The notes beneath the pieces are model-generated. The model did no database searches. It was not told where the DNA came from and saw only the letters and a program-made list of their open reading frames with translations. The position numbers and the translations under genes are program-made. This document shows, piece after piece, positions 1-64,000 of a stretch of DNA of 64,000 bases. The stretch's first letter is position 1. Every line of letters begins with the position of its first letter. The DNA comes from Candidatus Gottesmanbacteria bacterium RIFCSPHIGHO2_01_FULL_46_14 (GTDB taxonomy: Bacteria; Patescibacteriota; Microgenomatia; UBA10105; UBA927), in the NCBI GenBank assembly GCA_001780895.1, contig MFJJ01000010.1, forward strand, positions 898-64,897, in the 5' to 3' direction.

Positions 1-461
1 TCGGCGTTTGGGGCCATAGTATGGGCGCGATGCTTGCTATTATCTGGGGAAGCAAACATCCGGAGCTTAAAGCGATTTGTTCCGTATCTCCTCCGGTTCA
101 GACGGGAACTACGGATTGGCTTAGGCCACTCCTTAACGAATGGAAAAAAACCGGATGGTTTACGAAAGTTAGCACGAGCGGACGTGGGGAGAGTCGGGTG
201 CCGTGGGCCTTTATGGAAGATGCGGGGAAGTATAATACGTTGGACTATGTGGAAGATGTGCGAAGTCCGCTCATGATTGTCCTTGGGCTCGCCGAAGATA
301 CCGTGCCGCCCGAACATACGAGAGAAATATTTCGGAAAGCTCACGAGCCGAAGGCACTCGTGGAAATAGAAGGCATGAGTCACGATTACAAAAAAGTTCC
401 GAAGCACCTTCGGTTAGTGAATAGCAAGGTAATTCCATTTTTTGAGAAGTATCTGAAGTAA
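1..461 (+). CDS. alpha/beta hydrolase, 5'-truncated by window edge
   Basis: Frame is open from the window start; GVWGHSMG nucleophile elbow at nt 3-26; EDTVP acid and MSHDY His motifs. Confidence 0.85.
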   Translation, partial: GVWGHSMGAMLAIIWGSKHPELKAICSVSPPVQTGTTDWLRPLLNEWKKTGWFTKVSTSGRGESRVPWAFMEDAGKYNTLDYVEDVRSPLMIVLGLAEDTVPPEHTREIFRKAHEPKALVEIEGMSHDYKKVPKHLRLVNSKVIPFFEKYLK

Positions 462-480
462 CTCACGAGAAATCCGATTT

Positions 481-918
481 ATGAAACCGATGATTCACCA
501 GGGGACTATCAACGACATATCTACATATATTGCACTTCAGCGTCGAGATGGATTTTCTCATCAATACTATCTAACACCAGAAAGATTAAAACGTTTAATT
601 GATCGCGGTGAGCTATTCTTTCTGGCAATTCCAGAAGGAGCGCCAGTAGGTTTTGCGTCTGTCGACTGTGAGATTCGTTCACAAGCACATTTTTTGTCTG
701 TTGATAAAAAATACGCGAGGAGAGGAATTGGAAGCATGCTTATGAAAGCGCTTATGAATGAAGCAAAAAAACAAGGGCATACTCGGTTATGTTCGCATGT
801 AGAAGCAAGCTCAACGAAAGAAGTTTTTCTACAGAAACAAGGTTTTATTCAGGTGGGATACTACAAAAATAGATACGGAAATGGTGTAGACGCATCGATC
901 TGGGAAATCGCGTTATGA
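481..918 (+). CDS. GNAT family N-acetyltransferase
   Basis: V..KYARRGIGSMLM acetyl-CoA motif A; FLQKQGF motif B. Confidence 0.85.
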   Translation: MKPMIHQGTINDISTYIALQRRDGFSHQYYLTPERLKRLIDRGELFFLAIPEGAPVGFASVDCEIRSQAHFLSVDKKYARRGIGSMLMKALMNEAKKQGHTRLCSHVEASSTKEVFLQKQGFIQVGYYKNRYGNGVDASIWEIAL

Positions 919-1066
919 TTGTTTTAATTTCGTCATCATCAACGTCCCGCGCATGATGCGGGATGACTTTTTAGAGTTGGTGGCGGAGTGGTTTCAAAAA
1001 ATTCCATGAGCCTATTTTTGCAACGGCTTATTTGATTATGGTAGACTTATAGTGGAGAAGCCAATT

Positions 1067-1300
1067 ATGAACTATCAAAAACGTATCACAATCAATCCTA
1101 AAGTCATGGTTGGTAAGCCGGTGGTCGCCGGAACGCGCATCACAGTTGAGCAGGTACTCACACTTCTTTCTCAAGGGGTGACCGCGGAAGAGCTTGCTTC
1201 GGAAAAATACTATCCGCAGCTTACCAAAGCAGACGTATATGCTGCCGTTGCGTACGCCAAAGATCGCGTAGAAGATGAACGCGTCTATCCTCTGGGATGA
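1067..1300 (+). CDS. DUF433-like antitoxin
   Basis: ITINPKVMVGKPVVAGTRITVE...YPQLT..DVYAA signature; ATG 1067 preceded by GGAG (alternative GTG 1052). Confidence 0.85.
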   Translation: MNYQKRITINPKVMVGKPVVAGTRITVEQVLTLLSQGVTAEELASEKYYPQLTKADVYAAVAYAKDRVEDERVYPLG

Positions 1301-1650
1301 AATTCCTAACGGACGAAAATATAGGACTTGAGGTTGTTGCATTTCTTCGAAAGAAGGGTCATGACGTTGGTTCTATTACAGAAATTTCTACCGGTGTATC
1401 CGACGTGATGGTCTTGGCGAAAGCCGTCGACGAAAAGCGGATTCTCATAACAGCGGATACAGATTTCGGCGAACTTGTCTACCACGCCGGAAAGCGACAC
1501 GCGGGCATTGTTTTACTTCGGCTTGATGATGAACGCAACGCAAATAAAATTCGTGTACTCGGAGAACTTCTTGAGAAATATGCCGATGAACTCGTTGGTA
1601 CCTTTGTTATAGTCACAGAAACCAGCGTGCGCATTCGCCGAATGTCGTAG
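1297..1650 (+). CDS. DUF5615 / PIN-like toxin
   Basis: MKFLTDEN...ILITADTDFGEL; ATGA overlap with the DUF433 gene. Confidence 0.85.
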   Translation: MKFLTDENIGLEVVAFLRKKGHDVGSITEISTGVSDVMVLAKAVDEKRILITADTDFGELVYHAGKRHAGIVLLRLDDERNANKIRVLGELLEKYADELVGTFVIVTETSVRIRRMS

Positions 1651-1653
1651 GCT

Positions 1654-2652
1654 ATGAAACGATTTCCGATCGTCCGAGCACACGGGTCGCATTATGAGGT
1701 GGGTGTTGCCATTGGGAAAATGATGCGCCAACCTATCATAAATTTACTTACTCGGGAAAAAGCGAGTCTTGGAGAAAAATTTGTTTACTATGTGGACATG
1801 CTCCCGTCGTTTATCGAAATTACGAAGCGTTACTTCCCGCAATATATGGATGAAGTGAGAGGTATCGCGGATGGCGCGGGAGTGGATTTTCAAACATTGT
1901 TTTCTACAAACTGTCGTGAGGTTGTAGACTATTCGGGTTCTACAAGTACAGCAGACCATTGCACAATAGTTACTATTCCTCAGAGCAATCAATATATCGT
2001 GGGTCACAATGAGGATTGGGATGCCGAGTCGATTGAGATTCTATACATTTTTGACGCGGTTATAGACGGCGTACATATTTTCGGACTTAATTATGGAGAT
2101 AGCGTCATGGGAGATTCTATCTCCGTGACGAGCCATGGCCTCATACAGGCAGTCAACGATCTACAGCATCAAGACGCTCAACTCGGTGTTCCTAAAAAGT
2201 TTATCGCCCGGGCAATACTTGATTGTAAAACGCTTGAGGAGGCGGAGGACATCATGAAAAAAGTTCCGCGCGCGGCAGGATTTAATCACGTGCTTGCTCA
2301 GGGACAACGATTATGGAATATAGAGTCTTCTGCCAAAGAATACGTCATTGAGAAAGTCGAATTGCAAAAGTACGTCCATACCAATCATTACGTGACAGAG
2401 TTGAAGCGGATAGACAAAGGAAATCAGGAGTCGGAGAAGCGGTATGCGAAGGTTAAAGAACGACTTAGTGACGTCAATTCCATAAAAGATATGAAAGAAC
2501 TTTTAAGTGATCAAACAGATCCCCGCATTTGTCGAGAGGGGACCATCGGATCAGTAATCTTTGACATGCCCAACAAAGTCGCCCACATCGCCTACGGCCA
2601 ACCGACGCCGCAGGCGTATGTGGAGTATTCACTTGAGCACGTGTTGGAATGA
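1654..2652 (+). CDS. C45 family (Ntn-hydrolase) peptidase/acyltransferase
   Basis: GSHYEVG, EVRGIADG, DHCT autoproteolytic Cys, HNEDW, HTNHY. Confidence 0.85.
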   Translation: MKRFPIVRAHGSHYEVGVAIGKMMRQPIINLLTREKASLGEKFVYYVDMLPSFIEITKRYFPQYMDEVRGIADGAGVDFQTLFSTNCREVVDYSGSTSTADHCTIVTIPQSNQYIVGHNEDWDAESIEILYIFDAVIDGVHIFGLNYGDSVMGDSISVTSHGLIQAVNDLQHQDAQLGVPKKFIARAILDCKTLEEAEDIMKKVPRAAGFNHVLAQGQRLWNIESSAKEYVIEKVELQKYVHTNHYVTELKRIDKGNQESEKRYAKVKERLSDVNSIKDMKELLSDQTDPRICREGTIGSVIFDMPNKVAHIAYGQPTPQAYVEYSLEHVLE

Positions 2653-2661
2653 GAGGATGAT

Positions 2662-2721
2662 ATGAAGTCGGAAGGGAGAGTCGCCATCGTCACCGGTTCT
2701 TTGTGAGGGATTGGGTATAGC
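2662..2721 (+). pseudogene. 5' remnant of an SDR oxidoreductase
   Basis: Reads MKSEGRVAIVTGSL*GIGYS (TGxxxGIG with an in-frame TGA), with SD-like GAGAGG upstream. Confidence 0.7.
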
Positions 2722-2736
2722 CGGATGGTAGTTTTA

Positions 2737-2781
2737 TTGACAAAGTGTATAGATTATAGTACTATTAACATATATGTTAAT
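2737..2781 (+). promoter_or_regulatory. sigma70 promoter and palindromic operator of the Phd-VapC module
   Basis: TTGACA 2737-2742, 17 nt, TACTAT 2760-2765; perfect 18-bp palindrome ATTAACATATATGTTAAT 2764-2781 spanning the ATG. Confidence 0.75.
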
Positions 2782-3085
2782 TGATACGAACCAGATTATC
2801 AGTCTTTCCGATCTCCGATTCCGGCTCGGCAGGATGCTTGCCGAAGTGGAAGAAGGGAACGTTCTTCTCGTAGCAAATAAGGGAGATATTAAAGCCGCTT
2901 TTGTTCCCATGACTTTTTTGGAACAGAACGCCGGCAATTCCGAGGAAATGCGTATGAAAGCAAAGGCACTCCAACATGGTTTCGCCGCGGATATGGCAGG
3001 AAAAAAAACTGTTTGGAATAGCACCGTCTTGATCCGAACCCAACGAAACAAACGCGTTGCAAAAATGAACGAACTGATAAAATAG
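2774..3085 (+). CDS. Phd/YefM-family antitoxin
   Basis: IISLSDLR..LGRMLAEVEEG..LLVANKG...AAFVP; immediately upstream of a PIN gene. Confidence 0.7.
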   Translation: MLIDTNQIISLSDLRFRLGRMLAEVEEGNVLLVANKGDIKAAFVPMTFLEQNAGNSEEMRMKAKALQHGFAADMAGKKTVWNSTVLIRTQRNKRVAKMNELIK

Positions 3086-3087
3086 CT

Positions 3088-3495
3088 ATGGAGCACATCG
3101 TGCTTGATGCATCGGTCGTGGTGAAGTGGTTTAAGAAGAAAAATGAGCAACGTACCAGCCAGGCAGACGTATTACTTCAGAATCTTCTTGACGGGACCGT
3201 ACGCGTTTCGATTCCTACGCTTCTTTTTACGGAACTTGTCAGCATTGCGGCCATTGATCGAAGCGTTTCGGAAGAACACTGGCAGGAGGCACTTGTATTT
3301 CTTTTTTCCCTTTCCTGGCATGTGTATCCACCGGACCAATTTTTCGTCAAAGATACGTATCGGTTAGCCAAAGGATTAGGACTGAGCGCGTATGATGCTA
3401 CGTACCTTGCTGTTGCCAAGCGCTGTAGCGCGGTGGTGGTGACGGAGGATAAAGAGCTTCTTGCCAAAGGCGGAAATTTGGTCCGAGCATTGTAG
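3088..3495 (+). CDS. VapC-type PIN toxin
   Basis: IVLDASVVVKW...E...LSAYDATYLAVA...VVTEDKEL. Confidence 0.9.
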   Translation: MEHIVLDASVVVKWFKKKNEQRTSQADVLLQNLLDGTVRVSIPTLLFTELVSIAAIDRSVSEEHWQEALVFLFSLSWHVYPPDQFFVKDTYRLAKGLGLSAYDATYLAVAKRCSAVVVTEDKELLAKGGNLVRAL

Positions 3496-3504
3496 AAAAA
3501 GTCT

Positions 3505-4245
3505 ATGGAACTTAAAGATAAAGTTGTTCTCATTACAGGTTCTTCAAGTGGCATAGGCAAAGCCGCCGCCCTCAAATTTGCGCAAGAAAAAGCAAAAGTA
3601 GTTGTTCATTACAAAACTAATAAGACTGGGGCCCAACTTACAGTAGACGAAATGAAAAATTGGGGCGCTGAGGTTATCGCAGTTCAGGCCGATGTAGTGA
3701 AGCCTCACGAGGTCAAAAGACTATTTTCCGAGGTACTTAAAGCGTTTGGAACCTTAGACGTTCTCATTAATAATGCAGGATTAGCCAAGCCAAAGCCCTT
3801 TTTGGAAATCACCAGAGATGACCTGGCGGAGGAGTTTGATAAGAATTTCTTTAGCATGGTTTACTCCTGTCAGGAAGCTGCAAGAATCATGCAAAAAAAA
3901 GATTCCGGAAAAATTATCAATGTCTCTTCGATTTGTGGATTAACAGGCTGTACAAGCATACTCACTTTTACATCTGCGCGGTCAGCAGTAACGGGTTTTA
4001 CAAAGGCACTCGCCAAAATTCTAGCACCAAACATAATGGTTAATGCAGTAGCGCCAGGATTTACCCTTACCCGCTTTTGGGATAAAATGACAGACAAAGA
4101 GGTTAAAGAATTGCTTGACTCAACACTGTCTAAAAAGTGGGTTACCGCAGAAGAAATCGCAGATACATTTATTTATTTGACTAAAAACGATTCTGTGACT
4201 GGTCAAGTAATCGTTGTAGATGGAGGCTACACTACAAATATATGA
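3505..4245 (+). CDS. SDR family oxidoreductase (FabG-like)
   Basis: TGSSSGIG, LINNAG, VNAVAPG, VDGG; the catalytic YxxxK reads FTSAR. Confidence 0.9.
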   Translation: MELKDKVVLITGSSSGIGKAAALKFAQEKAKVVVHYKTNKTGAQLTVDEMKNWGAEVIAVQADVVKPHEVKRLFSEVLKAFGTLDVLINNAGLAKPKPFLEITRDDLAEEFDKNFFSMVYSCQEAARIMQKKDSGKIINVSSICGLTGCTSILTFTSARSAVTGFTKALAKILAPNIMVNAVAPGFTLTRFWDKMTDKEVKELLDSTLSKKWVTAEEIADTFIYLTKNDSVTGQVIVVDGGYTTNI

Positions 4246-4712
4246 ATACAAAAAACAAAAACATCATTAAGGATATTCTTCAAGCAACCCCCTTGCTGTC
4301 TATGGCTTCTATTACAAAAGACGGGAAGAGTTGGATTTGCACTGCCTTTTATGCATATGATGATAAACTGAAATTGTATTTTCTAACTCCGCCGACGACA
4401 CAACACAGTAAAAATTTAGAGAAAAATGCTTCAGTAGCTATTTCAGTTTTTGATACTCATCAAAACCCTGATGACAAGAAGCGGGGGCTACAGATATTTG
4501 GTGCATGTCATAAAGCAGCAGGTAATGAAATAGAGAAGGGGCTACGCATATATGGCAAACGATTTGTGGATTTCGGAAAGAAAATCCTTTCGCCAGAAGA
4601 TATTGAGAAATCAAAAATGCATTCGCGCTTCTATGTTGTAGTCCCGCAAAAGATAAAAATATTTGATGAATTAGTTTTCGGTGAAGAGATATGGGTAACC
4701 GTGGTTATTTGA
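4242..4712 (+). CDS. pyridoxamine 5'-phosphate oxidase-like FMN-binding protein
   Basis: LYFLT..TQHSKNL..N..VAISV...RGLQIFG pattern. Confidence 0.75.
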   Translation: MNTKNKNIIKDILQATPLLSMASITKDGKSWICTAFYAYDDKLKLYFLTPPTTQHSKNLEKNASVAISVFDTHQNPDDKKRGLQIFGACHKAAGNEIEKGLRIYGKRFVDFGKKILSPEDIEKSKMHSRFYVVVPQKIKIFDELVFGEEIWVTVVI

Positions 4713-5343
4713 TCTCCGGCAAGACTTCGAGGGGGTTGACGGGGGTGCCGTCCTGGTAGATTTCGAGGTGAAGGTGGTTGCCGGTGGACCAGCCGGTGGA
4801 GCCTACCTCGCCGAGCTTCGTTTTCTTATCTACAGTTTGACCAGGACTCACATCGATTTTGGACATATGGCCATAAAGCGACTTCATGCCGTCGTCGTGT
4901 TCGACAAGCACATGGTTGCCGTAGCCCCAGTTTGAGAAAATAGTCCATTCCACCCAGCCGTCAGCGATTGGGTACACAGGAGTGCCTTTGGGATTGGTGA
5001 GATCAACACCCGGGTGGCCGGTTGAAAATATTGTGGTTAGGCCAAATCGGGTGAATGGCCACTGAAACTTGGTGTCTGTCGGGATGATCTCAATAATCGT
5101 CTCTTCTGTGGCCTTGCTCACTTCGAGATTGGCGACGAAATCTGTTGCAGTGGGCACTAAAACCGCGGAAAAGACAGCCACTCCAGACAAATACACTCCT
5201 ATGATCTGGGGGAGCTTGGTTGCCTCAATCTTTTTGCGTAAAATGAGGCTAATTCGATTGCTGCCTCGATAGGGGACCAGCAGCCAGTAAATAATCTTTT
5301 TCGTAGAAGCCGATAGTATATAATTTTGCTTCTTTCTTGTCAA
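4705..5343 (-). CDS. M23 family metallopeptidase with TM segment
   Basis: HPGVD, GYGNHV, LYGHMS, STGNHLHLE. Confidence 0.92.
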   Translation of the reverse strand: MTRKKQNYILSASTKKIIYWLLVPYRGSNRISLILRKKIEATKLPQIIGVYLSGVAVFSAVLVPTATDFVANLEVSKATEETIIEIIPTDTKFQWPFTRFGLTTIFSTGHPGVDLTNPKGTPVYPIADGWVEWTIFSNWGYGNHVLVEHDDGMKSLYGHMSKIDVSPGQTVDKKTKLGEVGSTGWSTGNHLHLEIYQDGTPVNPLEVLPEIK

Positions 5344-5375
5344 ATTGAGGTGCAGGCGCTATGATGAGGAGATCT

Positions 5376-6266
5376 ATGCGCAGAAAGATAGTATTTCTGG
5401 TCGTTATTCTTCTTCTGATCGGTGGTGTTATAGGACTAATCCGATTTTTTTCAGGCCGAAGCGGAGCGACCGGTGAGCTTCGTGTGGATAGTCAGCCTAC
5501 AGTGAGTATATTTTTGGATAATAGACATATTGGTCGAAGCCCCTATAAAGACAAAGTTGCCTCCGGTGAATATACCATCAAGCTTACTCCGGAATCTGCG
5601 GTCGATTCTCCGGCAAGTTGGCAGGGACAAATCACTATTGGACCCAATTTATTAACGTATGTAAATGCAACACTTTCCGACTCCGAGCTTACCAGTGCAG
5701 TCGATGTTCTTTGGCTCACTAAAACGTCAGGCAGAGCCTCCGAAGTTTCCGTTACCACCAACCCCGATGGCGCAACACTTCTTATTGATAACGAAACGAA
5801 AGGAGTAACACCCCTTGCTATCTCCGATCTTTCCGCCGGAGACCATACGCTCACGGTTACGTCTCCGGGATTTGCTCCCCGAACGCTCAAAATAAAAGCA
5901 ACGGCCGGGTATCGCCTCATCGTGACGGTCAAACTTGCCCTTTCTGGCGAGCCGATGCCAACGCCGACTGAGGAAGCGACACCTTCGCCAACACTTAAAA
6001 CAACACCTAAAGCGACCCCAACCAAGATAGCAACAAGTTCAGCCACCATGCCTGATCCGACTAAACCCTTCGTGACGATCAAAGACACACCCACCGGATT
6101 TTTGCGCGTCCGGATGGAGCCATCGACGGCCGCTACTGAAGCTGCACAAGTCAAGCCTGGTGAAAAATATCACATCGAGGATGAGCAGAGCGGGTGGTAT
6201 CAGATAAAATACAGCGGAACCAATGAGGGTTGGATCTCCGGCCAGTACGCCACAAAGACTGAGTAA
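5376..6266 (+). CDS. PEGA-repeat plus SH3b membrane-anchored protein
   Basis: N-terminal TM; two PEGA-like repeats; Pro/Thr linker; FLRVRMEPS...GWYQI...GWISG; GAGGAG before ATG 5376. Confidence 0.8.
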   Translation: MRRKIVFLVVILLLIGGVIGLIRFFSGRSGATGELRVDSQPTVSIFLDNRHIGRSPYKDKVASGEYTIKLTPESAVDSPASWQGQITIGPNLLTYVNATLSDSELTSAVDVLWLTKTSGRASEVSVTTNPDGATLLIDNETKGVTPLAISDLSAGDHTLTVTSPGFAPRTLKIKATAGYRLIVTVKLALSGEPMPTPTEEATPSPTLKTTPKATPTKIATSSATMPDPTKPFVTIKDTPTGFLRVRMEPSTAATEAAQVKPGEKYHIEDEQSGWYQIKYSGTNEGWISGQYATKTE

Positions 6267-6271
6267 TATAT

Positions 6272-6679
6272 ATGGGTTATGAAAATGTGTTGCGCGTGGA
6301 GGGTTTTCTGAAGGATCGTATTGGCTGGTGTAGCGGAAGTGGTTATTCGAGTTTCGGGAGGATGGTTATAGCGTATCGCGACGAAGTACCTCGTGATGAC
6401 GTTTTAACAGGGGAGGAGCTTGAAAAAGCTTGCGCATCTTGTCCAGTGGGGAAAGAGAGAATACCTGGTTTGATTTGCGGTGGGATGAAATATGTCAATC
6501 GGATGCAAAGTCAAATGGTGGCTGAGGTGGATGTTTCAGATAAAGCTCAGTTACCGGAAGGCGCTGAAATATTTTGTGGCTTGGATAACGCGAGGTTACA
6601 ATCGATGAAGGAAGCACCGACCATAGCAGAAGTAGCAGCTCAATATACCGGCGATATGCCTCTCGTGCCGTATAATTGA
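6272..6679 (+). CDS. hypothetical protein
   Basis: 135-aa ORF filling the gap, contains CxxC; family not recognised. Confidence 0.55.
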   Translation: MGYENVLRVEGFLKDRIGWCSGSGYSSFGRMVIAYRDEVPRDDVLTGEELEKACASCPVGKERIPGLICGGMKYVNRMQSQMVAEVDVSDKAQLPEGAEIFCGLDNARLQSMKEAPTIAEVAAQYTGDMPLVPYN

Positions 6680-6693
6680 TGGAGCGCAAATTG

Positions 6694-6741
6694 CTACCCT
6701 CCTATCCCATACACGACCACCAGCACGCTTCCCACCCAAAG
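6694..6741 (-). pseudogene. orphan duplicate of the last 16 codons of the ubiA-like gene
   Basis: Encodes LWVGSVLVVVYGIGG*, identical to 7384-7431 in amino acids but with 9 synonymous changes and a different stop codon. Confidence 0.9.
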
Positions 6742-6746
6742 TTCCT

Positions 6747-7166
6747 TCAGTTCATCCGACGAAATACGATTTCAAACTCTTTACGAAATCCTTCAAACGT
6801 TATGGTGGCTTTTTGGAAAAGATCCGCTTGTCCGAGGATACAATGGTAGGGCGATATTCCTTCCACGATATTCAATGCGAGGGAAAACGTACTCCCATTT
6901 ATTTCTGCCTCCGCGCGATCAAACCGGTGAGAACGAAATTGTCCGCTTAACGTAAAGCCGATAGATGCCGGAATACTCTCCCATGGTATGCTGAGCGATT
7001 CTGCGATAGTCGTTGAAATCACTGCTCCTGCTGCGCCAGAGTCAACCAATGCAAATGTCGGAAATTCTGTTTGTTGGTGGCGAAATGTCACGGGAACTAT
7101 CGGTGCCAGCACGACTCTGTTCTTGATGCTCGGAAGCGGACTGTACCTGTATTGTATGAAGCCTAT
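6747..7166 (-). CDS. retropepsin-like aspartyl protease
   Basis: ALVDSGA and ILGQ..F motifs; start uncertain (GTG 7112, or ATA 7166 overlapping the upstream stop). Confidence 0.75.
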   Translation of the reverse strand: MGFIQYRYSPLPSIKNRVVLAPIVPVTFRHQQTEFPTFALVDSGAAGAVISTTIAESLSIPWESIPASIGFTLSGQFRSHRFDRAEAEINGSTFSLALNIVEGISPYHCILGQADLFQKATITFEGFRKEFEIVFRRMN

Positions 7167-7357
7167 CCGATGAAGTTGCCGTACGTTTTTCCTGCCGGAA
7201 AAAAGTATACCTTTTCTTTTTGTTTCTGTACCTTCTCTTTGAGTGTTTTTAGGTTTCTTCCGGCAAACACGACGGAGCGAAAGTCAGACGAAATTGCTAC
7301 CCATCCGGACGTATGGCCCCGCAGTAGTTTGACAAAATTGATCGACTTCTTTTTCAT
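7163..7357 (-). CDS. DUF5678-like small protein
   Basis: GWVAIS...VVFAG..LK.L pattern; TATACT 8 nt before ATG 7357, inside the 14-bp palindrome AGTAGTATACTACT (7363-7376). Confidence 0.6.
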   Translation of the reverse strand: MKKKSINFVKLLRGHTSGWVAISSDFRSVVFAGRNLKTLKEKVQKQKEKVYFFPAGKTYGNFIG

Positions 7358-7383
7358 ACAACAGTAGTATACTACTTTATGCT

Positions 7384-8322
7384 TCATCCTCCAATGCCGT
7401 AGACCACCACCAGCACACTCCCCACCCAGAGGATGATTGTGGCTAGAAGGGGAAGATCGCTGGTTAAAATTTTCTCCGGTGATTCACCTTTCCCTTCGTA
7501 AATAAGCTGCATATACCGCATGATGCCATAGAGAACAAATGGGATTGTCAACATCATCCATTTTCGCCCGGGAATATCCGGTGCAAAATCTCCGTAGTTG
7601 CGAAAAATAATACCTTCTCCTTGAGGTTGGGCTAAAAACGTAAAAAATGCGTAGGTAATAAACGTCGAGTTTGCAAACATTGCCGTATAGGTATCAAGGA
7701 GTTTTTCTGAGTAATGGGAAAGCGCCATACGCGTATCGCGGGGAACAACGCCTTCGTAGCTATCGATAAGGGTAAGCTCTGCTCTGCGTTTTCCGATAGC
7801 AAGAAACAAGGCAAGCGACAAAGCCGCCAGAGCGAGCCAAATGGAAATGTGAAATCCCGTGGCGGCTTCACCGGCATAGACCCGGAGGATATATGCGGTC
7901 GTAATGGTAAGAATATCAATAATACTGTACTGTTTTAAGATAAGCGTATAGGCATACTCAAGAAACAAAAATGCGACTGCAAAAAGAAAAAACGTCGGAT
8001 TGGTGAGACTTGCAATATAGAGCCCTGTGAAGGCAAAAAGAATCGAAACGAGGACTGCCACAGGGATAGGGAGTTTGCCGCTTGCGACCGGACGAAATTT
8101 TTTGAAGGGATGTTTTCGGTCTCGGGGAGCATCGAGGACGTCGTTAAAGAGATAGTTTGATGAGGAGAGTAAACAAAATGCAATAAACGCCCAGAGATTT
8201 TGTATAAATGGGGCGGTTTGAAACAGTTGCCCAGTAAAGAGAATCGGCGTGAAGATCGCGATATTTTTTAACCACTGTCGGGGTCGTGCGGTTTTGAAAA
8301 TTGCCAAAAGTACTTGAGCCAT
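7384..8322 (-). CDS. UbiA-family prenyltransferase (decaprenyl-phosphate phosphoribosyltransferase-like)
   Basis: RPRQWLKN, NDVLD..RDRKHPFKKFRPVASG, GKRRAEL; probable start ATG 8322. Confidence 0.9.
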   Translation of the reverse strand: MAQVLLAIFKTARPRQWLKNIAIFTPILFTGQLFQTAPFIQNLWAFIAFCLLSSSNYLFNDVLDAPRDRKHPFKKFRPVASGKLPIPVAVLVSILFAFTGLYIASLTNPTFFLFAVAFLFLEYAYTLILKQYSIIDILTITTAYILRVYAGEAATGFHISIWLALAALSLALFLAIGKRRAELTLIDSYEGVVPRDTRMALSHYSEKLLDTYTAMFANSTFITYAFFTFLAQPQGEGIIFRNYGDFAPDIPGRKWMMLTIPFVLYGIMRYMQLIYEGKGESPEKILTSDLPLLATIILWVGSVLVVVYGIGG

Positions 8323-9350
8323 AGCAGGAAGCCGCCAATGACCACACCGACAAGAAGTAAGGTAAACACCTTCTGTCGACTCGTGACAGCCAAGGCGATT
8401 GCACCAAGTATAGCCGACACACCCCAGTAAAACAAGGCAACACGGCGTCGGCCCCATCCCAGATCCAAGAGTCGGTGGTGGAGGTGACCACGGTCGGCCC
8501 AAACTGGAGACTTTCCGTGGCCTATTCGTCGTATGAGCGTATAGAGGGCGTCAATTGTTGGAATGCCGAGAACCAGGAGTGCGGTGCCCAGTTTCCCGTA
8601 GGAAAGAATACCCAACAGTCCGAGCATCAGCCCGGCGATCGTTTTGCCGCCGTGTCCCGGCATGATTTTTTGCGGATAGACGTTCCATGGTAAAAAACCC
8701 AGGAACGCTCCGGCGACGATAAAGGCTAAAATCGTGACCGGAAGTTGAGACGGGTCGACGGCACTATAGCGCAGGGACAAGAGTCCCAAAACAATGCCAG
8801 AGACCACGACAAATCCCGGCATCTGTCCGTCGACTCCGGCTGACCAGCCGACGATGTGCATCGTCCACATAAGCCAGACGAATGCAAATAGGTCTGCCCA
8901 GACCAAAATGGAATGTTTTCCAAAAAAATCAAACGAGAGGCGCCAGGTTTGAAGATCGATTACTCCTCCGGTTATTGGATTGGTAACAAACGGAATACCG
9001 GCGCCCACTCCTATCACAACAATAACGGCAAGTATCCCAATACCAAGGCGAATATAGGGGTTTATATCACGTTTGTCGTCTATTATTCCCGTGATCGTCA
9101 GGAGTGCAAGTGCTACGATTATTCCGACCGTGAGTTTTGTAACGGGTAGATAAAGAAGCATTGCGATGGCGATTGCCGCAAATAAGGCAAGCCCTCCCGC
9201 GCGGGGGACTGTTCCGTGATGGGTATGGGCGGGATGATAGCGATTTTTTGGGTTATCGAGGAGTTTCCAGTTGCGGGCAAGATCAATAACCCATGGCGTT
9301 ACCCCAAAACTAATGAGACCTGCAACAATTCCGGCAAGAGCGAAATTCAT
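8268..9350 (-). CDS. WecA/TagO-like polyprenyl-phosphate GlcNAc-1-phosphate transferase (MraY family)
   Basis: VPRAGG, GIIDD, GVDG, LGFLPWN.YPQKIMPG, ADRGHLHHRL. Confidence 0.9.
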   Translation of the reverse strand: MNFALAGIVAGLISFGVTPWVIDLARNWKLLDNPKNRYHPAHTHHGTVPRAGGLALFAAIAIAMLLYLPVTKLTVGIIVALALLTITGIIDDKRDINPYIRLGIGILAVIVVIGVGAGIPFVTNPITGGVIDLQTWRLSFDFFGKHSILVWADLFAFVWLMWTMHIVGWSAGVDGQMPGFVVVSGIVLGLLSLRYSAVDPSQLPVTILAFIVAGAFLGFLPWNVYPQKIMPGHGGKTIAGLMLGLLGILSYGKLGTALLVLGIPTIDALYTLIRRIGHGKSPVWADRGHLHHRLLDLGWGRRRVALFYWGVSAILGAIALAVTSRQKVFTLLLVGVVIGGFLLWLKYFWQFSKPHDPDSG

Positions 9351-9357
9351 GAGAGCG

Positions 9358-9732
9358 TTACGTAACCAGAGAGAGAATTTGTACGATTGAAACAAACGAT
9401 AGTATACTCACAAAAAATGATGCAATGATGACAAGTTTTGAAAACACCGTTTGCCCACCGATATTACTTGCCAAAGTAAGACTCAGTCCTTGCCAAAAGA
9501 GACTCGCCCCCGGGAGAAGAAAGAGCCAGAGGGGGTTTGCCAGTTGGTCTTGTCCCCACGCCCGAGAATACCACAGCGGTATGAATGGCGGGAGCATTCG
9601 CCACCACCAGGCGATGATGGCGATAGAGAGCAGGGTGAAACTGATCGATGCGATCGAGAGCCAACGAATCAAGGGTAATACCAACAGTTGACTCCATTGT
9701 GCCCGAATGCGCTCTATAGGTGCGAGATTCAT
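9358..9732 (-). CDS. DUF1648-like membrane protein
   Basis: LPPFIPLWYSRAWG..QLA motif, 3 TM segments. Confidence 0.6.
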   Translation of the reverse strand: MNLAPIERIRAQWSQLLVLPLIRWLSIASISFTLLSIAIIAWWWRMLPPFIPLWYSRAWGQDQLANPLWLFLLPGASLFWQGLSLTLASNIGGQTVFSKLVIIASFFVSILSFVSIVQILSLVT

Positions 9733-11036
9733 AGGGGAGGAGTCGTGCTGTAAGCAACGCTATAGGATCCATCAATGTTAACTAAGAATGCTTGCATTGG
9801 ATAGGGCGGAAGATCATAGGCCTGTTTTTTTGGATCAAATATCGCATCCCCAACATACCAGGGAAACGCTGATCCGTTGGGATTATAGAGATACACGCGT
9901 GAAGGATCGGCACTATAGTATATGCTTTCAAACAAGATGAGTGGAGATTGAGCAAGTATCACATCGCGGGTTCCCGCAAGAGCGTTTATTTCTGTGAATG
10001 TACGGGCAATATCAACTTTTGGGTGTTTATTGGGGTACCACAGGTTGAATGCCAGAGAAAAAAGAATGAATGATACCCCCAACACTTTTTGCAATCGGCG
10101 GTTCCTCATGGCGTCAAGCGCATACACTAAAAGAAATACCTCGGCGATAGTAACGGGAATGAGGTATCGATTCACAAACAGCGGCTTGATAAACGATACA
10201 GAGATAACGAGAATTATCGGAGCAAATACGGCAAGGAAGAAATAGAGGGCTATCTGTTTGTGTTCTTTATTTCTGAGAGCCGTCACGAATAAAAGAATAA
10301 GCCCGACGGACAGAGCTGCGGTATAGTCCCATAAATACCACGGCGTCCCTTCATATCCCAAAAATATATTCCCAACGACCGAGGCAATCAGGTGAAAGTC
10401 GACAGGGAAATACCACGAATTTTTGAGTTTGGCCGATACTTGCGCAATGCGGATAAGCCAGGGAAGAATAAACAGTCCATTAATAAGAGAGGCGCGAACG
10501 AAAGGATCGCGCAGTCGCCTCGGTGACAGTTTTTTTGTGAGGAGCCAATGGATAACTTGGACGAATGGAACAATGAGAAAGTAGCTGTGTGTGTAAAATC
10601 CCAGGATCGTTGCCAGAATATAAAGCCGCCATCGACGTTCAATATACGTGTACATGGATAGTGTCGCAAAAAAGATATACCATCCATATGTTCGGACCTC
10701 AAACGCATAATAGATAAGCATGGGATTTAAAAAGAACAGGAGAGGGAGTACGATGGAAAGCCAGGACTTTTTAAATAACGTTTCTGACCAGTGTATGACG
10801 ACTCCAGTTGCAAGGGCAAATCCTAATAGAGATAAACTGCGAACGGCAATTTCACTTGTGCCAAAAAGTTTTATCCAATAATGGAGCATGGTGTAATAAA
10901 CGGGCGGTTCAAAGGTGACCGATTGAGCAATCCATGAGACTGGACGTTGCGCAACCAGTACCGAGAACGCCTCATCGCGCCAAAGGCTTTGGGTGAGGTA
11001 GAGGAGCGGGGTATGCGTCAAGAGCCAATTGAACAT
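9729..11036 (-). CDS. GT-C (PMT_2/GT39-like) membrane glycosyltransferase
   Basis: SLWRDEAFS, PPVYY, E.AVRSLS, YAFEVRTY; polytopic. Confidence 0.85.
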   Translation of the reverse strand: MFNWLLTHTPLLYLTQSLWRDEAFSVLVAQRPVSWIAQSVTFEPPVYYTMLHYWIKLFGTSEIAVRSLSLLGFALATGVVIHWSETLFKKSWLSIVLPLLFFLNPMLIYYAFEVRTYGWYIFFATLSMYTYIERRWRLYILATILGFYTHSYFLIVPFVQVIHWLLTKKLSPRRLRDPFVRASLINGLFILPWLIRIAQVSAKLKNSWYFPVDFHLIASVVGNIFLGYEGTPWYLWDYTAALSVGLILLFVTALRNKEHKQIALYFFLAVFAPIILVISVSFIKPLFVNRYLIPVTIAEVFLLVYALDAMRNRRLQKVLGVSFILFSLAFNLWYPNKHPKVDIARTFTEINALAGTRDVILAQSPLILFESIYYSADPSRVYLYNPNGSAFPWYVGDAIFDPKKQAYDLPPYPMQAFLVNIDGSYSVAYSTTPPL

Positions 11037-11050
11037 ATCGTTACCTGCTA

Positions 11051-12532
11051 TTATACCTTTTCAGTCACTCGATACTCCAGGCGTTTGCCGAGCATGAGTC
11101 TTGTGTGAGCATCAAGTCCGGGAAGAGCGGAAAGGAAAAACGAGACGACGGGTAACGTAATCCATTGAAGGTATAAAAACGGTATTTTCCATCGTGCATA
11201 TTCTTTCGGACGAGGGGGTTTTATACGTAAATCGATGACAATAACAACAATAAGAAATATTGCCGATAGCGTAAGGATACCTGATGATATTTGCGAGAGA
11301 TTATGCCCGAGTACGGTGCGGGCAAACGCAGGGTTAATAAGGGGAGGAAGGGTGCTTCCAATTGTAAGAATAAACCAATTTGCCGGCCAGAACACGTGAT
11401 GTTCAAGGAGCATAATAAGGCGGCGTAGTCTGTCAGATAGCGGAATGGTGTGACTGAGGAAGACGCCACGGATGACAAAGGGAAGATCCGATACGCCCCA
11501 TGCCCAGCGTTTGGACTGTTCATATTGATTGACCATCGTCCGGAAAAATGAATGACTCTCCGCAGCATCAGCAAGAACCGGAAGAAATATGCCGCGGGTG
11601 GTAACTTTTTCTCCGAGGGCAAAATACACTTTAAAGAAGAGGTGATAATCTTCTGGGATTACGTCTATGCCCCAAAACCCTGCTTTTTGGGCTGTTGAAA
11701 GGGCTAGGGAATACGTGGAAAAATTGATGAATCGACTGCTTTGCGAGAGAAGCGAAAGATTCCAAATGCTGTTCATGGTATTAAATACCCGGCTGGGGAG
11801 GGGGATTCGCCAAATGTTGGAATAAAATAAAATCGCTCCCTGATAGAAATGATACGCCCGGTCTGGATCGGTGAGGAATTGACAGGAAAGAGCCGAGAAA
11901 TATTTTGGGTGGAGGAGTGCATCTGCGTCACACGAGGTGACGGTCGTGGTATTGATATCAATATGCCAACCCGGGAGAGCAGCGACAACTTTTTTTGCCG
12001 CCCATGCCATGTTTGATGATTTCCCCGCGACTTCGCCGGTATGAAGAACGTGTCGCGTGACCATGAATTTGCCAAAAAGACTCCCAAATTTCTTCCGTAG
12101 AGTTTTTTCTGTTTCTCGCGCGTGGGGATCTTTATCTTCGGTTGCGAGAACTACAATGATGCGCTCTTTAGGAAAGTCCTGTTGGGCTAGGTTTGTAAGT
12201 GTGCGTTCAAGGACGTGGATGGGTTCCTGATACTCGGGAACAATCACAACATGGTAGAGCTTATTAAAATCTGGGAGATTCTTTGTGAGTGCGACCCAGT
12301 CTACTTTCGTATGCGCAGAGATCATCAGAAACGATCGGATCGCATGAATAGCCAGGCGAAATGATTTATAAAACCAATAGACATCAAAAGTAATGATGAG
12401 ATAGGCAACGATAGCCGGATGCCAAAATGACAGCCAAAACGGCATCGTTATAAGTATCCACGAAGTGAAGGGAATGAGAATTTCAAAAAATCGTCTTGTC
12501 CGGTTTGGATACCGGAGAAATAATGATCTCAT
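11051..12532 (-). CDS. GT2 family membrane glycosyltransferase
   Basis: GKSSN, CDAD, PED, QSKRWAWG (QxxRW) motifs. Confidence 0.88.
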   Translation of the reverse strand: MRSLFLRYPNRTRRFFEILIPFTSWILITMPFWLSFWHPAIVAYLIITFDVYWFYKSFRLAIHAIRSFLMISAHTKVDWVALTKNLPDFNKLYHVVIVPEYQEPIHVLERTLTNLAQQDFPKERIIVVLATEDKDPHARETEKTLRKKFGSLFGKFMVTRHVLHTGEVAGKSSNMAWAAKKVVAALPGWHIDINTTTVTSCDADALLHPKYFSALSCQFLTDPDRAYHFYQGAILFYSNIWRIPLPSRVFNTMNSIWNLSLLSQSSRFINFSTYSLALSTAQKAGFWGIDVIPEDYHLFFKVYFALGEKVTTRGIFLPVLADAAESHSFFRTMVNQYEQSKRWAWGVSDLPFVIRGVFLSHTIPLSDRLRRLIMLLEHHVFWPANWFILTIGSTLPPLINPAFARTVLGHNLSQISSGILTLSAIFLIVVIVIDLRIKPPRPKEYARWKIPFLYLQWITLPVVSFFLSALPGLDAHTRLMLGKRLEYRVTEKV

Positions 12533-12544
12533 ACAAGGTTATCT

Positions 12545-13264
12545 CTATACTGTTTTGAATAGCGCGTATTTGGTTAGTCTCCCGAGCAGATAATACGTTC
12601 GACTGACGATGTCTTTGAAAAGCGAACGCTCGTCTGCGCGAAGTTGAGTAAGAACGGTAAGCGCAGGGTCAAACAGGACTTTAAGGTGTTTTTGATGAAG
12701 CCGAATGGCGAGCGTGAGGTCATCCATTTGCGTGACGTCGTGAATTTTTCCGTCAAATCCCCCAGCTTTGGCGAGAGCATCCCGACGTATAGCAAGATTC
12801 CCACCGATAATCAGCTGAACTCCAAAGACAGCATGAAGAAGGGCAAACATATATATATAATCTTTTCCTTGAGGAAAAATCCACGTATAGAATTTTCCGA
12901 CGTCTGTAAAACTATATGGACCACCGACAGCCGCAATAGAGGGATGTTCCCGAAAGGTGACTTGGATTTTTTTGAGGTAATCAGAAGGAACGACGCAATC
13001 TGCATCTACAAAAACGAGGAGCTCACTTTTTGCCCGCCGTACTCCGGTGTTTCGGGCGTTGCTTGCTCCCGGTTTCTGCTCGAGAAAGACAAGTTGTATA
13101 TATTTTTTTGCAACGTCGCTCGTTGCATCCTTGGAGTTATTGTCGACGACAATAATTTCATACGGCTCGCGGAGACTTTGTTTTTTAAGGGAAGCGAGGC
13201 AAGCTCCAATATGGTGTGCTTCGTTGTATGCGGGAATAATGATCGACAAAACCGGTTTTTGCAT
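12545..13264 (-). CDS. GT2 family glycosyltransferase
   Basis: SIIIPAYNE, VDNNSKD, ARNTG, FVDAD; TATAAT 7 nt before ATG 13264. Confidence 0.9.
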   Translation of the reverse strand: MQKPVLSIIIPAYNEAHHIGACLASLKKQSLREPYEIIVVDNNSKDATSDVAKKYIQLVFLEQKPGASNARNTGVRRAKSELLVFVDADCVVPSDYLKKIQVTFREHPSIAAVGGPYSFTDVGKFYTWIFPQGKDYIYMFALLHAVFGVQLIIGGNLAIRRDALAKAGGFDGKIHDVTQMDDLTLAIRLHQKHLKVLFDPALTVLTQLRADERSLFKDIVSRTYYLLGRLTKYALFKTV

Positions 13265-13294
13265 TGTAGGAATTATACAAAACCTGTGGTATAA

Positions 13295-14671
13295 ATGCAT
13301 GTTATAGTGGATTGCCCACGAATTGTTATCATCGGTGCCGGACCATGCGGTTTAGGTGCAGCATGGAGACTGCAAGAATTTGGCTACAGAGATTTTGTCC
13401 TCTTAGAAAAAGAAAATCACGTTGGCGGTCTGGCGTCCTCGTATGTTGATGCCAACGGATTTACCTGGGACGTTGGTGGTCACGTCATTCACTCGCACTA
13501 CCCCTATTTTGACCGTGTTTTTCAAGAGGTCACCGCTGGAGAATATTTAACCCACGAGCGTGAATCCTGGATATGGATATACGATCGTTTCGTTCCCTAT
13601 CCGTTTCAGAATAATATCCGTTATCTGCCTCCTTCGGTGATACAGGAGTGCCTTGACGGCTTAAAGGAGGCTTCTGCAAAGAAACACGACCCGGAAACGT
13701 TTGCCGAATGGATAGTTGATTCTTTTGGAAGTGGCATCGCCAAACATTTTCTTTTTCCATACAACCGCAAAGTATGGGCATATCCGCTTGAAAAAATGAG
13801 CTACCAATGGGTGGGCGATAGAGTTGCTTCTGTCGACATAACAAGAATTGAACTCAACATTGCAGAAAAGAAAGACGACGTTTCATGGGGTCCCAATGCC
13901 GTATTTGAGTTTCCAACATTTGGGGGAACCGGTTCTATTTGGGAGGGTGTTGCAAATCGGTTCCGGTCGCACATCCGACTCAACGCCGGTGTTACTTCTA
14001 TTGATGCCCTCAAGCGGCAGGTAATCTGTACTGATGGTTCGGTTCATCCTTACGACGTGCTTTTGACGACGATGCCGATAGACCGATTGACTGGATTGAC
14101 GACGGGACTCACTGGCACGTCAGGATCTGAGGACCTTCATTTCTCTTCAGTTTTTATCGTGGGGATCGGGGTTAAAGGAGATACTCCAGCTCACCTTCGC
14201 GGGAAGTGTTGGATGTATTTTCCCGAAGATCACGCCCCGTTTTTTCGCGCGACGGTTTTTTCCCATTACTCACCACATAACGCCCCCAAAGGAACATGGT
14301 CTCTCATGACGGAAACGTCAGTTTCGCGCTATCAACCGCTAGCTAACCAAGACATTGTCGCTTCCGTTATCGACGGGGCAAAAAAAACGGGTTTAATCGG
14401 AGAGCAATCAACCGTTGTCGACACGTGGAAATTTACGACAAACTATGGCTATCCAACACCGACGCTTGGGCGTGATCAAATTCTTGATCGGTTATTCCCG
14501 ATATTTGAAAAGCACAATATTTTTTCCCGGGGAAGATTTGGAGCATGGCGGTATGAAGTTTCCAATCAGGATCACACATTTATGCAAGGAGTTGAGTGGG
14601 TCAATAAGATTCTCAATGGAGAAGAAGAGGTAACGGTCTTCCATCCGGAGTTGGTTAATGCAAAGAAGTGA
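13295..14671 (+). CDS. FAD-dependent oxidoreductase, UDP-galactopyranose mutase-like (eukaryote-type)
   Basis: GAGPCG, DVGGHVIHSHY, WGPNAVFEFP, RGRFGAWRYEVSNQDH. Confidence 0.75.
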   Translation: MHVIVDCPRIVIIGAGPCGLGAAWRLQEFGYRDFVLLEKENHVGGLASSYVDANGFTWDVGGHVIHSHYPYFDRVFQEVTAGEYLTHERESWIWIYDRFVPYPFQNNIRYLPPSVIQECLDGLKEASAKKHDPETFAEWIVDSFGSGIAKHFLFPYNRKVWAYPLEKMSYQWVGDRVASVDITRIELNIAEKKDDVSWGPNAVFEFPTFGGTGSIWEGVANRFRSHIRLNAGVTSIDALKRQVICTDGSVHPYDVLLTTMPIDRLTGLTTGLTGTSGSEDLHFSSVFIVGIGVKGDTPAHLRGKCWMYFPEDHAPFFRATVFSHYSPHNAPKGTWSLMTETSVSRYQPLANQDIVASVIDGAKKTGLIGEQSTVVDTWKFTTNYGYPTPTLGRDQILDRLFPIFEKHNIFSRGRFGAWRYEVSNQDHTFMQGVEWVNKILNGEEEVTVFHPELVNAKK

Positions 14672-15425
14672 AGAGCGTTTGTGCATTAGTTGTCGTTGTG
14701 TCTGCCAGAACTTTTGTTGTAATTCCTTTTAGTTGGGCGATCTGTTTAGCGATAAGCGGAATATATTTGGGTTCATTGCGTTCTCCTCGATGAGGCACCG
14801 GTGTTAGATAGGGTGCATCAGTTTCTAGCAGAAGCATGGAAAGCGGAATTGATGGAACGGTTAGTGACAATTGTTTGGAATAGGTTACATTGCCATCAAT
14901 ACCGACAAAAATTTTTCGCGCCTGGGCTTGGCGAAGTTCTTGAAGACCTCCGGAAAAACAGTGGATGGTGCCTTTTGGTAAAGATGGGAGTGCGTCGAGG
15001 ACAGTAAAAAAATCTTCGTATGCGTCCCGACAGTGCATGATAACCGGAAGATTATGGCGAAGTGCGAGACGAAGCTGTTCATCAAAGAGCCGTTTTTGTT
15101 TGTCTTTTTTTCCGAGCGCCTGCTCACCCTTGTACTGAAAATAATCCAAACCGCATTCTCCGATAGCTATGACTTGATCATTCATAAGGGAGTCGAGTTT
15201 TTGCACATCCGGGTCATGCTGTGCTTCGTGGGGGTGGATGCCCAGAGCAGGGAAGATAACGCCCGGATAAAGCTTAGCCAGCTCCAACACTTCTTGTGAA
15301 GAGTGTAAATCAACGCCGGGATTGATACATTGTTTCACTCCCGCCTTTTTGGCATTCCCTACGACCATCGCCCGATCAGAATCGTATTGAGAGAAATTAA
15401 GATGGCAATGTGTATCGATGTACAT
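14655..15425 (-). CDS. tatD: TatD family hydrolase
   Basis: DTHCH, GIHPH, IGECGLD, HCR, HCFS, ETDAPY. Confidence 0.95.
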   Translation of the reverse strand: MYIDTHCHLNFSQYDSDRAMVVGNAKKAGVKQCINPGVDLHSSQEVLELAKLYPGVIFPALGIHPHEAQHDPDVQKLDSLMNDQVIAIGECGLDYFQYKGEQALGKKDKQKRLFDEQLRLALRHNLPVIMHCRDAYEDFFTVLDALPSLPKGTIHCFSGGLQELRQAQARKIFVGIDGNVTYSKQLSLTVPSIPLSMLLLETDAPYLTPVPHRGERNEPKYIPLIAKQIAQLKGITTKVLADTTTTNAQTLFTSLH

Positions 15426-15428
15426 GCG

Positions 15429-16856
15429 TTACAGGCGGGGAAATAACGATGGTTGAGATAGTATCGTCGGCCCCCTAAATTGCTCAAGAATTTTTTGGGC
15501 GGTTTGTGGCAGAAACGGTTGGAGGAGGGTGGCGATTTCGATAATTTGGCTGATTGCTCGGTCAAGTACTTTGATTAAATCATTGCCAGATAACTTCCAC
15601 GGTTGGTTCTCGTTGATAAACTTATCTACTGTTTTTACTCTCTCCCAGACATACGCAAGCGCATCATTGAATCTGTACTCTTCAAGCGCTTTTTTGTATT
15701 CTCCGGTATTGACGTCTTGAAAATTTACATTTTTCATTTTACACTTTTGACTTTCTGCCAGTTTCGCGATTCTAGCCACTAAATTTCCAAGTCCGTTGGC
15801 AAGATCTGCATTGTAAAGTTCTTTAAATCTTCTCTCTGAATAATCGCCGTCACTATAACTAGGTATTTCGCGGGTGAGATAGTACCGGACTGCGTCAGTT
15901 CCATATTGATTAAGAACTTTTATGGGATCCACAACATTGCCAACCGTTTTACTCATTTTTTGCCCATCAACAGTCAAGTAGCCATGAACGAAGAGTTGCT
16001 TGGGTAATGGCAGACCCGCGGATTTGAGAACTGCCGGCCAGTAGATTGCATGAAACCGCAAGATTCCTTTGCCGATAATCATAAGGTCAGCTGGTGCCCA
16101 TTTGGTAAATAGTTCGTCATTCCAGCCTAAGCCAATCCCACTGTAATAAATGTTGTTCGCATCAAACCATACATACATAATTTGATCGGGATCTCCAGGG
16201 ACAGGTACGCCCCATCCTTTGGCGCGTTCTTTAGTTCGGGAAATAGAAAAATCTTCTAAGCCTTTTTTTATAAAAGCTACCGTTTCATTTTTTTTGCTCT
16301 GAGGGATAATAGAGAGAGCATCAGAGATGATTAACTCCTCGAAAAATTTTTGGTATTTTGACAAACGGAAAAAATAATTTTTTTCTGCGATAAGATCAAG
16401 CTTCTTGCCGGGATGTTCAAAACATTCACCGTTTTCATTGAGTTCATCGGATGTATAAAAAGCTTCACAACCAACGCAGTAGAGCCCCTCGTATGATTTT
16501 TTATAAATATCCCCACTTTTTGTACAGAGTTCCCAGAGTTTTTGAGAGGATAAAAAGTGATTTTCGTTTGTCCCACGTTGCCATATATCAAAATGAACAT
16601 TGAGCTTTTTGGCCAGATCAAGAAATTCTTGTTGGTGAATGTCGCAGAATTTATGTGGTTCTACTCCAGCCTTTTGGGCGGCCTGAATAATTTTTAGTCC
16701 ATTTTCATCGGCTCCACACAGATACAGTACATCCTCATGGAGAAGCTTGTGATATCGTCGAATAACGTCTGAGTAGATAAATTCCTGTGCATGGCCGATG
16801 TGAGGCGCAGCGTTGACGTAAGGAATTGCGCTATGGAGGTAGAATTTATTTGTCAT
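15429..16856 (-). CDS. metG: methionine--tRNA ligase (short form)
   Basis: PYVNAAPHIGH, KMSKT, YVWFDA, DLANGLGNL; start ATG 16856 or 16865. Confidence 0.95.
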   Translation of the reverse strand: MTNKFYLHSAIPYVNAAPHIGHAQEFIYSDVIRRYHKLLHEDVLYLCGADENGLKIIQAAQKAGVEPHKFCDIHQQEFLDLAKKLNVHFDIWQRGTNENHFLSSQKLWELCTKSGDIYKKSYEGLYCVGCEAFYTSDELNENGECFEHPGKKLDLIAEKNYFFRLSKYQKFFEELIISDALSIIPQSKKNETVAFIKKGLEDFSISRTKERAKGWGVPVPGDPDQIMYVWFDANNIYYSGIGLGWNDELFTKWAPADLMIIGKGILRFHAIYWPAVLKSAGLPLPKQLFVHGYLTVDGQKMSKTVGNVVDPIKVLNQYGTDAVRYYLTREIPSYSDGDYSERRFKELYNADLANGLGNLVARIAKLAESQKCKMKNVNFQDVNTGEYKKALEEYRFNDALAYVWERVKTVDKFINENQPWKLSGNDLIKVLDRAISQIIEIATLLQPFLPQTAQKILEQFRGPTILSQPSLFPRL

Positions 16857-16874
16857 AATCGTCATTGTACCATC

Positions 16875-16896
16875 AAAAAACCTCCTTGCGGAGGTT
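16875..16896 (-). terminator. intrinsic terminator (attenuator 3:4) upstream of metG
   Basis: minus strand AACCTCC-GCAA-GGAGGTT-TTTT. Confidence 0.8.
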
Positions 16897-16922
16897 ATTA
16901 AAATTCCAGATTATAACCTCCG

Positions 16923-16970
16923 CTACAAGACGGCTTGCATTGCCATCAACGTGGAGGTTTGGGTTTTCAT
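16923..16970 (-). CDS. putative metG leader peptide MKTQTSTLMAMQAVL
   Basis: 15-codon ORF with internal Met codons 9 and 11, overlapping alternative stems. Confidence 0.65.
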   Translation of the reverse strand: MKTQTSTLMAMQAVL

Positions 16971-16971
16971 A

Positions 16972-17067
16972 TTATTTACTGTGTTTTCGCACAAACAGGG
17001 CGCCGAGCAAAGCGACAAAGGCCAGAGCGAAGAGATATAAAATGAGATTATTTTCTATCTGATTCAT
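16972..17067 (-). CDS. 31-aa single-TM small protein (MNQIENNLILYLFALAFVALLGALFVRKHSK)
   Basis: ATGA overlap with the upstream gene; hydrophobic helix followed by a basic tail. Confidence 0.6.
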   Translation of the reverse strand: MNQIENNLILYLFALAFVALLGALFVRKHSK

Positions 17068-17258
17068 AAGTCAATAATATAGCTTGCAAGGTAAAAAAGC
17101 AACACAATGACAACTCCCCCGATAAATATCTGCAACGAGAATGGTCTGTCGTCTAAGAATTGACCAAACACAAGCGCTATTGCGACCAAATTTCCCAACT
17201 CCATGAGTTTTTCTGATAATCGGGATCGAAAGGGTTTACGGAAAACAATTCTCTTCAT
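17064..17258 (-). CDS. small 2-TM membrane protein
   Basis: TGGTATTCT 6 nt before ATG; two hydrophobic helices. Confidence 0.65.
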   Translation of the reverse strand: MKRIVFRKPFRSRLSEKLMELGNLVAIALVFGQFLDDRPFSLQIFIGGVVIVLLFYLASYIIDL

Positions 17259-17275
17259 GTTTCAAGAATACCACG

Positions 17276-17590
17276 TCACCGTTTTGATAGCAGGAGCTCA
17301 AGGGAGGTGAGGCAAGCAAGAAGCAAAATGAGATAGAGCGGTTCGCGAAGGTTGAGGATTTGAAGGACGAGGTAAGTCGTAAGCCCTAGGGATAAAAGAA
17401 CAGAACGTCGTACATTATTTAAGAGGTAGAGGAGTATCCAGAAACAAGAGACAAATAGTAATACAAAAAAAATACCAAACAAATGCCATGCATTGGGTTC
17501 GTAGCTATTAATAAACCACGCAAAGCCACTAAAACTTGTCAGTCCCAAAACCAACCACCAGATAGACCGCGGATGTTTCTCGTGACGCAT
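17276..17590 (-). CDS. hypothetical multi-TM membrane protein
   Basis: Hydrophobic ORF divergent from rmuC; TACAAT upstream of ATG 17590. Confidence 0.6.
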   Translation of the reverse strand: MRHEKHPRSIWWLVLGLTSFSGFAWFINSYEPNAWHLFGIFFVLLFVSCFWILLYLLNNVRRSVLLSLGLTTYLVLQILNLREPLYLILLLACLTSLELLLSKR

Positions 17591-17643
17591 ATCGTGAGTC
17601 AATTGTAGCGGGGTAGATCCCATGCTACAATATCAAAACTTCT

Positions 17644-18681
17644 ATGACACAAGATCTTCTCCTTATAATTTTTTCTATTCTTTTGGGATTTGGGGCACTT
17701 ATTTGGATTATCAGGCGCGAACTAGGCAAGCTTAGCGAGTCGAAGGATGATTCGACCTTAACAGAATGGCTCAAGTCGATGCAGATTTCGATTGAGCATA
17801 CCAATAAAACATTAAACGAAGCGATGCGCGGATCGACCAGTGACGTCGCAAAATTATTACAAGCAAATACGAAACAGCTCAACGAACGTTTGGATACGGC
17901 AGCCAACGTGATCGGCGATCTCAAAAAAAATTTGGGAGAAATGAGCGAAGTTGGCCGCGGTATCAAAAGCTTGCAGGAATTTCTTCAATCACCAAAACTT
18001 CGCGGCAACATCGGCGAACAGGTCTTGCAGGATATGATCGGACAGACGTTTCCGAAAAACTCGTTTCACCTCCAGTATTCTTTTAAGTCCGGCGTCAAAG
18101 TCGATGCCGTCCTCAAAACTGACGCAGGACTTCTCTGTATCGACTCGAAGTTTCCCATGGAAAACTTCAACGTGATGCATAAAGGAGAAACCGAAGCAGA
18201 TCGGGCACGTGCAAAGCGGGAATTTATGGCAGATGTCAAAAAGCACGTGAGCGATATTGCCAAGAAATATATATTGCCCGAAGAAGGCACGATGGATTTT
18301 GCGCTCATGTATATTCCCTCGGAAGGCGTCTACTACGAAATTGCCAACATGAATGAGCTCATGGAATTTGCTCGAAAGCAGCGGGTCTACCCCGTCTCCC
18401 CCAATACGCTCTACGCGCACCTTCAAGTTCTTCTTCTCAGTTTTCAGGGAAAAGATTTAGAACAAAAATCAAAACAGGTGTTTCAGCTGCTTCGCGCGAT
18501 ACAAAAAGATTACGGGAAGGTAGAAGAAAATCTCGGTGTTCTCGGCCGCCACGTCAATAACGCATATAACAGCATGAGTACGGTGACTTCAACATTCGGA
18601 CTTCTCGGCCAAAAACTCTCGCAAACCAACACGCTCGGAGACGGCAATGAAGAAGAAAGTCAGCTAAAAATAGAGGGATAA
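17644..18681 (+). CDS. rmuC: DNA recombination protein RmuC
   Basis: N-terminal TM, coiled coil, K.RGNIGE, IDSKFP, KKYILPEEGTMDFALMYIPSE. Confidence 0.92.
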   Translation: MTQDLLLIIFSILLGFGALIWIIRRELGKLSESKDDSTLTEWLKSMQISIEHTNKTLNEAMRGSTSDVAKLLQANTKQLNERLDTAANVIGDLKKNLGEMSEVGRGIKSLQEFLQSPKLRGNIGEQVLQDMIGQTFPKNSFHLQYSFKSGVKVDAVLKTDAGLLCIDSKFPMENFNVMHKGETEADRARAKREFMADVKKHVSDIAKKYILPEEGTMDFALMYIPSEGVYYEIANMNELMEFARKQRVYPVSPNTLYAHLQVLLLSFQGKDLEQKSKQVFQLLRAIQKDYGKVEENLGVLGRHVNNAYNSMSTVTSTFGLLGQKLSQTNTLGDGNEEESQLKIEG

Positions 18682-18695
18682 CGATTCCGTTGGAT

Positions 18696-18725
18696 ATGTT
18701 ACTATGTTTCGAAACAAGATAACAT
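18696..18725. repeat. palindrome A, copy 1 (degenerate right arm)
   Basis: ATGTTACTATGTTTCGAAACAAGATAACAT. Confidence 0.85.
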
Positions 18726-18728
18726 GAA

Positions 18729-19244
18729 TCATCGGAAGTATTCGTGTATCCACGATTCAATCGACAATGATCCATCATAGGAAATGACATGCTCATCAGG
18801 TGTTGGAGGTTGAAAGTTATCTGCAACCTCGGTAAAATCTTCGTCTCGAACATCATATCGTTCTTTGGTTTGTCTATTGCTTTGCCAACGTTGTCTTGCG
18901 ACTGACTCGGGAATGTTTACATAAATAACTATTGAATCAGTTCCGACTTTTTCAGCTATAGCACGGAGTTTGTCTCTTTGTTCTCGCGTAAAATTAGCCG
19001 TATCGTTGATAACTGTTCTACCCTCACGTAAACGTAGTTCTGTTCGTTCATAAGAAATTCGGTATGTTTCTTTCCAATCCTCATTGGAAATTTCATCATT
19101 GCTGAGTTCTCTTAAACCTCGTTCACTATTGATTTCATCCAAATCTACGCGAACCCACCCGAAGTGCTTAACGAGTTCGTTGGCAAGAGTTGTCTTTCCT
19201 GCAAATGGTAAGCCGCAAAATATAAGAAGCACAGTCTCGTTCAT
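18729..19244 (-). CDS. AAA_33-like P-loop kinase
   Basis: CGLPFAGKTT Walker A; VINDTAN....R. Confidence 0.85.
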   Translation of the reverse strand: MNETVLLIFCGLPFAGKTTLANELVKHFGWVRVDLDEINSERGLRELSNDEISNEDWKETYRISYERTELRLREGRTVINDTANFTREQRDKLRAIAEKVGTDSIVIYVNIPESVARQRWQSNRQTKERYDVRDEDFTEVADNFQPPTPDEHVISYDGSLSIESWIHEYFR

Positions 19245-19248
19245 GAGA

Positions 19249-19282
19249 TTATGTTACTATGTTTCGAAACATAGTAACATAA
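19249..19282. repeat. palindrome A, copy 2 (perfect 34 bp), probable operator
   Basis: TTATGTTACTATGTTTC|GAAACATAGTAACATAA. Confidence 0.95.
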
Positions 19283-19296
19283 GGCTGTAGGATTGT

Positions 19297-19737
19297 ATGA
19301 CGCAAATATCAAAATATCCTCTACGAAAAGAAATTGAGAATCGGATGCTTGAGGTTTTTCTTGATAGCATAGGGATGGTAAAAACCCGAGAACACGTCCA
19401 GAAACTCATTGATGATCTCTTCTCTCCTACCGAGCGCGTAATGCTCGCAAAACGCCTGTCTATAGCACTGTTGCTTCTTAAGAAATATGATCAGAGGACG
19501 GTAGCAAGAATACTCAACGTAAGCTTAGGAACGGTAAATAAAGTGAGCTTAGCGCTTCAGAAAGGAAATGGAGGGTATGAATTGGTCGTTAATTCTATAG
19601 TTCGACAGGAGAAATTTCACGCGTTTTTAGAGAAAATCGATGAAACACTCGTAGATATCGTTACCACGGGTCATTCTCTTCCTAATTGGCGTCGCGTGCG
19701 GTGGGAAACGAAAATCCGCAATCGAAAGCCTTACTAA
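19297..19737 (+). CDS. TrpR/YerC/YecD-like repressor
   Basis: DLFSPTERVMLAKRLSIALLL...RTVARILNVSLGTVNKVS HTH. Confidence 0.85.
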   Translation: MTQISKYPLRKEIENRMLEVFLDSIGMVKTREHVQKLIDDLFSPTERVMLAKRLSIALLLLKKYDQRTVARILNVSLGTVNKVSLALQKGNGGYELVVNSIVRQEKFHAFLEKIDETLVDIVTTGHSLPNWRRVRWETKIRNRKPY

Positions 19738-19740
19738 CAC

Positions 19741-19770
19741 ATGTTACTATGTTTCGAAACATAGTAACAT
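19741..19770. repeat. palindrome A, copy 3 (perfect 30 bp)
   Basis: ATGTTACTATGTTTC|GAAACATAGTAACAT, 3 nt after the stop codon. Confidence 0.95.
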
Positions 19771-19825
19771 AAAAATGTAAAGCATAGGAAGATAAGTTTT
19801 TTTTGATGAATGCTATACTTAAGAT

Positions 19826-20113
19826 ATGGCAGATATTACCCAGATGTGTACGAAATGCGGGAAGAAATTTTTGATAATTAGTCAGGAACAGGAATTTCTT
19901 AAAAAGAAAAATTTGCCTCTTCCGACGCTATGCCCTTCAGATCGACAGGCAAGGCGTCTTGATGACCGCGGAGAACGAACGCTATATAAAACAACTTGTC
20001 AGGAATGTGGCGCGAACATGATTGCCTCGTATGATCCCGCAAAAGAGAAGAGTAAAATTTTTTGTAAAAATTGTTACCGGAAGTATTTCGAAACACACGA
20101 GTTGGTATCATGA
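19826..20113 (+). CDS. double zinc-ribbon protein
   Basis: CxxCGKKF...EQEF...P..CP, CxxCG, CxxCY; TGCTATACT 6 nt before ATG. Confidence 0.75.
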   Translation: MADITQMCTKCGKKFLIISQEQEFLKKKNLPLPTLCPSDRQARRLDDRGERTLYKTTCQECGANMIASYDPAKEKSKIFCKNCYRKYFETHELVS

Positions 20114-21006
20114 CAGCTGAAGAATTTTACTCTCAGTATCTCGTTCTCAAACATTCTCTTCCCCAGTCTGCTACGCATAGTCATAGCAACGAAAACTCAG
20201 AGTATGTAAGTTACAGTTACCGATGCAAGAATTGTTACTATTGCTTTGATTGTGTCGATTGTAGAAACTGTTTGTATTGTTTCGATTGCGTACGCAGTAA
20301 CGATTGTCTAGATGGTGATTATTGCGTTGAGTGCGAGCAACTCTACGAGTCTGTTGATGCATATCGCTGCTACAACAGTGCGTTTCTCAACTACTGTGCA
20401 CGGGTTTATGACAGCTATTTTTGTCGCAATTGTTTTGACAGTCACAATCTTTTCGGATGTGCCGATCTCAAGCAAAAACAATATTGCATTTTTAACAAGC
20501 AATATACAAAAGAAGAATACGAAAAACAGGTTATAGAGTTATTGAAAATCGTACCCAAAGAGCATCTGAAAAAATTGAATGAACTCGCGAGTCAACATCC
20601 TATTGGTCCGACGTACGTCTCGAACTCCGAAAACAGTGACTATGGCAATCAAGTGCACTACTGCACGAGCTGTTATCTTTGTTTCGACACTGCTCGAAGT
20701 AATGACTTAGCATATTCATACGATACGGCATACTGTACAAATTCAATGGATTTGACATACTGCTACAAAGCAGAACTCTGTTACGAGTGTACCGATAGTT
20801 CAAAGATTTATAACTGTGATTTTATCGAGTGGTCGAGCGAGTGCTTTGATAGCGCGTATTTAACCAATTGCAAAGATTGCCATAATTGTTTTGGCTGTGT
20901 AGAAGTTGCGCATAAACGGTTTTGTATTCTCAATAAGCAATATTCGCAAGAAGACTATAAAAAGGTAGTTAGCGAAATTGTGGTTTCTAGACAAGCGGTT
21001 CACTAA
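20110..21006 (+). CDS. Cys-rich repeat protein (internally duplicated)
   Basis: Two units of ENS.Y...C..C..C...FGC.....K.(Y/F)CI.NKQY..E.Y; ATGA overlap with the upstream gene. Confidence 0.75.
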   Translation: MTAEEFYSQYLVLKHSLPQSATHSHSNENSEYVSYSYRCKNCYYCFDCVDCRNCLYCFDCVRSNDCLDGDYCVECEQLYESVDAYRCYNSAFLNYCARVYDSYFCRNCFDSHNLFGCADLKQKQYCIFNKQYTKEEYEKQVIELLKIVPKEHLKKLNELASQHPIGPTYVSNSENSDYGNQVHYCTSCYLCFDTARSNDLAYSYDTAYCTNSMDLTYCYKAELCYECTDSSKIYNCDFIEWSSECFDSAYLTNCKDCHNCFGCVEVAHKRFCILNKQYSQEDYKKVVSEIVVSRQAVH

Positions 21007-23173
21007 ATGCTTGTGCTTTTGCCTCAGCGACCGATGGTATGCCAGATTCTTCAAGCAGCCCAATCTCTTTTTCCACTTCAGATCTCGGACGTGCGAATCG
21101 CTCGCGGGACGTTCGCACGATATCGTTTGCAAGATCCTCGTCGGGTTTGGGGAAATTAAGCGTGCGGCCGGAAAACGGTGGAGCGGTTTGCCCATCGATC
21201 GTCATTTTTACGTAGAAATTTCGCATATCTAAATTGAGAAAATCTTTTGGCGAAAAGGTTGGCGTATATTCTTTTTCAAGAACTGCTGCGTCTTCGCCGC
21301 CGACGCGAAATGAAACAATACTTCCGATATTACCAAATATGGTGGAGCGGACTTCTTCCGGCAGTTGCATCATATACTGGTGCGCAACTGTGAGATTCAA
21401 GCGATATTTTCTGGCTTCCGAAAGAATATTCGAGAAAGCGCTTGTGGCGAAATTTTGAAACTCGTCGATATACAAGTAAGTATCTTTTCTGTCCTCTTCT
21501 GCTAAACTTGCCCGAGCAACCGCTGCTTGCCAAAGCTTGGTAATAAACATTGCACCCAGTAGCGCGCTATTTTCCTCGCCCAACTTTCCGATTGCAAAAT
21601 TGGCAATAAGAATTTTTTCGCCGTTTATGATTTCGTCGAGTTTAACAGAACTTTTTGTTTGACCAACAATATTTCTGATAATCGGGTTGGCGACAAATTG
21701 ACCGACTTTATTGATAATCGGCGTAATTGCTTCGCCGGCAAATTGCTCGTTCCACGACGAAAACTCCGTCGTCCAGAATTTTTTTACCAAGGGATCCTGA
21801 ATTTTGGCGATAATTTCCTGTCGATAGCGGATATCAGAAAGCATATTGGTAATGCCCAATACCGTTGCACCGGGAACATCAAGAAGTGCGAGCGTTGTGT
21901 AGCGAAGCACGTGTTCTAATCGTTGATTCCAGGTGAATGAAAATAACTTCTTAAATATTGCGATAAATCCAGCAACGACAGTTTGCTTAAACTCATACGT
22001 CCCTACTCCTTCGAGCGGATTGAAACTCATGGGGTAGTCAATATCAGAAGGATTAAAATACACAACGTCGTAGAGTCTCTCTCTGGGAATATAGCGAAGC
22101 ATTTCTTCGGAAAGATCGCCGTGCGGGTCCATGATGACGCAGCCTTTTCCCTGTCGAATATCAGCAAGAGCGAGAAGTTGGATGAGTTTACTTTTTCCGA
22201 CCCCAGTTTTTCCGATGATGTAGAGATGTTTTCTTCGATCTTCTCGCTTAATACCAAACTCCGTCGAAACTCCCCGAAAATTGGTGGTGGCAAAAGGAAT
22301 AATTGCGGGTTTGGTGGGCAAATTTATCGGCGGCTCGGCGGTTTTCGATTTGGCTACTGATACTTGCGCGATACCGGAGGAGGCTAGGGGCAAGTGATAC
22401 ATCGTTGCCAGTTCATCTCCTCCCAAAAGAAATGGTTTTGGCGAGGCGGTACGCTGCCGGAACGCATCGACTGCGCGGGGATTACTGCCACGCTTCCAGA
22501 TTTTGAGTGAGTTGAGATTTGGGTTATCGAGGATTTTAAAGAGTGCAGAAACTGATGAGGCGAGCAGTTCCGATTTTGTATCCGCGCTTGCCGCAATGCG
22601 AATTGTTGTCGAAAACAGCGATTTGTGCAATTTTTCTGTCTCCTTTTCCTGAAGTAGTTCCCGCATGGAAGAATTTTTCCTCATGCTTTGTCTCCATGAA
22701 GTGCGAAGCATTTCGCGAAATTTGAATGAAAGTGACTCATTGTTTACCGGGCTTACGATGACTTGAATGCCAATGAGGTCATTGCCGGAAATACTTGATG
22801 CCATTCCGGATAAAGCGGACAGAAAATCAGTTTCGAGTTCCTTATACGTTTTGATGGGATAGGCATCCGGCCGTTCTAATTTTAGGATTATCACGTGTGA
22901 CGAAAGAGAGAGCGAGCCGGTGTAGTCGGTAACCTCAACGATTTCGAGCGTTGGATACTGGGAAAATAACTGTCCGCGGACGATATCGACGTTGCTTCGT
23001 TCGGTGACGACAAAAAAATACAAGAATCCGCCGCGCACCACAATCTCAAATGAGAGTGTGGCGGGGTGATGGCGAAAAAGTTCGGAAAGCCCTGTAAATA
23101 TGGCCTCCGCTGCCACCGGCCCCCGGTCATTTTCCCTGGGGACTTTAAGATGCAGGACAACAGGCGCGTTCAT
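20987..23173 (-). CDS. VirB4/TrwB-like ATPase (type IV secretion DNA-binding family)
   Basis: DRRKHLYIIGKTGVGKS, DPHGDL, YIDEFQNF, LSEARKYRL..AHQY. Confidence 0.85.
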   Translation of the reverse strand: MNAPVVLHLKVPRENDRGPVAAEAIFTGLSELFRHHPATLSFEIVVRGGFLYFFVVTERSNVDIVRGQLFSQYPTLEIVEVTDYTGSLSLSSHVIILKLERPDAYPIKTYKELETDFLSALSGMASSISGNDLIGIQVIVSPVNNESLSFKFREMLRTSWRQSMRKNSSMRELLQEKETEKLHKSLFSTTIRIAASADTKSELLASSVSALFKILDNPNLNSLKIWKRGSNPRAVDAFRQRTASPKPFLLGGDELATMYHLPLASSGIAQVSVAKSKTAEPPINLPTKPAIIPFATTNFRGVSTEFGIKREDRRKHLYIIGKTGVGKSKLIQLLALADIRQGKGCVIMDPHGDLSEEMLRYIPRERLYDVVYFNPSDIDYPMSFNPLEGVGTYEFKQTVVAGFIAIFKKLFSFTWNQRLEHVLRYTTLALLDVPGATVLGITNMLSDIRYRQEIIAKIQDPLVKKFWTTEFSSWNEQFAGEAITPIINKVGQFVANPIIRNIVGQTKSSVKLDEIINGEKILIANFAIGKLGEENSALLGAMFITKLWQAAVARASLAEEDRKDTYLYIDEFQNFATSAFSNILSEARKYRLNLTVAHQYMMQLPEEVRSTIFGNIGSIVSFRVGGEDAAVLEKEYTPTFSPKDFLNLDMRNFYVKMTIDGQTAPPFSGRTLNFPKPDEDLANDIVRTSRERFARPRSEVEKEIGLLEESGIPSVAEAKAQAFSEPLV

Positions 23174-23219
23174 GAGCGTATTGTATCAGAACGCACTCAC
23201 ACGATGCTATAATTGCGCT

Positions 23220-23792
23220 ATGAAAAATATGCTTATTCTTCATGGTATTGGGGGAAGCTTTGGACTCAATTGGTATCAATATATCGCCAGAGAAGCTGAA
23301 GCTAATGGCTATAAGGTGTACGTCCCGCAATTACCATCCACAGATAGGCCGAATCTTAACGTCACGTACGAATTCTTACAAAAGACATCTTCTTTTGACA
23401 AGGAGACAATTCTTATTGGTCACTCATCTGGTGCTAGTTTGTCACTGGGGATTTTACAGTTGCTCCCCAAGGATATTGTAATTAAGCGTACGATTTTGGT
23501 AGCTGGATTTATTGACCCCAATCTTACACCCGAGCTTCACAAATATATTCCCCGGTCCGACTATGCTCATTTGTTTCCTAAAATGTGGGATTGGGACAAA
23601 ATTCGAAAATCTTCAAAAGATTTTATTATTTTTTATTCCCCTCAAGATCCGTTTATTCAGTCACGACATGCCGAGACTCTTGAAAAGAATCTTAATGGCA
23701 AACTAATCCTAGTTTCAGACGCGCTTCATTTTAGTGTTGCATCGGGTGGAGAACGATTTAGAGAGTTTCCAGAACTTCTGAAGTACATCTAA
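23220..23792 (+). CDS. RBBP9/YdeN alpha/beta hydrolase
   Basis: LHG...NW, GHSSG, DPF, HF; TGCTATAAT 6 nt before ATG 23220. Confidence 0.85.
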   Translation: MKNMLILHGIGGSFGLNWYQYIAREAEANGYKVYVPQLPSTDRPNLNVTYEFLQKTSSFDKETILIGHSSGASLSLGILQLLPKDIVIKRTILVAGFIDPNLTPELHKYIPRSDYAHLFPKMWDWDKIRKSSKDFIIFYSPQDPFIQSRHAETLEKNLNGKLILVSDALHFSVASGGERFREFPELLKYI

Positions 23793-25027
23793 TTTTTCCG
23801 GTAAATTTTTCCCGAAGACACTTCGTTAACTTCTTTGTAATTATTGTTGATGTAGGTTTGTATTTGAATGAGGTTTCGGAAATTTGAGGGGATGGGTTGG
23901 GGAATCACAATAATTTCTATATGTTCAGATTCCAGGCGATTGATGATTTGTTGTTCATAATCCGGAAAAAATTGCTGGAAGATTTGAAAGTGAATAGGAA
24001 AATAGGTCGGCGGGAGTTGGTCGCGAATCATATAGAGTTCGTAAAATTCACCGAAGACATAGAATTTTTTGTCAAGATAATATGCGACATTTGCGAGTGT
24101 TGCAACTCTTTTCGATTGATCCCGTTCTTTAGCAAGAACGCTATAGCGATAATTTATTTGTCTCGTGAGTGCGATAGATAATAGCAGGAGTCCTAAACCT
24201 ACGAATAGTTTGTATCTGCGTGATGCTGATGTAAATACCAATCCGATGAAGAGAACAAAAAAAGTCGCCATTGGTACGAGGTGTTCTTTACCATAGGTAA
24301 GACGCAGGAATACCAAAGAGACCAGCATAAACGTAAACGGCAAGATGCTTTTTGTGGCACGAGATCGAATTGCCGTATAGAGACTCAACAAAAGTACTCC
24401 TGACGCAGTCACGAGTATACGCTTATCCCCTATCGGAAGGCCTTCGTAGTATTTAAAAAGAAACTGATTAAACATAAATAAATCTGATATAAGAGGCGAT
24501 AGTCCTCCGATTATCCAATACGTTATACATACAACAACCCACATGAAGCCGGTGACCAGAACCGGAACGAGACTTTTTTTGTATATACCAATGGGCAGCA
24601 GAATGAGTACGGCAGTTGGTTTGATGAACGACGCTAGCCCTACAAGGAATCCAATCAAAACTGGGGATGATTTTTGTGTGAGCGCTCTATAGGTTAGTAG
24701 GTAAAATACGGTGATAACGCCTTCGTACCAAAAGTAATTTTCTGATACAAAGACAGATACGAGTACGAAAAAGACTGTCATGAGGTGGTTACGCAAAATT
24801 TTGTATACGAGAATGGTACTCAGAAGCTGGGTAAGTATGTAGAACGTATTTCCAGCAATGATGGTAAGCGCATAGGAGAGAAGAAACCCATGATTATCAA
24901 AAAAATCCCGATACGGTACCAACCCTTTGGAGACAAGCCAGGGCAGAAACGAGAGTTCAGGCCAGATGTGAATAGGCAGAGATAATAAAAAAGTGAGATG
25001 AACTAAAATAATTATCAGAAGAACCAT
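23789..25027 (-). CDS. GT-C-like polytopic membrane protein
   Basis: GLVPYRDFFDNHG motif; many TM segments; probable start ATG 25027. Confidence 0.65.
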   Translation of the reverse strand: MVLLIIILVHLTFLLSLPIHIWPELSFLPWLVSKGLVPYRDFFDNHGFLLSYALTIIAGNTFYILTQLLSTILVYKILRNHLMTVFFVLVSVFVSENYFWYEGVITVFYLLTYRALTQKSSPVLIGFLVGLASFIKPTAVLILLPIGIYKKSLVPVLVTGFMWVVVCITYWIIGGLSPLISDLFMFNQFLFKYYEGLPIGDKRILVTASGVLLLSLYTAIRSRATKSILPFTFMLVSLVFLRLTYGKEHLVPMATFFVLFIGLVFTSASRRYKLFVGLGLLLLSIALTRQINYRYSVLAKERDQSKRVATLANVAYYLDKKFYVFGEFYELYMIRDQLPPTYFPIHFQIFQQFFPDYEQQIINRLESEHIEIIVIPQPIPSNFRNLIQIQTYINNNYKEVNEVSSGKIYRKN

Positions 25028-25056
25028 TTTTCTGTTGGGAGTATAATGACCGAACC

Positions 25057-27942
25057 GTGAAAAAGACTTCCGAAGAGCGTATATTAAACCAGGAGCAAAG
25101 ACAAGCCGTTGAACATGGCGATGGACCGTTGTTGATTGTCGCAGGTGCCGGAACAGGAAAGACAACAGTTGTAACTGAACGCATCAAGCATCTTATTACA
25201 TCTGGAAAAGCTAATCCTCAAGAGATTTTAGGTCTCACGTTTACGGAAAAGGCTGCCCGCGAAATGGAAGAGCGGGTAGACATTGCTCTTCCGTATGGCA
25301 CAACGCAAATGTGGATCTCCACGTTTCACTCATTTTGCGATCGGATTCTTAAAAATGAATCGATTAATATTGGCCTTGATCCGGGATTTACGCTCATGAC
25401 CGAAGCCGAGACGATTATTTTTTTCCGTAAGAATCTCTTCAAATTTGACCTCAAATACTTCCGTCCGCTGGGAAATCCTACCAAGTTTATTGCAGGGATG
25501 ATACAGCATTTTTCAAGACTCAAGGATGAAGATATTAATCCCAAGCAGTATCTAGAATGGGCTAAGACCCAAGTTGGAGAAGAAGGAGAAAGATATCAGG
25601 AATTGGCCGATGCTTATCGATCCTATGAAGAAGTCAAAGTAAAAGAAGGGGTTGCTGATTACTCAGATCTTATTAGTAATACGTTAAAAATATTCAGACT
25701 TCGGAAAAATATTCTCAAACGGTATCAAGAGCAATTTAAATACATTCTGATCGACGAGTTTCAGGATACGAATTTTGCGCAAAATGAACTCGCTATTCTT
25801 CTTGCGGGTCAGCGGAAAAACATTACCGTCGTCGGAGATGATGATCAGGCAATTTATCGTTGGCGTGGGGCGGCGATAAGTAACATTATTCAGTTCAGGA
25901 GTCATTTTCATAAAACGGCAATCGTCGTGCTTACGAAAAATTACCGTTCCACAAAAGAAATACTTGACCGATCGTATGCCCTCATTCAATTGAACAATCC
26001 TGATCGATTGGAAGTGGTTGAAAAGATAGATAAAAAATTGGAAAGCATGAGGAGAACAAACGGGCAACCCATAGAGGTTTTATATGAACAACGGGTCGAG
26101 AACGAAGCCGATGAAGTGGCAAAATCTATTCAGAATTTGAAACTCGAAATGAAAAACGAGTGGAAAAATTATGCGATTTTAGTCAGAGCCAATGTCCATG
26201 CAGAGCCATTTGTCAGAGCGCTTTCGCGACTGGGAATTCCGTATCAATTTTTAGGTCCGGGTCAACTGTTTCGACAGCCGGAAGTAAAAGATCTCATTGC
26301 CTATCTTAACGTCCTTGCTAACTATGAAGACAATGTTGCTATGTATCGGGTGTTGACGATGGATGATATCGGAATTAGTGATCGTGACGTCGCGGTACTT
26401 ATTAATTACGCAAAGAAATTCGGAACATCACTTTTTGAAGCGTGTGAGCAGCTCTCAAGGTCCAGCCACTCTCAAGGCTCGGCCTTAAAGTACCCCAAGG
26501 CCGAGCCTTTTATGGGGCTTGCAAATCTGGTAGCAATGATTACTCGGCACCTGGGACGTATCAAAAAAGAGACGGCCGGACAAATTCTGTATTATTTCCT
26601 CCAAGATACCGGACTGTTACAAAAACTTGGAACGTATAAAACGCCAAGAGACGAGAGGATTGCGACCAATATTGCCAAGTTTTTCAATAAACTTAAAACC
26701 TATGAAGCGGAACACGACGACGCAAGTGTGTATGCGGTTGTTGACTGGATCGATATGGCCATGAAGTTAGGTGAGTCGCCGCTAGCGACCGATACGGATT
26801 GGTCCGGCAATAATGCAGTCAACATTCTCACGATTCACTCATCCAAGGGACTTGAATTTTCCGTTGTGTATCTGGTTAATCTCGTGTCTCAGAGATTTCC
26901 GACGACCCAGCGACGGGAGCAAATTCCGATCCCAGATGCACTTGTCAAAGAGATTTTGCCAAGTGGAGATTTTCATACAGAAGAAGAACGGCGACTTTTT
27001 TATGTAGGGATGACGCGCGCTCGTGATCATTTATTTTTCACTGCGGCTAAATACTATGGCGAAGGCAAGCGGGAGAAAAAGATTTCACCCTTCGTCATTG
27101 ACGCATTAGGAGAATTACCAAGCGTAAAGATACCAAGTGAACAAAAACAACTCACGCTCCTGGATTGGGAGAAGAAAGAAGAGTCAGCAGTTTCAATAGT
27201 CAGGCAACCAATTGATTATGTCTCCTATTCGCAGCTTGATACTTTTAAAACCTGTCCGCTCCAGTATAAGTATCGCTATATTCTTAAAATTCCGGTGCCA
27301 CCGTCAGCCGCTCTTACGTTTGGCGACAGCATGCATCGGACGATGCGCGCATTTTATGAGCTTGTGCAACAGGGAAATGTCCCTACAAAGGATACACTCC
27401 TTCGACTTCTCGACGATCATTGGATTTCATTGGGATATGGGCAGCGTTCGTACGAAGAAAAAATGAAAGTGCACGGGAGGGAATTACTTGCAGAATTTTT
27501 TGAGAAAGGATATGAACCGGGGAAAATTCCAAAGAGTCTAGAGGAGCCATTCAGGATAAAAATTACACCGTTTCTTAAGCTCGGCGGGAAAATCGATCGC
27601 GTTGATGAACTGCCCGACGGAACTATTGAGATTATTGATTACAAAACCGGCCAAGCACCGAAAAACCGCGATGTGAGGGCAGATTCGCAATTAACTGCAT
27701 ACGCACTCGCTGCGACAGACGAGGGAATATACAATAAATCTCCCGAACACGTTATTGTTTCGTTTTACTTTTTTGAAGGACAGGAAAAAATTTTTGCTTC
27801 GCGAACCCGTGCGCAATTGGCAGAGGCGATACAACATATTACCAAAACTGCTGACGAAATCTCGCGAAGTGACTTTAAGCCGACTCCCGGAAAGCATTGT
27901 GATTTTTGTGAGTTTCGCCTCATCTGTGAGGCGTGGCAGTAA
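25057..27942 (+). CDS. UvrD/PcrA-like SF1 helicase fused to a C-terminal PD-(D/E)XK nuclease
   Basis: AGAGTGKT, DEFQDTN, TIHSSKGLEF, YVGMTRA; then SYSQL..CP, GKIDRVD, IIDYKTG, CDFCEF..IC. Confidence 0.92.
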   Translation: MKKTSEERILNQEQRQAVEHGDGPLLIVAGAGTGKTTVVTERIKHLITSGKANPQEILGLTFTEKAAREMEERVDIALPYGTTQMWISTFHSFCDRILKNESINIGLDPGFTLMTEAETIIFFRKNLFKFDLKYFRPLGNPTKFIAGMIQHFSRLKDEDINPKQYLEWAKTQVGEEGERYQELADAYRSYEEVKVKEGVADYSDLISNTLKIFRLRKNILKRYQEQFKYILIDEFQDTNFAQNELAILLAGQRKNITVVGDDDQAIYRWRGAAISNIIQFRSHFHKTAIVVLTKNYRSTKEILDRSYALIQLNNPDRLEVVEKIDKKLESMRRTNGQPIEVLYEQRVENEADEVAKSIQNLKLEMKNEWKNYAILVRANVHAEPFVRALSRLGIPYQFLGPGQLFRQPEVKDLIAYLNVLANYEDNVAMYRVLTMDDIGISDRDVAVLINYAKKFGTSLFEACEQLSRSSHSQGSALKYPKAEPFMGLANLVAMITRHLGRIKKETAGQILYYFLQDTGLLQKLGTYKTPRDERIATNIAKFFNKLKTYEAEHDDASVYAVVDWIDMAMKLGESPLATDTDWSGNNAVNILTIHSSKGLEFSVVYLVNLVSQRFPTTQRREQIPIPDALVKEILPSGDFHTEEERRLFYVGMTRARDHLFFTAAKYYGEGKREKKISPFVIDALGELPSVKIPSEQKQLTLLDWEKKEESAVSIVRQPIDYVSYSQLDTFKTCPLQYKYRYILKIPVPPSAALTFGDSMHRTMRAFYELVQQGNVPTKDTLLRLLDDHWISLGYGQRSYEEKMKVHGRELLAEFFEKGYEPGKIPKSLEEPFRIKITPFLKLGGKIDRVDELPDGTIEIIDYKTGQAPKNRDVRADSQLTAYALAATDEGIYNKSPEHVIVSFYFFEGQEKIFASRTRAQLAEAIQHITKTADEISRSDFKPTPGKHCDFCEFRLICEAWQ
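26474..26509. repeat. intragenic inverted repeat (REP-like)
   Basis: AAGGCTCGGCCTT-N10-AAGGCCGAGCCTT. Confidence 0.75.
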
Positions 27943-27961
27943 TTGGATGTATAATATACCC

Positions 27962-28210
27962 ATGAGTGATAATAATCGGCCATATTTTTTGTGGGATTAT
28001 GATTTGACCGAAGAGGATATTCGGAGGATTTTGCGTGGGGAAAACCGTACGGATAGAATTTGGATTCTATCGCGGATTCTGGAAAGCGCACGGTTTGAAG
28101 ATGTATGGCGATATACGACGCTTTCCGAAGTACGAGAAATGTTTCCCGTATTAAAACTCAAGCAACCCATCCGACAGGCTTGGGAACACGCGTTACACGT
28201 ATGGCAATAA
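27962..28210 (+). CDS. small antitoxin-like partner of AbiEii (DUF6922-like)
   Basis: PYFLWDYD...WILSRILE; TATAAT 6 nt before ATG. Confidence 0.7.
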   Translation: MSDNNRPYFLWDYDLTEEDIRRILRGENRTDRIWILSRILESARFEDVWRYTTLSEVREMFPVLKLKQPIRQAWEHALHVWQ

Positions 28211-28863
28211 ATTATCATTTACAAGATCAATTTTTAGACAAGTTTTTCATGAGCCAGTTCGGGCCGGATTTTTATTTGACCGGCGGGACAGCGCTTGCGC
28301 GATTTTACTTTCACCATCGAGAAAGCATTGACCTGGATTTGTTTACCCAGAATAAAAACACAGACTTTGCTGTATTGAATTTGTTCGTGGAAAAAATCGG
28401 TTTAGCGATAGGACTCAAGACGGTCAAACAGGTGGTTACAAATGCGTTTTTGCAGTATATCTTTGAAGATATTTCCGGTGAAGGCCTGAAGGTAGATATT
28501 GTCAAAGACATTCCGGTGCATTTCGGAGAGTTTAAGCAGGAAGGTATGATAAGGGTAGACTCTCTAGAAAATATCGGAACTAATAAAGTATTAGCTATTT
28601 TTGGAAGGACAGATCACAAAGATTTCATTGATTTGTACTATATCCTTCACCAAACACAATTAACTTTTGATTACCTCGTTTCACTTGCTAAACAAAAAGA
28701 CGTGGGGCTTACGGAGTTTTATCTTGCCAACTCCATCGATCAGCTTCAAACCGCTACCCAGATGCCAGCACTCCTCAGGCCATTAGATGTTGACGTATAC
28801 AAAGCATTTTATAAGCAGATATCAGAAAAGATGCTCTCGAAGCTTAAACCGGAGGACACGTGA
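28201..28863 (+). CDS. AbiEii/AbiGii-family nucleotidyltransferase toxin
   Basis: FYLTGGTALARFYFHHRESIDLDLF, R...KDFIDLY. Confidence 0.88.
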   Translation: MAINYHLQDQFLDKFFMSQFGPDFYLTGGTALARFYFHHRESIDLDLFTQNKNTDFAVLNLFVEKIGLAIGLKTVKQVVTNAFLQYIFEDISGEGLKVDIVKDIPVHFGEFKQEGMIRVDSLENIGTNKVLAIFGRTDHKDFIDLYYILHQTQLTFDYLVSLAKQKDVGLTEFYLANSIDQLQTATQMPALLRPLDVDVYKAFYKQISEKMLSKLKPEDT

Positions 28864-28884
28864 TTTTTCTGGTAGGATAGATTT

Positions 28885-30045
28885 ATGGATCAATCGTCAC
28901 CTCTTCAACCACAGAATGCAGCTCAAGTTCGACCGGTGAATCCAAAAAGGTCGTTGAGACAATTATGGTGGATGGTTGGAGGATTTGTGGTGTTGTGTGT
29001 TGGATTTGTTTCCGGATTCGTGGCCGGAAAAACATTGTACGCACCAAAGTCGACTCTATCTCCAGCGCCCATTGCGTATTCCTCTCCTTTTCCTACCCCC
29101 GATCCGACGACGGGGTGGAAGACATTTTTGAACGGAAATTACAAATATGAATTTAAGTATCCCCAAGATTGGCCAGATATCCCTCTCATTGCTTCCAACC
29201 AAAAGGATGGTTTTCAATTTGCTGGGCAGACCGTATATGCATCTCGAAATTTTCCTAAAGTGCAGCCTCCGCAATTACAGATTGAGGTTTTTAAGAGTGA
29301 AAGAGAATTATCTTCTGATGAGCTTGAGGAGAAAGAGAGTTGTGGATCTCCAGTCTTTACTATCTCCAAAAGGACAGTTGGGGGAGTACCTGCGATAATT
29401 GGAAAGAGATTGGCTTCTCGGGATCCAGGAGCGCCATACTATACTGGACTCCATTACTGCGTACGTGCATATCAAAGCGGGTTTATTTATAGCTTATTGT
29501 GGGAAGAAGGCTCTGATAAAGATAGTGGCGTATTTGATAAAATATTGGGGACGTTTCGGTTTCTCGATACAGTTGTCCCGAGTTCTGTTCCGAATGTAAA
29601 AAATATAAAAGTTTTGAAATATAATCTCCAGTCGGATTGGAAAACAGTACAAGATAAAACTGGGGCGCTTGAAGTAGGATATGATCCGTCGATATCAAAA
29701 GTCAGCGAGCCGGCCGTCGAGAATTCTATAAGTATTTATAAAACGAATAGAATTCTCGGAAGTTTTATGACCGTGAGACTCTTGCCATACGACGGAGGTT
29801 CTCGACATGAGTTTTTATATGTGCAGATTGGTGAAAAACCGGTGAAAGAGGATTTACTCCCCTCATATCATGAACAGGAGTATACATATACTGGTAGATC
29901 GTGTTTATTTCTTATCGGTATAACCATTTCACAATTTCCCACCACGTGGGGGATGTGCGATGCGGGAGGAGGCAAGGCCTTTTTGATTACTTCATACGAT
30001 GATGGCGATTTTGAAAAGACGGCTCAGACAATACGGTTGTTGTAG
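28885..30045 (+). CDS. membrane-anchored surface protein (PsbP-like domains)
   Basis: TM, Pro linker, WKTF....YEFKYPQDW ... FDKILGTFRF. Confidence 0.65.
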   Translation: MDQSSPLQPQNAAQVRPVNPKRSLRQLWWMVGGFVVLCVGFVSGFVAGKTLYAPKSTLSPAPIAYSSPFPTPDPTTGWKTFLNGNYKYEFKYPQDWPDIPLIASNQKDGFQFAGQTVYASRNFPKVQPPQLQIEVFKSERELSSDELEEKESCGSPVFTISKRTVGGVPAIIGKRLASRDPGAPYYTGLHYCVRAYQSGFIYSLLWEEGSDKDSGVFDKILGTFRFLDTVVPSSVPNVKNIKVLKYNLQSDWKTVQDKTGALEVGYDPSISKVSEPAVENSISIYKTNRILGSFMTVRLLPYDGGSRHEFLYVQIGEKPVKEDLLPSYHEQEYTYTGRSCLFLIGITISQFPTTWGMCDAGGGKAFLITSYDDGDFEKTAQTIRLL

Positions 30046-30242
30046 CAAGAAAACGAAGACTGTTTGCCTTACTTGACCACTGTTTGTTTCAGAAGTTTTC
30101 TTTAAACTTCGTAACCCCCTCCGTTCATGAAATTGAGCATGCGACCATTCCGTCTCAGTATACATGGTGGCTTAGTGGGGAAGCTATTTGGGGATTGACA
30201 GAAGTATTTTTATGTGTGTTTAATAAAGTAAATACAGATAGT

Positions 30243-31076
30243 ATGCCGCAATATCTCATCCACCCCAAACACCCTTTGCGTATCTTTGTCTACATTGTTC
30301 TTGTTCTCGGATTTGTTGTAGGCGGATTTTTTACATTTAAAGCCTCTCAAATGTCTACAGAGAGTCGTTCCAAGGCAGCATTGGAATATAAGACCTATGT
30401 AAATTGGGAATTTAATGGAACGGACCCAGAGGGTTGGGTTGGTGAGAATCTCACGAATATAAAAGTTGGCGGCGGGGTTCTAAAGGGTATTGTGGGAGGA
30501 GCAAAGACTTATCCCAAGTTGACACATAAAAAGGTAGCACTCGACCAGGGGAATAAAATGTTTGAGATTTCCATAGCGGTAGCTCCTGCAGTAAAGCCGG
30601 AAAGAGGCCCTACTCCCGCAGTAGAACCATATAAACTTAATGTGATATATGCGGTATCAACTGACGGATTAAAAAGGAAACAATTAGTGATGAAGGGTAG
30701 GCCCAATGGTAAACTTAATAATTTAAAAGCTAAATTTCCTGAAATTGGAAAGTTGAACATTGACAATCTTCAGTTGGAATTTGTGAATGTAAAAAGTGAT
30801 TCTATTATCACAATAGAATCAATAAAGGTAACAGACATAGTAGGAACGAAACCAAGTCCAACACCCACCCCACTGCCTGGTTTAGTAAATTGTGAATCGC
30901 TTTACAAAGAGAAATCATCTTATTTCAAAGGTTGTTCAGATAATGGGTATGCACAGGTCTGTTTTAATCAGTTCACGACAGAATATCAAGGATGTAATAA
31001 GGCAGGCGAAAATACTTGTACACAAAATAATGTTAATGCCGCCAGTAATATTCTTTGTGACTCGTCTCCAATGTAG
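30243..31076 (+). CDS. membrane-anchored surface protein with ESRSKAA motif
   Basis: TM followed by STESRSKAA; Cys-rich C-terminus; TTGACA upstream. Confidence 0.6.
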   Translation: MPQYLIHPKHPLRIFVYIVLVLGFVVGGFFTFKASQMSTESRSKAALEYKTYVNWEFNGTDPEGWVGENLTNIKVGGGVLKGIVGGAKTYPKLTHKKVALDQGNKMFEISIAVAPAVKPERGPTPAVEPYKLNVIYAVSTDGLKRKQLVMKGRPNGKLNNLKAKFPEIGKLNIDNLQLEFVNVKSDSIITIESIKVTDIVGTKPSPTPTPLPGLVNCESLYKEKSSYFKGCSDNGYAQVCFNQFTTEYQGCNKAGENTCTQNNVNAASNILCDSSPM

Positions 31077-31098
31077 CCTGGAGTGAATAATTGAATCA

Positions 31099-31752
31099 GT
31101 GGATACAGTAATGCCTGTTCAGCCGCCGCCGATGGTACCGCCTCAAAAATCTTCTTCCCACCCTGCTCTTTTTATCGCTGGTACTACCTTGCTCGCTATA
31201 GCCATCAGTTACTTGGGCTACCAAAATTGGCAACTCAAACAGCAAGTCAATCGGTTAGACAAACTTGTCCAAGTCGACAACACCCCTCTGTCTTCACCTA
31301 CCGATTCATCCGACCCCACCGCGAGCCAGGCTCCGAATGGTGACCTGGCCAACTGGAAAACATATACAAATAATGATCTGAGAGTAAACTTCAAACATCC
31401 CAGCGGTTGGGTGATAACTGAAACTAGCATCGGAGTTGTTTTATTGAAAGATCCTGACATACGCATGGTAATTGGAGCTTGTCCGGGATACTCATTTTCC
31501 GTTTCAAAATATGATCCGTATTTAAACTATTCACGATTCGATAAGGTGGTTAAATCAGAACTCGATGGCAAATCTACCGAAACTTGGACAAGTAACGACT
31601 CAAAGTGTAAAGAAAAGGTTATCTTTATTAACGCTTTACCCTCCAATGACCTAAAACCCAAATATATAATTTCATTTATATCTAAAAATTCTGACGGCGA
31701 TAAAATTCTTGACCACATCCTCTCCACCTTCAAGTTTACGGCAAATGAGTAG
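31099..31752 (+). CDS. membrane-anchored PsbP-like protein
   Basis: YLGYQNWQLK, NWKTYTN....FKHPSGW, DHILSTFKF. Confidence 0.65.
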   Translation: MDTVMPVQPPPMVPPQKSSSHPALFIAGTTLLAIAISYLGYQNWQLKQQVNRLDKLVQVDNTPLSSPTDSSDPTASQAPNGDLANWKTYTNNDLRVNFKHPSGWVITETSIGVVLLKDPDIRMVIGACPGYSFSVSKYDPYLNYSRFDKVVKSELDGKSTETWTSNDSKCKEKVIFINALPSNDLKPKYIISFISKNSDGDKILDHILSTFKFTANE

Positions 31753-31789
31753 GGTAATCGAGTTCTTCTTCATGGTATACTACCCCCGT

Positions 31790-32149
31790 ATGGGTATAAC
31801 AACAATTTCAGCAACTATTACAAGCCTCGAGAATCCGAAAAATAAAGTCAGCGGAAAGTTTATGGTGGATACTGGTGCAGCATATACAGTGCTTCCACAG
31901 GCGCTTGTTGACAAACTACACCTGAAGCCGGTCAAAACGCAAGAATTTACCTTGGCAGACGGCACAACCGTTGCCCGAAGACTTGGTCATGCAATGGTTG
32001 AGATTGATGGCGACAGAGCTCCGTCTATAGTCGTACTTGGAGAAAGAGATGATTCACCTCTTATCGGAGTAGTGACGCTTGAAAATATGGGACTTATGGT
32101 TGATCCCTTTAAAAGGAAACTTCGCCCCATGAGACTCATGTTGGCCTAA
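31790..32149 (+). CDS. clan AA aspartic protease
   Basis: FMVDTGA, LADG, LIGVVTLE..GL.VDP; TGGTATACT 8 nt before ATG. Confidence 0.85.
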   Translation: MGITTISATITSLENPKNKVSGKFMVDTGAAYTVLPQALVDKLHLKPVKTQEFTLADGTTVARRLGHAMVEIDGDRAPSIVVLGERDDSPLIGVVTLENMGLMVDPFKRKLRPMRLMLA

Positions 32150-32157
32150 ATGGTACG

Positions 32158-32958
32158 TTACCCAGCAACAGGGTAATACCGTGGTGTTCCTCCAAATCCT
32201 TCTTTAAATTTCGTAAACCCTTTCCATTCATGGAACTGTTTAGGGTTTCGTTCATCCCAGACGCCGACAAAGTCAAACTGTTTCATTCCCCGTTTTTTTG
32301 ATAGTTTCAATGCCTCCCAAACGAGAAGAGTCGGAGTGAATAATTTTTTTCCTTGGTGGGTGGCTCCTGCGATCCAATAATAGGAGGTATCCTCCCAAAA
32401 AATGAGAAGTACACCACCATGTTGTGCAAGAAGAATACTTGCATGTTTCTGGGAAAATATTGACCAGAGATCTATTATTCCATAGGTAGTAATACTGCCA
32501 AAAAGCCCGGCTGATTTAGATTTAATTGCAATAAGTTCGTTGATGTTTGCAGATTCTCTTACAATCACCCCATGTTTTTCTGCCCGACGAACAGCCCGTC
32601 GTTTTGCTTCGGAAAATCTGTTAAATATTTCATCTTCGGTAGCTGTTAGATCAACAAGAATAGTTTTTGTCGGCAAAAATGGATTTCCGCCAACGGACGG
32701 AATTTTTTTCCTCCACTCGTCAAACGCCGTCTGGGAAACAACCGCGTCCGGTTCAACGGTAATCCGGCGGATTCGTTTTTCGCGCAATAGTTTATTGAGA
32801 GTATCGGGAGATGGAAGTCTGGTTGGCCGCTGTAGTTTTGCCAATGCCCCATATATGGGAAAGTAGCGGAAGATAATTGTCGATCCGTCTATCTCACTCG
32901 TGTGCCAGCCGAGTTTTTCGATATATGAAATATACAGTGATGATTGTTGCAGCTCCAT
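32158..32958 (-). CDS. FemAB-family peptidoglycan bridge ligase
   Basis: LQQS, TILVDL..E.E, PTLLVWE, FDFVG, GFTKFKEGFGG. Confidence 0.85.
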   Translation of the reverse strand: MELQQSSLYISYIEKLGWHTSEIDGSTIIFRYFPIYGALAKLQRPTRLPSPDTLNKLLREKRIRRITVEPDAVVSQTAFDEWRKKIPSVGGNPFLPTKTILVDLTATEDEIFNRFSEAKRRAVRRAEKHGVIVRESANINELIAIKSKSAGLFGSITTYGIIDLWSIFSQKHASILLAQHGGVLLIFWEDTSYYWIAGATHQGKKLFTPTLLVWEALKLSKKRGMKQFDFVGVWDERNPKQFHEWKGFTKFKEGFGGTPRYYPVAG

Positions 32959-33846
32959 TTATCGCAGCATTTTCAAATATTTCCATCGAATCGTATCGGC
33001 GACCGTATAGATTTTGTAGAGAGCGGGTTTAAGGATGAGGTCATAGGATCCGACAAATTCAATCAAATTTGGATTGAAACCTTGTTTAAATCGATGAAAT
33101 CCATACCAAGGATCATTGGGATCGGGGTCGGGACCGAGTGCACCCCATAGATCAAATTTTTTATATCCTTCCGATTTTCCCCATCGGGCTATTTCCCAAA
33201 GCATAAGGTTTGGCGCCATGACTTCCCGATGATCTCTTGATGAGGCACCATAGGGGTAATACATCGTATCCTTCCAGCAAAAAATAATCCACGAGGCAAG
33301 AATTTGATTTCTATACGTGGCCGTAAACAGTCGGGCGATATCGGGATGAAAATGTTGCCACATTTGCCGGTAATACAAATCGTTGTGCGCATAAAAGTGC
33401 TGGCGTTTAAGCGTTTCATTATTTAAACGCAGAAATGGTCCAAGATTTTCTTCTTCGTTGATCGTTACTTTGTGTTTTTGGGCGACGCGAATGTTGTAGC
33501 GCGTTTTGGGGTGCATGGCTTTTAGTAGTTCTTCTTCAGACTTTGTGAGATCTAAGACAAATGTGTATCTGGAAAACAACGGATGGTGGGAGTGTGGTAG
33601 CAGCTGATCGCCAGAAGTGACATTGGGTTCGATTTGAATACAGAGTGCATTTTTTTCGTTCCCCAATGCTTTTAGTTTTTCTATCATCTCTTTTGTTACG
33701 CTTGGTCCTTTGGGAAAATAGCCGATGGTCCATGGAGTGAGAGGAATTTTGTGGAATGTCAGTTGCCAGTTGCCAATGCGGGCCACGTCGATGCCCATGG
33801 AGCGACGAAATGCTCCCCATGCCGGTGATTGAAGTGGGTGTTGCAT
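32959..33846 (-). CDS. FemAB/FemX-family peptidoglycan bridge ligase
   Basis: HPLQSPAWGAFR, KTRYNIR.A, YPYGAS, GFHRFKQGF. Confidence 0.9.
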   Translation of the reverse strand: MQHPLQSPAWGAFRRSMGIDVARIGNWQLTFHKIPLTPWTIGYFPKGPSVTKEMIEKLKALGNEKNALCIQIEPNVTSGDQLLPHSHHPLFSRYTFVLDLTKSEEELLKAMHPKTRYNIRVAQKHKVTINEEENLGPFLRLNNETLKRQHFYAHNDLYYRQMWQHFHPDIARLFTATYRNQILASWIIFCWKDTMYYPYGASSRDHREVMAPNLMLWEIARWGKSEGYKKFDLWGALGPDPDPNDPWYGFHRFKQGFNPNLIEFVGSYDLILKPALYKIYTVADTIRWKYLKMLR

Positions 33847-33889
33847 ATCCCCTATTATCGTTGGAACTGCCTTGTGTTACAATGGCGCT

Positions 33890-34081
33890 GTGAGTAGGCG
33901 TCGTTCTGATACTCCCATCCCTTGGCTTCCTATTGATAGTCGGTTATTCACTCCTTTCTTGTCGTTTGGCCACGTAAAAGGATGGGCAAGGATTTTTCTC
34001 CAAATAGAAATTTTTCTTTCCGTTGTCACTGTCCTGGGGACAGTACTCTATGGAGTGCTCCTCGTCGTACGCTCTAAATGA
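33890..34081 (+). CDS. small TM hypothetical protein
   Basis: TGTTACAAT 6 nt before GTG 33890; C-terminal TM. Confidence 0.55.
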   Translation: MSRRRSDTPIPWLPIDSRLFTPFLSFGHVKGWARIFLQIEIFLSVVTVLGTVLYGVLLVVRSK

Positions 34082-35915
34082 GCATATCATCGGTATTAAA
34101 TCCGCGATCACTATCGAGGGAAACCTGAAAGTTAAGCGCGTGTTGGGGAATATCAGAGATAAACCGTGATATCATATTTTGTGTCCTTGTCCCAAAGAAA
34201 AGTCGTCTGTTTGCATAGGTGAAGTAGAGCTTTTCTTTTGCTCTGGTGATCCCGACGTAGCACAAACGTCGTTCCTCTTCCAATTCGTCACGTTCCAAAA
34301 GCACGCGGCTGTGTGGAAACAATCCTTCTTCCATTCCAACCATAAAGACGATCGGGAACTCTAATCCTTTTGCTGCATGTAAGGTCATGAGGGTTACGGC
34401 ATTTCTATCGTTGTTACGATGTTGTCGGGGTTGATACTCCCGCTCAACCAGTGCTACGGTTTCTAAGAATTCCTGGAGTTTTGAAAATTCCGTTGCCACA
34501 GATCGAAGTTCTTTAATGTTTTCAAGTCGTGATTGCTCTTCTTCAATGTTGGCGTCGTAAAGCTCAAGATAGCGGGTTGTTTGGAGAATCTGATCAAGAA
34601 GTTCTAGTGTGGTCAGCTCAATAAGTTTGTCATCTTTGGATACGGCATCAGCAAACCCCAAAAATTTTTCCAGTCTCCGTATCCCAAGTTTTTCCACCCG
34701 CCTGTAGGAAACGGTATCTTTGGGATTGGCAATCAAACGGAGATAGGCCAAGACATCCTTGATTTCTTTTCGTTCATAAAATCGGGTGCCGCCAACAAGT
34801 ACATACGGGATACCGGCGTGAAGAAACGTTTCCTCGAGTACTCGCGATTGGGCATTGGTACGGTACAAGATTGCACTATCAGTGAACGGGCGGTTGAATT
34901 GCAAGATCGTCTGAATGAGAAACGTCGCTTCATCGTGTTCGTTTCGTGCTTCGTAGAGAACGATTTGGTCACCGCCGTGTTTATCCGTCCATAATTTGAG
35001 AATTGGGTGAGACGTATTTTTAGAAATGACGCCAAATGCCGCATCAAGAATAGTTTGAGTGGACCGATAGTTTTGTTCTAAGTGAAAAACCTCTACATCA
35101 GGATGGTCTGTTTTGAAATTAACAATATTTCGGTAATCAGCCCCCCGCCAGCGATAAATGCTTTGCGATGCGTCACCCACGACACAAATATTTCGGTGTC
35201 TGGCAGATAAGAGCTTTGTCAACATGTATTGGGCGCGATTGGTGTCCTGGTATTCGTCAACGAGTACATAGCGATACTTTTCTTGATATTTGCCTAATAT
35301 TTGGGGTTCTTTTTCGAACAGTCGAACGGTGAGGCTCAAAAGATCATCAAAGTCAACAGCGGCATTGTCCCGGAGAAGTTGTTGATAAGCCATGTAGACG
35401 GTCGCCACCGTTTTCTGGAAATACCCGCGGGCGTACTGGGGGTATTGGGTGGCCCCAACAAGTTCATTTTTCGCCTGAGATATGGTATGGAGGATGGCGC
35501 CTGGATTGAAGTTTTTTGTCGAAATATCAAGTTTTTTCATGACGTCTTTAATGGCATCGGCTTGATCTTGTTCATCGTAAATGACGAAATTTGGTGCGAG
35601 CCCGATGGCGCCACCATCTGAGCGGAGGATCTTTACGCAAAGAGAATGGAATGTGCCGGCAAAGGGGAGTGAGGAGGTGTCCCCCAGTATTTTTTGTATT
35701 CTCTCCTTCATCGCACCCGCGGCTTTATTGGTAAACGTTACCATGAGAATATCGTCTGGCGATACGTGTTTGTGATTCATGAGATAGGCGACTTTGTAGG
35801 TAAGGACGCGGGTTTTACCGCTCCCGGCTCCGGCAAGAATGAGGATCGGGCCATCAGTTTGTTTGACCGCCTCTTGTTGGGCAGCATTGAGCTCATTGAG
35901 GAGAGAATCGACCAT
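34074..35915 (-). CDS. pcrA: ATP-dependent DNA helicase PcrA/UvrD
   Basis: LAGAGSGKT, DEYQDTN, LEQNYRST, MTLHAAKGLEF, YVGITRA. Confidence 0.93.
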   Translation of the reverse strand: MVDSLLNELNAAQQEAVKQTDGPILILAGAGSGKTRVLTYKVAYLMNHKHVSPDDILMVTFTNKAAGAMKERIQKILGDTSSLPFAGTFHSLCVKILRSDGGAIGLAPNFVIYDEQDQADAIKDVMKKLDISTKNFNPGAILHTISQAKNELVGATQYPQYARGYFQKTVATVYMAYQQLLRDNAAVDFDDLLSLTVRLFEKEPQILGKYQEKYRYVLVDEYQDTNRAQYMLTKLLSARHRNICVVGDASQSIYRWRGADYRNIVNFKTDHPDVEVFHLEQNYRSTQTILDAAFGVISKNTSHPILKLWTDKHGGDQIVLYEARNEHDEATFLIQTILQFNRPFTDSAILYRTNAQSRVLEETFLHAGIPYVLVGGTRFYERKEIKDVLAYLRLIANPKDTVSYRRVEKLGIRRLEKFLGFADAVSKDDKLIELTTLELLDQILQTTRYLELYDANIEEEQSRLENIKELRSVATEFSKLQEFLETVALVEREYQPRQHRNNDRNAVTLMTLHAAKGLEFPIVFMVGMEEGLFPHSRVLLERDELEEERRLCYVGITRAKEKLYFTYANRRLFFGTRTQNMISRFISDIPQHALNFQVSLDSDRGFNTDDMLI

Positions 35916-35934
35916 AACATATAATACTAGCACA

Positions 35935-36582
35935 ATGAAACCGGTCTATATCGTTGCCAACTGGAAGAGTAATAAAACAGTTGCGGAAACTCGTAGTTGG
36001 CTTGAGTCCTTTACATTGCCATCGAAAGACTGCACTGTTATTATTTGTGCACCTTTCACGCTACTCCATTTTTTGAACGAGCAAAAACTCCAGGTTCATT
36101 TGGGTGCTCAAGATGTCTCACCTTTTGGAGAAGGAGCGTACACAGGTGAAGTCAGCGCGAAGCAATTAAAAGAACTTGTTGAGTGGGTAATAATCGGACA
36201 CTCCGAACGAAGAAAATATTTAAAAGAGAGCGATGAGGAATTATCATTTGAAGTTTTGCAAGCAAAACAGGCGGGTCTCGGCGTTATTTTTTGTGTACCC
36301 GATGAGAATATTCATATTCCTCCCGGGGTAGAGGTTGTTGCATATGAACCCCAGGACGCTATCGGAACAGGAAAAAGTGAGGATCCAACGCGTATGAATG
36401 CTGTAATCGCGGGTTTAAAAAAGCGATCTAAATCTTTATACGGACTCTATGGAGGGAGCGTCACGCCCCAGAACGTCGCATCGTTTATAAAAGAGCCATC
36501 CATTGATGGAGTTCTTGTTGGAGGGGCGAGTCTGGATGCAGTAGCGTTTCAACAACTCATCGAAAATGCCTACCATTCATAA
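35935..36582 (+). CDS. tpiA: triosephosphate isomerase
   Basis: ANWK, GAYTGEVS, IGHSERR, AYEP..AIGTG, YGGSV, LVGGASL. Confidence 0.95.
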   Translation: MKPVYIVANWKSNKTVAETRSWLESFTLPSKDCTVIICAPFTLLHFLNEQKLQVHLGAQDVSPFGEGAYTGEVSAKQLKELVEWVIIGHSERRKYLKESDEELSFEVLQAKQAGLGVIFCVPDENIHIPPGVEVVAYEPQDAIGTGKSEDPTRMNAVIAGLKKRSKSLYGLYGGSVTPQNVASFIKEPSIDGVLVGGASLDAVAFQQLIENAYHS

Positions 36583-37576
36583 ATTTCGTCGTATGTATGG
36601 ATCAATAATAAAGCGCGTTATTTCAGTCGTTGTCGCCTTCCTCCTTCTGGTTGTTGTTACCAAAGTCGTTGTATGGAGTAAGCAGTTTATGGACGCTACC
36701 GGACTTACTCCAACAACACTTTTCCGTTTAGCGTTTGATACCGGTGTACCGCTCAATTCTTCAAACGGCCGGACCAATATTCTGATTCTTGGTATCGGTG
36801 GAGGAGTTCATGCGGGTGCGGATCTAACGGACACAATGATGGTTTTCTCTGTTGATGCCAACCAGAAGAGCATAGCGATGATTTCTCTGCCGCGCGATAT
36901 ATGGTCCGATACGTTGAAAGACAAAGTAAACAGCGCCTATCACTATGGGAAAGCCCCGCTTGCTAAAGTCATCACAAGCGAAGTGGTAGATCTTCCTATT
37001 CACTATGTTTTATTAATTGATTTTTCCGGGTTTGAAGATGTTATCGATCTCGTTGGGGGCGTAACCGTTGCGGTACCCAACGCGTTTACTGATCCGAATT
37101 TTCCCATTGCGGGTAGAGAGGAAGATTTTTGTAACGGCGACCCGGAGTATCGGTGTCGGTATGAGACTGTCTCTTTTGAACAAGGACTTCAGAATATGTC
37201 CGGAGAACGAGCGCTTACCTATGTGCGCAGTCGTCACGCAGAAGGGGAGGAGGGAAGTGATTTTGCCCGCAGCCGAAGGCAGCAGGATGTCATGGTAGCG
37301 CTCAAAGAGAAGATTATGCGGCCAGAAGTATATTTATCTCCAACGAAAGTCAGGGAACTCTTGAGGGCTTTTGATAACGCAACAGAAACTGATCTTCGTA
37401 TCGGTGAACTGGCTACGATTGCAAAAATCGTCTCGAGCATTCCCGGTGATCACATTCGTCGAATATCACTGGAAGACAAGCTCGACATTGCACCACTATG
37501 GCTCTATGGACGTTACGCATTGGTTCCCAAAGAATCGTGGGAAGCAATCCGCCAATACATTCGTTCACAACTATAG
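36566..37576 (+). CDS. LCP (LytR-CpsA-Psr) family protein
   Basis: TDTMM, SLPRD, KVNSAY, YVRSRH, SDFARSRRQQ. Confidence 0.92.
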   Translation: MPTIHKFRRMYGSIIKRVISVVVAFLLLVVVTKVVVWSKQFMDATGLTPTTLFRLAFDTGVPLNSSNGRTNILILGIGGGVHAGADLTDTMMVFSVDANQKSIAMISLPRDIWSDTLKDKVNSAYHYGKAPLAKVITSEVVDLPIHYVLLIDFSGFEDVIDLVGGVTVAVPNAFTDPNFPIAGREEDFCNGDPEYRCRYETVSFEQGLQNMSGERALTYVRSRHAEGEEGSDFARSRRQQDVMVALKEKIMRPEVYLSPTKVRELLRAFDNATETDLRIGELATIAKIVSSIPGDHIRRISLEDKLDIAPLWLYGRYALVPKESWEAIRQYIRSQL

Positions 37577-38140
37577 CGCTAACCCGAGAAGAACAAGAAG
37601 ACTGCCGATTGTGATGACAGAAATCCCTACGGCACCGGGACCAATTCCGGAAACCGGTACCTTGGGGGTTGATTGGGCTGGCGGAGTGCCTTGGGTAACG
37701 GGTGGAGTACACGAGCAATCTACTTCATCGGTACACGATGAGTTTCTGCATGCTCCATCACTACAGGTGAGATTGCTTGGGCACTCACTATCAGAAGCAC
37801 AAATTGCATTACATTGAGATATTGGTGTTGGAGAGGGTCCCGGAGATGAGGTTGGTGTGATTGTCGGCGTTGGTGTGTTGGTTGGTGTTAACGTTGGTGT
37901 TAGGCTAGGTGTGGCTGTTGCGGTCGGAGTAGGAGTACCTGTTTGTGTTGGTGTTGGTGAGGATAGCGCAAAGGTCAGTGTACATGCAGGAGCGACTGCT
38001 TGGGGAGCCACTTCAGGCACAGTAGGGGCAACAGGAGTTTTTTTGCTTAGCTGTTGACTTGTCAGAAAAACCATTACGGCTAAGCCAACGGTAATGATTC
38101 CCAATAATAATACGTACCAGTATCGTTTAAAGAAGTTCAT
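37571..38140 (-). CDS. surface protein: TM, Pro/Thr linker, Cys-rich domain, PVSG plus C-terminal TM
   Basis: CNAIC.SD.EC...C...CRN..C; VPVSG followed by a hydrophobic helix. Confidence 0.7.
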   Translation of the reverse strand: MNFFKRYWYVLLLGIITVGLAVMVFLTSQQLSKKTPVAPTVPEVAPQAVAPACTLTFALSSPTPTQTGTPTPTATATPSLTPTLTPTNTPTPTITPTSSPGPSPTPISQCNAICASDSECPSNLTCSDGACRNSSCTDEVDCSCTPPVTQGTPPAQSTPKVPVSGIGPGAVGISVITIGSLLVLLGLAL

Positions 38141-38143
38141 AGG

Positions 38144-39256
38144 TTATTTCCAATTGCCATTGATGAATACCTCTGCTTCAAATGAAGCCTGCGCTTGGGT
38201 AATGGCTGATGGGATATTGATGGCTAGTCGGTATTCGTTGTTTGTCGTAAGTGCCGGATTATTCTCTGCAAACTGGGTGATTCCCTGAATACGGAATCTT
38301 GCTTTTGTTGTAGCAGTTCCTCTGGGTGTTGCCAGTGTCACCGTCTCTCCAGCAGACAGTCTTCGTGTTCCGTTTCGGAGAGCTTCGGTTATATTCGTAT
38401 CACTTGCGTCGTAGACCCGGATCGCTTGGCACTGTCCGCCGGGACGATGCGTGGGCGTTGGCGTGTTCTCTCCGCTGGGTGGAGGATTGGTCTCGCCTCC
38501 GGGTGGTGGCGGTTGACTTGTTCCGGGAGGAGTGCTTGCTGTCGGTGCAGCCGCGCAGTTCGTTGGGTAACAGGTCATGCCGGATCCGTTTGGCGTATCC
38601 AACTGGACAAATGCGCAGTATTGATTTGCGATAGAAACGCAGTCTACGTTACCACTCCTTGTTTCTACAGAATTGATACAAATGGGTCCTGGGCCGCGTC
38701 CAGTTGGGCCATCTTTACATACATTGATCGTAACTTGTCCGTGACACTCGAGACCGCTTGCGCCTGTATCAGATGTAGTTCCTAGATAATCATCACAGTC
38801 TTTTCCTTTGGACGTATGAATACCACTATTGTTTCCAAATGGACTTGTGCCTGAGGTGACCGGCCGGAGATTTTTATCCAGTTGAATACGATCGGCGTTA
38901 CGTTCGCCATTGATTAGGTCGCCTCCGCGATTTTTGGCATCGATGGCGGCAATATCACTCCGATTAACGTTGTTTCTCTCGCCAGCTAAGCGGATGATTT
39001 CTACTGGTCGGTCCGGCGGCTGGGAGCTGTCGTTGGATTCGTTGCGCTGGGTATATTCCGGTTGTTGGGGTGGCTTATCGATATTTTCCGGTTGACGTGC
39101 CTCATACCAGCCGGTGACCCATTGCTCCGGCGTGCTACAGCTGCCGGGATTGACATTACACATGTTATCCGCCGCAAAAGCGACGGATGCTCTCTGATGC
39201 CACAATGTGAAGGAAAAAAATATCAAGGTACTAACGCAGAAGATACGACGTTTCAT
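38144..39256 (-). CDS. secreted Cys/Pro-rich hypothetical protein
   Basis: Signal peptide ending in VAFA; start 39256 or 39274. Confidence 0.6.
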   Translation of the reverse strand: MKRRIFCVSTLIFFSFTLWHQRASVAFAADNMCNVNPGSCSTPEQWVTGWYEARQPENIDKPPQQPEYTQRNESNDSSQPPDRPVEIIRLAGERNNVNRSDIAAIDAKNRGGDLINGERNADRIQLDKNLRPVTSGTSPFGNNSGIHTSKGKDCDDYLGTTSDTGASGLECHGQVTINVCKDGPTGRGPGPICINSVETRSGNVDCVSIANQYCAFVQLDTPNGSGMTCYPTNCAAAPTASTPPGTSQPPPPGGETNPPPSGENTPTPTHRPGGQCQAIRVYDASDTNITEALRNGTRRLSAGETVTLATPRGTATTKARFRIQGITQFAENNPALTTNNEYRLAINIPSAITQAQASFEAEVFINGNWK

Positions 39257-39263
39257 AGCGATA

Positions 39264-40127
39264 TTATTGGGCAACGGTTACTGTTGGTATTTGGTCCGCT
39301 GATGCGCTTCCAACTTTTTGTTCTGTGAGTGTTTTGCCAAGCCGATCGACGACTTCTACGAGATAGCCGTCAGATGAGGCTGGGATTTGCGCGTCAATAA
39401 GCGAAACATCCACGCTATAGACACCCTGTTGATCCGTTTTGGATGCAATAGGGAAGTAAAACCTGTCGGTCAGTAATGGGGAAATCACGACAAACACATC
39501 TTTGAGTGGTTGGCCGCCTGATGTAACTATCGTGCCTTCTACAAATCTGGAGGGAGGTTTCCTCTCGTCAAAGAGACCACTTATAACTGTTGCTCCAAAG
39601 AACGGATGGAGGGATATTTTCTGTCCTCCTTGGGCAGATAGTTCATGGGGCGTATACGGATCGAGGTTGGTTAGGGTGATCAAATGCATGCGAGAGAGAG
39701 TGTCGTCACATGCTTTTGTTTCTTTTTTCGTTTGTGTATTTTTTGCCATGGCGCACCCTTTTGAGTCCGCCTGTTCTTTCCAGATAACAGAGAGCGAAGT
39801 TTTATCCAGATTTGCGATATATAACTTGCTTTCTGATGTAACATATGCGGCTTTACTTCGCGTGTCGGCAAGCTGGCGCTGCTGCGAAACGAAGTAAACT
39901 GCTAGGGGAATAGTAAGAAGTAAAAATAGAAGCGATGCAACGATGATATTCATTCGGGAAAACCGTGATTTTTTGGGAAGAGGTGACGACGGAGGGGGCG
40001 GCGGCGGCGTATCAAGGACGGCATTCATTATGTCATCGGCGGGTTGAGAAGGCGGAGGAAGTACCGCTTCTTCCTTAAGCAGCGGTGCGTCTTGTAATTT
40101 TTGGGCAGCGTCAGCAATATCAATCAT
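39264..40127 (-). CDS. membrane-anchored Fn3-like protein with DTRSKAA motif
   Basis: TM, QQRQLADTRSKAA, H.ITLTNL.P.T Fn3 pattern. Confidence 0.6.
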   Translation of the reverse strand: MIDIADAAQKLQDAPLLKEEAVLPPPSQPADDIMNAVLDTPPPPPPSSPLPKKSRFSRMNIIVASLLFLLLTIPLAVYFVSQQRQLADTRSKAAYVTSESKLYIANLDKTSLSVIWKEQADSKGCAMAKNTQTKKETKACDDTLSRMHLITLTNLDPYTPHELSAQGGQKISLHPFFGATVISGLFDERKPPSRFVEGTIVTSGGQPLKDVFVVISPLLTDRFYFPIASKTDQQGVYSVDVSLIDAQIPASSDGYLVEVVDRLGKTLTEQKVGSASADQIPTVTVAQ

Positions 40128-40169
40128 TCTTCTTCTACTGTAGAGTACTTTGGAACTAGTCGTCAAGCA

Positions 40170-41387
40170 TTACAGAGCCAGAAGTGTACCACCTGCGACC
40201 AAGAGTCCAAAGCCAATAAACACGATAATGAGCGTTGGAAGTATCGATCCGCTCGTTGGTATTGGCTCTCCAGCAAGTGTTGATGTTGGTGTTGGTTCGA
40301 GCGTTGCTGACGGGGTCGCATCACCCAGAACCTGTGTTCCGCTTTTGAGTATTTCAAAAAGATGGGTAATTGCAATCGTTTTTCCAGAAGAATCTTGGGT
40401 TGTCATCGTGACGCTCTGTTTTCCGATTCCAAGGTTTTTTATTGGTGTATACCGCCAAATTCCGTCAGTGCCGACGATAGTCGTGTCGCTATATGGGTTG
40501 GTAATACCCAGTGTGAGTACGACTGTTTTTTCGGGAATTCCTGTTCCATGAATGAGAGGTGTTGTCCCGGGAATTGCTGATCCTTCTTGGGGAGCGACAA
40601 GAGATACCGTGGATGTACCAAGAACAGTGGGTTGCTTGGGCACTTGTGCCTGTTGTTTGCGGAAATCATAAGATTTGCCAATAGTCATGACAGGGACCGG
40701 TGAATCGTTGAGCGTATCCGTAATGGCTTGCGTTTCCTCTTTCCCCGCGACGCGGACACCAATATTTTCCGTCATGCGTTGGGTTGTTCTTAGGTAGTGC
40801 GTTTCGTCGCTGGTTCTTAGGCGATTGAGTGGGATAAGCCACGAACCCGATGGGCTGACGAACGTTGATAGCGTCTGTCCGCCTTCTACAGTTACATACA
40901 CGAGCGCTCCGATCGCCGGTTGATTGGTATCTGAAAGAACACTTCCGTAGGACGGGCCCAAGGCATTATTTTCCGAGGGTAGGAGCGAGGGGCCGGTAGA
41001 GACTGATTGGGAAGGGGATTGAGCTTTTTTTCCGTCGGAGCGAATAGTTAGCTGATATTGAGTGTCAGCAGTCAGATCGCGTACGGTCACGTGATGGGTT
41101 GTCGTCGGGATTTTTTTAGTAGGTGTGTCCCGATCATCCAACGCAGTACGGGAGCTCATGTTTCCTCCTGATACCAAAACGTCACCGACTACAGGAGACT
41201 GTGTGGTCCACGATAGAGAAAAAGAAACGTCGGTACTATTGGTGATTTTAATATTTTCCGCGTTTATTTCGGTTCGTGCAAAAAGAGTAGACATGGCTGG
41301 CACGCGTTCACCAAAAAAAATTATCCCGCTTACGAGGATTGCGGCAATGAGTAGTCCGGCGATGGTGGGTATTTTGGTTTGTGGCAT
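40170..41387 (-). CDS. Fn3 plus bacterial Ig-like surface protein with IPTSG and C-terminal TM
   Basis: ITN.TD.SFSLSW.T, THHVTV.DL..DTQY, G.W.YTP...L..G. Confidence 0.7.
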   Translation of the reverse strand: MPQTKIPTIAGLLIAAILVSGIIFFGERVPAMSTLFARTEINAENIKITNSTDVSFSLSWTTQSPVVGDVLVSGGNMSSRTALDDRDTPTKKIPTTTHHVTVRDLTADTQYQLTIRSDGKKAQSPSQSVSTGPSLLPSENNALGPSYGSVLSDTNQPAIGALVYVTVEGGQTLSTFVSPSGSWLIPLNRLRTSDETHYLRTTQRMTENIGVRVAGKEETQAITDTLNDSPVPVMTIGKSYDFRKQQAQVPKQPTVLGTSTVSLVAPQEGSAIPGTTPLIHGTGIPEKTVVLTLGITNPYSDTTIVGTDGIWRYTPIKNLGIGKQSVTMTTQDSSGKTIAITHLFEILKSGTQVLGDATPSATLEPTPTSTLAGEPIPTSGSILPTLIIVFIGFGLLVAGGTLLAL

Positions 41388-41389
41388 AC

Positions 41390-41584
41390 TTAGTATATTT
41401 TTCGCTTTACGATTTCTGTTAGTATGTCTGCATCAATGGTCGGTGAGAACGGCGTGATAACCTGCGCTACAGTTGAACTGACCGTTGTGGTTTTGACTGT
41501 TTTGACAAACTCAAAGAAAACCCACAAACTGACGGTGAGAAACGTAAATACCGAAATAAGCACGATATCGCGATCACTGTTCAT
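41390..41584 (-). CDS. small TM protein coupled to pilO
   Basis: Overlaps the pilO stop; single TM. Confidence 0.55.
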   Translation of the reverse strand: MNSDRDIVLISVFTFLTVSLWVFFEFVKTVKTTTVSSTVAQVITPFSPTIDADILTEIVKRKIY

Positions 41585-42230
41585 TGATTTTTTCAGGTAA
41601 ATAATACGCGCGAAGTTTCATAGTGAGTTGGAGCGGTCCGTTTGCCGATTCATTTCGCCCCGACGAGCTGGGTGAAAAATTAATTTTCTCCACAGTGATT
41701 ATTCTACGCATATCTATCATACCATTCAAGAATGCTTGGAGCTGTTCAAATGTACCGGTAAGAGTCATTCCAAACGACAATTCATACGGAGTGCCCGGTT
41801 TTTGTGCTACACTCGCCGATACAGTAGCACCGGTTACCGAAACATCAGAAACACGGACTGCGGAGATAGAAGCCTGAGTAACTCCTGCTAGAGCGTTCAA
41901 TTGACTCATGATCCGGATGATATCCGGTGTTGAAGGAAGGGCTTGGGAGAGCAATGGAAGATTTGGTTCGATTTGGGTGAGGTTATTTTGTGCTTCGATG
42001 AGTGCGGTGATTTTTTCCTCCATTTTTTGGTTTACCTCTGTTTTGTCTTTTATCTCCCGGCGCAGATAGAGAATAGTTTGCAGTGTCGGACGTATTGCGT
42101 ACCAGGCAAATAACGATATGGATAAAAAGGTAAAGGCGATGGTAGTATAGAGATGGGTATTGGGACGCTTGCGCATCTCCGTGACAATTTGATAATACCG
42201 ATGATATTGCTGGTAATCAATTTTTTTCAT
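41574..42230 (-). CDS. pilO: type IV pilus assembly protein PilO-like
   Basis: TM, coiled coil, ALP..PD, GTFEQL..FL..M.RII.V. Confidence 0.75.
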   Translation of the reverse strand: MKKIDYQQYHRYYQIVTEMRKRPNTHLYTTIAFTFLSISLFAWYAIRPTLQTILYLRREIKDKTEVNQKMEEKITALIEAQNNLTQIEPNLPLLSQALPSTPDIIRIMSQLNALAGVTQASISAVRVSDVSVTGATVSASVAQKPGTPYELSFGMTLTGTFEQLQAFLNGMIDMRRIITVEKINFSPSSSGRNESANGPLQLTMKLRAYYLPEKINEQ

Positions 42231-42799
42231 GGATTTCGTTTCGGTTGGGGTGTAGACCCGATTTCAACGGTAAGATCAAATTGCGACCCTCCCATTTTTC
42301 CGGTCGTGATATCTCCAATGGTGACAGAAGAAACATGAGGGTTTGCTTTGAGATTGGTAAGAAGGGATGATACACCTTGTGTTGTACCTACAATAACAGA
42401 CATTTTCGCCTCCTTTTCTGATATATCCAGTGATTCTAAATATGCGTCAGGGGGAAGCGCATTTTGAATATCCCGTAGCGTTGTAATGGGCTCTGCCTGA
42501 TTGGTGATAAGCGTTCTGATGGTAGTGAGTTTTTGCTGAACCAAACGTATTTGTTGTTCGAGACTATTATTTGTTTCGATAATCGCTTGTTTTTGAGTGA
42601 TTTCTTCTTTGAGATCAGTGAGCTTGCGATCGAGACTAAAGCGTGAAATAAAAGCAAGAAGTACGATAATTTCTGTGAGGATCATGATATAGCGGCCATA
42701 CGTCGTGGCCCACGTAACAATCCGGCCGATTGGGGTGCGGGAGAAATCACCCTCTCCAATGAGGTTTATATCGATGCGCGAGAATTTCGTGGCAGGCAT
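42227..42799 (-). CDS. pilN: type IV pilus assembly protein PilN-like
   Basis: INL, TM, coiled coil, LPPD..L..L; TATACT 6 nt before ATG 42799. Confidence 0.7.
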   Translation of the reverse strand: MPATKFSRIDINLIGEGDFSRTPIGRIVTWATTYGRYIMILTEIIVLLAFISRFSLDRKLTDLKEEITQKQAIIETNNSLEQQIRLVQQKLTTIRTLITNQAEPITTLRDIQNALPPDAYLESLDISEKEAKMSVIVGTTQGVSSLLTNLKANPHVSSVTIGDITTGKMGGSQFDLTVEIGSTPQPKRNP

Positions 42800-42818
42800 G
42801 GTATTAGTATAACGCCAA

Positions 42819-43058
42819 TTAGACAAATTTGGCTAATTTGGAGAGTCGGGTTTTGAGGCGAGCAGAAGTATTTTTATGGATCACATGTCTATTGGTTGCT
42901 TTATCAAGCATCATGAATGCTTTCGCCAGATTCTTCGCGTTTGGAGATTTTCGTACGAGTTTGACCGCGCTCCGAACCGACTCCCGAGTATTTGCATTAC
43001 GATCAGTTCTCCTTCTGTCGCTGCGCATTTTCTTGATTGCTTGTTTCGTAATTGGCAT
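42819..43058 (-). CDS. rpsT: 30S ribosomal protein S20
   Basis: MPITKQAIKKMR...LDKA....IHKNTSARLKTRL. Confidence 0.95.
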   Translation of the reverse strand: MPITKQAIKKMRSDRRRTDRNANTRESVRSAVKLVRKSPNAKNLAKAFMMLDKATNRHVIHKNTSARLKTRLSKLAKFV

Positions 43059-43128
43059 GGCTGGTAAAGGAGTATAGCATAAAACGGCCAGTGTCGAAAG
43101 GGCGCGCTGCCTTGTATAATGGGTAATA

Positions 43129-44754
43129 ATGGAACGGATATTGGGAATTTTTTATCGAAGACAGGGAGGCATTGGATCGGCTGCGTTCGTTTTGGCGTCA
43201 ATGGTTCTTACATCGCGCGTATTTGGTCTCATCCGTGATCGCATGCTTGCTTCGCGTTTTGGACCTGATGAATTGGGGGTATATTTTGCGGCGTTTCGTA
43301 TCCCTAATCTCGTATTTGAGTTATTGGTGATGGGTGCACTTACTTCTTCGTTTATTCCGGTATTTACGAAATATCTTGCCACTAAGCGCGAGAATGACGC
43401 GTGGATCATGTCGTCAGTGCTCATTAATGTGAGTACGGTTATTTTGGCAGTTCTCGCGATCCCTCTCTTTATCTGGGCGGATGCGTTATGTAGAGTACTG
43501 GCACCAGGATTTAACAACGCACAACAAGCACAGATGGCGGTATTTACTCGGTTTCTCTTGTTGTTTCAGGTAGTACCGTTATGTATCGGCAATTATTTAA
43601 CCGGGATTTTGCAATCGTTTCGTTTGTTTTTGATTCCGGCTTTAGCGCCGGTTGTCTATAACGTTGGTATTATCGCAGGTATTTTCTTCCTCTCTCCTTC
43701 ATATGGTTTGATGGCACCGGTGATTGGAGTGGGGCTTGGAGCTCTCCTTTTTGTGATTATTCAATTGCCACTTTTATGGCATATCGGATATCGCTATACA
43801 CCGATATTTTCCTTATCTCACCGGGGGGTAGTAGAAGTAGCAAAGCTCGTAGGACCCAGAACGATCGGGCTCGCAGCCTCGCAAATAGATACAACGGTTG
43901 ATCTTATGTTAGCGAGTTTATTGGGAGCGAGGTATGTAACAATCTTTAATTTCGCCCAACATCTTCAGCAGCTTCCGGTAGGATTATTTGGCATCACGAT
44001 CGCACAAGCGGCATTACCGACATTGTCACTATCGTCAGCGTCGGAGGACCGAGCGCAATTTCATAAAATTATTTTATCGTCCCTTCATCAGATATTATTT
44101 TTTGTGCTTCCTATTTCTGCTCTCTTTATCGTGCTCCGAATCCCGGTGGTGCGTCTCGTTTTTGGTGCGTCTCATTTTGATTGGTCCGCAACGGTACTTA
44201 CCGGTATGACATTATCCACATTTAGTATTTCTCTGTTTGCGCAATCGATCGGGCAAGTTCTTGCGCGTGGATTTTATGCCCTCTACGATAGCAAAACTCC
44301 GGTAACGGTAAGCGTTGTAACGATAGTTTTAAACACCGTTTTATCTATCATATTTATTCGCTGGTTAGCCCTTCCCGTATGGTCGCTCGGTCTTTCTACA
44401 TCGATTGCAAGCATTATGTATGCAGGAGCACTTCTGATTCTTCTGGATAGGCGGTTGGGGACATTTCCCCGTCGGGAGTTACTTCTTCCTCCGCTCAAAA
44501 TGATTATGGCAGCTATCGTGATGGCGGGAATGCTCTATATACCACTCAAGCTTTTAGATCAGCTCGTTTTTGACACGACGCGAACAATGGGATTAATATT
44601 GTTGACCGGTATTGCGGGAGCGATTGGATTGTCTTCGTATCTTTTTCTTACGTGGGTATTTGGCGTTGGCGAGGTGCGATCGCTCATTACATTTGTAAAG
44701 AGATTGCGGAAGCAAGGAACTATTTTACTTGAACCGGCGAGTGAAGTTAGTTAA
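43129..44754 (+). CDS. murJ: lipid II flippase MurJ
   Basis: SRVFGLIRD, AAFRIPN, FIPVF, QLPVGLFG, RGFYALYDSKTP. Confidence 0.95.
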   Translation: MERILGIFYRRQGGIGSAAFVLASMVLTSRVFGLIRDRMLASRFGPDELGVYFAAFRIPNLVFELLVMGALTSSFIPVFTKYLATKRENDAWIMSSVLINVSTVILAVLAIPLFIWADALCRVLAPGFNNAQQAQMAVFTRFLLLFQVVPLCIGNYLTGILQSFRLFLIPALAPVVYNVGIIAGIFFLSPSYGLMAPVIGVGLGALLFVIIQLPLLWHIGYRYTPIFSLSHRGVVEVAKLVGPRTIGLAASQIDTTVDLMLASLLGARYVTIFNFAQHLQQLPVGLFGITIAQAALPTLSLSSASEDRAQFHKIILSSLHQILFFVLPISALFIVLRIPVVRLVFGASHFDWSATVLTGMTLSTFSISLFAQSIGQVLARGFYALYDSKTPVTVSVVTIVLNTVLSIIFIRWLALPVWSLGLSTSIASIMYAGALLILLDRRLGTFPRRELLLPPLKMIMAAIVMAGMLYIPLKLLDQLVFDTTRTMGLILLTGIAGAIGLSSYLFLTWVFGVGEVRSLITFVKRLRKQGTILLEPASEVS

Positions 44755-45914
44755 GGTGATGGTGGTTGTTCTGGTACAAATGGACTTGCTTCACTGGCCG
44801 TCTGTGTTTCGTTCGTTGGCCCCGATTCAATCGGGGTTGGCGGAATGTACGGAGGAGGCGGATTCATCCTTCGACGGATGATGATGAAGATACCAATCGC
44901 AGTTGTCAGTCCAAGTATGATCCAGATCCATGCTCCGAGACCACCTTTGGCAACCGTGAAGTCATCCGTATACGTCGTACTTACACCATTAATATCAGTT
45001 GCCGTGACGCGGAGTTGTTTTGCTCCGGGAGTAAGTTTTTGAGTAATGATATAGCGCCATTGACCATTTTCATCCGCCGTTGCGGTGCCAAAAATTCCAT
45101 CTGGAGAGATTTCGATCGTAATTTGTGCATTGGGTGAGGATGATCCGCTTATCGTAAAACTTGAGGGTGATTCTTTTTTGCTATTGGTAAATGAGGTGAC
45201 CGTCAGTGTCGGTGGTTCTGATGCAATAAATGGAGTCGGCGTGAGTGTGGGCAAGAGCACCAGAGTCGGACTTGCAGTTGCAATTGGTGTTGTTGTGGGA
45301 CGACGTGTTGGAGTAATCGTCGGCCGTCGGGTTGGCGTGACTGTTGGTCGAAATCCACCAACGCCTGATGTAGGGGTGGGTGTATTGGTTGGAGTGTTGG
45401 TAGGAGAAGATGTTGGCGTGTTGGTTGGAGTGTTGGCCGGTGTTAGGCTAGGAGTTGGGCTGCCCGTCGGCGTTAGGGTTGGTGTGCTGGTTGGTGTTGC
45501 GGTAGCCTGTGACAGAGGAGGAAATTTAAATTTTTTGGAAACTGCATCGTAACAATTGGGATCGGTGACGATCAAAGGATCGTTGGTCTTCCCAGCGCCT
45601 GCCTCAAGGCTCTTCCATTCGTAGACGTTGCCGGAGGGAAGTATGTAATACCATATACTCTTTTTATTCCAAAACCACTTTTCTTTAAGACCACCCCAAT
45701 TGCGGAAAATACCGTCGGGGTGAATCGTCAAAGGGCTACCAGAAGAGAGTGCATTGACGGTGATTTGGCAGGGGACGGGCAATGGGGTTGGTTCGGCAGC
45801 CCGGTTGCGAATATCTTGTTGTTGCTGTGTGACAAAAACTCCTGCAATTAAACCCAAACCGGCAATGAGCAGTGCGATAAACAGCAAATATTCTTTTTTG
45901 AGAAGTTTTTTCAT
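44751..45914 (-). CDS. surface protein: DIRNRAA motif, Pro/Thr repeats, Ig-like domain, C-terminal TM
   Basis: Motifs visible in the translation. Confidence 0.7.
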   Translation of the reverse strand: MKKLLKKEYLLFIALLIAGLGLIAGVFVTQQQQDIRNRAAEPTPLPVPCQITVNALSSGSPLTIHPDGIFRNWGGLKEKWFWNKKSIWYYILPSGNVYEWKSLEAGAGKTNDPLIVTDPNCYDAVSKKFKFPPLSQATATPTSTPTLTPTGSPTPSLTPANTPTNTPTSSPTNTPTNTPTPTSGVGGFRPTVTPTRRPTITPTRRPTTTPIATASPTLVLLPTLTPTPFIASEPPTLTVTSFTNSKKESPSSFTISGSSSPNAQITIEISPDGIFGTATADENGQWRYIITQKLTPGAKQLRVTATDINGVSTTYTDDFTVAKGGLGAWIWIILGLTTAIGIFIIIRRRMNPPPPYIPPTPIESGPTNETQTASEASPFVPEQPPSP

Positions 45915-47317
45915 GGTGCTCGGGTAACTTCCAATATAACGATGCTTTGTGCTGGCATGAGTATTTGTTTTTTTAGTCTATCACTCGTGACTATCTCTTG
46001 CGTGGACGTATTTTGTCCAAGAAAATACCTTTGCCTTATAGTGTATGTTCCCGGACTAAGATTCGTCAATGTGATAGGTACTGTTTCCGTGTGGCTGCCG
46101 TAGGGATCGAAATTAACCAGAAGTACTTTTATGGTTCCCTCCAGTACACTTGCATAACCCATTACCCACGTGCCTTCGCCAGTAAGGTTGAGTCTCGTTC
46201 CTGCCATGCCATCGAGGAAGTTGTAGACTGAATATCTGGGTTTGGTTCGTTTACCGTTACCCTCATGGGTGATGAGGCCCCATCCGTTGCCATCTTCCTG
46301 ACCCGGTCCGTCTTTTAACTGAAAAGAGAAAAGATAATCGGGGCCTCCGGAAATAAGTTGCCTAACAACGGCAGCAGTGTGGGCTGCAGCAAACATCGTG
46401 CCGTAGCGTTTGTCTTTATTACCAGTAAAACCTGCTTCTGTTATGAGAGTAGGGATAAGCGTAAATTGTGGGAAGGGGAGAAGCCAGGAGATGAGGTTTC
46501 TCTGATCTTGTTCAAATCTCCGTGGATCTTCAAGATAGGAATGCCATGAGAGAAAATCGACGCGGTTGCCGCTGGTTACCAGTGCCGTGATCCAGCTTTT
46601 GTATAGTCCGGTTGTTGCCGGTCCGCCTAAATAAAATGTGTTTGTATTTGAGGCGCGCCGCGCGCCGACAGAAGCATACCGATACAATTGAAGATAGCTT
46701 TTTTCTCCGCCAACCTTCCAGCTTCCAAACTGTGCCAAATCCGGTTCATTCCAGACTTCATAATAGACACCGCTCACGTTTTTTTCTGATCTGCCGCTAT
46801 AATGCTCGATCGTTTTTTGAACCACGAGTGCCCATTCGTCCCAATTATTCGGTGGATTGATAAGGCTTCCGCCTTGAGCAATAGCGGGAGGCATGAAAGA
46901 AAGGACGAGCATGGGTTTGGCACCGGTAGCCAGAATCGTGTTGACAGAACGGTCGAGCGAGGAAAAATCAAATGTCAGTTGATCGCCCGATCGCCCAACG
47001 ACGTTGTGATGATCATAGATATGGTCAATACGAATAATTTTTGGCCGTAATGCGGAAACCTCGCCTGCAATGGGAGCAAGCATATCTGTAGATTCTTCAC
47101 CTCCCTGAGAAAATGTGTGATAGAAGGCTGTGGGGATTGGTTCAAGCGTTGCTTTTGTATCAACAATGATATTGGCGGATTTTCCCGTTGCACGCGAGAC
47201 AAGAATGACCGTTTGATATGCGCCAAAAAGAAGAAATGGTAAAAAGAGGAGAAGTGCTGCAAGAGACACGAGAGAAGAGGTGCGCGGGGAAACCTGTTTA
47301 ATAAGATAGTTTTCCAT
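45911..47317 (-). CDS. GH39-like glycoside hydrolase, membrane-anchored
   Basis: YEVWNEPD, LGGPA, DFLSWHSY, LITE. Confidence 0.75.
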   Translation of the reverse strand: MENYLIKQVSPRTSSLVSLAALLLFLPFLLFGAYQTVILVSRATGKSANIIVDTKATLEPIPTAFYHTFSQGGEESTDMLAPIAGEVSALRPKIIRIDHIYDHHNVVGRSGDQLTFDFSSLDRSVNTILATGAKPMLVLSFMPPAIAQGGSLINPPNNWDEWALVVQKTIEHYSGRSEKNVSGVYYEVWNEPDLAQFGSWKVGGEKSYLQLYRYASVGARRASNTNTFYLGGPATTGLYKSWITALVTSGNRVDFLSWHSYLEDPRRFEQDQRNLISWLLPFPQFTLIPTLITEAGFTGNKDKRYGTMFAAAHTAAVVRQLISGGPDYLFSFQLKDGPGQEDGNGWGLITHEGNGKRTKPRYSVYNFLDGMAGTRLNLTGEGTWVMGYASVLEGTIKVLLVNFDPYGSHTETVPITLTNLSPGTYTIRQRYFLGQNTSTQEIVTSDRLKKQILMPAQSIVILEVTRAP

Positions 47318-48284
47318 AGACAATACCAAAACTGATAAGGATTAACGCTAAAGTTATGACTAAAATTGTCGGCTCTGCGCTGCCGGAAACCGGTACCCCG
47401 GAGTCTGTGGCAACAACAAATGATTCGGTGGCCGTGTCGCTGCCGTCGCCAGCTGTGGCGACAATGGTATGGGGACCGGGTTCGAGTGGAGTTTGGGGTG
47501 TATATACCCAATTGCCGTTGGCGTCTGCAGTGACGATAACGGTGGATGGGGTCGAGTAAATCGTGAGAGTAACTTTTGAACCGGGAGCGGCCTTTCCTTT
47601 GATCGTTGGTCTGTCGCGTTGCGCTGCGGAGCTCGCTGTGGGTGTCGTAATATCCAAAACAGCGGAAGCGGAGGCTTCAGCTGAGAGAGAGGCATCTATT
47701 TCATCGTTGAGACTAAGACTTGCCGAGGGGGTTGCGGCCGGTCCTGTACGGTCAGTCGATGCCCCCGTAATCGTAATTTTTCCCGGCGTCGTACCGGTCA
47801 ATACATTTGTCGATCCTTCTCCAAGGCCACTTACGAGCGTAGTACTTGCAAAACTTACGGTAATCGGTGTACTCGTGGGAGCAAGCGCTTTAAATCGGAC
47901 AACCGCTACTGTTCCCTGGCCATGAACCGGTTGGGCATTGCTGGGCGCTCCGACCGTGATGGACGCTGTACCTGCCTCCACAAGTCCCGACGTTAAGACG
48001 TTGGGGAAAAGGGCGCCGTTGGTAAGCGTAATCGCCTCAAGTTTTTCCGGATCAAAGGCGATATGGAGCTCAGTTGCAATTACCTGGTTGTCGCCGGTAT
48101 TGATATGCACTTCCATAGAAAATTCACTCCCAACCGCTTTGGCGGTTGATGCCGGAGAAAAAGCAAGCGTCGTGGCTGGCGCTGCTTTTTTGCGCAACTC
48201 CTGTCTCTGAGAGACCAAATAAATCGTTACTGGTATTGCGACCATGACGACAAGAATACTCACCATAAGAAGGAGTTTTTTCAT
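47298..48284 (-). CDS. cohesin-like plus Ig-like surface protein with ELRKKAA and VPVSG-TM
   Basis: VGSEF...I.FDPEKL...G.VAVVRFKA cohesin pattern; ADANGNW. Confidence 0.7.
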   Translation of the reverse strand: MKKLLLMVSILVVMVAIPVTIYLVSQRQELRKKAAPATTLAFSPASTAKAVGSEFSMEVHINTGDNQVIATELHIAFDPEKLEAITLTNGALFPNVLTSGLVEAGTASITVGAPSNAQPVHGQGTVAVVRFKALAPTSTPITVSFASTTLVSGLGEGSTNVLTGTTPGKITITGASTDRTGPAATPSASLSLNDEIDASLSAEASASAVLDITTPTASSAAQRDRPTIKGKAAPGSKVTLTIYSTPSTVIVTADANGNWVYTPQTPLEPGPHTIVATAGDGSDTATESFVVATDSGVPVSGSAEPTILVITLALILISFGIVYGKLSY

Positions 48285-48315
48285 CTATAAACTATTATGT
48301 GTGAAAAAATCTCTA

Positions 48316-48352
48316 TTGACAAGGGTTAGCACTCGATGTATAGTACTGCTAA
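48316..48352 (+). promoter_or_regulatory. hrcA promoter overlapped by a CIRCE element
   Basis: TTGACA 48316, 17 nt, TATAGT 48339; TTAGCACTC-N9-TACTGCTAA 48326-48352 (2 mismatches to the CIRCE consensus). Confidence 0.88.
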
Positions 48353-48361
48353 TTCTAGATT

Positions 48362-49096
48362 ATGGATCAAATATCCAATCTTTCAGACCGTCAACTTCAT
48401 ATCCTCAAAGCAATTATCGAGGAATATATTGCAACTGCACAACCCGTTGGTTCAGAGACGCTCGATAAAAAGTACAACCTGGGAGTTTCTCCTGCAACTA
48501 TCCGCAATGAAATGGCCCGGCTTGCTGATATGAAGCTCCTCAACCAGCCCCACACGTCTGCGGGTCGAACACCCACCCCGGTAGCACTCAAGTATTACGT
48601 CGAAAACCTCATGAAAACCAAAGATATGTCCGTGGCAGATGAAGTTTCCGTCAAAGAAAAGATTTGGGATTACCGGCAGGAAGTGGATAAACTCCTTCGG
48701 GAGGCAACCAAGACGTTGGCGGAAAAAACAAAAGCACTTGCTGTTACTGCAACTGGTGATGGAGACCTCTATTACTCGGGAGCCGCCAATATCCTTGACA
48801 TGCCCGAATTTTACGACTTTGAGCTCACCCATCATTTATTGGCAGCGCTGGACCGATATGATTTTTGGTGGGACCTTCTGGAAGCCAATCAAGATCCGTT
48901 CTCTATTCTTCTTGGCGAAGAGTTTGGAGCGCGCAGTATGCTTGATCAATGCGGCTATGTCTACGCAAAGTTTACAACGCCGCATTTATCCGGATCAATC
49001 GGCGTCGTTGGCCCTTCCAGATTAAACTATCAATATGTTATTCCTGTTGTTCGCTATTTAGGTGGACTCATCGATGAAATGGGGAGAAACTGGTGA
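48362..49096 (+). CDS. hrcA: heat-inducible repressor HrcA (short form)
   Basis: IIEEYI.TAQPVGS, SPATIRNEM, PHTSAGRTPT, IGVVGPSRLNY. Confidence 0.95.
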   Translation: MDQISNLSDRQLHILKAIIEEYIATAQPVGSETLDKKYNLGVSPATIRNEMARLADMKLLNQPHTSAGRTPTPVALKYYVENLMKTKDMSVADEVSVKEKIWDYRQEVDKLLREATKTLAEKTKALAVTATGDGDLYYSGAANILDMPEFYDFELTHHLLAALDRYDFWWDLLEANQDPFSILLGEEFGARSMLDQCGYVYAKFTTPHLSGSIGVVGPSRLNYQYVIPVVRYLGGLIDEMGRNW

Positions 49097-49506
49097 AAAA
49101 ACAAGTCGATCAACCCAGTGAAGAATGGAAAAATAAATATTTGCGGGCGCTTGCTGATTATCAGAACCTTGAGAAACGCACGCGCGATGAAATTGGTGAA
49201 GTAAGAAAATTTGCCTCCGAAGTGGTTTTAGCGAGATTGCTGCCCGTTGTAGATACATTGAAAAAGGCCAAGGATCATATTAAGGATCCCGGATTAGATT
49301 TAACATATAAGGAACTCCTTGCTGTTCTTGAAGAGCAGGGAGTTGAAAAAATTGAGATCGTCGGGCGTCAATTTAACCCGCATGAAATGGAATGTATAGA
49401 GGTTATTGAGGGTAAAAACGACGAAGTCGTCGAAGAGGTATTGCCAGGATATCGATTTAGAGGGAAAATAATAAGAGTGGCCCAGGTAAAAGTAGGAAAG
49501 GAGTAA
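49093..49506 (+). CDS. grpE: GrpE
   Basis: [21 protein letters not shown]....IRVAQVKV. Confidence 0.95.
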
Positions 49507-49513
49507 AAAATAT

Positions 49514-51421
49514 ATGGCAAAAATAATTGGTATAGATCTTGGAACGACAAATTCCTGTGTTGCAGTTATGGAGGGGGGAGCTCCCAAAGTGATTCATTCC
49601 GCCGAGGGGAGAAACGTTATCCCCTCTGTCGTTGATCCCATCAAAAATATTGTTGGGGATGTAGCAAAGCGGCAGATGGTGATTAACCCGAAGTCGACGA
49701 TATTTTCCGTCAAGCGCTTGATGGGGCGAAAGTACTCTGATTCAAGCGTTCAGACTGACAGTAAGTGGCTTCCGTATACGATAAAAGCTGGAAAGAATGA
49801 TATGGCCGTTGTGGAAGTGGAAGGTCGCCAGTTTACGCCACAGGAAATTTCAGCAAAAATTCTTTCTAAAATCAAAGCTGATGCCGAGAAATATTTGGGG
49901 GATACCGTCAAGCAAGCGGTCATTACGGTTCCTGCCTATTTTGATGACAGTCAGCGGCAAGCAACCAAACAGGCGGGTGAGATTGCCGGGCTTGAAGTCC
50001 TTCGTATTCTCAATGAGCCTACGGCAGCAGCCCTTGCGTATGGGTTAGATAAGAAAAATGTTCATACGATTGCCGTCTATGATTTGGGTGGCGGCACGTT
50101 TGACATTTCTATTTTAGAGCTGGGTGAGGGGGTCTATGAAGTAAAAGCCACCAACGGCGATACGCATCTAGGCGGCGATGATTTTGACAAAAAGATTTTG
50201 GATTGGATTGCAGATGAGTTTAAGAAAGAACACGGTGTCGATTTGCGAAAAGATCCGCAGGCCCTCCAAAGACTTCGCGACGCGGCAGAGAAAGCAAAGA
50301 TCGAACTCTCTAGCTCAATGGAAACCGAGATTAATCTTCCGTTCATAACCCAGGGCAAAGAAGGGCCGCTCCATTTAGTGATGAAGCTCTCGCGGTCTAA
50401 GCTCGAGCAAATTGTTGACGACCTCATCGTTAAATCCATTGAACCGGTTAAAAAGTGTCTGTCAGACGCCAAAATGAAAACGAGCGATATTAGCGAAGTG
50501 GTTATGGTTGGAGGAATGACGCGGATGCCCAAGGTTTTTGAGACGGTCAAGAGTTTTTTTGGTAAGGATCCCAATCGGTCTGTTAACCCAGATGAAGTGG
50601 TTGCAGTCGGCGCGGCGGTACAGGCAGGAGTCTTGGCTGGCGACGTGAAGGACGTCGTTTTACTTGATGTAACGCCATTGACATTGGGCGTAGAGACGCT
50701 TGGCGGCGTATCGACACCGCTTATCGTCAGAAACACCACGGTTCCGACGAGCAAATCAGAGATTTTTTCAACAGCCGCTGATAGCCAGACATCGGTTGAA
50801 ATTAATGTCCTTCAGGGAGAGCGACCGATGGCAGCAGACAATAAATCGCTCGGACGATTTGTGCTTTCGGGTATTCCGCCGGCGCCTCGCGGGGTTCCGC
50901 AGGTCGAGGTTACCTTTGATATCGACGCAAGTGGAATTCTTAATGTGACGGCCAAAGACAAGGCAAGCGGCAAGGTCAGTACGATAAAGATTACCGGATC
51001 AACCGGTCTATCCAAAGACGAAGTTAGTAAGATGAGGAAAGAGGCAGAGGAGCATGCTGCGGAAGACACAGAGAAAAAAGAAAAGATCGAGGTCAGAAAC
51101 CGCGCTGACAATTTGATATATACGGCCGAGAAGACATTGAAAGATATGGGTGACAAGGTCAAAGAAGAAGATAAGAAGGCTGTTGAAGAGAAGAGCAAAG
51201 CGCTCAAAGATATCTTGGAGACGGGATCAAGGGAGGATATTGAAGCCAAAACCAATGAACTGTCTGAAGCGGTCCAAAAAGTCGGCGCCGCAGCGTACGC
51301 GCAGCAGCCAGCTGACAGCTCCCAGCAATCAGCAGGACAAACCGATGATTCTGGAAATGGAAAGAAAAAAGACGAGAAAAAAGATGAAAAGAAAGTGGAG
51401 GAAGGGGAAGTGGTGAGCTAA
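49514..51421 (+). CDS. dnaK: DnaK
   Basis: [30 protein letters not shown]. Confidence 0.98.
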
Positions 51422-51424
51422 AAT

Positions 51425-51651
51425 ATGGAACGATCTCTAGTTGCTCTTACTCCAGAGAAGGCATCAAATCAGTTATTCCAATTAGGGTACGATAAAATTG
51501 AGAATGTACCAGTTGGTAGGGGTAATGATTATCTAACAGCTTTGGTAAAAATAGCGGGGGGGGGGCATATCAAGGTATTGATATAGGTACAGTAATGAAA
51601 ATTATTCATACTGAAAATAACGCGAGAGAAAATACACAGGACAGACCGTAA
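51425..51651 (+). pseudogene. small ORF interrupted at a G10 tract
   Basis: 53-aa ORF ending at 51586; adding one G extends it to 75 aa ending at 51651. Confidence 0.35.
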
Positions 51652-51721
51652 GAAAAACTATTGTAAGATGTTAGGGCGCGCGGGAGCGCGCCTATTTAGT
51701 ATAATTAAAGAAATTTTGGAT

Positions 51722-52243
51722 ATGAAAAAACAAAAACGCCGTGTTGTCTATTCATTTATAGACAGTCAAAACTTGAACCTCGGTACAAGCAAGGACATCA
51801 ATCGTCAAGGAAAACGGATTTATACTGGCTGGAAACTTGACTTTAAAAAATTCAGACAGTATCTCAAGGACAAGTTCCGCGTAAATAAAGCCTTTTTATT
51901 CATTGGTTACATTCCCCAACATAAACCATTGTATAGATATCTCCGTTCTTGTGGATATGAAATGGTATACAAACCGACAGTGAAAGATGATCAAGGAAAA
52001 CCAAAAGGAAATGTTGATGCAGAACTCGTACTTCATGCCGCAGCCATTGAATTTACACGGTATGAAAAGGCAGTCATTGTTGCAGGCGACGGTGATTATC
52101 GGTGTCTTTATGAGTTTCTGATAAAACGTGGCAAACTGCTTCGAATTGTTATCCCAAATTCAAAGACTGAGTCGTCACTTCTTAAGCCTTTCCAAGCGTA
52201 CAAAACGTTTCTTGAAAATGAGAAGCAAAAGTTAAAGATCTAA
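51722..52243 (+). CDS. NYN (PIN-like) domain ribonuclease
   Basis: FIDSQNL, KGNVDAELV, VAGDGDY. Confidence 0.88.
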   Translation: MKKQKRRVVYSFIDSQNLNLGTSKDINRQGKRIYTGWKLDFKKFRQYLKDKFRVNKAFLFIGYIPQHKPLYRYLRSCGYEMVYKPTVKDDQGKPKGNVDAELVLHAAAIEFTRYEKAVIVAGDGDYRCLYEFLIKRGKLLRIVIPNSKTESSLLKPFQAYKTFLENEKQKLKI

Positions 52244-52244
52244 C

Positions 52245-52305
52245 CATTAAAATTGGGAGGCGTTACTTATAACACGTAGTCATAAGCTCGTTTCTCCCTG
52301 ATGAT
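52245..52305 (-). ncRNA. candidate ~60-nt structured sRNA convergent on the NYN gene
   Basis: Minus-strand TTGATT-17-TATAAT (52340-52312); nested stems; no sizeable ORF. Confidence 0.5.
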
Positions 52306-52362
52306 GAATCTATTATATAACACAAAAGCAAGTAAATCAAAATATCCATAAATTTACGTATT

Positions 52363-53244
52363 ATGGCAACAAAAAGAGATTACTATGAAGTTTTAGGGGT
52401 TTCGAAGAATGCTTCAAGCGCAGAAATTAAGGCTGCATACAGGAAACTTGCGCTGGAGTGGCATCCGGATAGGAACAAAGCGGCCAATGCCAACGAAAAA
52501 TTTAAAGAGATTAATGAAGCCTACGCGGTGCTTTCTGATGATAAAAAAAAGCAAACGTATGACCAGTTCGGACATGCTGCCTTTCAGCCGGGAATGGGGG
52601 GGCAGTCCCGCGAAGCGGGATCCGGCTTCGCCGGACAAGGTCCTTTTTCCTATTATTATTCCACCAATGGTGGCGCTTCGCCGTTTGGTGACATAGGCCT
52701 CGATCCGTTTGAAATTTTTGAACAATTCTTTGGCGGCGGTTTCGGACGAACGTCCGCCCGTCGGCAAAGACAGGTCTATGAGATTAATATCGATTTTATG
52801 GAAGCGGCAAAAGGCGTTACTAAAGAGGTTCATGTGCCGCGAGGTCAGGCAGGGGATGGGTCAGTCAGAAAAACGATTAAGATTCCGGCTGGTGTTGATT
52901 CCGGCTCGCGCGTTCGTTTTGACGACTTTGACATCGTTGTTGATGTAGTACCAGACAAGCAATTTAAGCGCGAAGGTGACGATATCATCGTTGAAAAAGA
53001 GATTTCCTACTCCCAAGCTGCTCTTGGAGATACGATTGAAGTGCCGACTATTGATGGAGGGCTCCATATTCGCATTCAACCCGGTACCCGACCCGGCACA
53101 CTTATTCGCCTTCGCGGTCGAGGCGTCCCGCATGTTGGTGGCTCGGGTCGCGGCGACGAATACGTCCGCATCCAAATCAAAATCCCCACGCACCTCTCGC
53201 GTCGTCAGCGTGAACTCCTCGAAGAACTTGAGGAGATTGACTGA
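52363..53244 (+). CDS. dnaJ: DnaJ-family chaperone lacking the zinc finger
   Basis: J domain with HPD, G/F region, C-terminal domains; no CxxCxGxG repeats. Confidence 0.9.
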
Positions 53245-53310
53245 ACGCATGTAGGCGCTATATAATAAGGAAGTGTTTTGAGGAAAAGGTGGGATAGCCC
53301 ACCTTTTTTA
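53237..53310 (+). promoter_or_regulatory. nusA promoter and leader terminator hairpin
   Basis: TTGACT-18-TATAAT; AAAAGGTGGG-ATAG-CCCACCTTTT-TT 53284-53309. Confidence 0.75.
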
Positions 53311-53322
53311 TTAAGAAAACCT

Positions 53323-54351
53323 ATGCCAGCAATCGTACGAAGTGAATTTGCATTAGCCTTAAATCAAGTCGCCACAGAGCGTGGGATTGATCCATCTGTG
53401 GTTCTCGAGACGATTAAGGCCGCTATTTTGGCTGCCTATCGAAAAGACTACGGGGCTGAAGAGCTCGAGCTTTTGACCGTGGATCTCAACCCCGATACGG
53501 GTGAATCGAAGGTACTCAAAGAAGGCCGCGACGTAACCCCACCAGGTTTTGGCCGTATTGCCGCCCAAACTGCTAAGCAAGTGATTCTCCAACGCATCCG
53601 TGAAGCAGAAAAACAAGCGGTATTAGCTGATTTTCAGACAAAGGTAGGTTCGATTGTGCCTGGTATGGTGCTTCGCTTTGACGGGCCGAACGTGATTGTT
53701 GATATAGGTCGTACGCAGGCAGTCATGCCGCCCCAAGAGCAAAATCAGGGAGAGCGGTATCACCTCAATGGTCGTCTCACTTTTTATATCGAGGGTATCC
53801 GCGAGACGATGCGCGGTAATGAGATCATCGTTTCCCGAGCACACAAAGGACTTGTTGAGGGACTGTTTAAGCGGGAAGTGCCGGAAGTAGCTTCAGGAGC
53901 AGTAGAACTTCGTGTTATAGCCAGAGAACCCGGCGGAAGAACAAAAGTCGCGGTATATTCTACCCAATCAGGTGTTGATCCCGTGGGATCTTGTGTTGGA
54001 CAAAAAGGTGTTCGCGTTCAGGCGGTCATTGGTGAGCTTGGCATTAATGAAAAGGTTGATATTATCCAGTGGAGCGATGATGCCCATCAGCTGATTACCG
54101 CAGCGTTGGCTCCGGCAAAAGATCTTGAGGTTATTTTAAACGAAAAAAAGAAATCAGCAGAAGTACTTGTGCCGGAAGATCAACTTTCATTAGCCATTGG
54201 TCGTGATGGGCAGAACGTTCGTTTAGCCGCAAAGCTCACGGGTTGGAAAATCGATATACGAGGAAAAGGCGGCAAAGCGGCATCAACGCAAAATACGAAC
54301 GATGATACTGCAGATCCCAAAAACAAGAAAAAAAAGCCAGCAAGCGAGTAG
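53323..54351 (+). CDS. nusA: NusA
   Basis: FGRIAAQTAKQVILQRIREAE, AREPG.RTK, SLAIGRDGQNVRLA. Confidence 0.97.
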   Translation: MPAIVRSEFALALNQVATERGIDPSVVLETIKAAILAAYRKDYGAEELELLTVDLNPDTGESKVLKEGRDVTPPGFGRIAAQTAKQVILQRIREAEKQAVLADFQTKVGSIVPGMVLRFDGPNVIVDIGRTQAVMPPQEQNQGERYHLNGRLTFYIEGIRETMRGNEIIVSRAHKGLVEGLFKREVPEVASGAVELRVIAREPGGRTKVAVYSTQSGVDPVGSCVGQKGVRVQAVIGELGINEKVDIIQWSDDAHQLITAALAPAKDLEVILNEKKKSAEVLVPEDQLSLAIGRDGQNVRLAAKLTGWKIDIRGKGGKAASTQNTNDDTADPKNKKKKPASE

Positions 54352-54361
54352 CGTATGAAAT

Positions 54362-55843
54362 ATGAAATCAAAAAAGCAAATCCAATCTGTCTCTTCCCGA
54401 CCCGCCTCGCCGGCAGGCAGGCCACCCATCGTCGCGGTACTCGGCCACGTTGACCACGGAAAAACTACCCTTCTTGATTACATCAGAAAAGCAAATGTTG
54501 CCTCCCATGAGCATGGAGGCATAACGCAACATATCGGGGCGTATCAGGTAGAAACGAATAGCAGACTCATTACCTTCATTGATACCCCAGGGCATGAGGC
54601 GTTTGCCAAGATGAGATCCCGGGGAGCGTCGGCAGCGGATATCGCGATCCTGGTCGTGGCAGCCGACGATAGTGTCAAACCCCAAACGAAAGAGTCGATT
54701 GAGCAAATTAAGGCCGCACATGTCCCTATGGTTGTGGCGGTCAATAAGATTGATCTTCCGGGTGCTACTGTCGATCGCGTTAAGAAAGATTTGGCGAAAG
54801 TTGGGGTTCAGGTAGAAGGCTTTGGAGGAGATGTTCCTATCGTCTCTGTATCAGCGAAACAAGGAACTGGTATTGTCGAGCTCCTCGACATGATTCTTTT
54901 GGTTTCGGACATGAAGGGACTCGAAGGATCGCCGGACGCGCCGTTTCTAGCCCACGTCATTGAGACACGTTTGGATAAGGGTCGGGGTATGGTAGCAACG
55001 CTCATTATCAAAAGCGGGACACTGCGATCGGGCATGGTGCTGTTTGAGGGAGACCGCCAAATAGCAAAAGTTCGGGCGTGTTTCGACGAATATGGAAAAG
55101 GAGTTTCCGAAGCGCTTCCCAGTAAGCCAGTCGAGGTTCTTGGATTTACGATACTTCCAACCATCGGTACGGTTGTTTCCAACGAGCCTGGAGTTTCTGT
55201 TGTGACTGTACCCAAAAAGAAATTAACCAATGATATGCCTGATTTTCTCAAACCCATGGAAGAGGAAGAACAGAAACTAAAAATAATCCTCAAAGCAGAT
55301 ACTGCAGGAAGCTTAGAAGCAATTGGCGCTTCATTACCAAAGGGAGTTACGGTGGTAAGTACGGGAATTGGGGACGTCGGTGAAGCAGATGTACTTCTGG
55401 GCAAATCCTCGGGGTCTATCGTCATAGGATTTAACGTAGGAACCAAGCCGGCTGTCGTTAAACTTGCCCAAACGGAAAAGGTGATTTTTCGATCATACAC
55501 CATTATTTATGAACTCCTTGATGAGGTTAATGATGTCGTATCGGGCCTTAAAGTCGCTCTTGTGGAAGAGCGGGAGCTCGGAGTGGGGAAAGTAATTGCG
55601 GAGTTTCCGTTTGAAAAAGATCGGATTGCCGGAATAAAAGTCGTTTCTGGGAGGCTCGCCAAAGGCGATAGCGTCAAGATTATGCGAGGTGAATCGGAGA
55701 TTGGGCGGGCAAAAATCAAATCATTGCGGCACGGAAAAGACAATATAACGAAGGCCGAGCAGAGTAACGAATGCGGTGTTCTATTCGACCAAAAACTTGA
55801 TTTTACTATAGGAGATGGTATAATCGCTGTCACTATAGGATAG
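54362..55843 (+). CDS. infB: translation initiation factor IF-2 (short form)
   Basis: GHVDHGKT, GGITQHIGAY, DTPGHEAF, NKID. Confidence 0.97.
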   Translation: MKSKKQIQSVSSRPASPAGRPPIVAVLGHVDHGKTTLLDYIRKANVASHEHGGITQHIGAYQVETNSRLITFIDTPGHEAFAKMRSRGASAADIAILVVAADDSVKPQTKESIEQIKAAHVPMVVAVNKIDLPGATVDRVKKDLAKVGVQVEGFGGDVPIVSVSAKQGTGIVELLDMILLVSDMKGLEGSPDAPFLAHVIETRLDKGRGMVATLIIKSGTLRSGMVLFEGDRQIAKVRACFDEYGKGVSEALPSKPVEVLGFTILPTIGTVVSNEPGVSVVTVPKKKLTNDMPDFLKPMEEEEQKLKIILKADTAGSLEAIGASLPKGVTVVSTGIGDVGEADVLLGKSSGSIVIGFNVGTKPAVVKLAQTEKVIFRSYTIIYELLDEVNDVVSGLKVALVEERELGVGKVIAEFPFEKDRIAGIKVVSGRLAKGDSVKIMRGESEIGRAKIKSLRHGKDNITKAEQSNECGVLFDQKLDFTIGDGIIAVTIG

Positions 55844-55846
55844 ACT

Positions 55847-56737
55847 ATGGATGTACAGACCGATTTACCAAAAGTCAAAGAGCAGTTGGAAAAAGCCAAA
55901 GAAGTACTCATTGTCACGCACGAGAAACCGACGGCTGATAGCGTGGGGAGTACGCTCGCACTCTACCTGGGGCTCATCAGCTTGGGAAAGAAAGTAACGG
56001 TTGCTTGCCCTGAACCGATTACTGTCGAACTTTCTAACTTCATTGGTGTTCAAAAAATTGTCTCTGACCTTGGCAATAAAAATTTTGTGATCTCTCTCGA
56101 TTACGTCGACGGGTCAATCGAAAAAGTAAGTTACAATATAGAAGGTGATAAATTTAACCTCGTTATAGAACCGCGTGTGGGTTTTGAACCCTTTTCTCAA
56201 GAGAAAGTGCACTATGCGTATGCAGGCACCAATGCAGATTGCATTATTGCCGTTGATACGATCCATTTGGGTGGTCTCAAAAAACTCTATGACGGAGATA
56301 AAAATCTGTTTGCCAGTAAACCCGTTATCAATGTTGACCGACACGCCAATAACTCCATGTTCGGGACAATCAATCTTGTTGATCCGCAGGCATCTGCGAC
56401 AACAGAGATTATAGCTCAGCTCATGAGCGGTTTGGGAGTAAAACTTACGGTCGATATCGCAAGCAATATTTTAAACGCCCTCTATGGGGCAACCGACGGA
56501 TTTAGTCAGGCCAATGTGACACCGCTAGCCTTTGAGCTTGCCGCCACATGCCTTCGTGCTGGAGGCAAACGATTTGGTGCTGCAGAGCCTCAACCAATCG
56601 CGCCAGTGGTATCAGTACCGGTGACGTCTGTTCCGATCCAACCGCTTATCAAGCAACCGGCACCAAATGCCGGAGGTCAAACACCAGCCGACTGGCTCAA
56701 ACCCAAAATCTTCAAGAGCTCCACCAATATTTCCTAA
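55847..56737 (+). CDS. DHH/NrnA-like protein with degenerate motifs
   Basis: LIVTHEKPTADSVGS, INVDRH (not DHH), ASATTEI. Confidence 0.7.
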   Translation: MDVQTDLPKVKEQLEKAKEVLIVTHEKPTADSVGSTLALYLGLISLGKKVTVACPEPITVELSNFIGVQKIVSDLGNKNFVISLDYVDGSIEKVSYNIEGDKFNLVIEPRVGFEPFSQEKVHYAYAGTNADCIIAVDTIHLGGLKKLYDGDKNLFASKPVINVDRHANNSMFGTINLVDPQASATTEIIAQLMSGLGVKLTVDIASNILNALYGATDGFSQANVTPLAFELAATCLRAGGKRFGAAEPQPIAPVVSVPVTSVPIQPLIKQPAPNAGGQTPADWLKPKIFKSSTNIS

Positions 56738-56777
56738 ACATTGAAGGAGCAGACGTTCTGTACTATACTTCTCTTTG

Positions 56778-57053
56778 ATGCGACTGGTATTTTCCGATCA
56801 TGCGAAACGACGCATGAATGAGCGGAAAATCAGTAAAATTCTCGTTAAAGGAGTCGTAGAAGCGTTCGATTATAAGTTTCTTGATGTTTTAACTAAACAC
56901 ATTGTTTTTGTAAAAAGCATGATGTTTAGAAGAGAAAAACGGTATATTGCGGTTTCTGTCGATGAGCGTGAAGAGGAATATATAGTTGTCAGCGTTCATC
57001 CGATTCGTGATCGGGATTTTTCATCAAGAATAGAAAGTGGTAGATGGATATGA
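56778..57053 (+). CDS. DUF4258-like toxin-type protein
   Basis: FSDHAKRRMNERKIS...IVVSVHP. Confidence 0.7.
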   Translation: MRLVFSDHAKRRMNERKISKILVKGVVEAFDYKFLDVLTKHIVFVKSMMFRREKRYIAVSVDEREEEYIVVSVHPIRDRDFSSRIESGRWI

Positions 57054-57268
57054 AGCAAAAACCAAAAGTTTACTATGACCAAAAAGTCGATGCGTTGTGG
57101 ATCCGGGTTAAGAAAGGCCCGGAGGCAGATTCGGCTGAAATTGCTCCTGGTTTGACAGTTGAGTACAACGCAAAAGGTGACATTATCGGCCTCGAAATCC
57201 TCAATGCTTCCTCGGTATTTAATGCCGTTAAAACCCGTTCCGTTCCGCAGGAAGCATCCTACGCTTGA
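57050..57268 (+). CDS. DUF2283 domain protein
   Basis: YDQKVDALWI...G.IIGLEILNAS; ATGA overlap with the upstream gene. Confidence 0.85.
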   Translation: MKQKPKVYYDQKVDALWIRVKKGPEADSAEIAPGLTVEYNAKGDIIGLEILNASSVFNAVKTRSVPQEASYA

Positions 57269-57334
57269 TATTTCAGTGAGAATTTAGTATAATTATATTT
57301 GTTGGAGCGAAACGTAGCTCCTTTTCAGTATTTT

Positions 57335-57712
57335 ATGCCTCGAACGAAGAAAACTGCGAAAGAAGTAAAGAAACAAACCAAAACTTCCAAAGGAACTCCT
57401 AAAAAAGTTGCCAAAAAAGAAAAAAAGGAAGCGGTGGTCGTTGCTCCTGCGCCAAGTGCAGAAAAGCAAGTGGTTATTACGCAATTTCAAGTCAAACAGG
57501 GCGATACCGGAAGCCCAGAAGTGCAGGTTGCGCTCCTGACTAAACGCATTGAAAAACTCGTTGGGCATCTGAAAGGTAATCCGTCGGATAATCATTCCCG
57601 GCGCGGGTTACTGGGAATTGTCAGCAAACGCCGGAGACTATTAAATTACTTGGAAAAGAAGGATGACAGGCGATATAAAATAATTGCACAGAAACTCGGG
57701 CTTTCTAAATGA
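57335..57712 (+). CDS. rpsO: 30S ribosomal protein S15 with a Lys-rich N-terminal extension
   Basis: [27 protein letters not shown]. Confidence 0.95.
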
Positions 57713-59871
57713 AGATTACCAAAAAAACAGTAGATATAGGTGGGAGAACGCTTTCTCTGGAAGTAGGCAGGTTTGCCGAACAGGCAAGTGCTTCTGTTCT
57801 TGCGAGCTACGGCGATACCATGGTATTGGCCACAGTCACCGCTTCCTCCAAAGAAACGACGCTTGATTACTTCCCGCTTTCTGTTGAATATGTGGAGCGT
57901 CTCTACGCCGGAGGCCGCATCAAAGGAAGCCGTTGGGTCAAACGCGAAGGCAGGCCATCGGACGATGCAGTGCTTGCCGGGCGGGTCATTGATCGATCGA
58001 TCCGACCGCTATTCCCCAAAACCTATAAGCACGACGTACAGGTGATTATTACCGTTTTGTCCGTCGACGGAGTCAATGATCCGGATATTTTGGGTTTAGT
58101 GGCCACATCAGCGGCAATTGCACTATCCCCTATCCCATGGAATGGGCCGATAGCCGGTGTGCGCGTGGGCTACGTTAAAGACAACGGCAACAGTTCGTTT
58201 TTGATAAATCCGACCATAACGGAGCAGGGACTGTCCGATTTTGATTTTGTCGTTTCGGGTACCCGCGAAAAGACCGTTATGCTTGAAGGTGGATTTTGTG
58301 AGACTCCCGAGAATGTGGTATTTGAAGCAATTGGGAAAGCAAAAGAAGCCAACGCAAAAATTATTGATTGTATTACATCGCTTGTCAAAGCTGTCGGAAG
58401 CACAAAAGTCCCGGTTTCTCTCGTGAGCCAAGCAGATGAACTCAAGATTAAAATTAGTCAGGATTACAAAAAAGAAATGGCCGAGGCTTTTGCCAAAAAA
58501 GCCCAAAAAGAATTTGGCGGAGCGGAAGTGGCTGAGCTTGCTAAGATTATCGCAGAGGCATACGGAAAGGACTATACCGTCAAAGTTATTGAGGAAGCGC
58601 TTGACGGGCTGTTCAAAAAGCAGGTTCGCGATAATGTTTTGGAAAAAGGACAGCGCTTTGACGGAAGGAAGATTGACGAAGTACGCCCGGTTTCCGTCGA
58701 CGTGGGTATCTTGCCGCGAACACACGGGAGCGCAGTATTTCAGCGCGGCCAAACACAAGTACTGACCGTGGCTACTTTGGGGACACCAAGTCTCGAGCAG
58801 CTTATTGAAAGTCCGGCAGGAGAGGAATCAAAACGCTATATCCATCACTACAGTATGCCGCCGTACTCAGTTGGCGAAACAGGCCGCGTAGGAACGCCCT
58901 CCCGCCGCGAAATTGGTCACGGTGCGCTTGCCGAGCGGGCGCTTCTTTCGGTTATTCCCTCTGAAGAAGAATTTCCCTACACTATTCGGCTCGTGTCGGA
59001 AGTCATGTCGAGCAATGGTTCAACCTCAATGGCGTCGACCTGCGGATCAACTTTAGCGCTTATGGATGCAGGAGTTCCAATCAAAGAGCCGGTCTCCGGA
59101 ATTTCGATTGGTCTCATGACCGACAAGAAAAAATTCGTGTTACTCACCGACATTATGGGGATAGAAGATTTCGCCGGTGATATGGATTTTAAAGTAGCTG
59201 GAACCAAAAATGGCATTACCGCAATCCAATTAGATATCAAGATCGACGGACTCACTGACGAGATCGTTGAGGGGACATTGGAGCGGGCAAAAGTTGCGCG
59301 ATTGAAGATTTTGGCGGATATGCTTGCTGTTCTTGATGCGCCCAGAAAAGCACTTTCTCAGTACGCGCCCAAAGTCCAGATTGTCAAAGTTCCGACGGAA
59401 AAAATCGGCGAAGTTATTGGTCCCGGTGGCCGGATGATCAGGCAGATTATCGCAACCACTGGTGCAACCGTGGATGTCAACGATGATGGATCTATCGTTA
59501 TGTCCGGTAGCGCCGAGGCGGTAGATAAAGCCGTTACCTGGGTTCAGGGGTTGACGCGCGATGTGCAGGTTAATGAGGAATTTGAGGGAGAAGTGAAGCG
59601 AATTTTACCATTTGGTGCGTTTGTTGAAGTATTGCCGGGAAAAGAAGGCATGGTTCATGTTTCGCAGATGTCAACAGGTTTTGTGAACGATCCCAATGAC
59701 GTCGTGAAGCTCGGTCAAAAAGTGAAGGTTCGGGTCATGGAAATAGACGATCAACATCGGGTGAATTTATCAATGCTTTTCGGCGACGATGCCAAAAAGG
59801 TAGCCCCTCGGCAGCGTCAGGATGGTGGAGACCGACCTCGCAGATCGTTCGACCGGAAGCGCAGATATTAA
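57709..59871 (+). CDS. pnp: polyribonucleotide nucleotidyltransferase
   Basis: [42 protein letters not shown] and S1 domains. Confidence 0.98.
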
Positions 59872-59900
59872 CCTTCGGTTCCTCGTGATACTATTACACT

Positions 59901-60986
59901 ATGTCCAAGCTCACCGATGAAGTGGAGGCACTTCGAAAAAAACTTAGTGAAGCGCACGTTCCAAAAGAATTAACAACGCGTGTTGAAGGCAATTTGGAAG
60001 AAATACTTCGTATTGAACATGACATTACTTCCCGCGCGCACATTGATCAAATCCTCCGTTACGTCGATTGGGTACTCCATCTCCCATGGGATACGCGAAC
60101 CAATGACGTTCTTGATTTACCCAAGGCACGAGAGATTCTCAATAAACACCACTACGGCTTGGAGCCAGTTAAAATCCGAATTTTGGAGTATTTAGCAATA
60201 TTGAAGCTTAACCTTGATCGCTGGAAGAATGAGTCGTCCACCAATGAGGCAAAGCTTTCTCATGCAATTTTGGCTCGTCGTGCACCGATTTTGTGTTTAG
60301 TAGGACTCGTCGGTACCGGAAAAACGACGCTTGCTAAATCGATTGCCGAGGCAATGGGGAGGCGCTACGTGCGTATTCCATTTGGAGGAATGAGTGATTC
60401 TCTGGATCTTCGTGGACAATCCCGTGTACGAGCTGATGCGGAGATAGGTTTAATCCTCAAGGGACTCCGGTTTGCCGGGACAAAAAATCCCGTGATATTG
60501 CTCGACGAAATAGACCGTGTCGCAGAACAAACCCGCGGTGACATTATGGGAGTGCTCGTTGAGCTTTTGGATCCGGAACAAAACGTCGCATTCACCGATC
60601 ATTATTTGGACTATCCGTTTGATTTATCTGAAGTCCTTTTTATCGCAACGGCCAATAATACGACCAACATCGCTACAGCAGTCCTCGATCGTTTGGAACC
60701 GATCCAGATGCCTTCCTATAGCGACGAAGAAAAGATCACTATTGCAAAAGATTATGTTCTCCCACAGCTCATGGCTGAATCAGGGCTCACGAAAGAAAAT
60801 TTAACCATTGATGAGTCCATTTGGCCTAAACTCGTCAGACCCTTGGGCTATGATGCCGGCATCAGAAGTCTCGAGCGCACCATGAATAGTCTGTGTCGCA
60901 AAGTTGCCCGCATGATTGTGGAAGGAAAGGGAAAGAGCTTCACCGTAACGCCGGAAAATATAAAGGAATTTATCGAAACGTATTAA
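59901..60986 (+). CDS. Lon-like AAA+ protein lacking the N-terminal and protease domains
   Basis: HYGLEPVK.RILEYLA, GLVGTGKT, NPVILLDEID, LLDPEQN..F.DHY; ends before the protease domain. Confidence 0.85.
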   Translation: MSKLTDEVEALRKKLSEAHVPKELTTRVEGNLEEILRIEHDITSRAHIDQILRYVDWVLHLPWDTRTNDVLDLPKAREILNKHHYGLEPVKIRILEYLAILKLNLDRWKNESSTNEAKLSHAILARRAPILCLVGLVGTGKTTLAKSIAEAMGRRYVRIPFGGMSDSLDLRGQSRVRADAEIGLILKGLRFAGTKNPVILLDEIDRVAEQTRGDIMGVLVELLDPEQNVAFTDHYLDYPFDLSEVLFIATANNTTNIATAVLDRLEPIQMPSYSDEEKITIAKDYVLPQLMAESGLTKENLTIDESIWPKLVRPLGYDAGIRSLERTMNSLCRKVARMIVEGKGKSFTVTPENIKEFIETY

Positions 60987-60999
60987 GCGGAATTATTAT

Positions 61000-61031
61000 G
61001 ATACTGTATTACTGAACAGTAATACAGTATC
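61000..61031. repeat. palindrome B, copy 1 (15-bp perfect arms)
   Basis: GATACTGTATTACTG-AA-CAGTAATACAGTATC. Confidence 0.95.
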
Positions 61032-61050
61032 CAGTTTATCGAAATTGAAT

Positions 61051-61440
61051 ATGACTAGGGTATCCCGAGTTCCGCTCAGTAACAAAGAGAAGTTGTCATT
61101 GACTGAAGAGTTTTGGAACACACTCGGAGAATTGAATAAAACGCAGGTCGAGCATTTTTTTAGAGAGTTCTTTTCGCCAACGGAGATTGTAATGTTTGCA
61201 AAGAGACTTCATATTTTAAAAAGTCTTCGACAGAACACTACATATGAGCACATACAACAAGGCATTAAGGTTACTGAGCCTACGATCGCCAAGATGAGTG
61301 CAATACTGCAACGCGGCGATGAAGATTTTTTCCGTATTCTTGATTACTTAATTCGTGATGAAAACAGTAGATGGCAAGCATATCTCGATTCTCGTAAACC
61401 TCACATTCGGGGAAAAATGATTTTTCATGTTAATAGATAG
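61051..61440 (+). CDS. TrpR/YerC/YecD-like repressor, second paralog
   Basis: EFFSPTEIVMFAKRL.I...L....TYEHIQQGIKVTEPTIAKMS. Confidence 0.8.
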   Translation: MTRVSRVPLSNKEKLSLTEEFWNTLGELNKTQVEHFFREFFSPTEIVMFAKRLHILKSLRQNTTYEHIQQGIKVTEPTIAKMSAILQRGDEDFFRILDYLIRDENSRWQAYLDSRKPHIRGKMIFHVNR

Positions 61441-61441
61441 T

Positions 61442-61469
61442 TACTTTATTACTGTCCAGTAATTAAGTA
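61442..61469. repeat. palindrome B, copy 2 (degenerate)
   Basis: TACTTTATTACTG-TC-CAGTAATTAAGTA, 1 nt after the stop codon. Confidence 0.85.
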
Positions 61470-61484
61470 TTACATTACAGACAT

Positions 61485-63218
61485 ATGAGACGTTTTTTTC
61501 AAAGAAGAAAACAACAAACTGTTTTTCAGGGTTCTTCGGGAAGTGGGAAAGATTCAGTTCGTGTTATCCCTCTTGGCGGGACGGGGAATGTGACGAAAAA
61601 TATGTTCGTCTATGAGTATCGCTATGATGGAAAACTCCGGGATATACTTCTGGTTGATTGCGGTATCGGATTTCCAGACCCGGATATGTATGGCGTCGAT
61701 TTAGTCATACCCGATGTGCGATATTTGGAAAACAAACGAAACGCTATCAGGGGATTGGTGTTTACTCACGGACATGATGATCACATTGCGGGGATTCCCT
61801 ATGTTTATCACAAACTGGGGAGTATTCCCATGTGGGCAACGACGCTCACCGCAGCGTTTGCCAATATTAAGCTCAATGAAATTCACATTCGGGAGCGAGT
61901 CAAGGCAGTCTCGTTTGATACGACGCTTCGGATAGGGCCGTTTACCGTATCATTTGTCCGCGTGACCCACTCGGTACCAGATGCGGCGAATTTGATTATT
62001 CAAACGCCGATTGGAATGTTTTATCACGGCAGCGATTTTAAGTTTGATTTTGACCCCCTTGACGGGAAAAAATCAGAGCTCGAAAAAATTACCGCGGCGG
62101 GCAAGCGCGGAGTACTCTGTTTGCTCACTGACTCATTGGGAAGCGAACGGCCGGGGTTTACCCCGTCTGAACAGGCCGTAGGTGATACGCTGGAAAAAGA
62201 GCTCCGCTTAAGTACCGGTAAGTTTCTTTTTACCACGCAGTCGAGTAATATCTCCCGTATTCAATTAGCAATTGAACTCGGTCTCAAGTATCATCGGCAA
62301 ATTGCATTCTTAGGAAGAAGTATCGATCAGAATGTGGAAGAGGCAGTAAAACTTGGTTACATGAAGTTTCCCCGCGAGGCCTTGATCGGCGATCGGGATC
62401 TCAAACGAATTCCGGCCAATAAGCAATTCCTGGTCGTTGCCGGGAGCCAAGGGCAGTCTGATTCAGCGCTCACGCGGATTGCAAATGATACCCATCGATT
62501 TGTCCATTTAGAAGAGAGCGATACGGTGGTATTTTCAGCCGATCCGATCCCCGGGCACGAAAATGACGTGGGGAGTCTTATAGACCAAATATATCGAAAA
62601 GGCGCGCGCGTTTCCTACTCTTCCATAATGGAGGATCTTCATGTATCCGGCCACGGGAGCCAAGGCGACTTAATGCTTATGCTTTCAGCATTAGGTCCCA
62701 GATATGTGTTTCCTATCGGAGGGACGTATCGTCACACCATGCAATATCGAAGATTGGCCCAAGACATTGGATACGAGAAGCGCGATATTCTTATTCCGGA
62801 AGAAGGCGATGTCATAGAATTTCGGTCCGATGCTCCCCCCAGGGTTGCAGAACGCATAGCCCTAGAAAACGTCATGATAGACGGATTGGGAATTGGAGAT
62901 GTTGGCGATATCGTCCTGCGTGATCGCCAAACGATAGCCAAAGAAGGAATTGTTGTCGTGGTTGTACCGATTGAGCAGTCATCGAGTCGTGTGGTCGGAG
63001 GAGTTGATATTATTTCACGCGGATTTGTCTATATGAGGCAATCGGGGAAATTGGTTGATGATGCCAAGCGTATCGTGTCAGCTTCTCTGAAGCTTCGAAA
63101 AGGCCGAATGGTCGATTGGCAATTTGCGAGAAAACAAATAGAAGAAGAACTTGCACGATTTCTCAAGCGCGAAACCGGCCGAAATCCTTTGATTGTCCCC
63201 GTTTTAGTTGAAGTATAA
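61485..63218 (+). CDS. rnj: ribonuclease J
   Basis: PLGG...KNM, THGHDDHI, HSVPD, GSQG, HVSGH. Confidence 0.95.
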   Translation: MRRFFQRRKQQTVFQGSSGSGKDSVRVIPLGGTGNVTKNMFVYEYRYDGKLRDILLVDCGIGFPDPDMYGVDLVIPDVRYLENKRNAIRGLVFTHGHDDHIAGIPYVYHKLGSIPMWATTLTAAFANIKLNEIHIRERVKAVSFDTTLRIGPFTVSFVRVTHSVPDAANLIIQTPIGMFYHGSDFKFDFDPLDGKKSELEKITAAGKRGVLCLLTDSLGSERPGFTPSEQAVGDTLEKELRLSTGKFLFTTQSSNISRIQLAIELGLKYHRQIAFLGRSIDQNVEEAVKLGYMKFPREALIGDRDLKRIPANKQFLVVAGSQGQSDSALTRIANDTHRFVHLEESDTVVFSADPIPGHENDVGSLIDQIYRKGARVSYSSIMEDLHVSGHGSQGDLMLMLSALGPRYVFPIGGTYRHTMQYRRLAQDIGYEKRDILIPEEGDVIEFRSDAPPRVAERIALENVMIDGLGIGDVGDIVLRDRQTIAKEGIVVVVVPIEQSSSRVVGGVDIISRGFVYMRQSGKLVDDAKRIVSASLKLRKGRMVDWQFARKQIEEELARFLKRETGRNPLIVPVLVEV

Positions 63219-63251
63219 GCTTCTAAAGACCTATACTAGACAGTACTCACT

Positions 63252-64000
63252 ATGGCGTTGTTTAAAAAGAGAAAACGATCTTACAAAAAACGACGGAATC
63301 AATTTGGGTCGGTGAAGCTCAAGAAGCAGACCGTCTATACGGTCGCAGCGATCTGGATGTGGTTATTTGCCGGTACTATCACATTGGCATTTTTTGGTGA
63401 AGGATCGCTCTTAACCTCGCTTCGGGACGAAATTACCTATCACATTGGTTGGGGAATGTACGGGCTTCCGCCGTTTTTGATTACCGCAAGTTTCCTTTTA
63501 TTTAAGGTTAAGTCCGATATTGGCAAACCCAATGTCCCTCTGGGAGTTGGGATTATGTTAGCCTCTTTGATCGGACTTACCCAGGCAGGAATCGCGGGAG
63601 AGGCTGTTTGGAATATTTTAGCAGAAGCAATCTCCACTGAGGGCGCGGTACTCGTGTTTTTAGGAGCGTTTATGGTAGGGTTCATTATTCTCCTCAATAC
63701 GTCGCTTGATCGATTTATCAACTTTATCTTTACCGGGCTACAAAAACTGGTTGAGATGGTCGGGAGTATCGGGACGTTATCGAAAAAGGATGATATCGTA
63801 TTTAGTAAAGACAAGGAGAAGCCGATCGTCAAAACTCCCATGCCGCTTCCTCCCGTTGCCGGAGCTAAAGTTGCACCCGAGAGAACCCAGGCCCAGTCCT
63901 CGTTGTCTATTCCTTCACCAACAGTATCAGGGGAACCCATGCTATGGGAGTATCCACCGCTGTCTTTGCTATCTGATGGACCAGGTCAAAAGGCTGACCG
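63252..64000 (+). CDS. ftsK: FtsK/SpoIIIE DNA translocase, N-terminal part (3'-truncated)
   Basis: Basic N-terminus, multiple TMs, in-frame WEYPPLSLL; rnj-ftsK adjacency; the motor domain lies outside the window. Confidence 0.7.
   Translation, partial: MALFKKRKRSYKKRRNQFGSVKLKKQTVYTVAAIWMWLFAGTITLAFFGEGSLLTSLRDEITYHIGWGMYGLPPFLITASFLLFKVKSDIGKPNVPLGVGIMLASLIGLTQAGIAGEAVWNILAEAISTEGAVLVFLGAFMVGFIILLNTSLDRFINFIFTGLQKLVEMVGSIGTLSKKDDIVFSKDKEKPIVKTPMPLPPVAGAKVAPERTQAQSSLSIPSPTVSGEPMLWEYPPLSLLSDGPGQKAD

Follow-up and report, generated by a model that had tools for sequence, protein, structure and literature searches.

Small-molecule corepressors act on regulators of the TrpR family, tryptophan in the case of TrpR and histidine in the case of HisR, and the tandem dimers of E. 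coli TrpR are set at an 8-bp spacing. Genomes are tiny in the candidate phyla radiation, and to our knowledge next to nothing has been learned about how bacteria of this group control gene expression. HisR (YerC of Bacillus subtilis) is a TrpR-family protein of the Firmicutes that is associated with 20-bp lineage-specific palindromes; in the part of the report considered here, roughly half of the analysed genomes have such a site in front of the regulator gene itself, which was read as autoregulation (PMC9413887). In the literature that we searched, neither bracketed TrpR-like genes nor regulators of this kind from the candidate phyla radiation were described; the HisR paper was the only related one found (PMC9413887).

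The window, that is, the whole stretch of 64,000 nucleotides analysed, corresponds to positions 898–64897 of contig C10 of a 0.94-Mb genome (63 contigs, 90% complete) obtained from groundwater metagenomes. A gene for a Lon-like AAA+ ATPase (59901–60986, forward strand) is followed on the same strand by a TrpR/YerC-family gene (PF01371) of 129 aa, designated B (61051–61440), and by the complete RNase J gene rnj (61485–63218; Pfam RNase_J_b_CASP, RNase_J_C, and Lactamase_B). The Lon-like protein of 361 aa matches the Pfam families AAA (1e-17) and Lon_lid (2.1e-12); the Lon lid is present and the protease domain is absent. Upstream of B lies a perfect 15+2+15 palindrome, GATACTGTATTACTG-AA-CAGTAATACAGTATC (61000–61031), which is a predicted operator with 15-nt arms that are 100% complementary. 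The reading frame of B starts with MTRVSR 20 bases after this palindrome and ends with the TAG stop codon at 61438–61440. A degenerate copy of the palindrome, TACTTTATTACTG-TC-CAGTAATTAAGTA (61442–61469), begins 1 nt past the stop and ends 15 nt before the ATG of rnj (61485); its 13-nt arms differ by one mismatch, and over 29 nt the two copies share 83% identity. In the upstream palindrome, TACTG is located at 61002 and again at 61010, followed by CAGTA at 61017 and 61025, which makes four pentamers, two pointing forward and two pointing back, repeated at 8 bp within each arm.

An 18-nt core with up to three mismatches occurs twice in the window, compared with a mean of 0.14 in 100 shuffles, two of which also reached two occurrences. 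Across the genome, an arm score of 11 or more was reached by 62 palindromes, versus 4 in a mononucleotide shuffle. The window also contains paralog A (19297–19737, forward strand; 146 aa), which is flanked on both sides by the exact 30-bp palindrome ATGTTACTATGTTTCGAAACATAGTAACAT, the copies at 19251–19280 and 19741–19770 being identical. The palindromes of A and B differ from each other, and so do the predicted recognition helices: VSLGTVNKVS in A and VTEPTIAKMS in B (codons 61270–61299, forward strand, within gene B). All the details listed in the initial annotation, including the palindromes, their spacing, the TACTG repeat at 8 bp, the neighbours, and the differences between the two paralogs, were present in the sequence as described.

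The Trp_repressor family (PF01371) was the only Pfam family above its cut-off in the B protein (E = 1.9e-10; 41.1 bits, gathering cut-off 27), and a NifW match stayed under its own cut-off. In NCBIfam, only below-cut-off matches, TrpR-related and NifW, were obtained for B: the YerC/YecD-HisR family (TIGR02531, cut-off 42.2) gave 28.9 bits, with 34.6 bits for paralog A, and B was also under the cut-off for TrpR. The AlphaFold (AF2) model of B, predicted from an alignment of 55 relatives of the long type defined below, has a mean pLDDT of 92 and six helices, one of which, the additional C-terminal helix 91–115, has no counterpart in the TrpR-like chains of ~100 residues. The Foldseek comparison of this model with the PDB returned first the TrpR-like proteins of Staphylococcus aureus and Eubacterium eligens (3KOR, 3G1C) and then E. 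coli TrpR; the matches, which include 1TRR, the tandem-binding complex of E. coli TrpR, had TM values of 0.66–0.80 (0.72–0.80 for the top ones) normalised to the target, and the best E-value was only 1.4e-3. A sequence search of the PDB with B found 3KOR and 3G1C again (phmmer, 8e-6 for 3KOR). K51-R52 and E45 are invariant in the long-type alignment, with an SPTE motif in the consensus; K51-R52 and SPTE/E45 presumably correspond to residues of the TrpR pocket. Among six aligned proteins of the B clade, TIAKM of the recognition helix is invariant. The B protein is a member of the TrpR family and, according to the predicted model, has the TrpR fold.

For the comparison with related genomes, 98 PF01371 genes were collected from 47 of 61 genomes. 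Five entries were dropped: a duplicate of the window locus, a locus at the end of a contig, a gene with a frameshift, and two in which no usable start was present. Three further PF01371 genes without a full 100-nt flank were left out of the flank comparison. The long type was defined by the N-terminus M..[VIL]S[KR] together with a length of at least 125 aa, and the proteins assigned to it had 126–162 aa. When the 100 nt on each side of a gene were compared with each other, at least 17 of 20 positions matched in 48 of the 53 long-type genes (20/20 in 31). By the same measure, 5 of the 42 short or other TrpR-like genes qualified, as did 33 of 400 pairs of mismatched flanks; the short YerC-like genes (~100 aa) of the same genomes form a separate group without the bracket. 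The 16-nt core of the site was found on both sides at 43 of 48 loci, its centre being located at a median of ~21 nt before the ATG and ~19 nt past the stop, with 418–552 bp from centre to centre. These genome comparisons establish the arrangement of predicted site, gene, and predicted site as a trait of the long-type family. The recurring family of such modules proposed in the initial annotation was thereby borne out, each protein clade having its own palindrome.

The sites themselves have a common construction. Symmetry runs through the very centre, without any spacer, in 36 of 49 sites (that of B has 2 nt), and the arms match themselves at 53% of positions when shifted by 8, as against 25–39% at other shifts. 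Since the downstream neighbour is convergent at 14 of the 48 long-type loci, the second site is part of the module and not of the neighbouring gene. The source genome has five PF01371 genes, each with a private palindrome family. One scan located a palindrome directly 5' of the ATG in four of them and also just 3' of the stop in three; the degenerate downstream copy of the fourth (contig C59) was seen in a separate search, and the fifth gene, which lies at a contig end, has a palindrome upstream.

Both B and HisR/YerC are small helix-turn-helix proteins of the TrpR fold with palindromic operators (predicted ones in the case of B) that vary by lineage, as far as the cited part of the HisR report goes, and the structures nearest to B, 3KOR and 3G1C, belong to the YerC/YecD branch. 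The differences are that B is longer (129 aa vs. ~100 aa) and has the additional C-terminal helix, and that its sites have 28–32 bp with four repeats and stand on both sides of the gene, whereas 20-bp sites are given in that part of the report. Up to five paralogs with a private site each are present per genome, no site in the source genome stands beside a recognisable histidine gene, and the B-type sites either flank their own gene or sit inside two non-his genes. Meanwhile, B has in common with E. coli TrpR the fold, as modelled, and half-sites repeated at 8-bp spacing; palindromic operators overlapping promoters and autoregulation, known for TrpR, are both predicted for B. In contrast to these similarities, the identity between B and E. 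coli TrpR in fold alignments is ~14–17%, there is no link to tryptophan genes, and the bracketed layout and the dispersed identical copies are absent from TrpR.

The palindrome sequences group by protein clade. For 49 genes, the distance between sites correlated with the distance between recognition helices at r = 0.43 and with that between the remaining parts of the proteins at r = 0.50. With the rest of the protein controlled for, the helix retained a partial Mantel correlation of 0.21; this value was reached in 0 of 2000 permutations, a significance that is overstated among relatives. The initial annotation had claimed a specificity that co-diversifies in the manner of a code. Its first half held: the palindromes differ clade by clade, and a co-diversification of protein and site by clade is clear from the sequences. 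As proof of a code, helix-specific covariation was rejected because the partial correlation is weak and the site is predicted at least equally well from the remainder of the protein; a code between individual helix residues and the site cannot be told apart from shared ancestry.

Orthologs of B are rare. One was present among 60 relatives (genome G057, 50% identity, locus L007), one B-clade locus was found in metagenome contigs (L067, 47–48% identity), and a database of 5.8 billion proteins yielded three B-like proteins with 67–71% identity and without DNA context. Locus L066, a weak match from the search of genome contigs for B orthologs, was rejected as unrelated. All three B-clade loci with available DNA (the window, L007, and L067) are bracketed and have the common outer half-site ACT[A/G]TATT. 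With up to three mismatches allowed, the B-type palindrome occurs in only 1 of 61 genomes, namely the one carrying gene B, where it is present in four copies; in G057, a variant of this palindrome is present six times, including the pair on either side of the ortholog. One fold with up to five paralogs per genome and with private, readable sites would offer a ready set of presumably orthogonal repressor–operator pairs, and the long-type family could serve as a natural system for studying how the specificity of DNA binding diversifies.

The surroundings of B were compared with the corresponding junction in relatives. A match to the Lon-like protein at E ≤ 1e-30 is present in all 61 genomes, and the junction belongs to a pnp–lonL–rnj string. 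Loci of 29 relatives were examined, one of which ends at a contig edge, leaving 28 evaluable. The adjacency of the Lon-like gene and rnj, a point raised already in the initial annotation, was found in 25 of these 28, with gaps of −1 to 103 nt, often 0–5 nt. The other three relatives have different inserts at this place: a 23S_rRNA_IVP gene with inverted repeats in one and a HAD hydrolase gene in two. A TrpR-like gene was found at this junction in 0 of the 28 evaluable relatives, no solo palindrome was found at their empty lonL–rnj junctions, and the unit is absent from the nearest relative, the Lon-like protein of which is 87% identical. The GC content is 39% for gene B and 37% for the whole unit, compared with 46–47% for the neighbours and 45.8% for the genome. 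With lonL directly followed by rnj in 25 of 28 relatives, the comparison of gene orders identifies the 470-bp unit as an insertion into a conserved junction. The B locus suggests that the module can enter an essential, tightly coupled gene pair beside RNase J.

The three B-clade loci lie in three different gene contexts: the neighbours of the ortholog in G057 are presumably an ITPase-like gene and serS, and the context of L067 is distinct again. For pairs of proteins with 50–65% identity, a neighbour was shared in 10 of 76 long-type pairs versus 141 of 228 short YerC-like pairs, although the pairs are not independent and some of the long-type ones may be paralogs. It seems that the module can be transferred as a whole. 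A selfish nature, which the initial annotation had considered possible for such modules, gains some support from the insertion, from the low synteny, and from the in-frame copies inside genes described below.

The upstream palindromes of both B-clade relatives fall on a promoter-like sequence. At L007, TTGACT-17-TATAGT ends 6 nt before the ATG, and the palindrome spans it from the last three bases of TTGACT to TATAGT; at L067, TTGACT-17-TAAAGT ends 9 nt before the ATG and overlaps the palindrome in the same way. A mirror-image promoter scored on the opposite strand of both loci too. Such putative promoters of the leaderless type are common in the source genome, where a near-consensus −10 box (TATAAT, at least 5 of 6 positions) ends at −7 in 34 of 425 genes, compared with a background of ~3 per position. 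At B itself, the palindrome has the weak counterpart GATACT-17-TACAGT, with the −10 counterpart lying 22 nt before the ATG, which counts against the promoter reading, as does the number of promoter-like matches near the upstream palindrome, 2 versus a mean of 2.5 in shuffles. Next to the palindrome, only one weak promoter-like sequence was scored, TCGAAA-18-TATGAT (60973–61002, forward strand); it is a consensus match only, with 9 of 12 positions agreeing, and the palindrome begins within its second hexamer, the two having 3 nt in common. No promoter-like match scored before rnj. Across the long-type genes, a sharp −10 peak at −7 was not found, which likewise counts against this reading; the idea that all of them have their −10 box at one set distance from the start was rejected, as no clear peak emerged. 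Terminator-like sites, with a G+C-rich stem and a T-run, were found neither in 60800–61700 nor at the loci of the two B-clade relatives. A search for RNA sequencing runs containing this stretch gave none.

The explanation that we favour, and consider somewhat better than even, is that the unit is a TrpR/YerC-family gene placed between two copies of a palindrome and inserted between the Lon-like gene and rnj, with a protein predicted to bind these copies, to repress its own promoter, and likely to influence rnj. Dimers of B, with which the dyad symmetry of the sites would fit, are predicted to bind their private palindrome, probably as two tandem dimers on each, because the arms are direct repeats with a period of 8 bp, as at the operators of E. 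coli TrpR. Binding at the upstream copy would then occlude the promoter of B and result in autorepression, since in both B-clade relatives the palindrome spans the −35 to −10 region of a near-consensus promoter abutting the ATG. The unit would have entered the pnp–lonL–rnj string as a block, breaking the old gene junction, and the downstream copy, 15 nt before the ATG of rnj, might then serve as a gate for transcription of rnj or as a new source of it. This last step is the least supported one. Control of the neighbouring gene, a possibility in the initial annotation, is not borne out as what generally accounts for the downstream site, given the convergent neighbours at 14 of 48 loci. A plain regulon also leaves several observations unexplained: the insertion, the low synteny, the copies that are identical, and those that lie in frame inside genes.

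Each palindrome family of the source genome has 4–17 copies. The third B-type copy of the source genome (contig C62) is a perfect 16+2+16 palindrome that lies in frame in a conserved gene for a protein of ~440 aa, for which no Pfam family was found. Its left arm forms the codons of the conserved motif EF.VLL, and its right arm replaces a variable stretch; the length of the gene is unchanged in comparison with 11 relatives, all of them lacking the palindrome. The fourth B-type copy, with 2–3 mismatches, is part of the TsaD reading frame, within a loop that varies in length. Half of the four B-type copies are thus inside coding regions, where their use as operators is not evident, which counts against the favoured explanation. 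The palindrome TAAAATGATTYRAATCATTTTA, belonging to the family of another paralog (C14 type), has 17 matches in the source genome. One of its copies is in frame in FolD and, as compared with relatives, fills a variable segment between two conserved motifs; by eye, copies were also seen in frame in four further reading frames, which we take to encode Mur-type ligase, cysteine-desulfurase-like, aldo/keto-reductase-like, and FemAB-like proteins. Palindromic elements of Rickettsia, ~100–150 bp in size and not known to have a cognate protein gene, are likewise located in frame in conserved genes. The palindromes described here resemble them in being tolerated in frame within conserved coding genes and differ in size (22–34 bp) and in that at least one copy replaced codons at unchanged length.

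Copies within a family are often identical over 22–28 bp, which counts against independently selected operators, and all the copies in G057 have one asymmetric position in common. The identical copies and this common asymmetry have the look of copying rather than of independent operator selection. Family sites between convergent genes count, in addition, against a role as operators only. What the B locus adds is the insertion, a palindrome type found in only one of the 61 genomes, the in-frame copies, and, for the B clade, the coincidence of palindrome and promoter; given the insertion and the palindromes inside coding sequence, regulatory DNA that is mobile in a novel way may be involved.

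Much of this would be accommodated if the palindromes replicate in the manner of the REPIN-RAYT systems, the bracketed TrpR-like gene being the cognate binder that promotes or tames their spread and the regulation of neighbours being incidental. We regard this as unlikely, but it deserves serious consideration. The entry of the unit into a conserved gene junction, the three contexts of the three B-clade loci, the low synteny of the long-type genes, the identical in-family copies with one asymmetry across those of G057, and the in-frame copies in conserved genes (the ~440-aa protein, TsaD, FolD, and the four further frames) all fit with it. So does the architecture: in the parts of the RAYT and REPIN reports used here, RAYTs are short single-copy genes between their own palindromic repeats, with one repeat family per paralog and more copies at gene ends (PMC3337134, PMC3116915). 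In contrast, RAYTs are described there as HUH/tyrosine transposases, while B has the TrpR fold only and no nuclease or transposase domain, and the 4–17 copies per family are few compared with REPINs, of which up to hundreds per genome are given in the cited part of a further report (10.1101/119743). There is also no known transposition mechanism for a lone helix-turn-helix protein, and the low synteny may come partly from pairs of paralogs. When contigs from four further DNA sequencing runs were compared with 60400–62100, identical pieces crossed both the lonL/palindrome and the palindrome/rnj borders, and no joint skipping 61000–61469, i.e., no form without the unit, was found, which counts against this explanation, though by itself it is silent on mobility; the joints listed in those contigs had short sides of no more than 41 letters with 85% likeness and probably come from other organisms. 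A related conjecture, which we hold as tentative and just as improbable, is that the TrpR-fold protein and its palindromes form a self-propagating partnership without a transposase. The cassette would have a two-way promoter-operator at each end, its palindromes would spread by converting partly similar DNA at unchanged length, in housekeeping genes too, where they would stay in frame, and the protein would silence stray promoters.

Three further explanations were considered. The core sites of Xer/pdif modules have two arms around an asymmetric central region of 6–8 bp. A site-specific recombination cassette of this kind, with the flanking palindromes as core sites and the solo copies as docking sites, would agree with a gene located between 28–32-bp sites and with solo copies elsewhere. 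It is scarcely credible, however, as the sites are perfect palindromes with 0–2 central nt (none in 36 of 49) and lack such an asymmetric region, their sequence follows the clade of the TrpR-like protein and not any recombinase, and the empty lonL–rnj junctions of relatives carry no solo palindrome. RNA hairpins at gene ends, acting as terminators, processing sites, or stability elements unrelated to the protein, are very improbable. Most copies do begin 0–15 nt past a stop codon, some lie between convergent genes, and perfect stems of 13–15 bp are expected to fold stably. Nevertheless, terminator-like sites with G+C-rich stems and T-runs were found neither around B (60800–61700) nor at the two B-clade relatives' loci, the sequence is specific to the protein clade, with the B type occurring only where gene B is, and no Rfam match was obtained, the lone match to a miRNA model having 29.5 bits versus a gathering score of 86. 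The symmetry through the centre, which a hairpin loop does not need, and the 8-bp repeats in the arms point to an element acting at the level of DNA rather than RNA. The palindromes might also be boundaries or roadblocks at which the bound protein punctuates transcription units or organises the chromosome, as in Tus-Ter or ParB-parS, with the gene insulated between two of them. This is quite improbable, considering that the intragenic copies would block the genes carrying them, that there is no sign of higher-order oligomers, and that five separate paralog-site systems are hard to justify structurally. What agrees with it is the presence of sites at junctions of every orientation, convergent ones included, and the retention of the downstream site even when the next gene is convergent. 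At one glycosyltransferase junction, moreover, G057 carries its B-variant palindrome and the source genome carries the palindrome of another family.

A perfect 16+2+16 palindrome of the type that belongs to the TrpR/YerC-family gene at 61051-61440 was found beyond the window, in frame within a conserved gene of approximately 440 aa on another contig of the same genome (C62:15279-15312, locus L135). A Pfam search with this gene gave no match. The left arm of the palindrome encodes the conserved motif EF.VLL. The right arm stands in place of a variable stretch, and the length is unchanged in comparison with 11 relatives.

The 22-bp palindrome family of the TrpR-like paralog on contig C14 also has in-frame copies within genes of the source genome, at C28:9417-9438, C48:5880-5901, C19:32650-32671, C19:22654-22675, and C11:1046-1067. 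One of these genes is FolD; the others, read by eye, presumably encode Mur-type ligase, cysteine-desulfurase-like, aldo/keto-reductase-like, and FemAB-like proteins. The peptide encoded by the in-gene copies is KMIQIIL or NDLNHL. The FolD palindrome, the only one of the five for which the gene was compared with those of relatives, occupies a length-variable segment. In the related genome G008 (L168), which gave no match to PF01371 (Trp_repressor) at E <= 1e-5, the same FolD position holds a different AT-rich palindrome, AATATATTAATATATT.

At an orthologous glycosyltransferase gene junction, the source genome (C7:5153-5190) and its relative G057 (L161:1501-1526) each carry one palindrome, and the two come from different TrpR-linked families. 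The genome-wide scan also detected palindrome families without a tie to TrpR-like genes, namely the CAAATTAGTCTAATTAGAC-type, the ATTTCAAGGCTAAGCCTTGAAAT-type, and the TTGTCATCCCGGC...GCCGGGATGACAA-type, as well as long G+C-rich hairpins that are likewise not linked with these genes. Some short YerC-like genes of relatives (L082, L086, and L079) have tandem CATATTAACATGTTAATATG-type palindromes 3' of the gene, which lie on the downstream side only and do not bracket it.

The product of 59901-60986 (lonL) is a Lon-like AAA+ protein of 361 aa that has the Lon lid and is without the protease domain. Each of the 61 genomes searched contains a match to it, besides the full-length Lon of approximately 800 aa. 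The lonL gene lies immediately 5' of the RNase J gene (rnj) in 25 of the 28 evaluable relatives, and of the 29 loci examined in relatives, 27 have the PNPase gene next to it. In G011 (L049:1001-1501), the lonL–rnj junction has a 490-bp insert, which is a 23S_rRNA_IVP (four-helix-bundle) gene between inverted AAATCCTAAAT-type repeats; in two more relatives (L063 and L064), a HAD hydrolase gene occupies this junction.

Leaderless transcripts appear to be common in the source organism, since genome-wide, among the 425 genes preceded by a gap of 45 nt or more, 34 have a near-consensus -10 box that ends exactly 7 nt 5' of the ATG.
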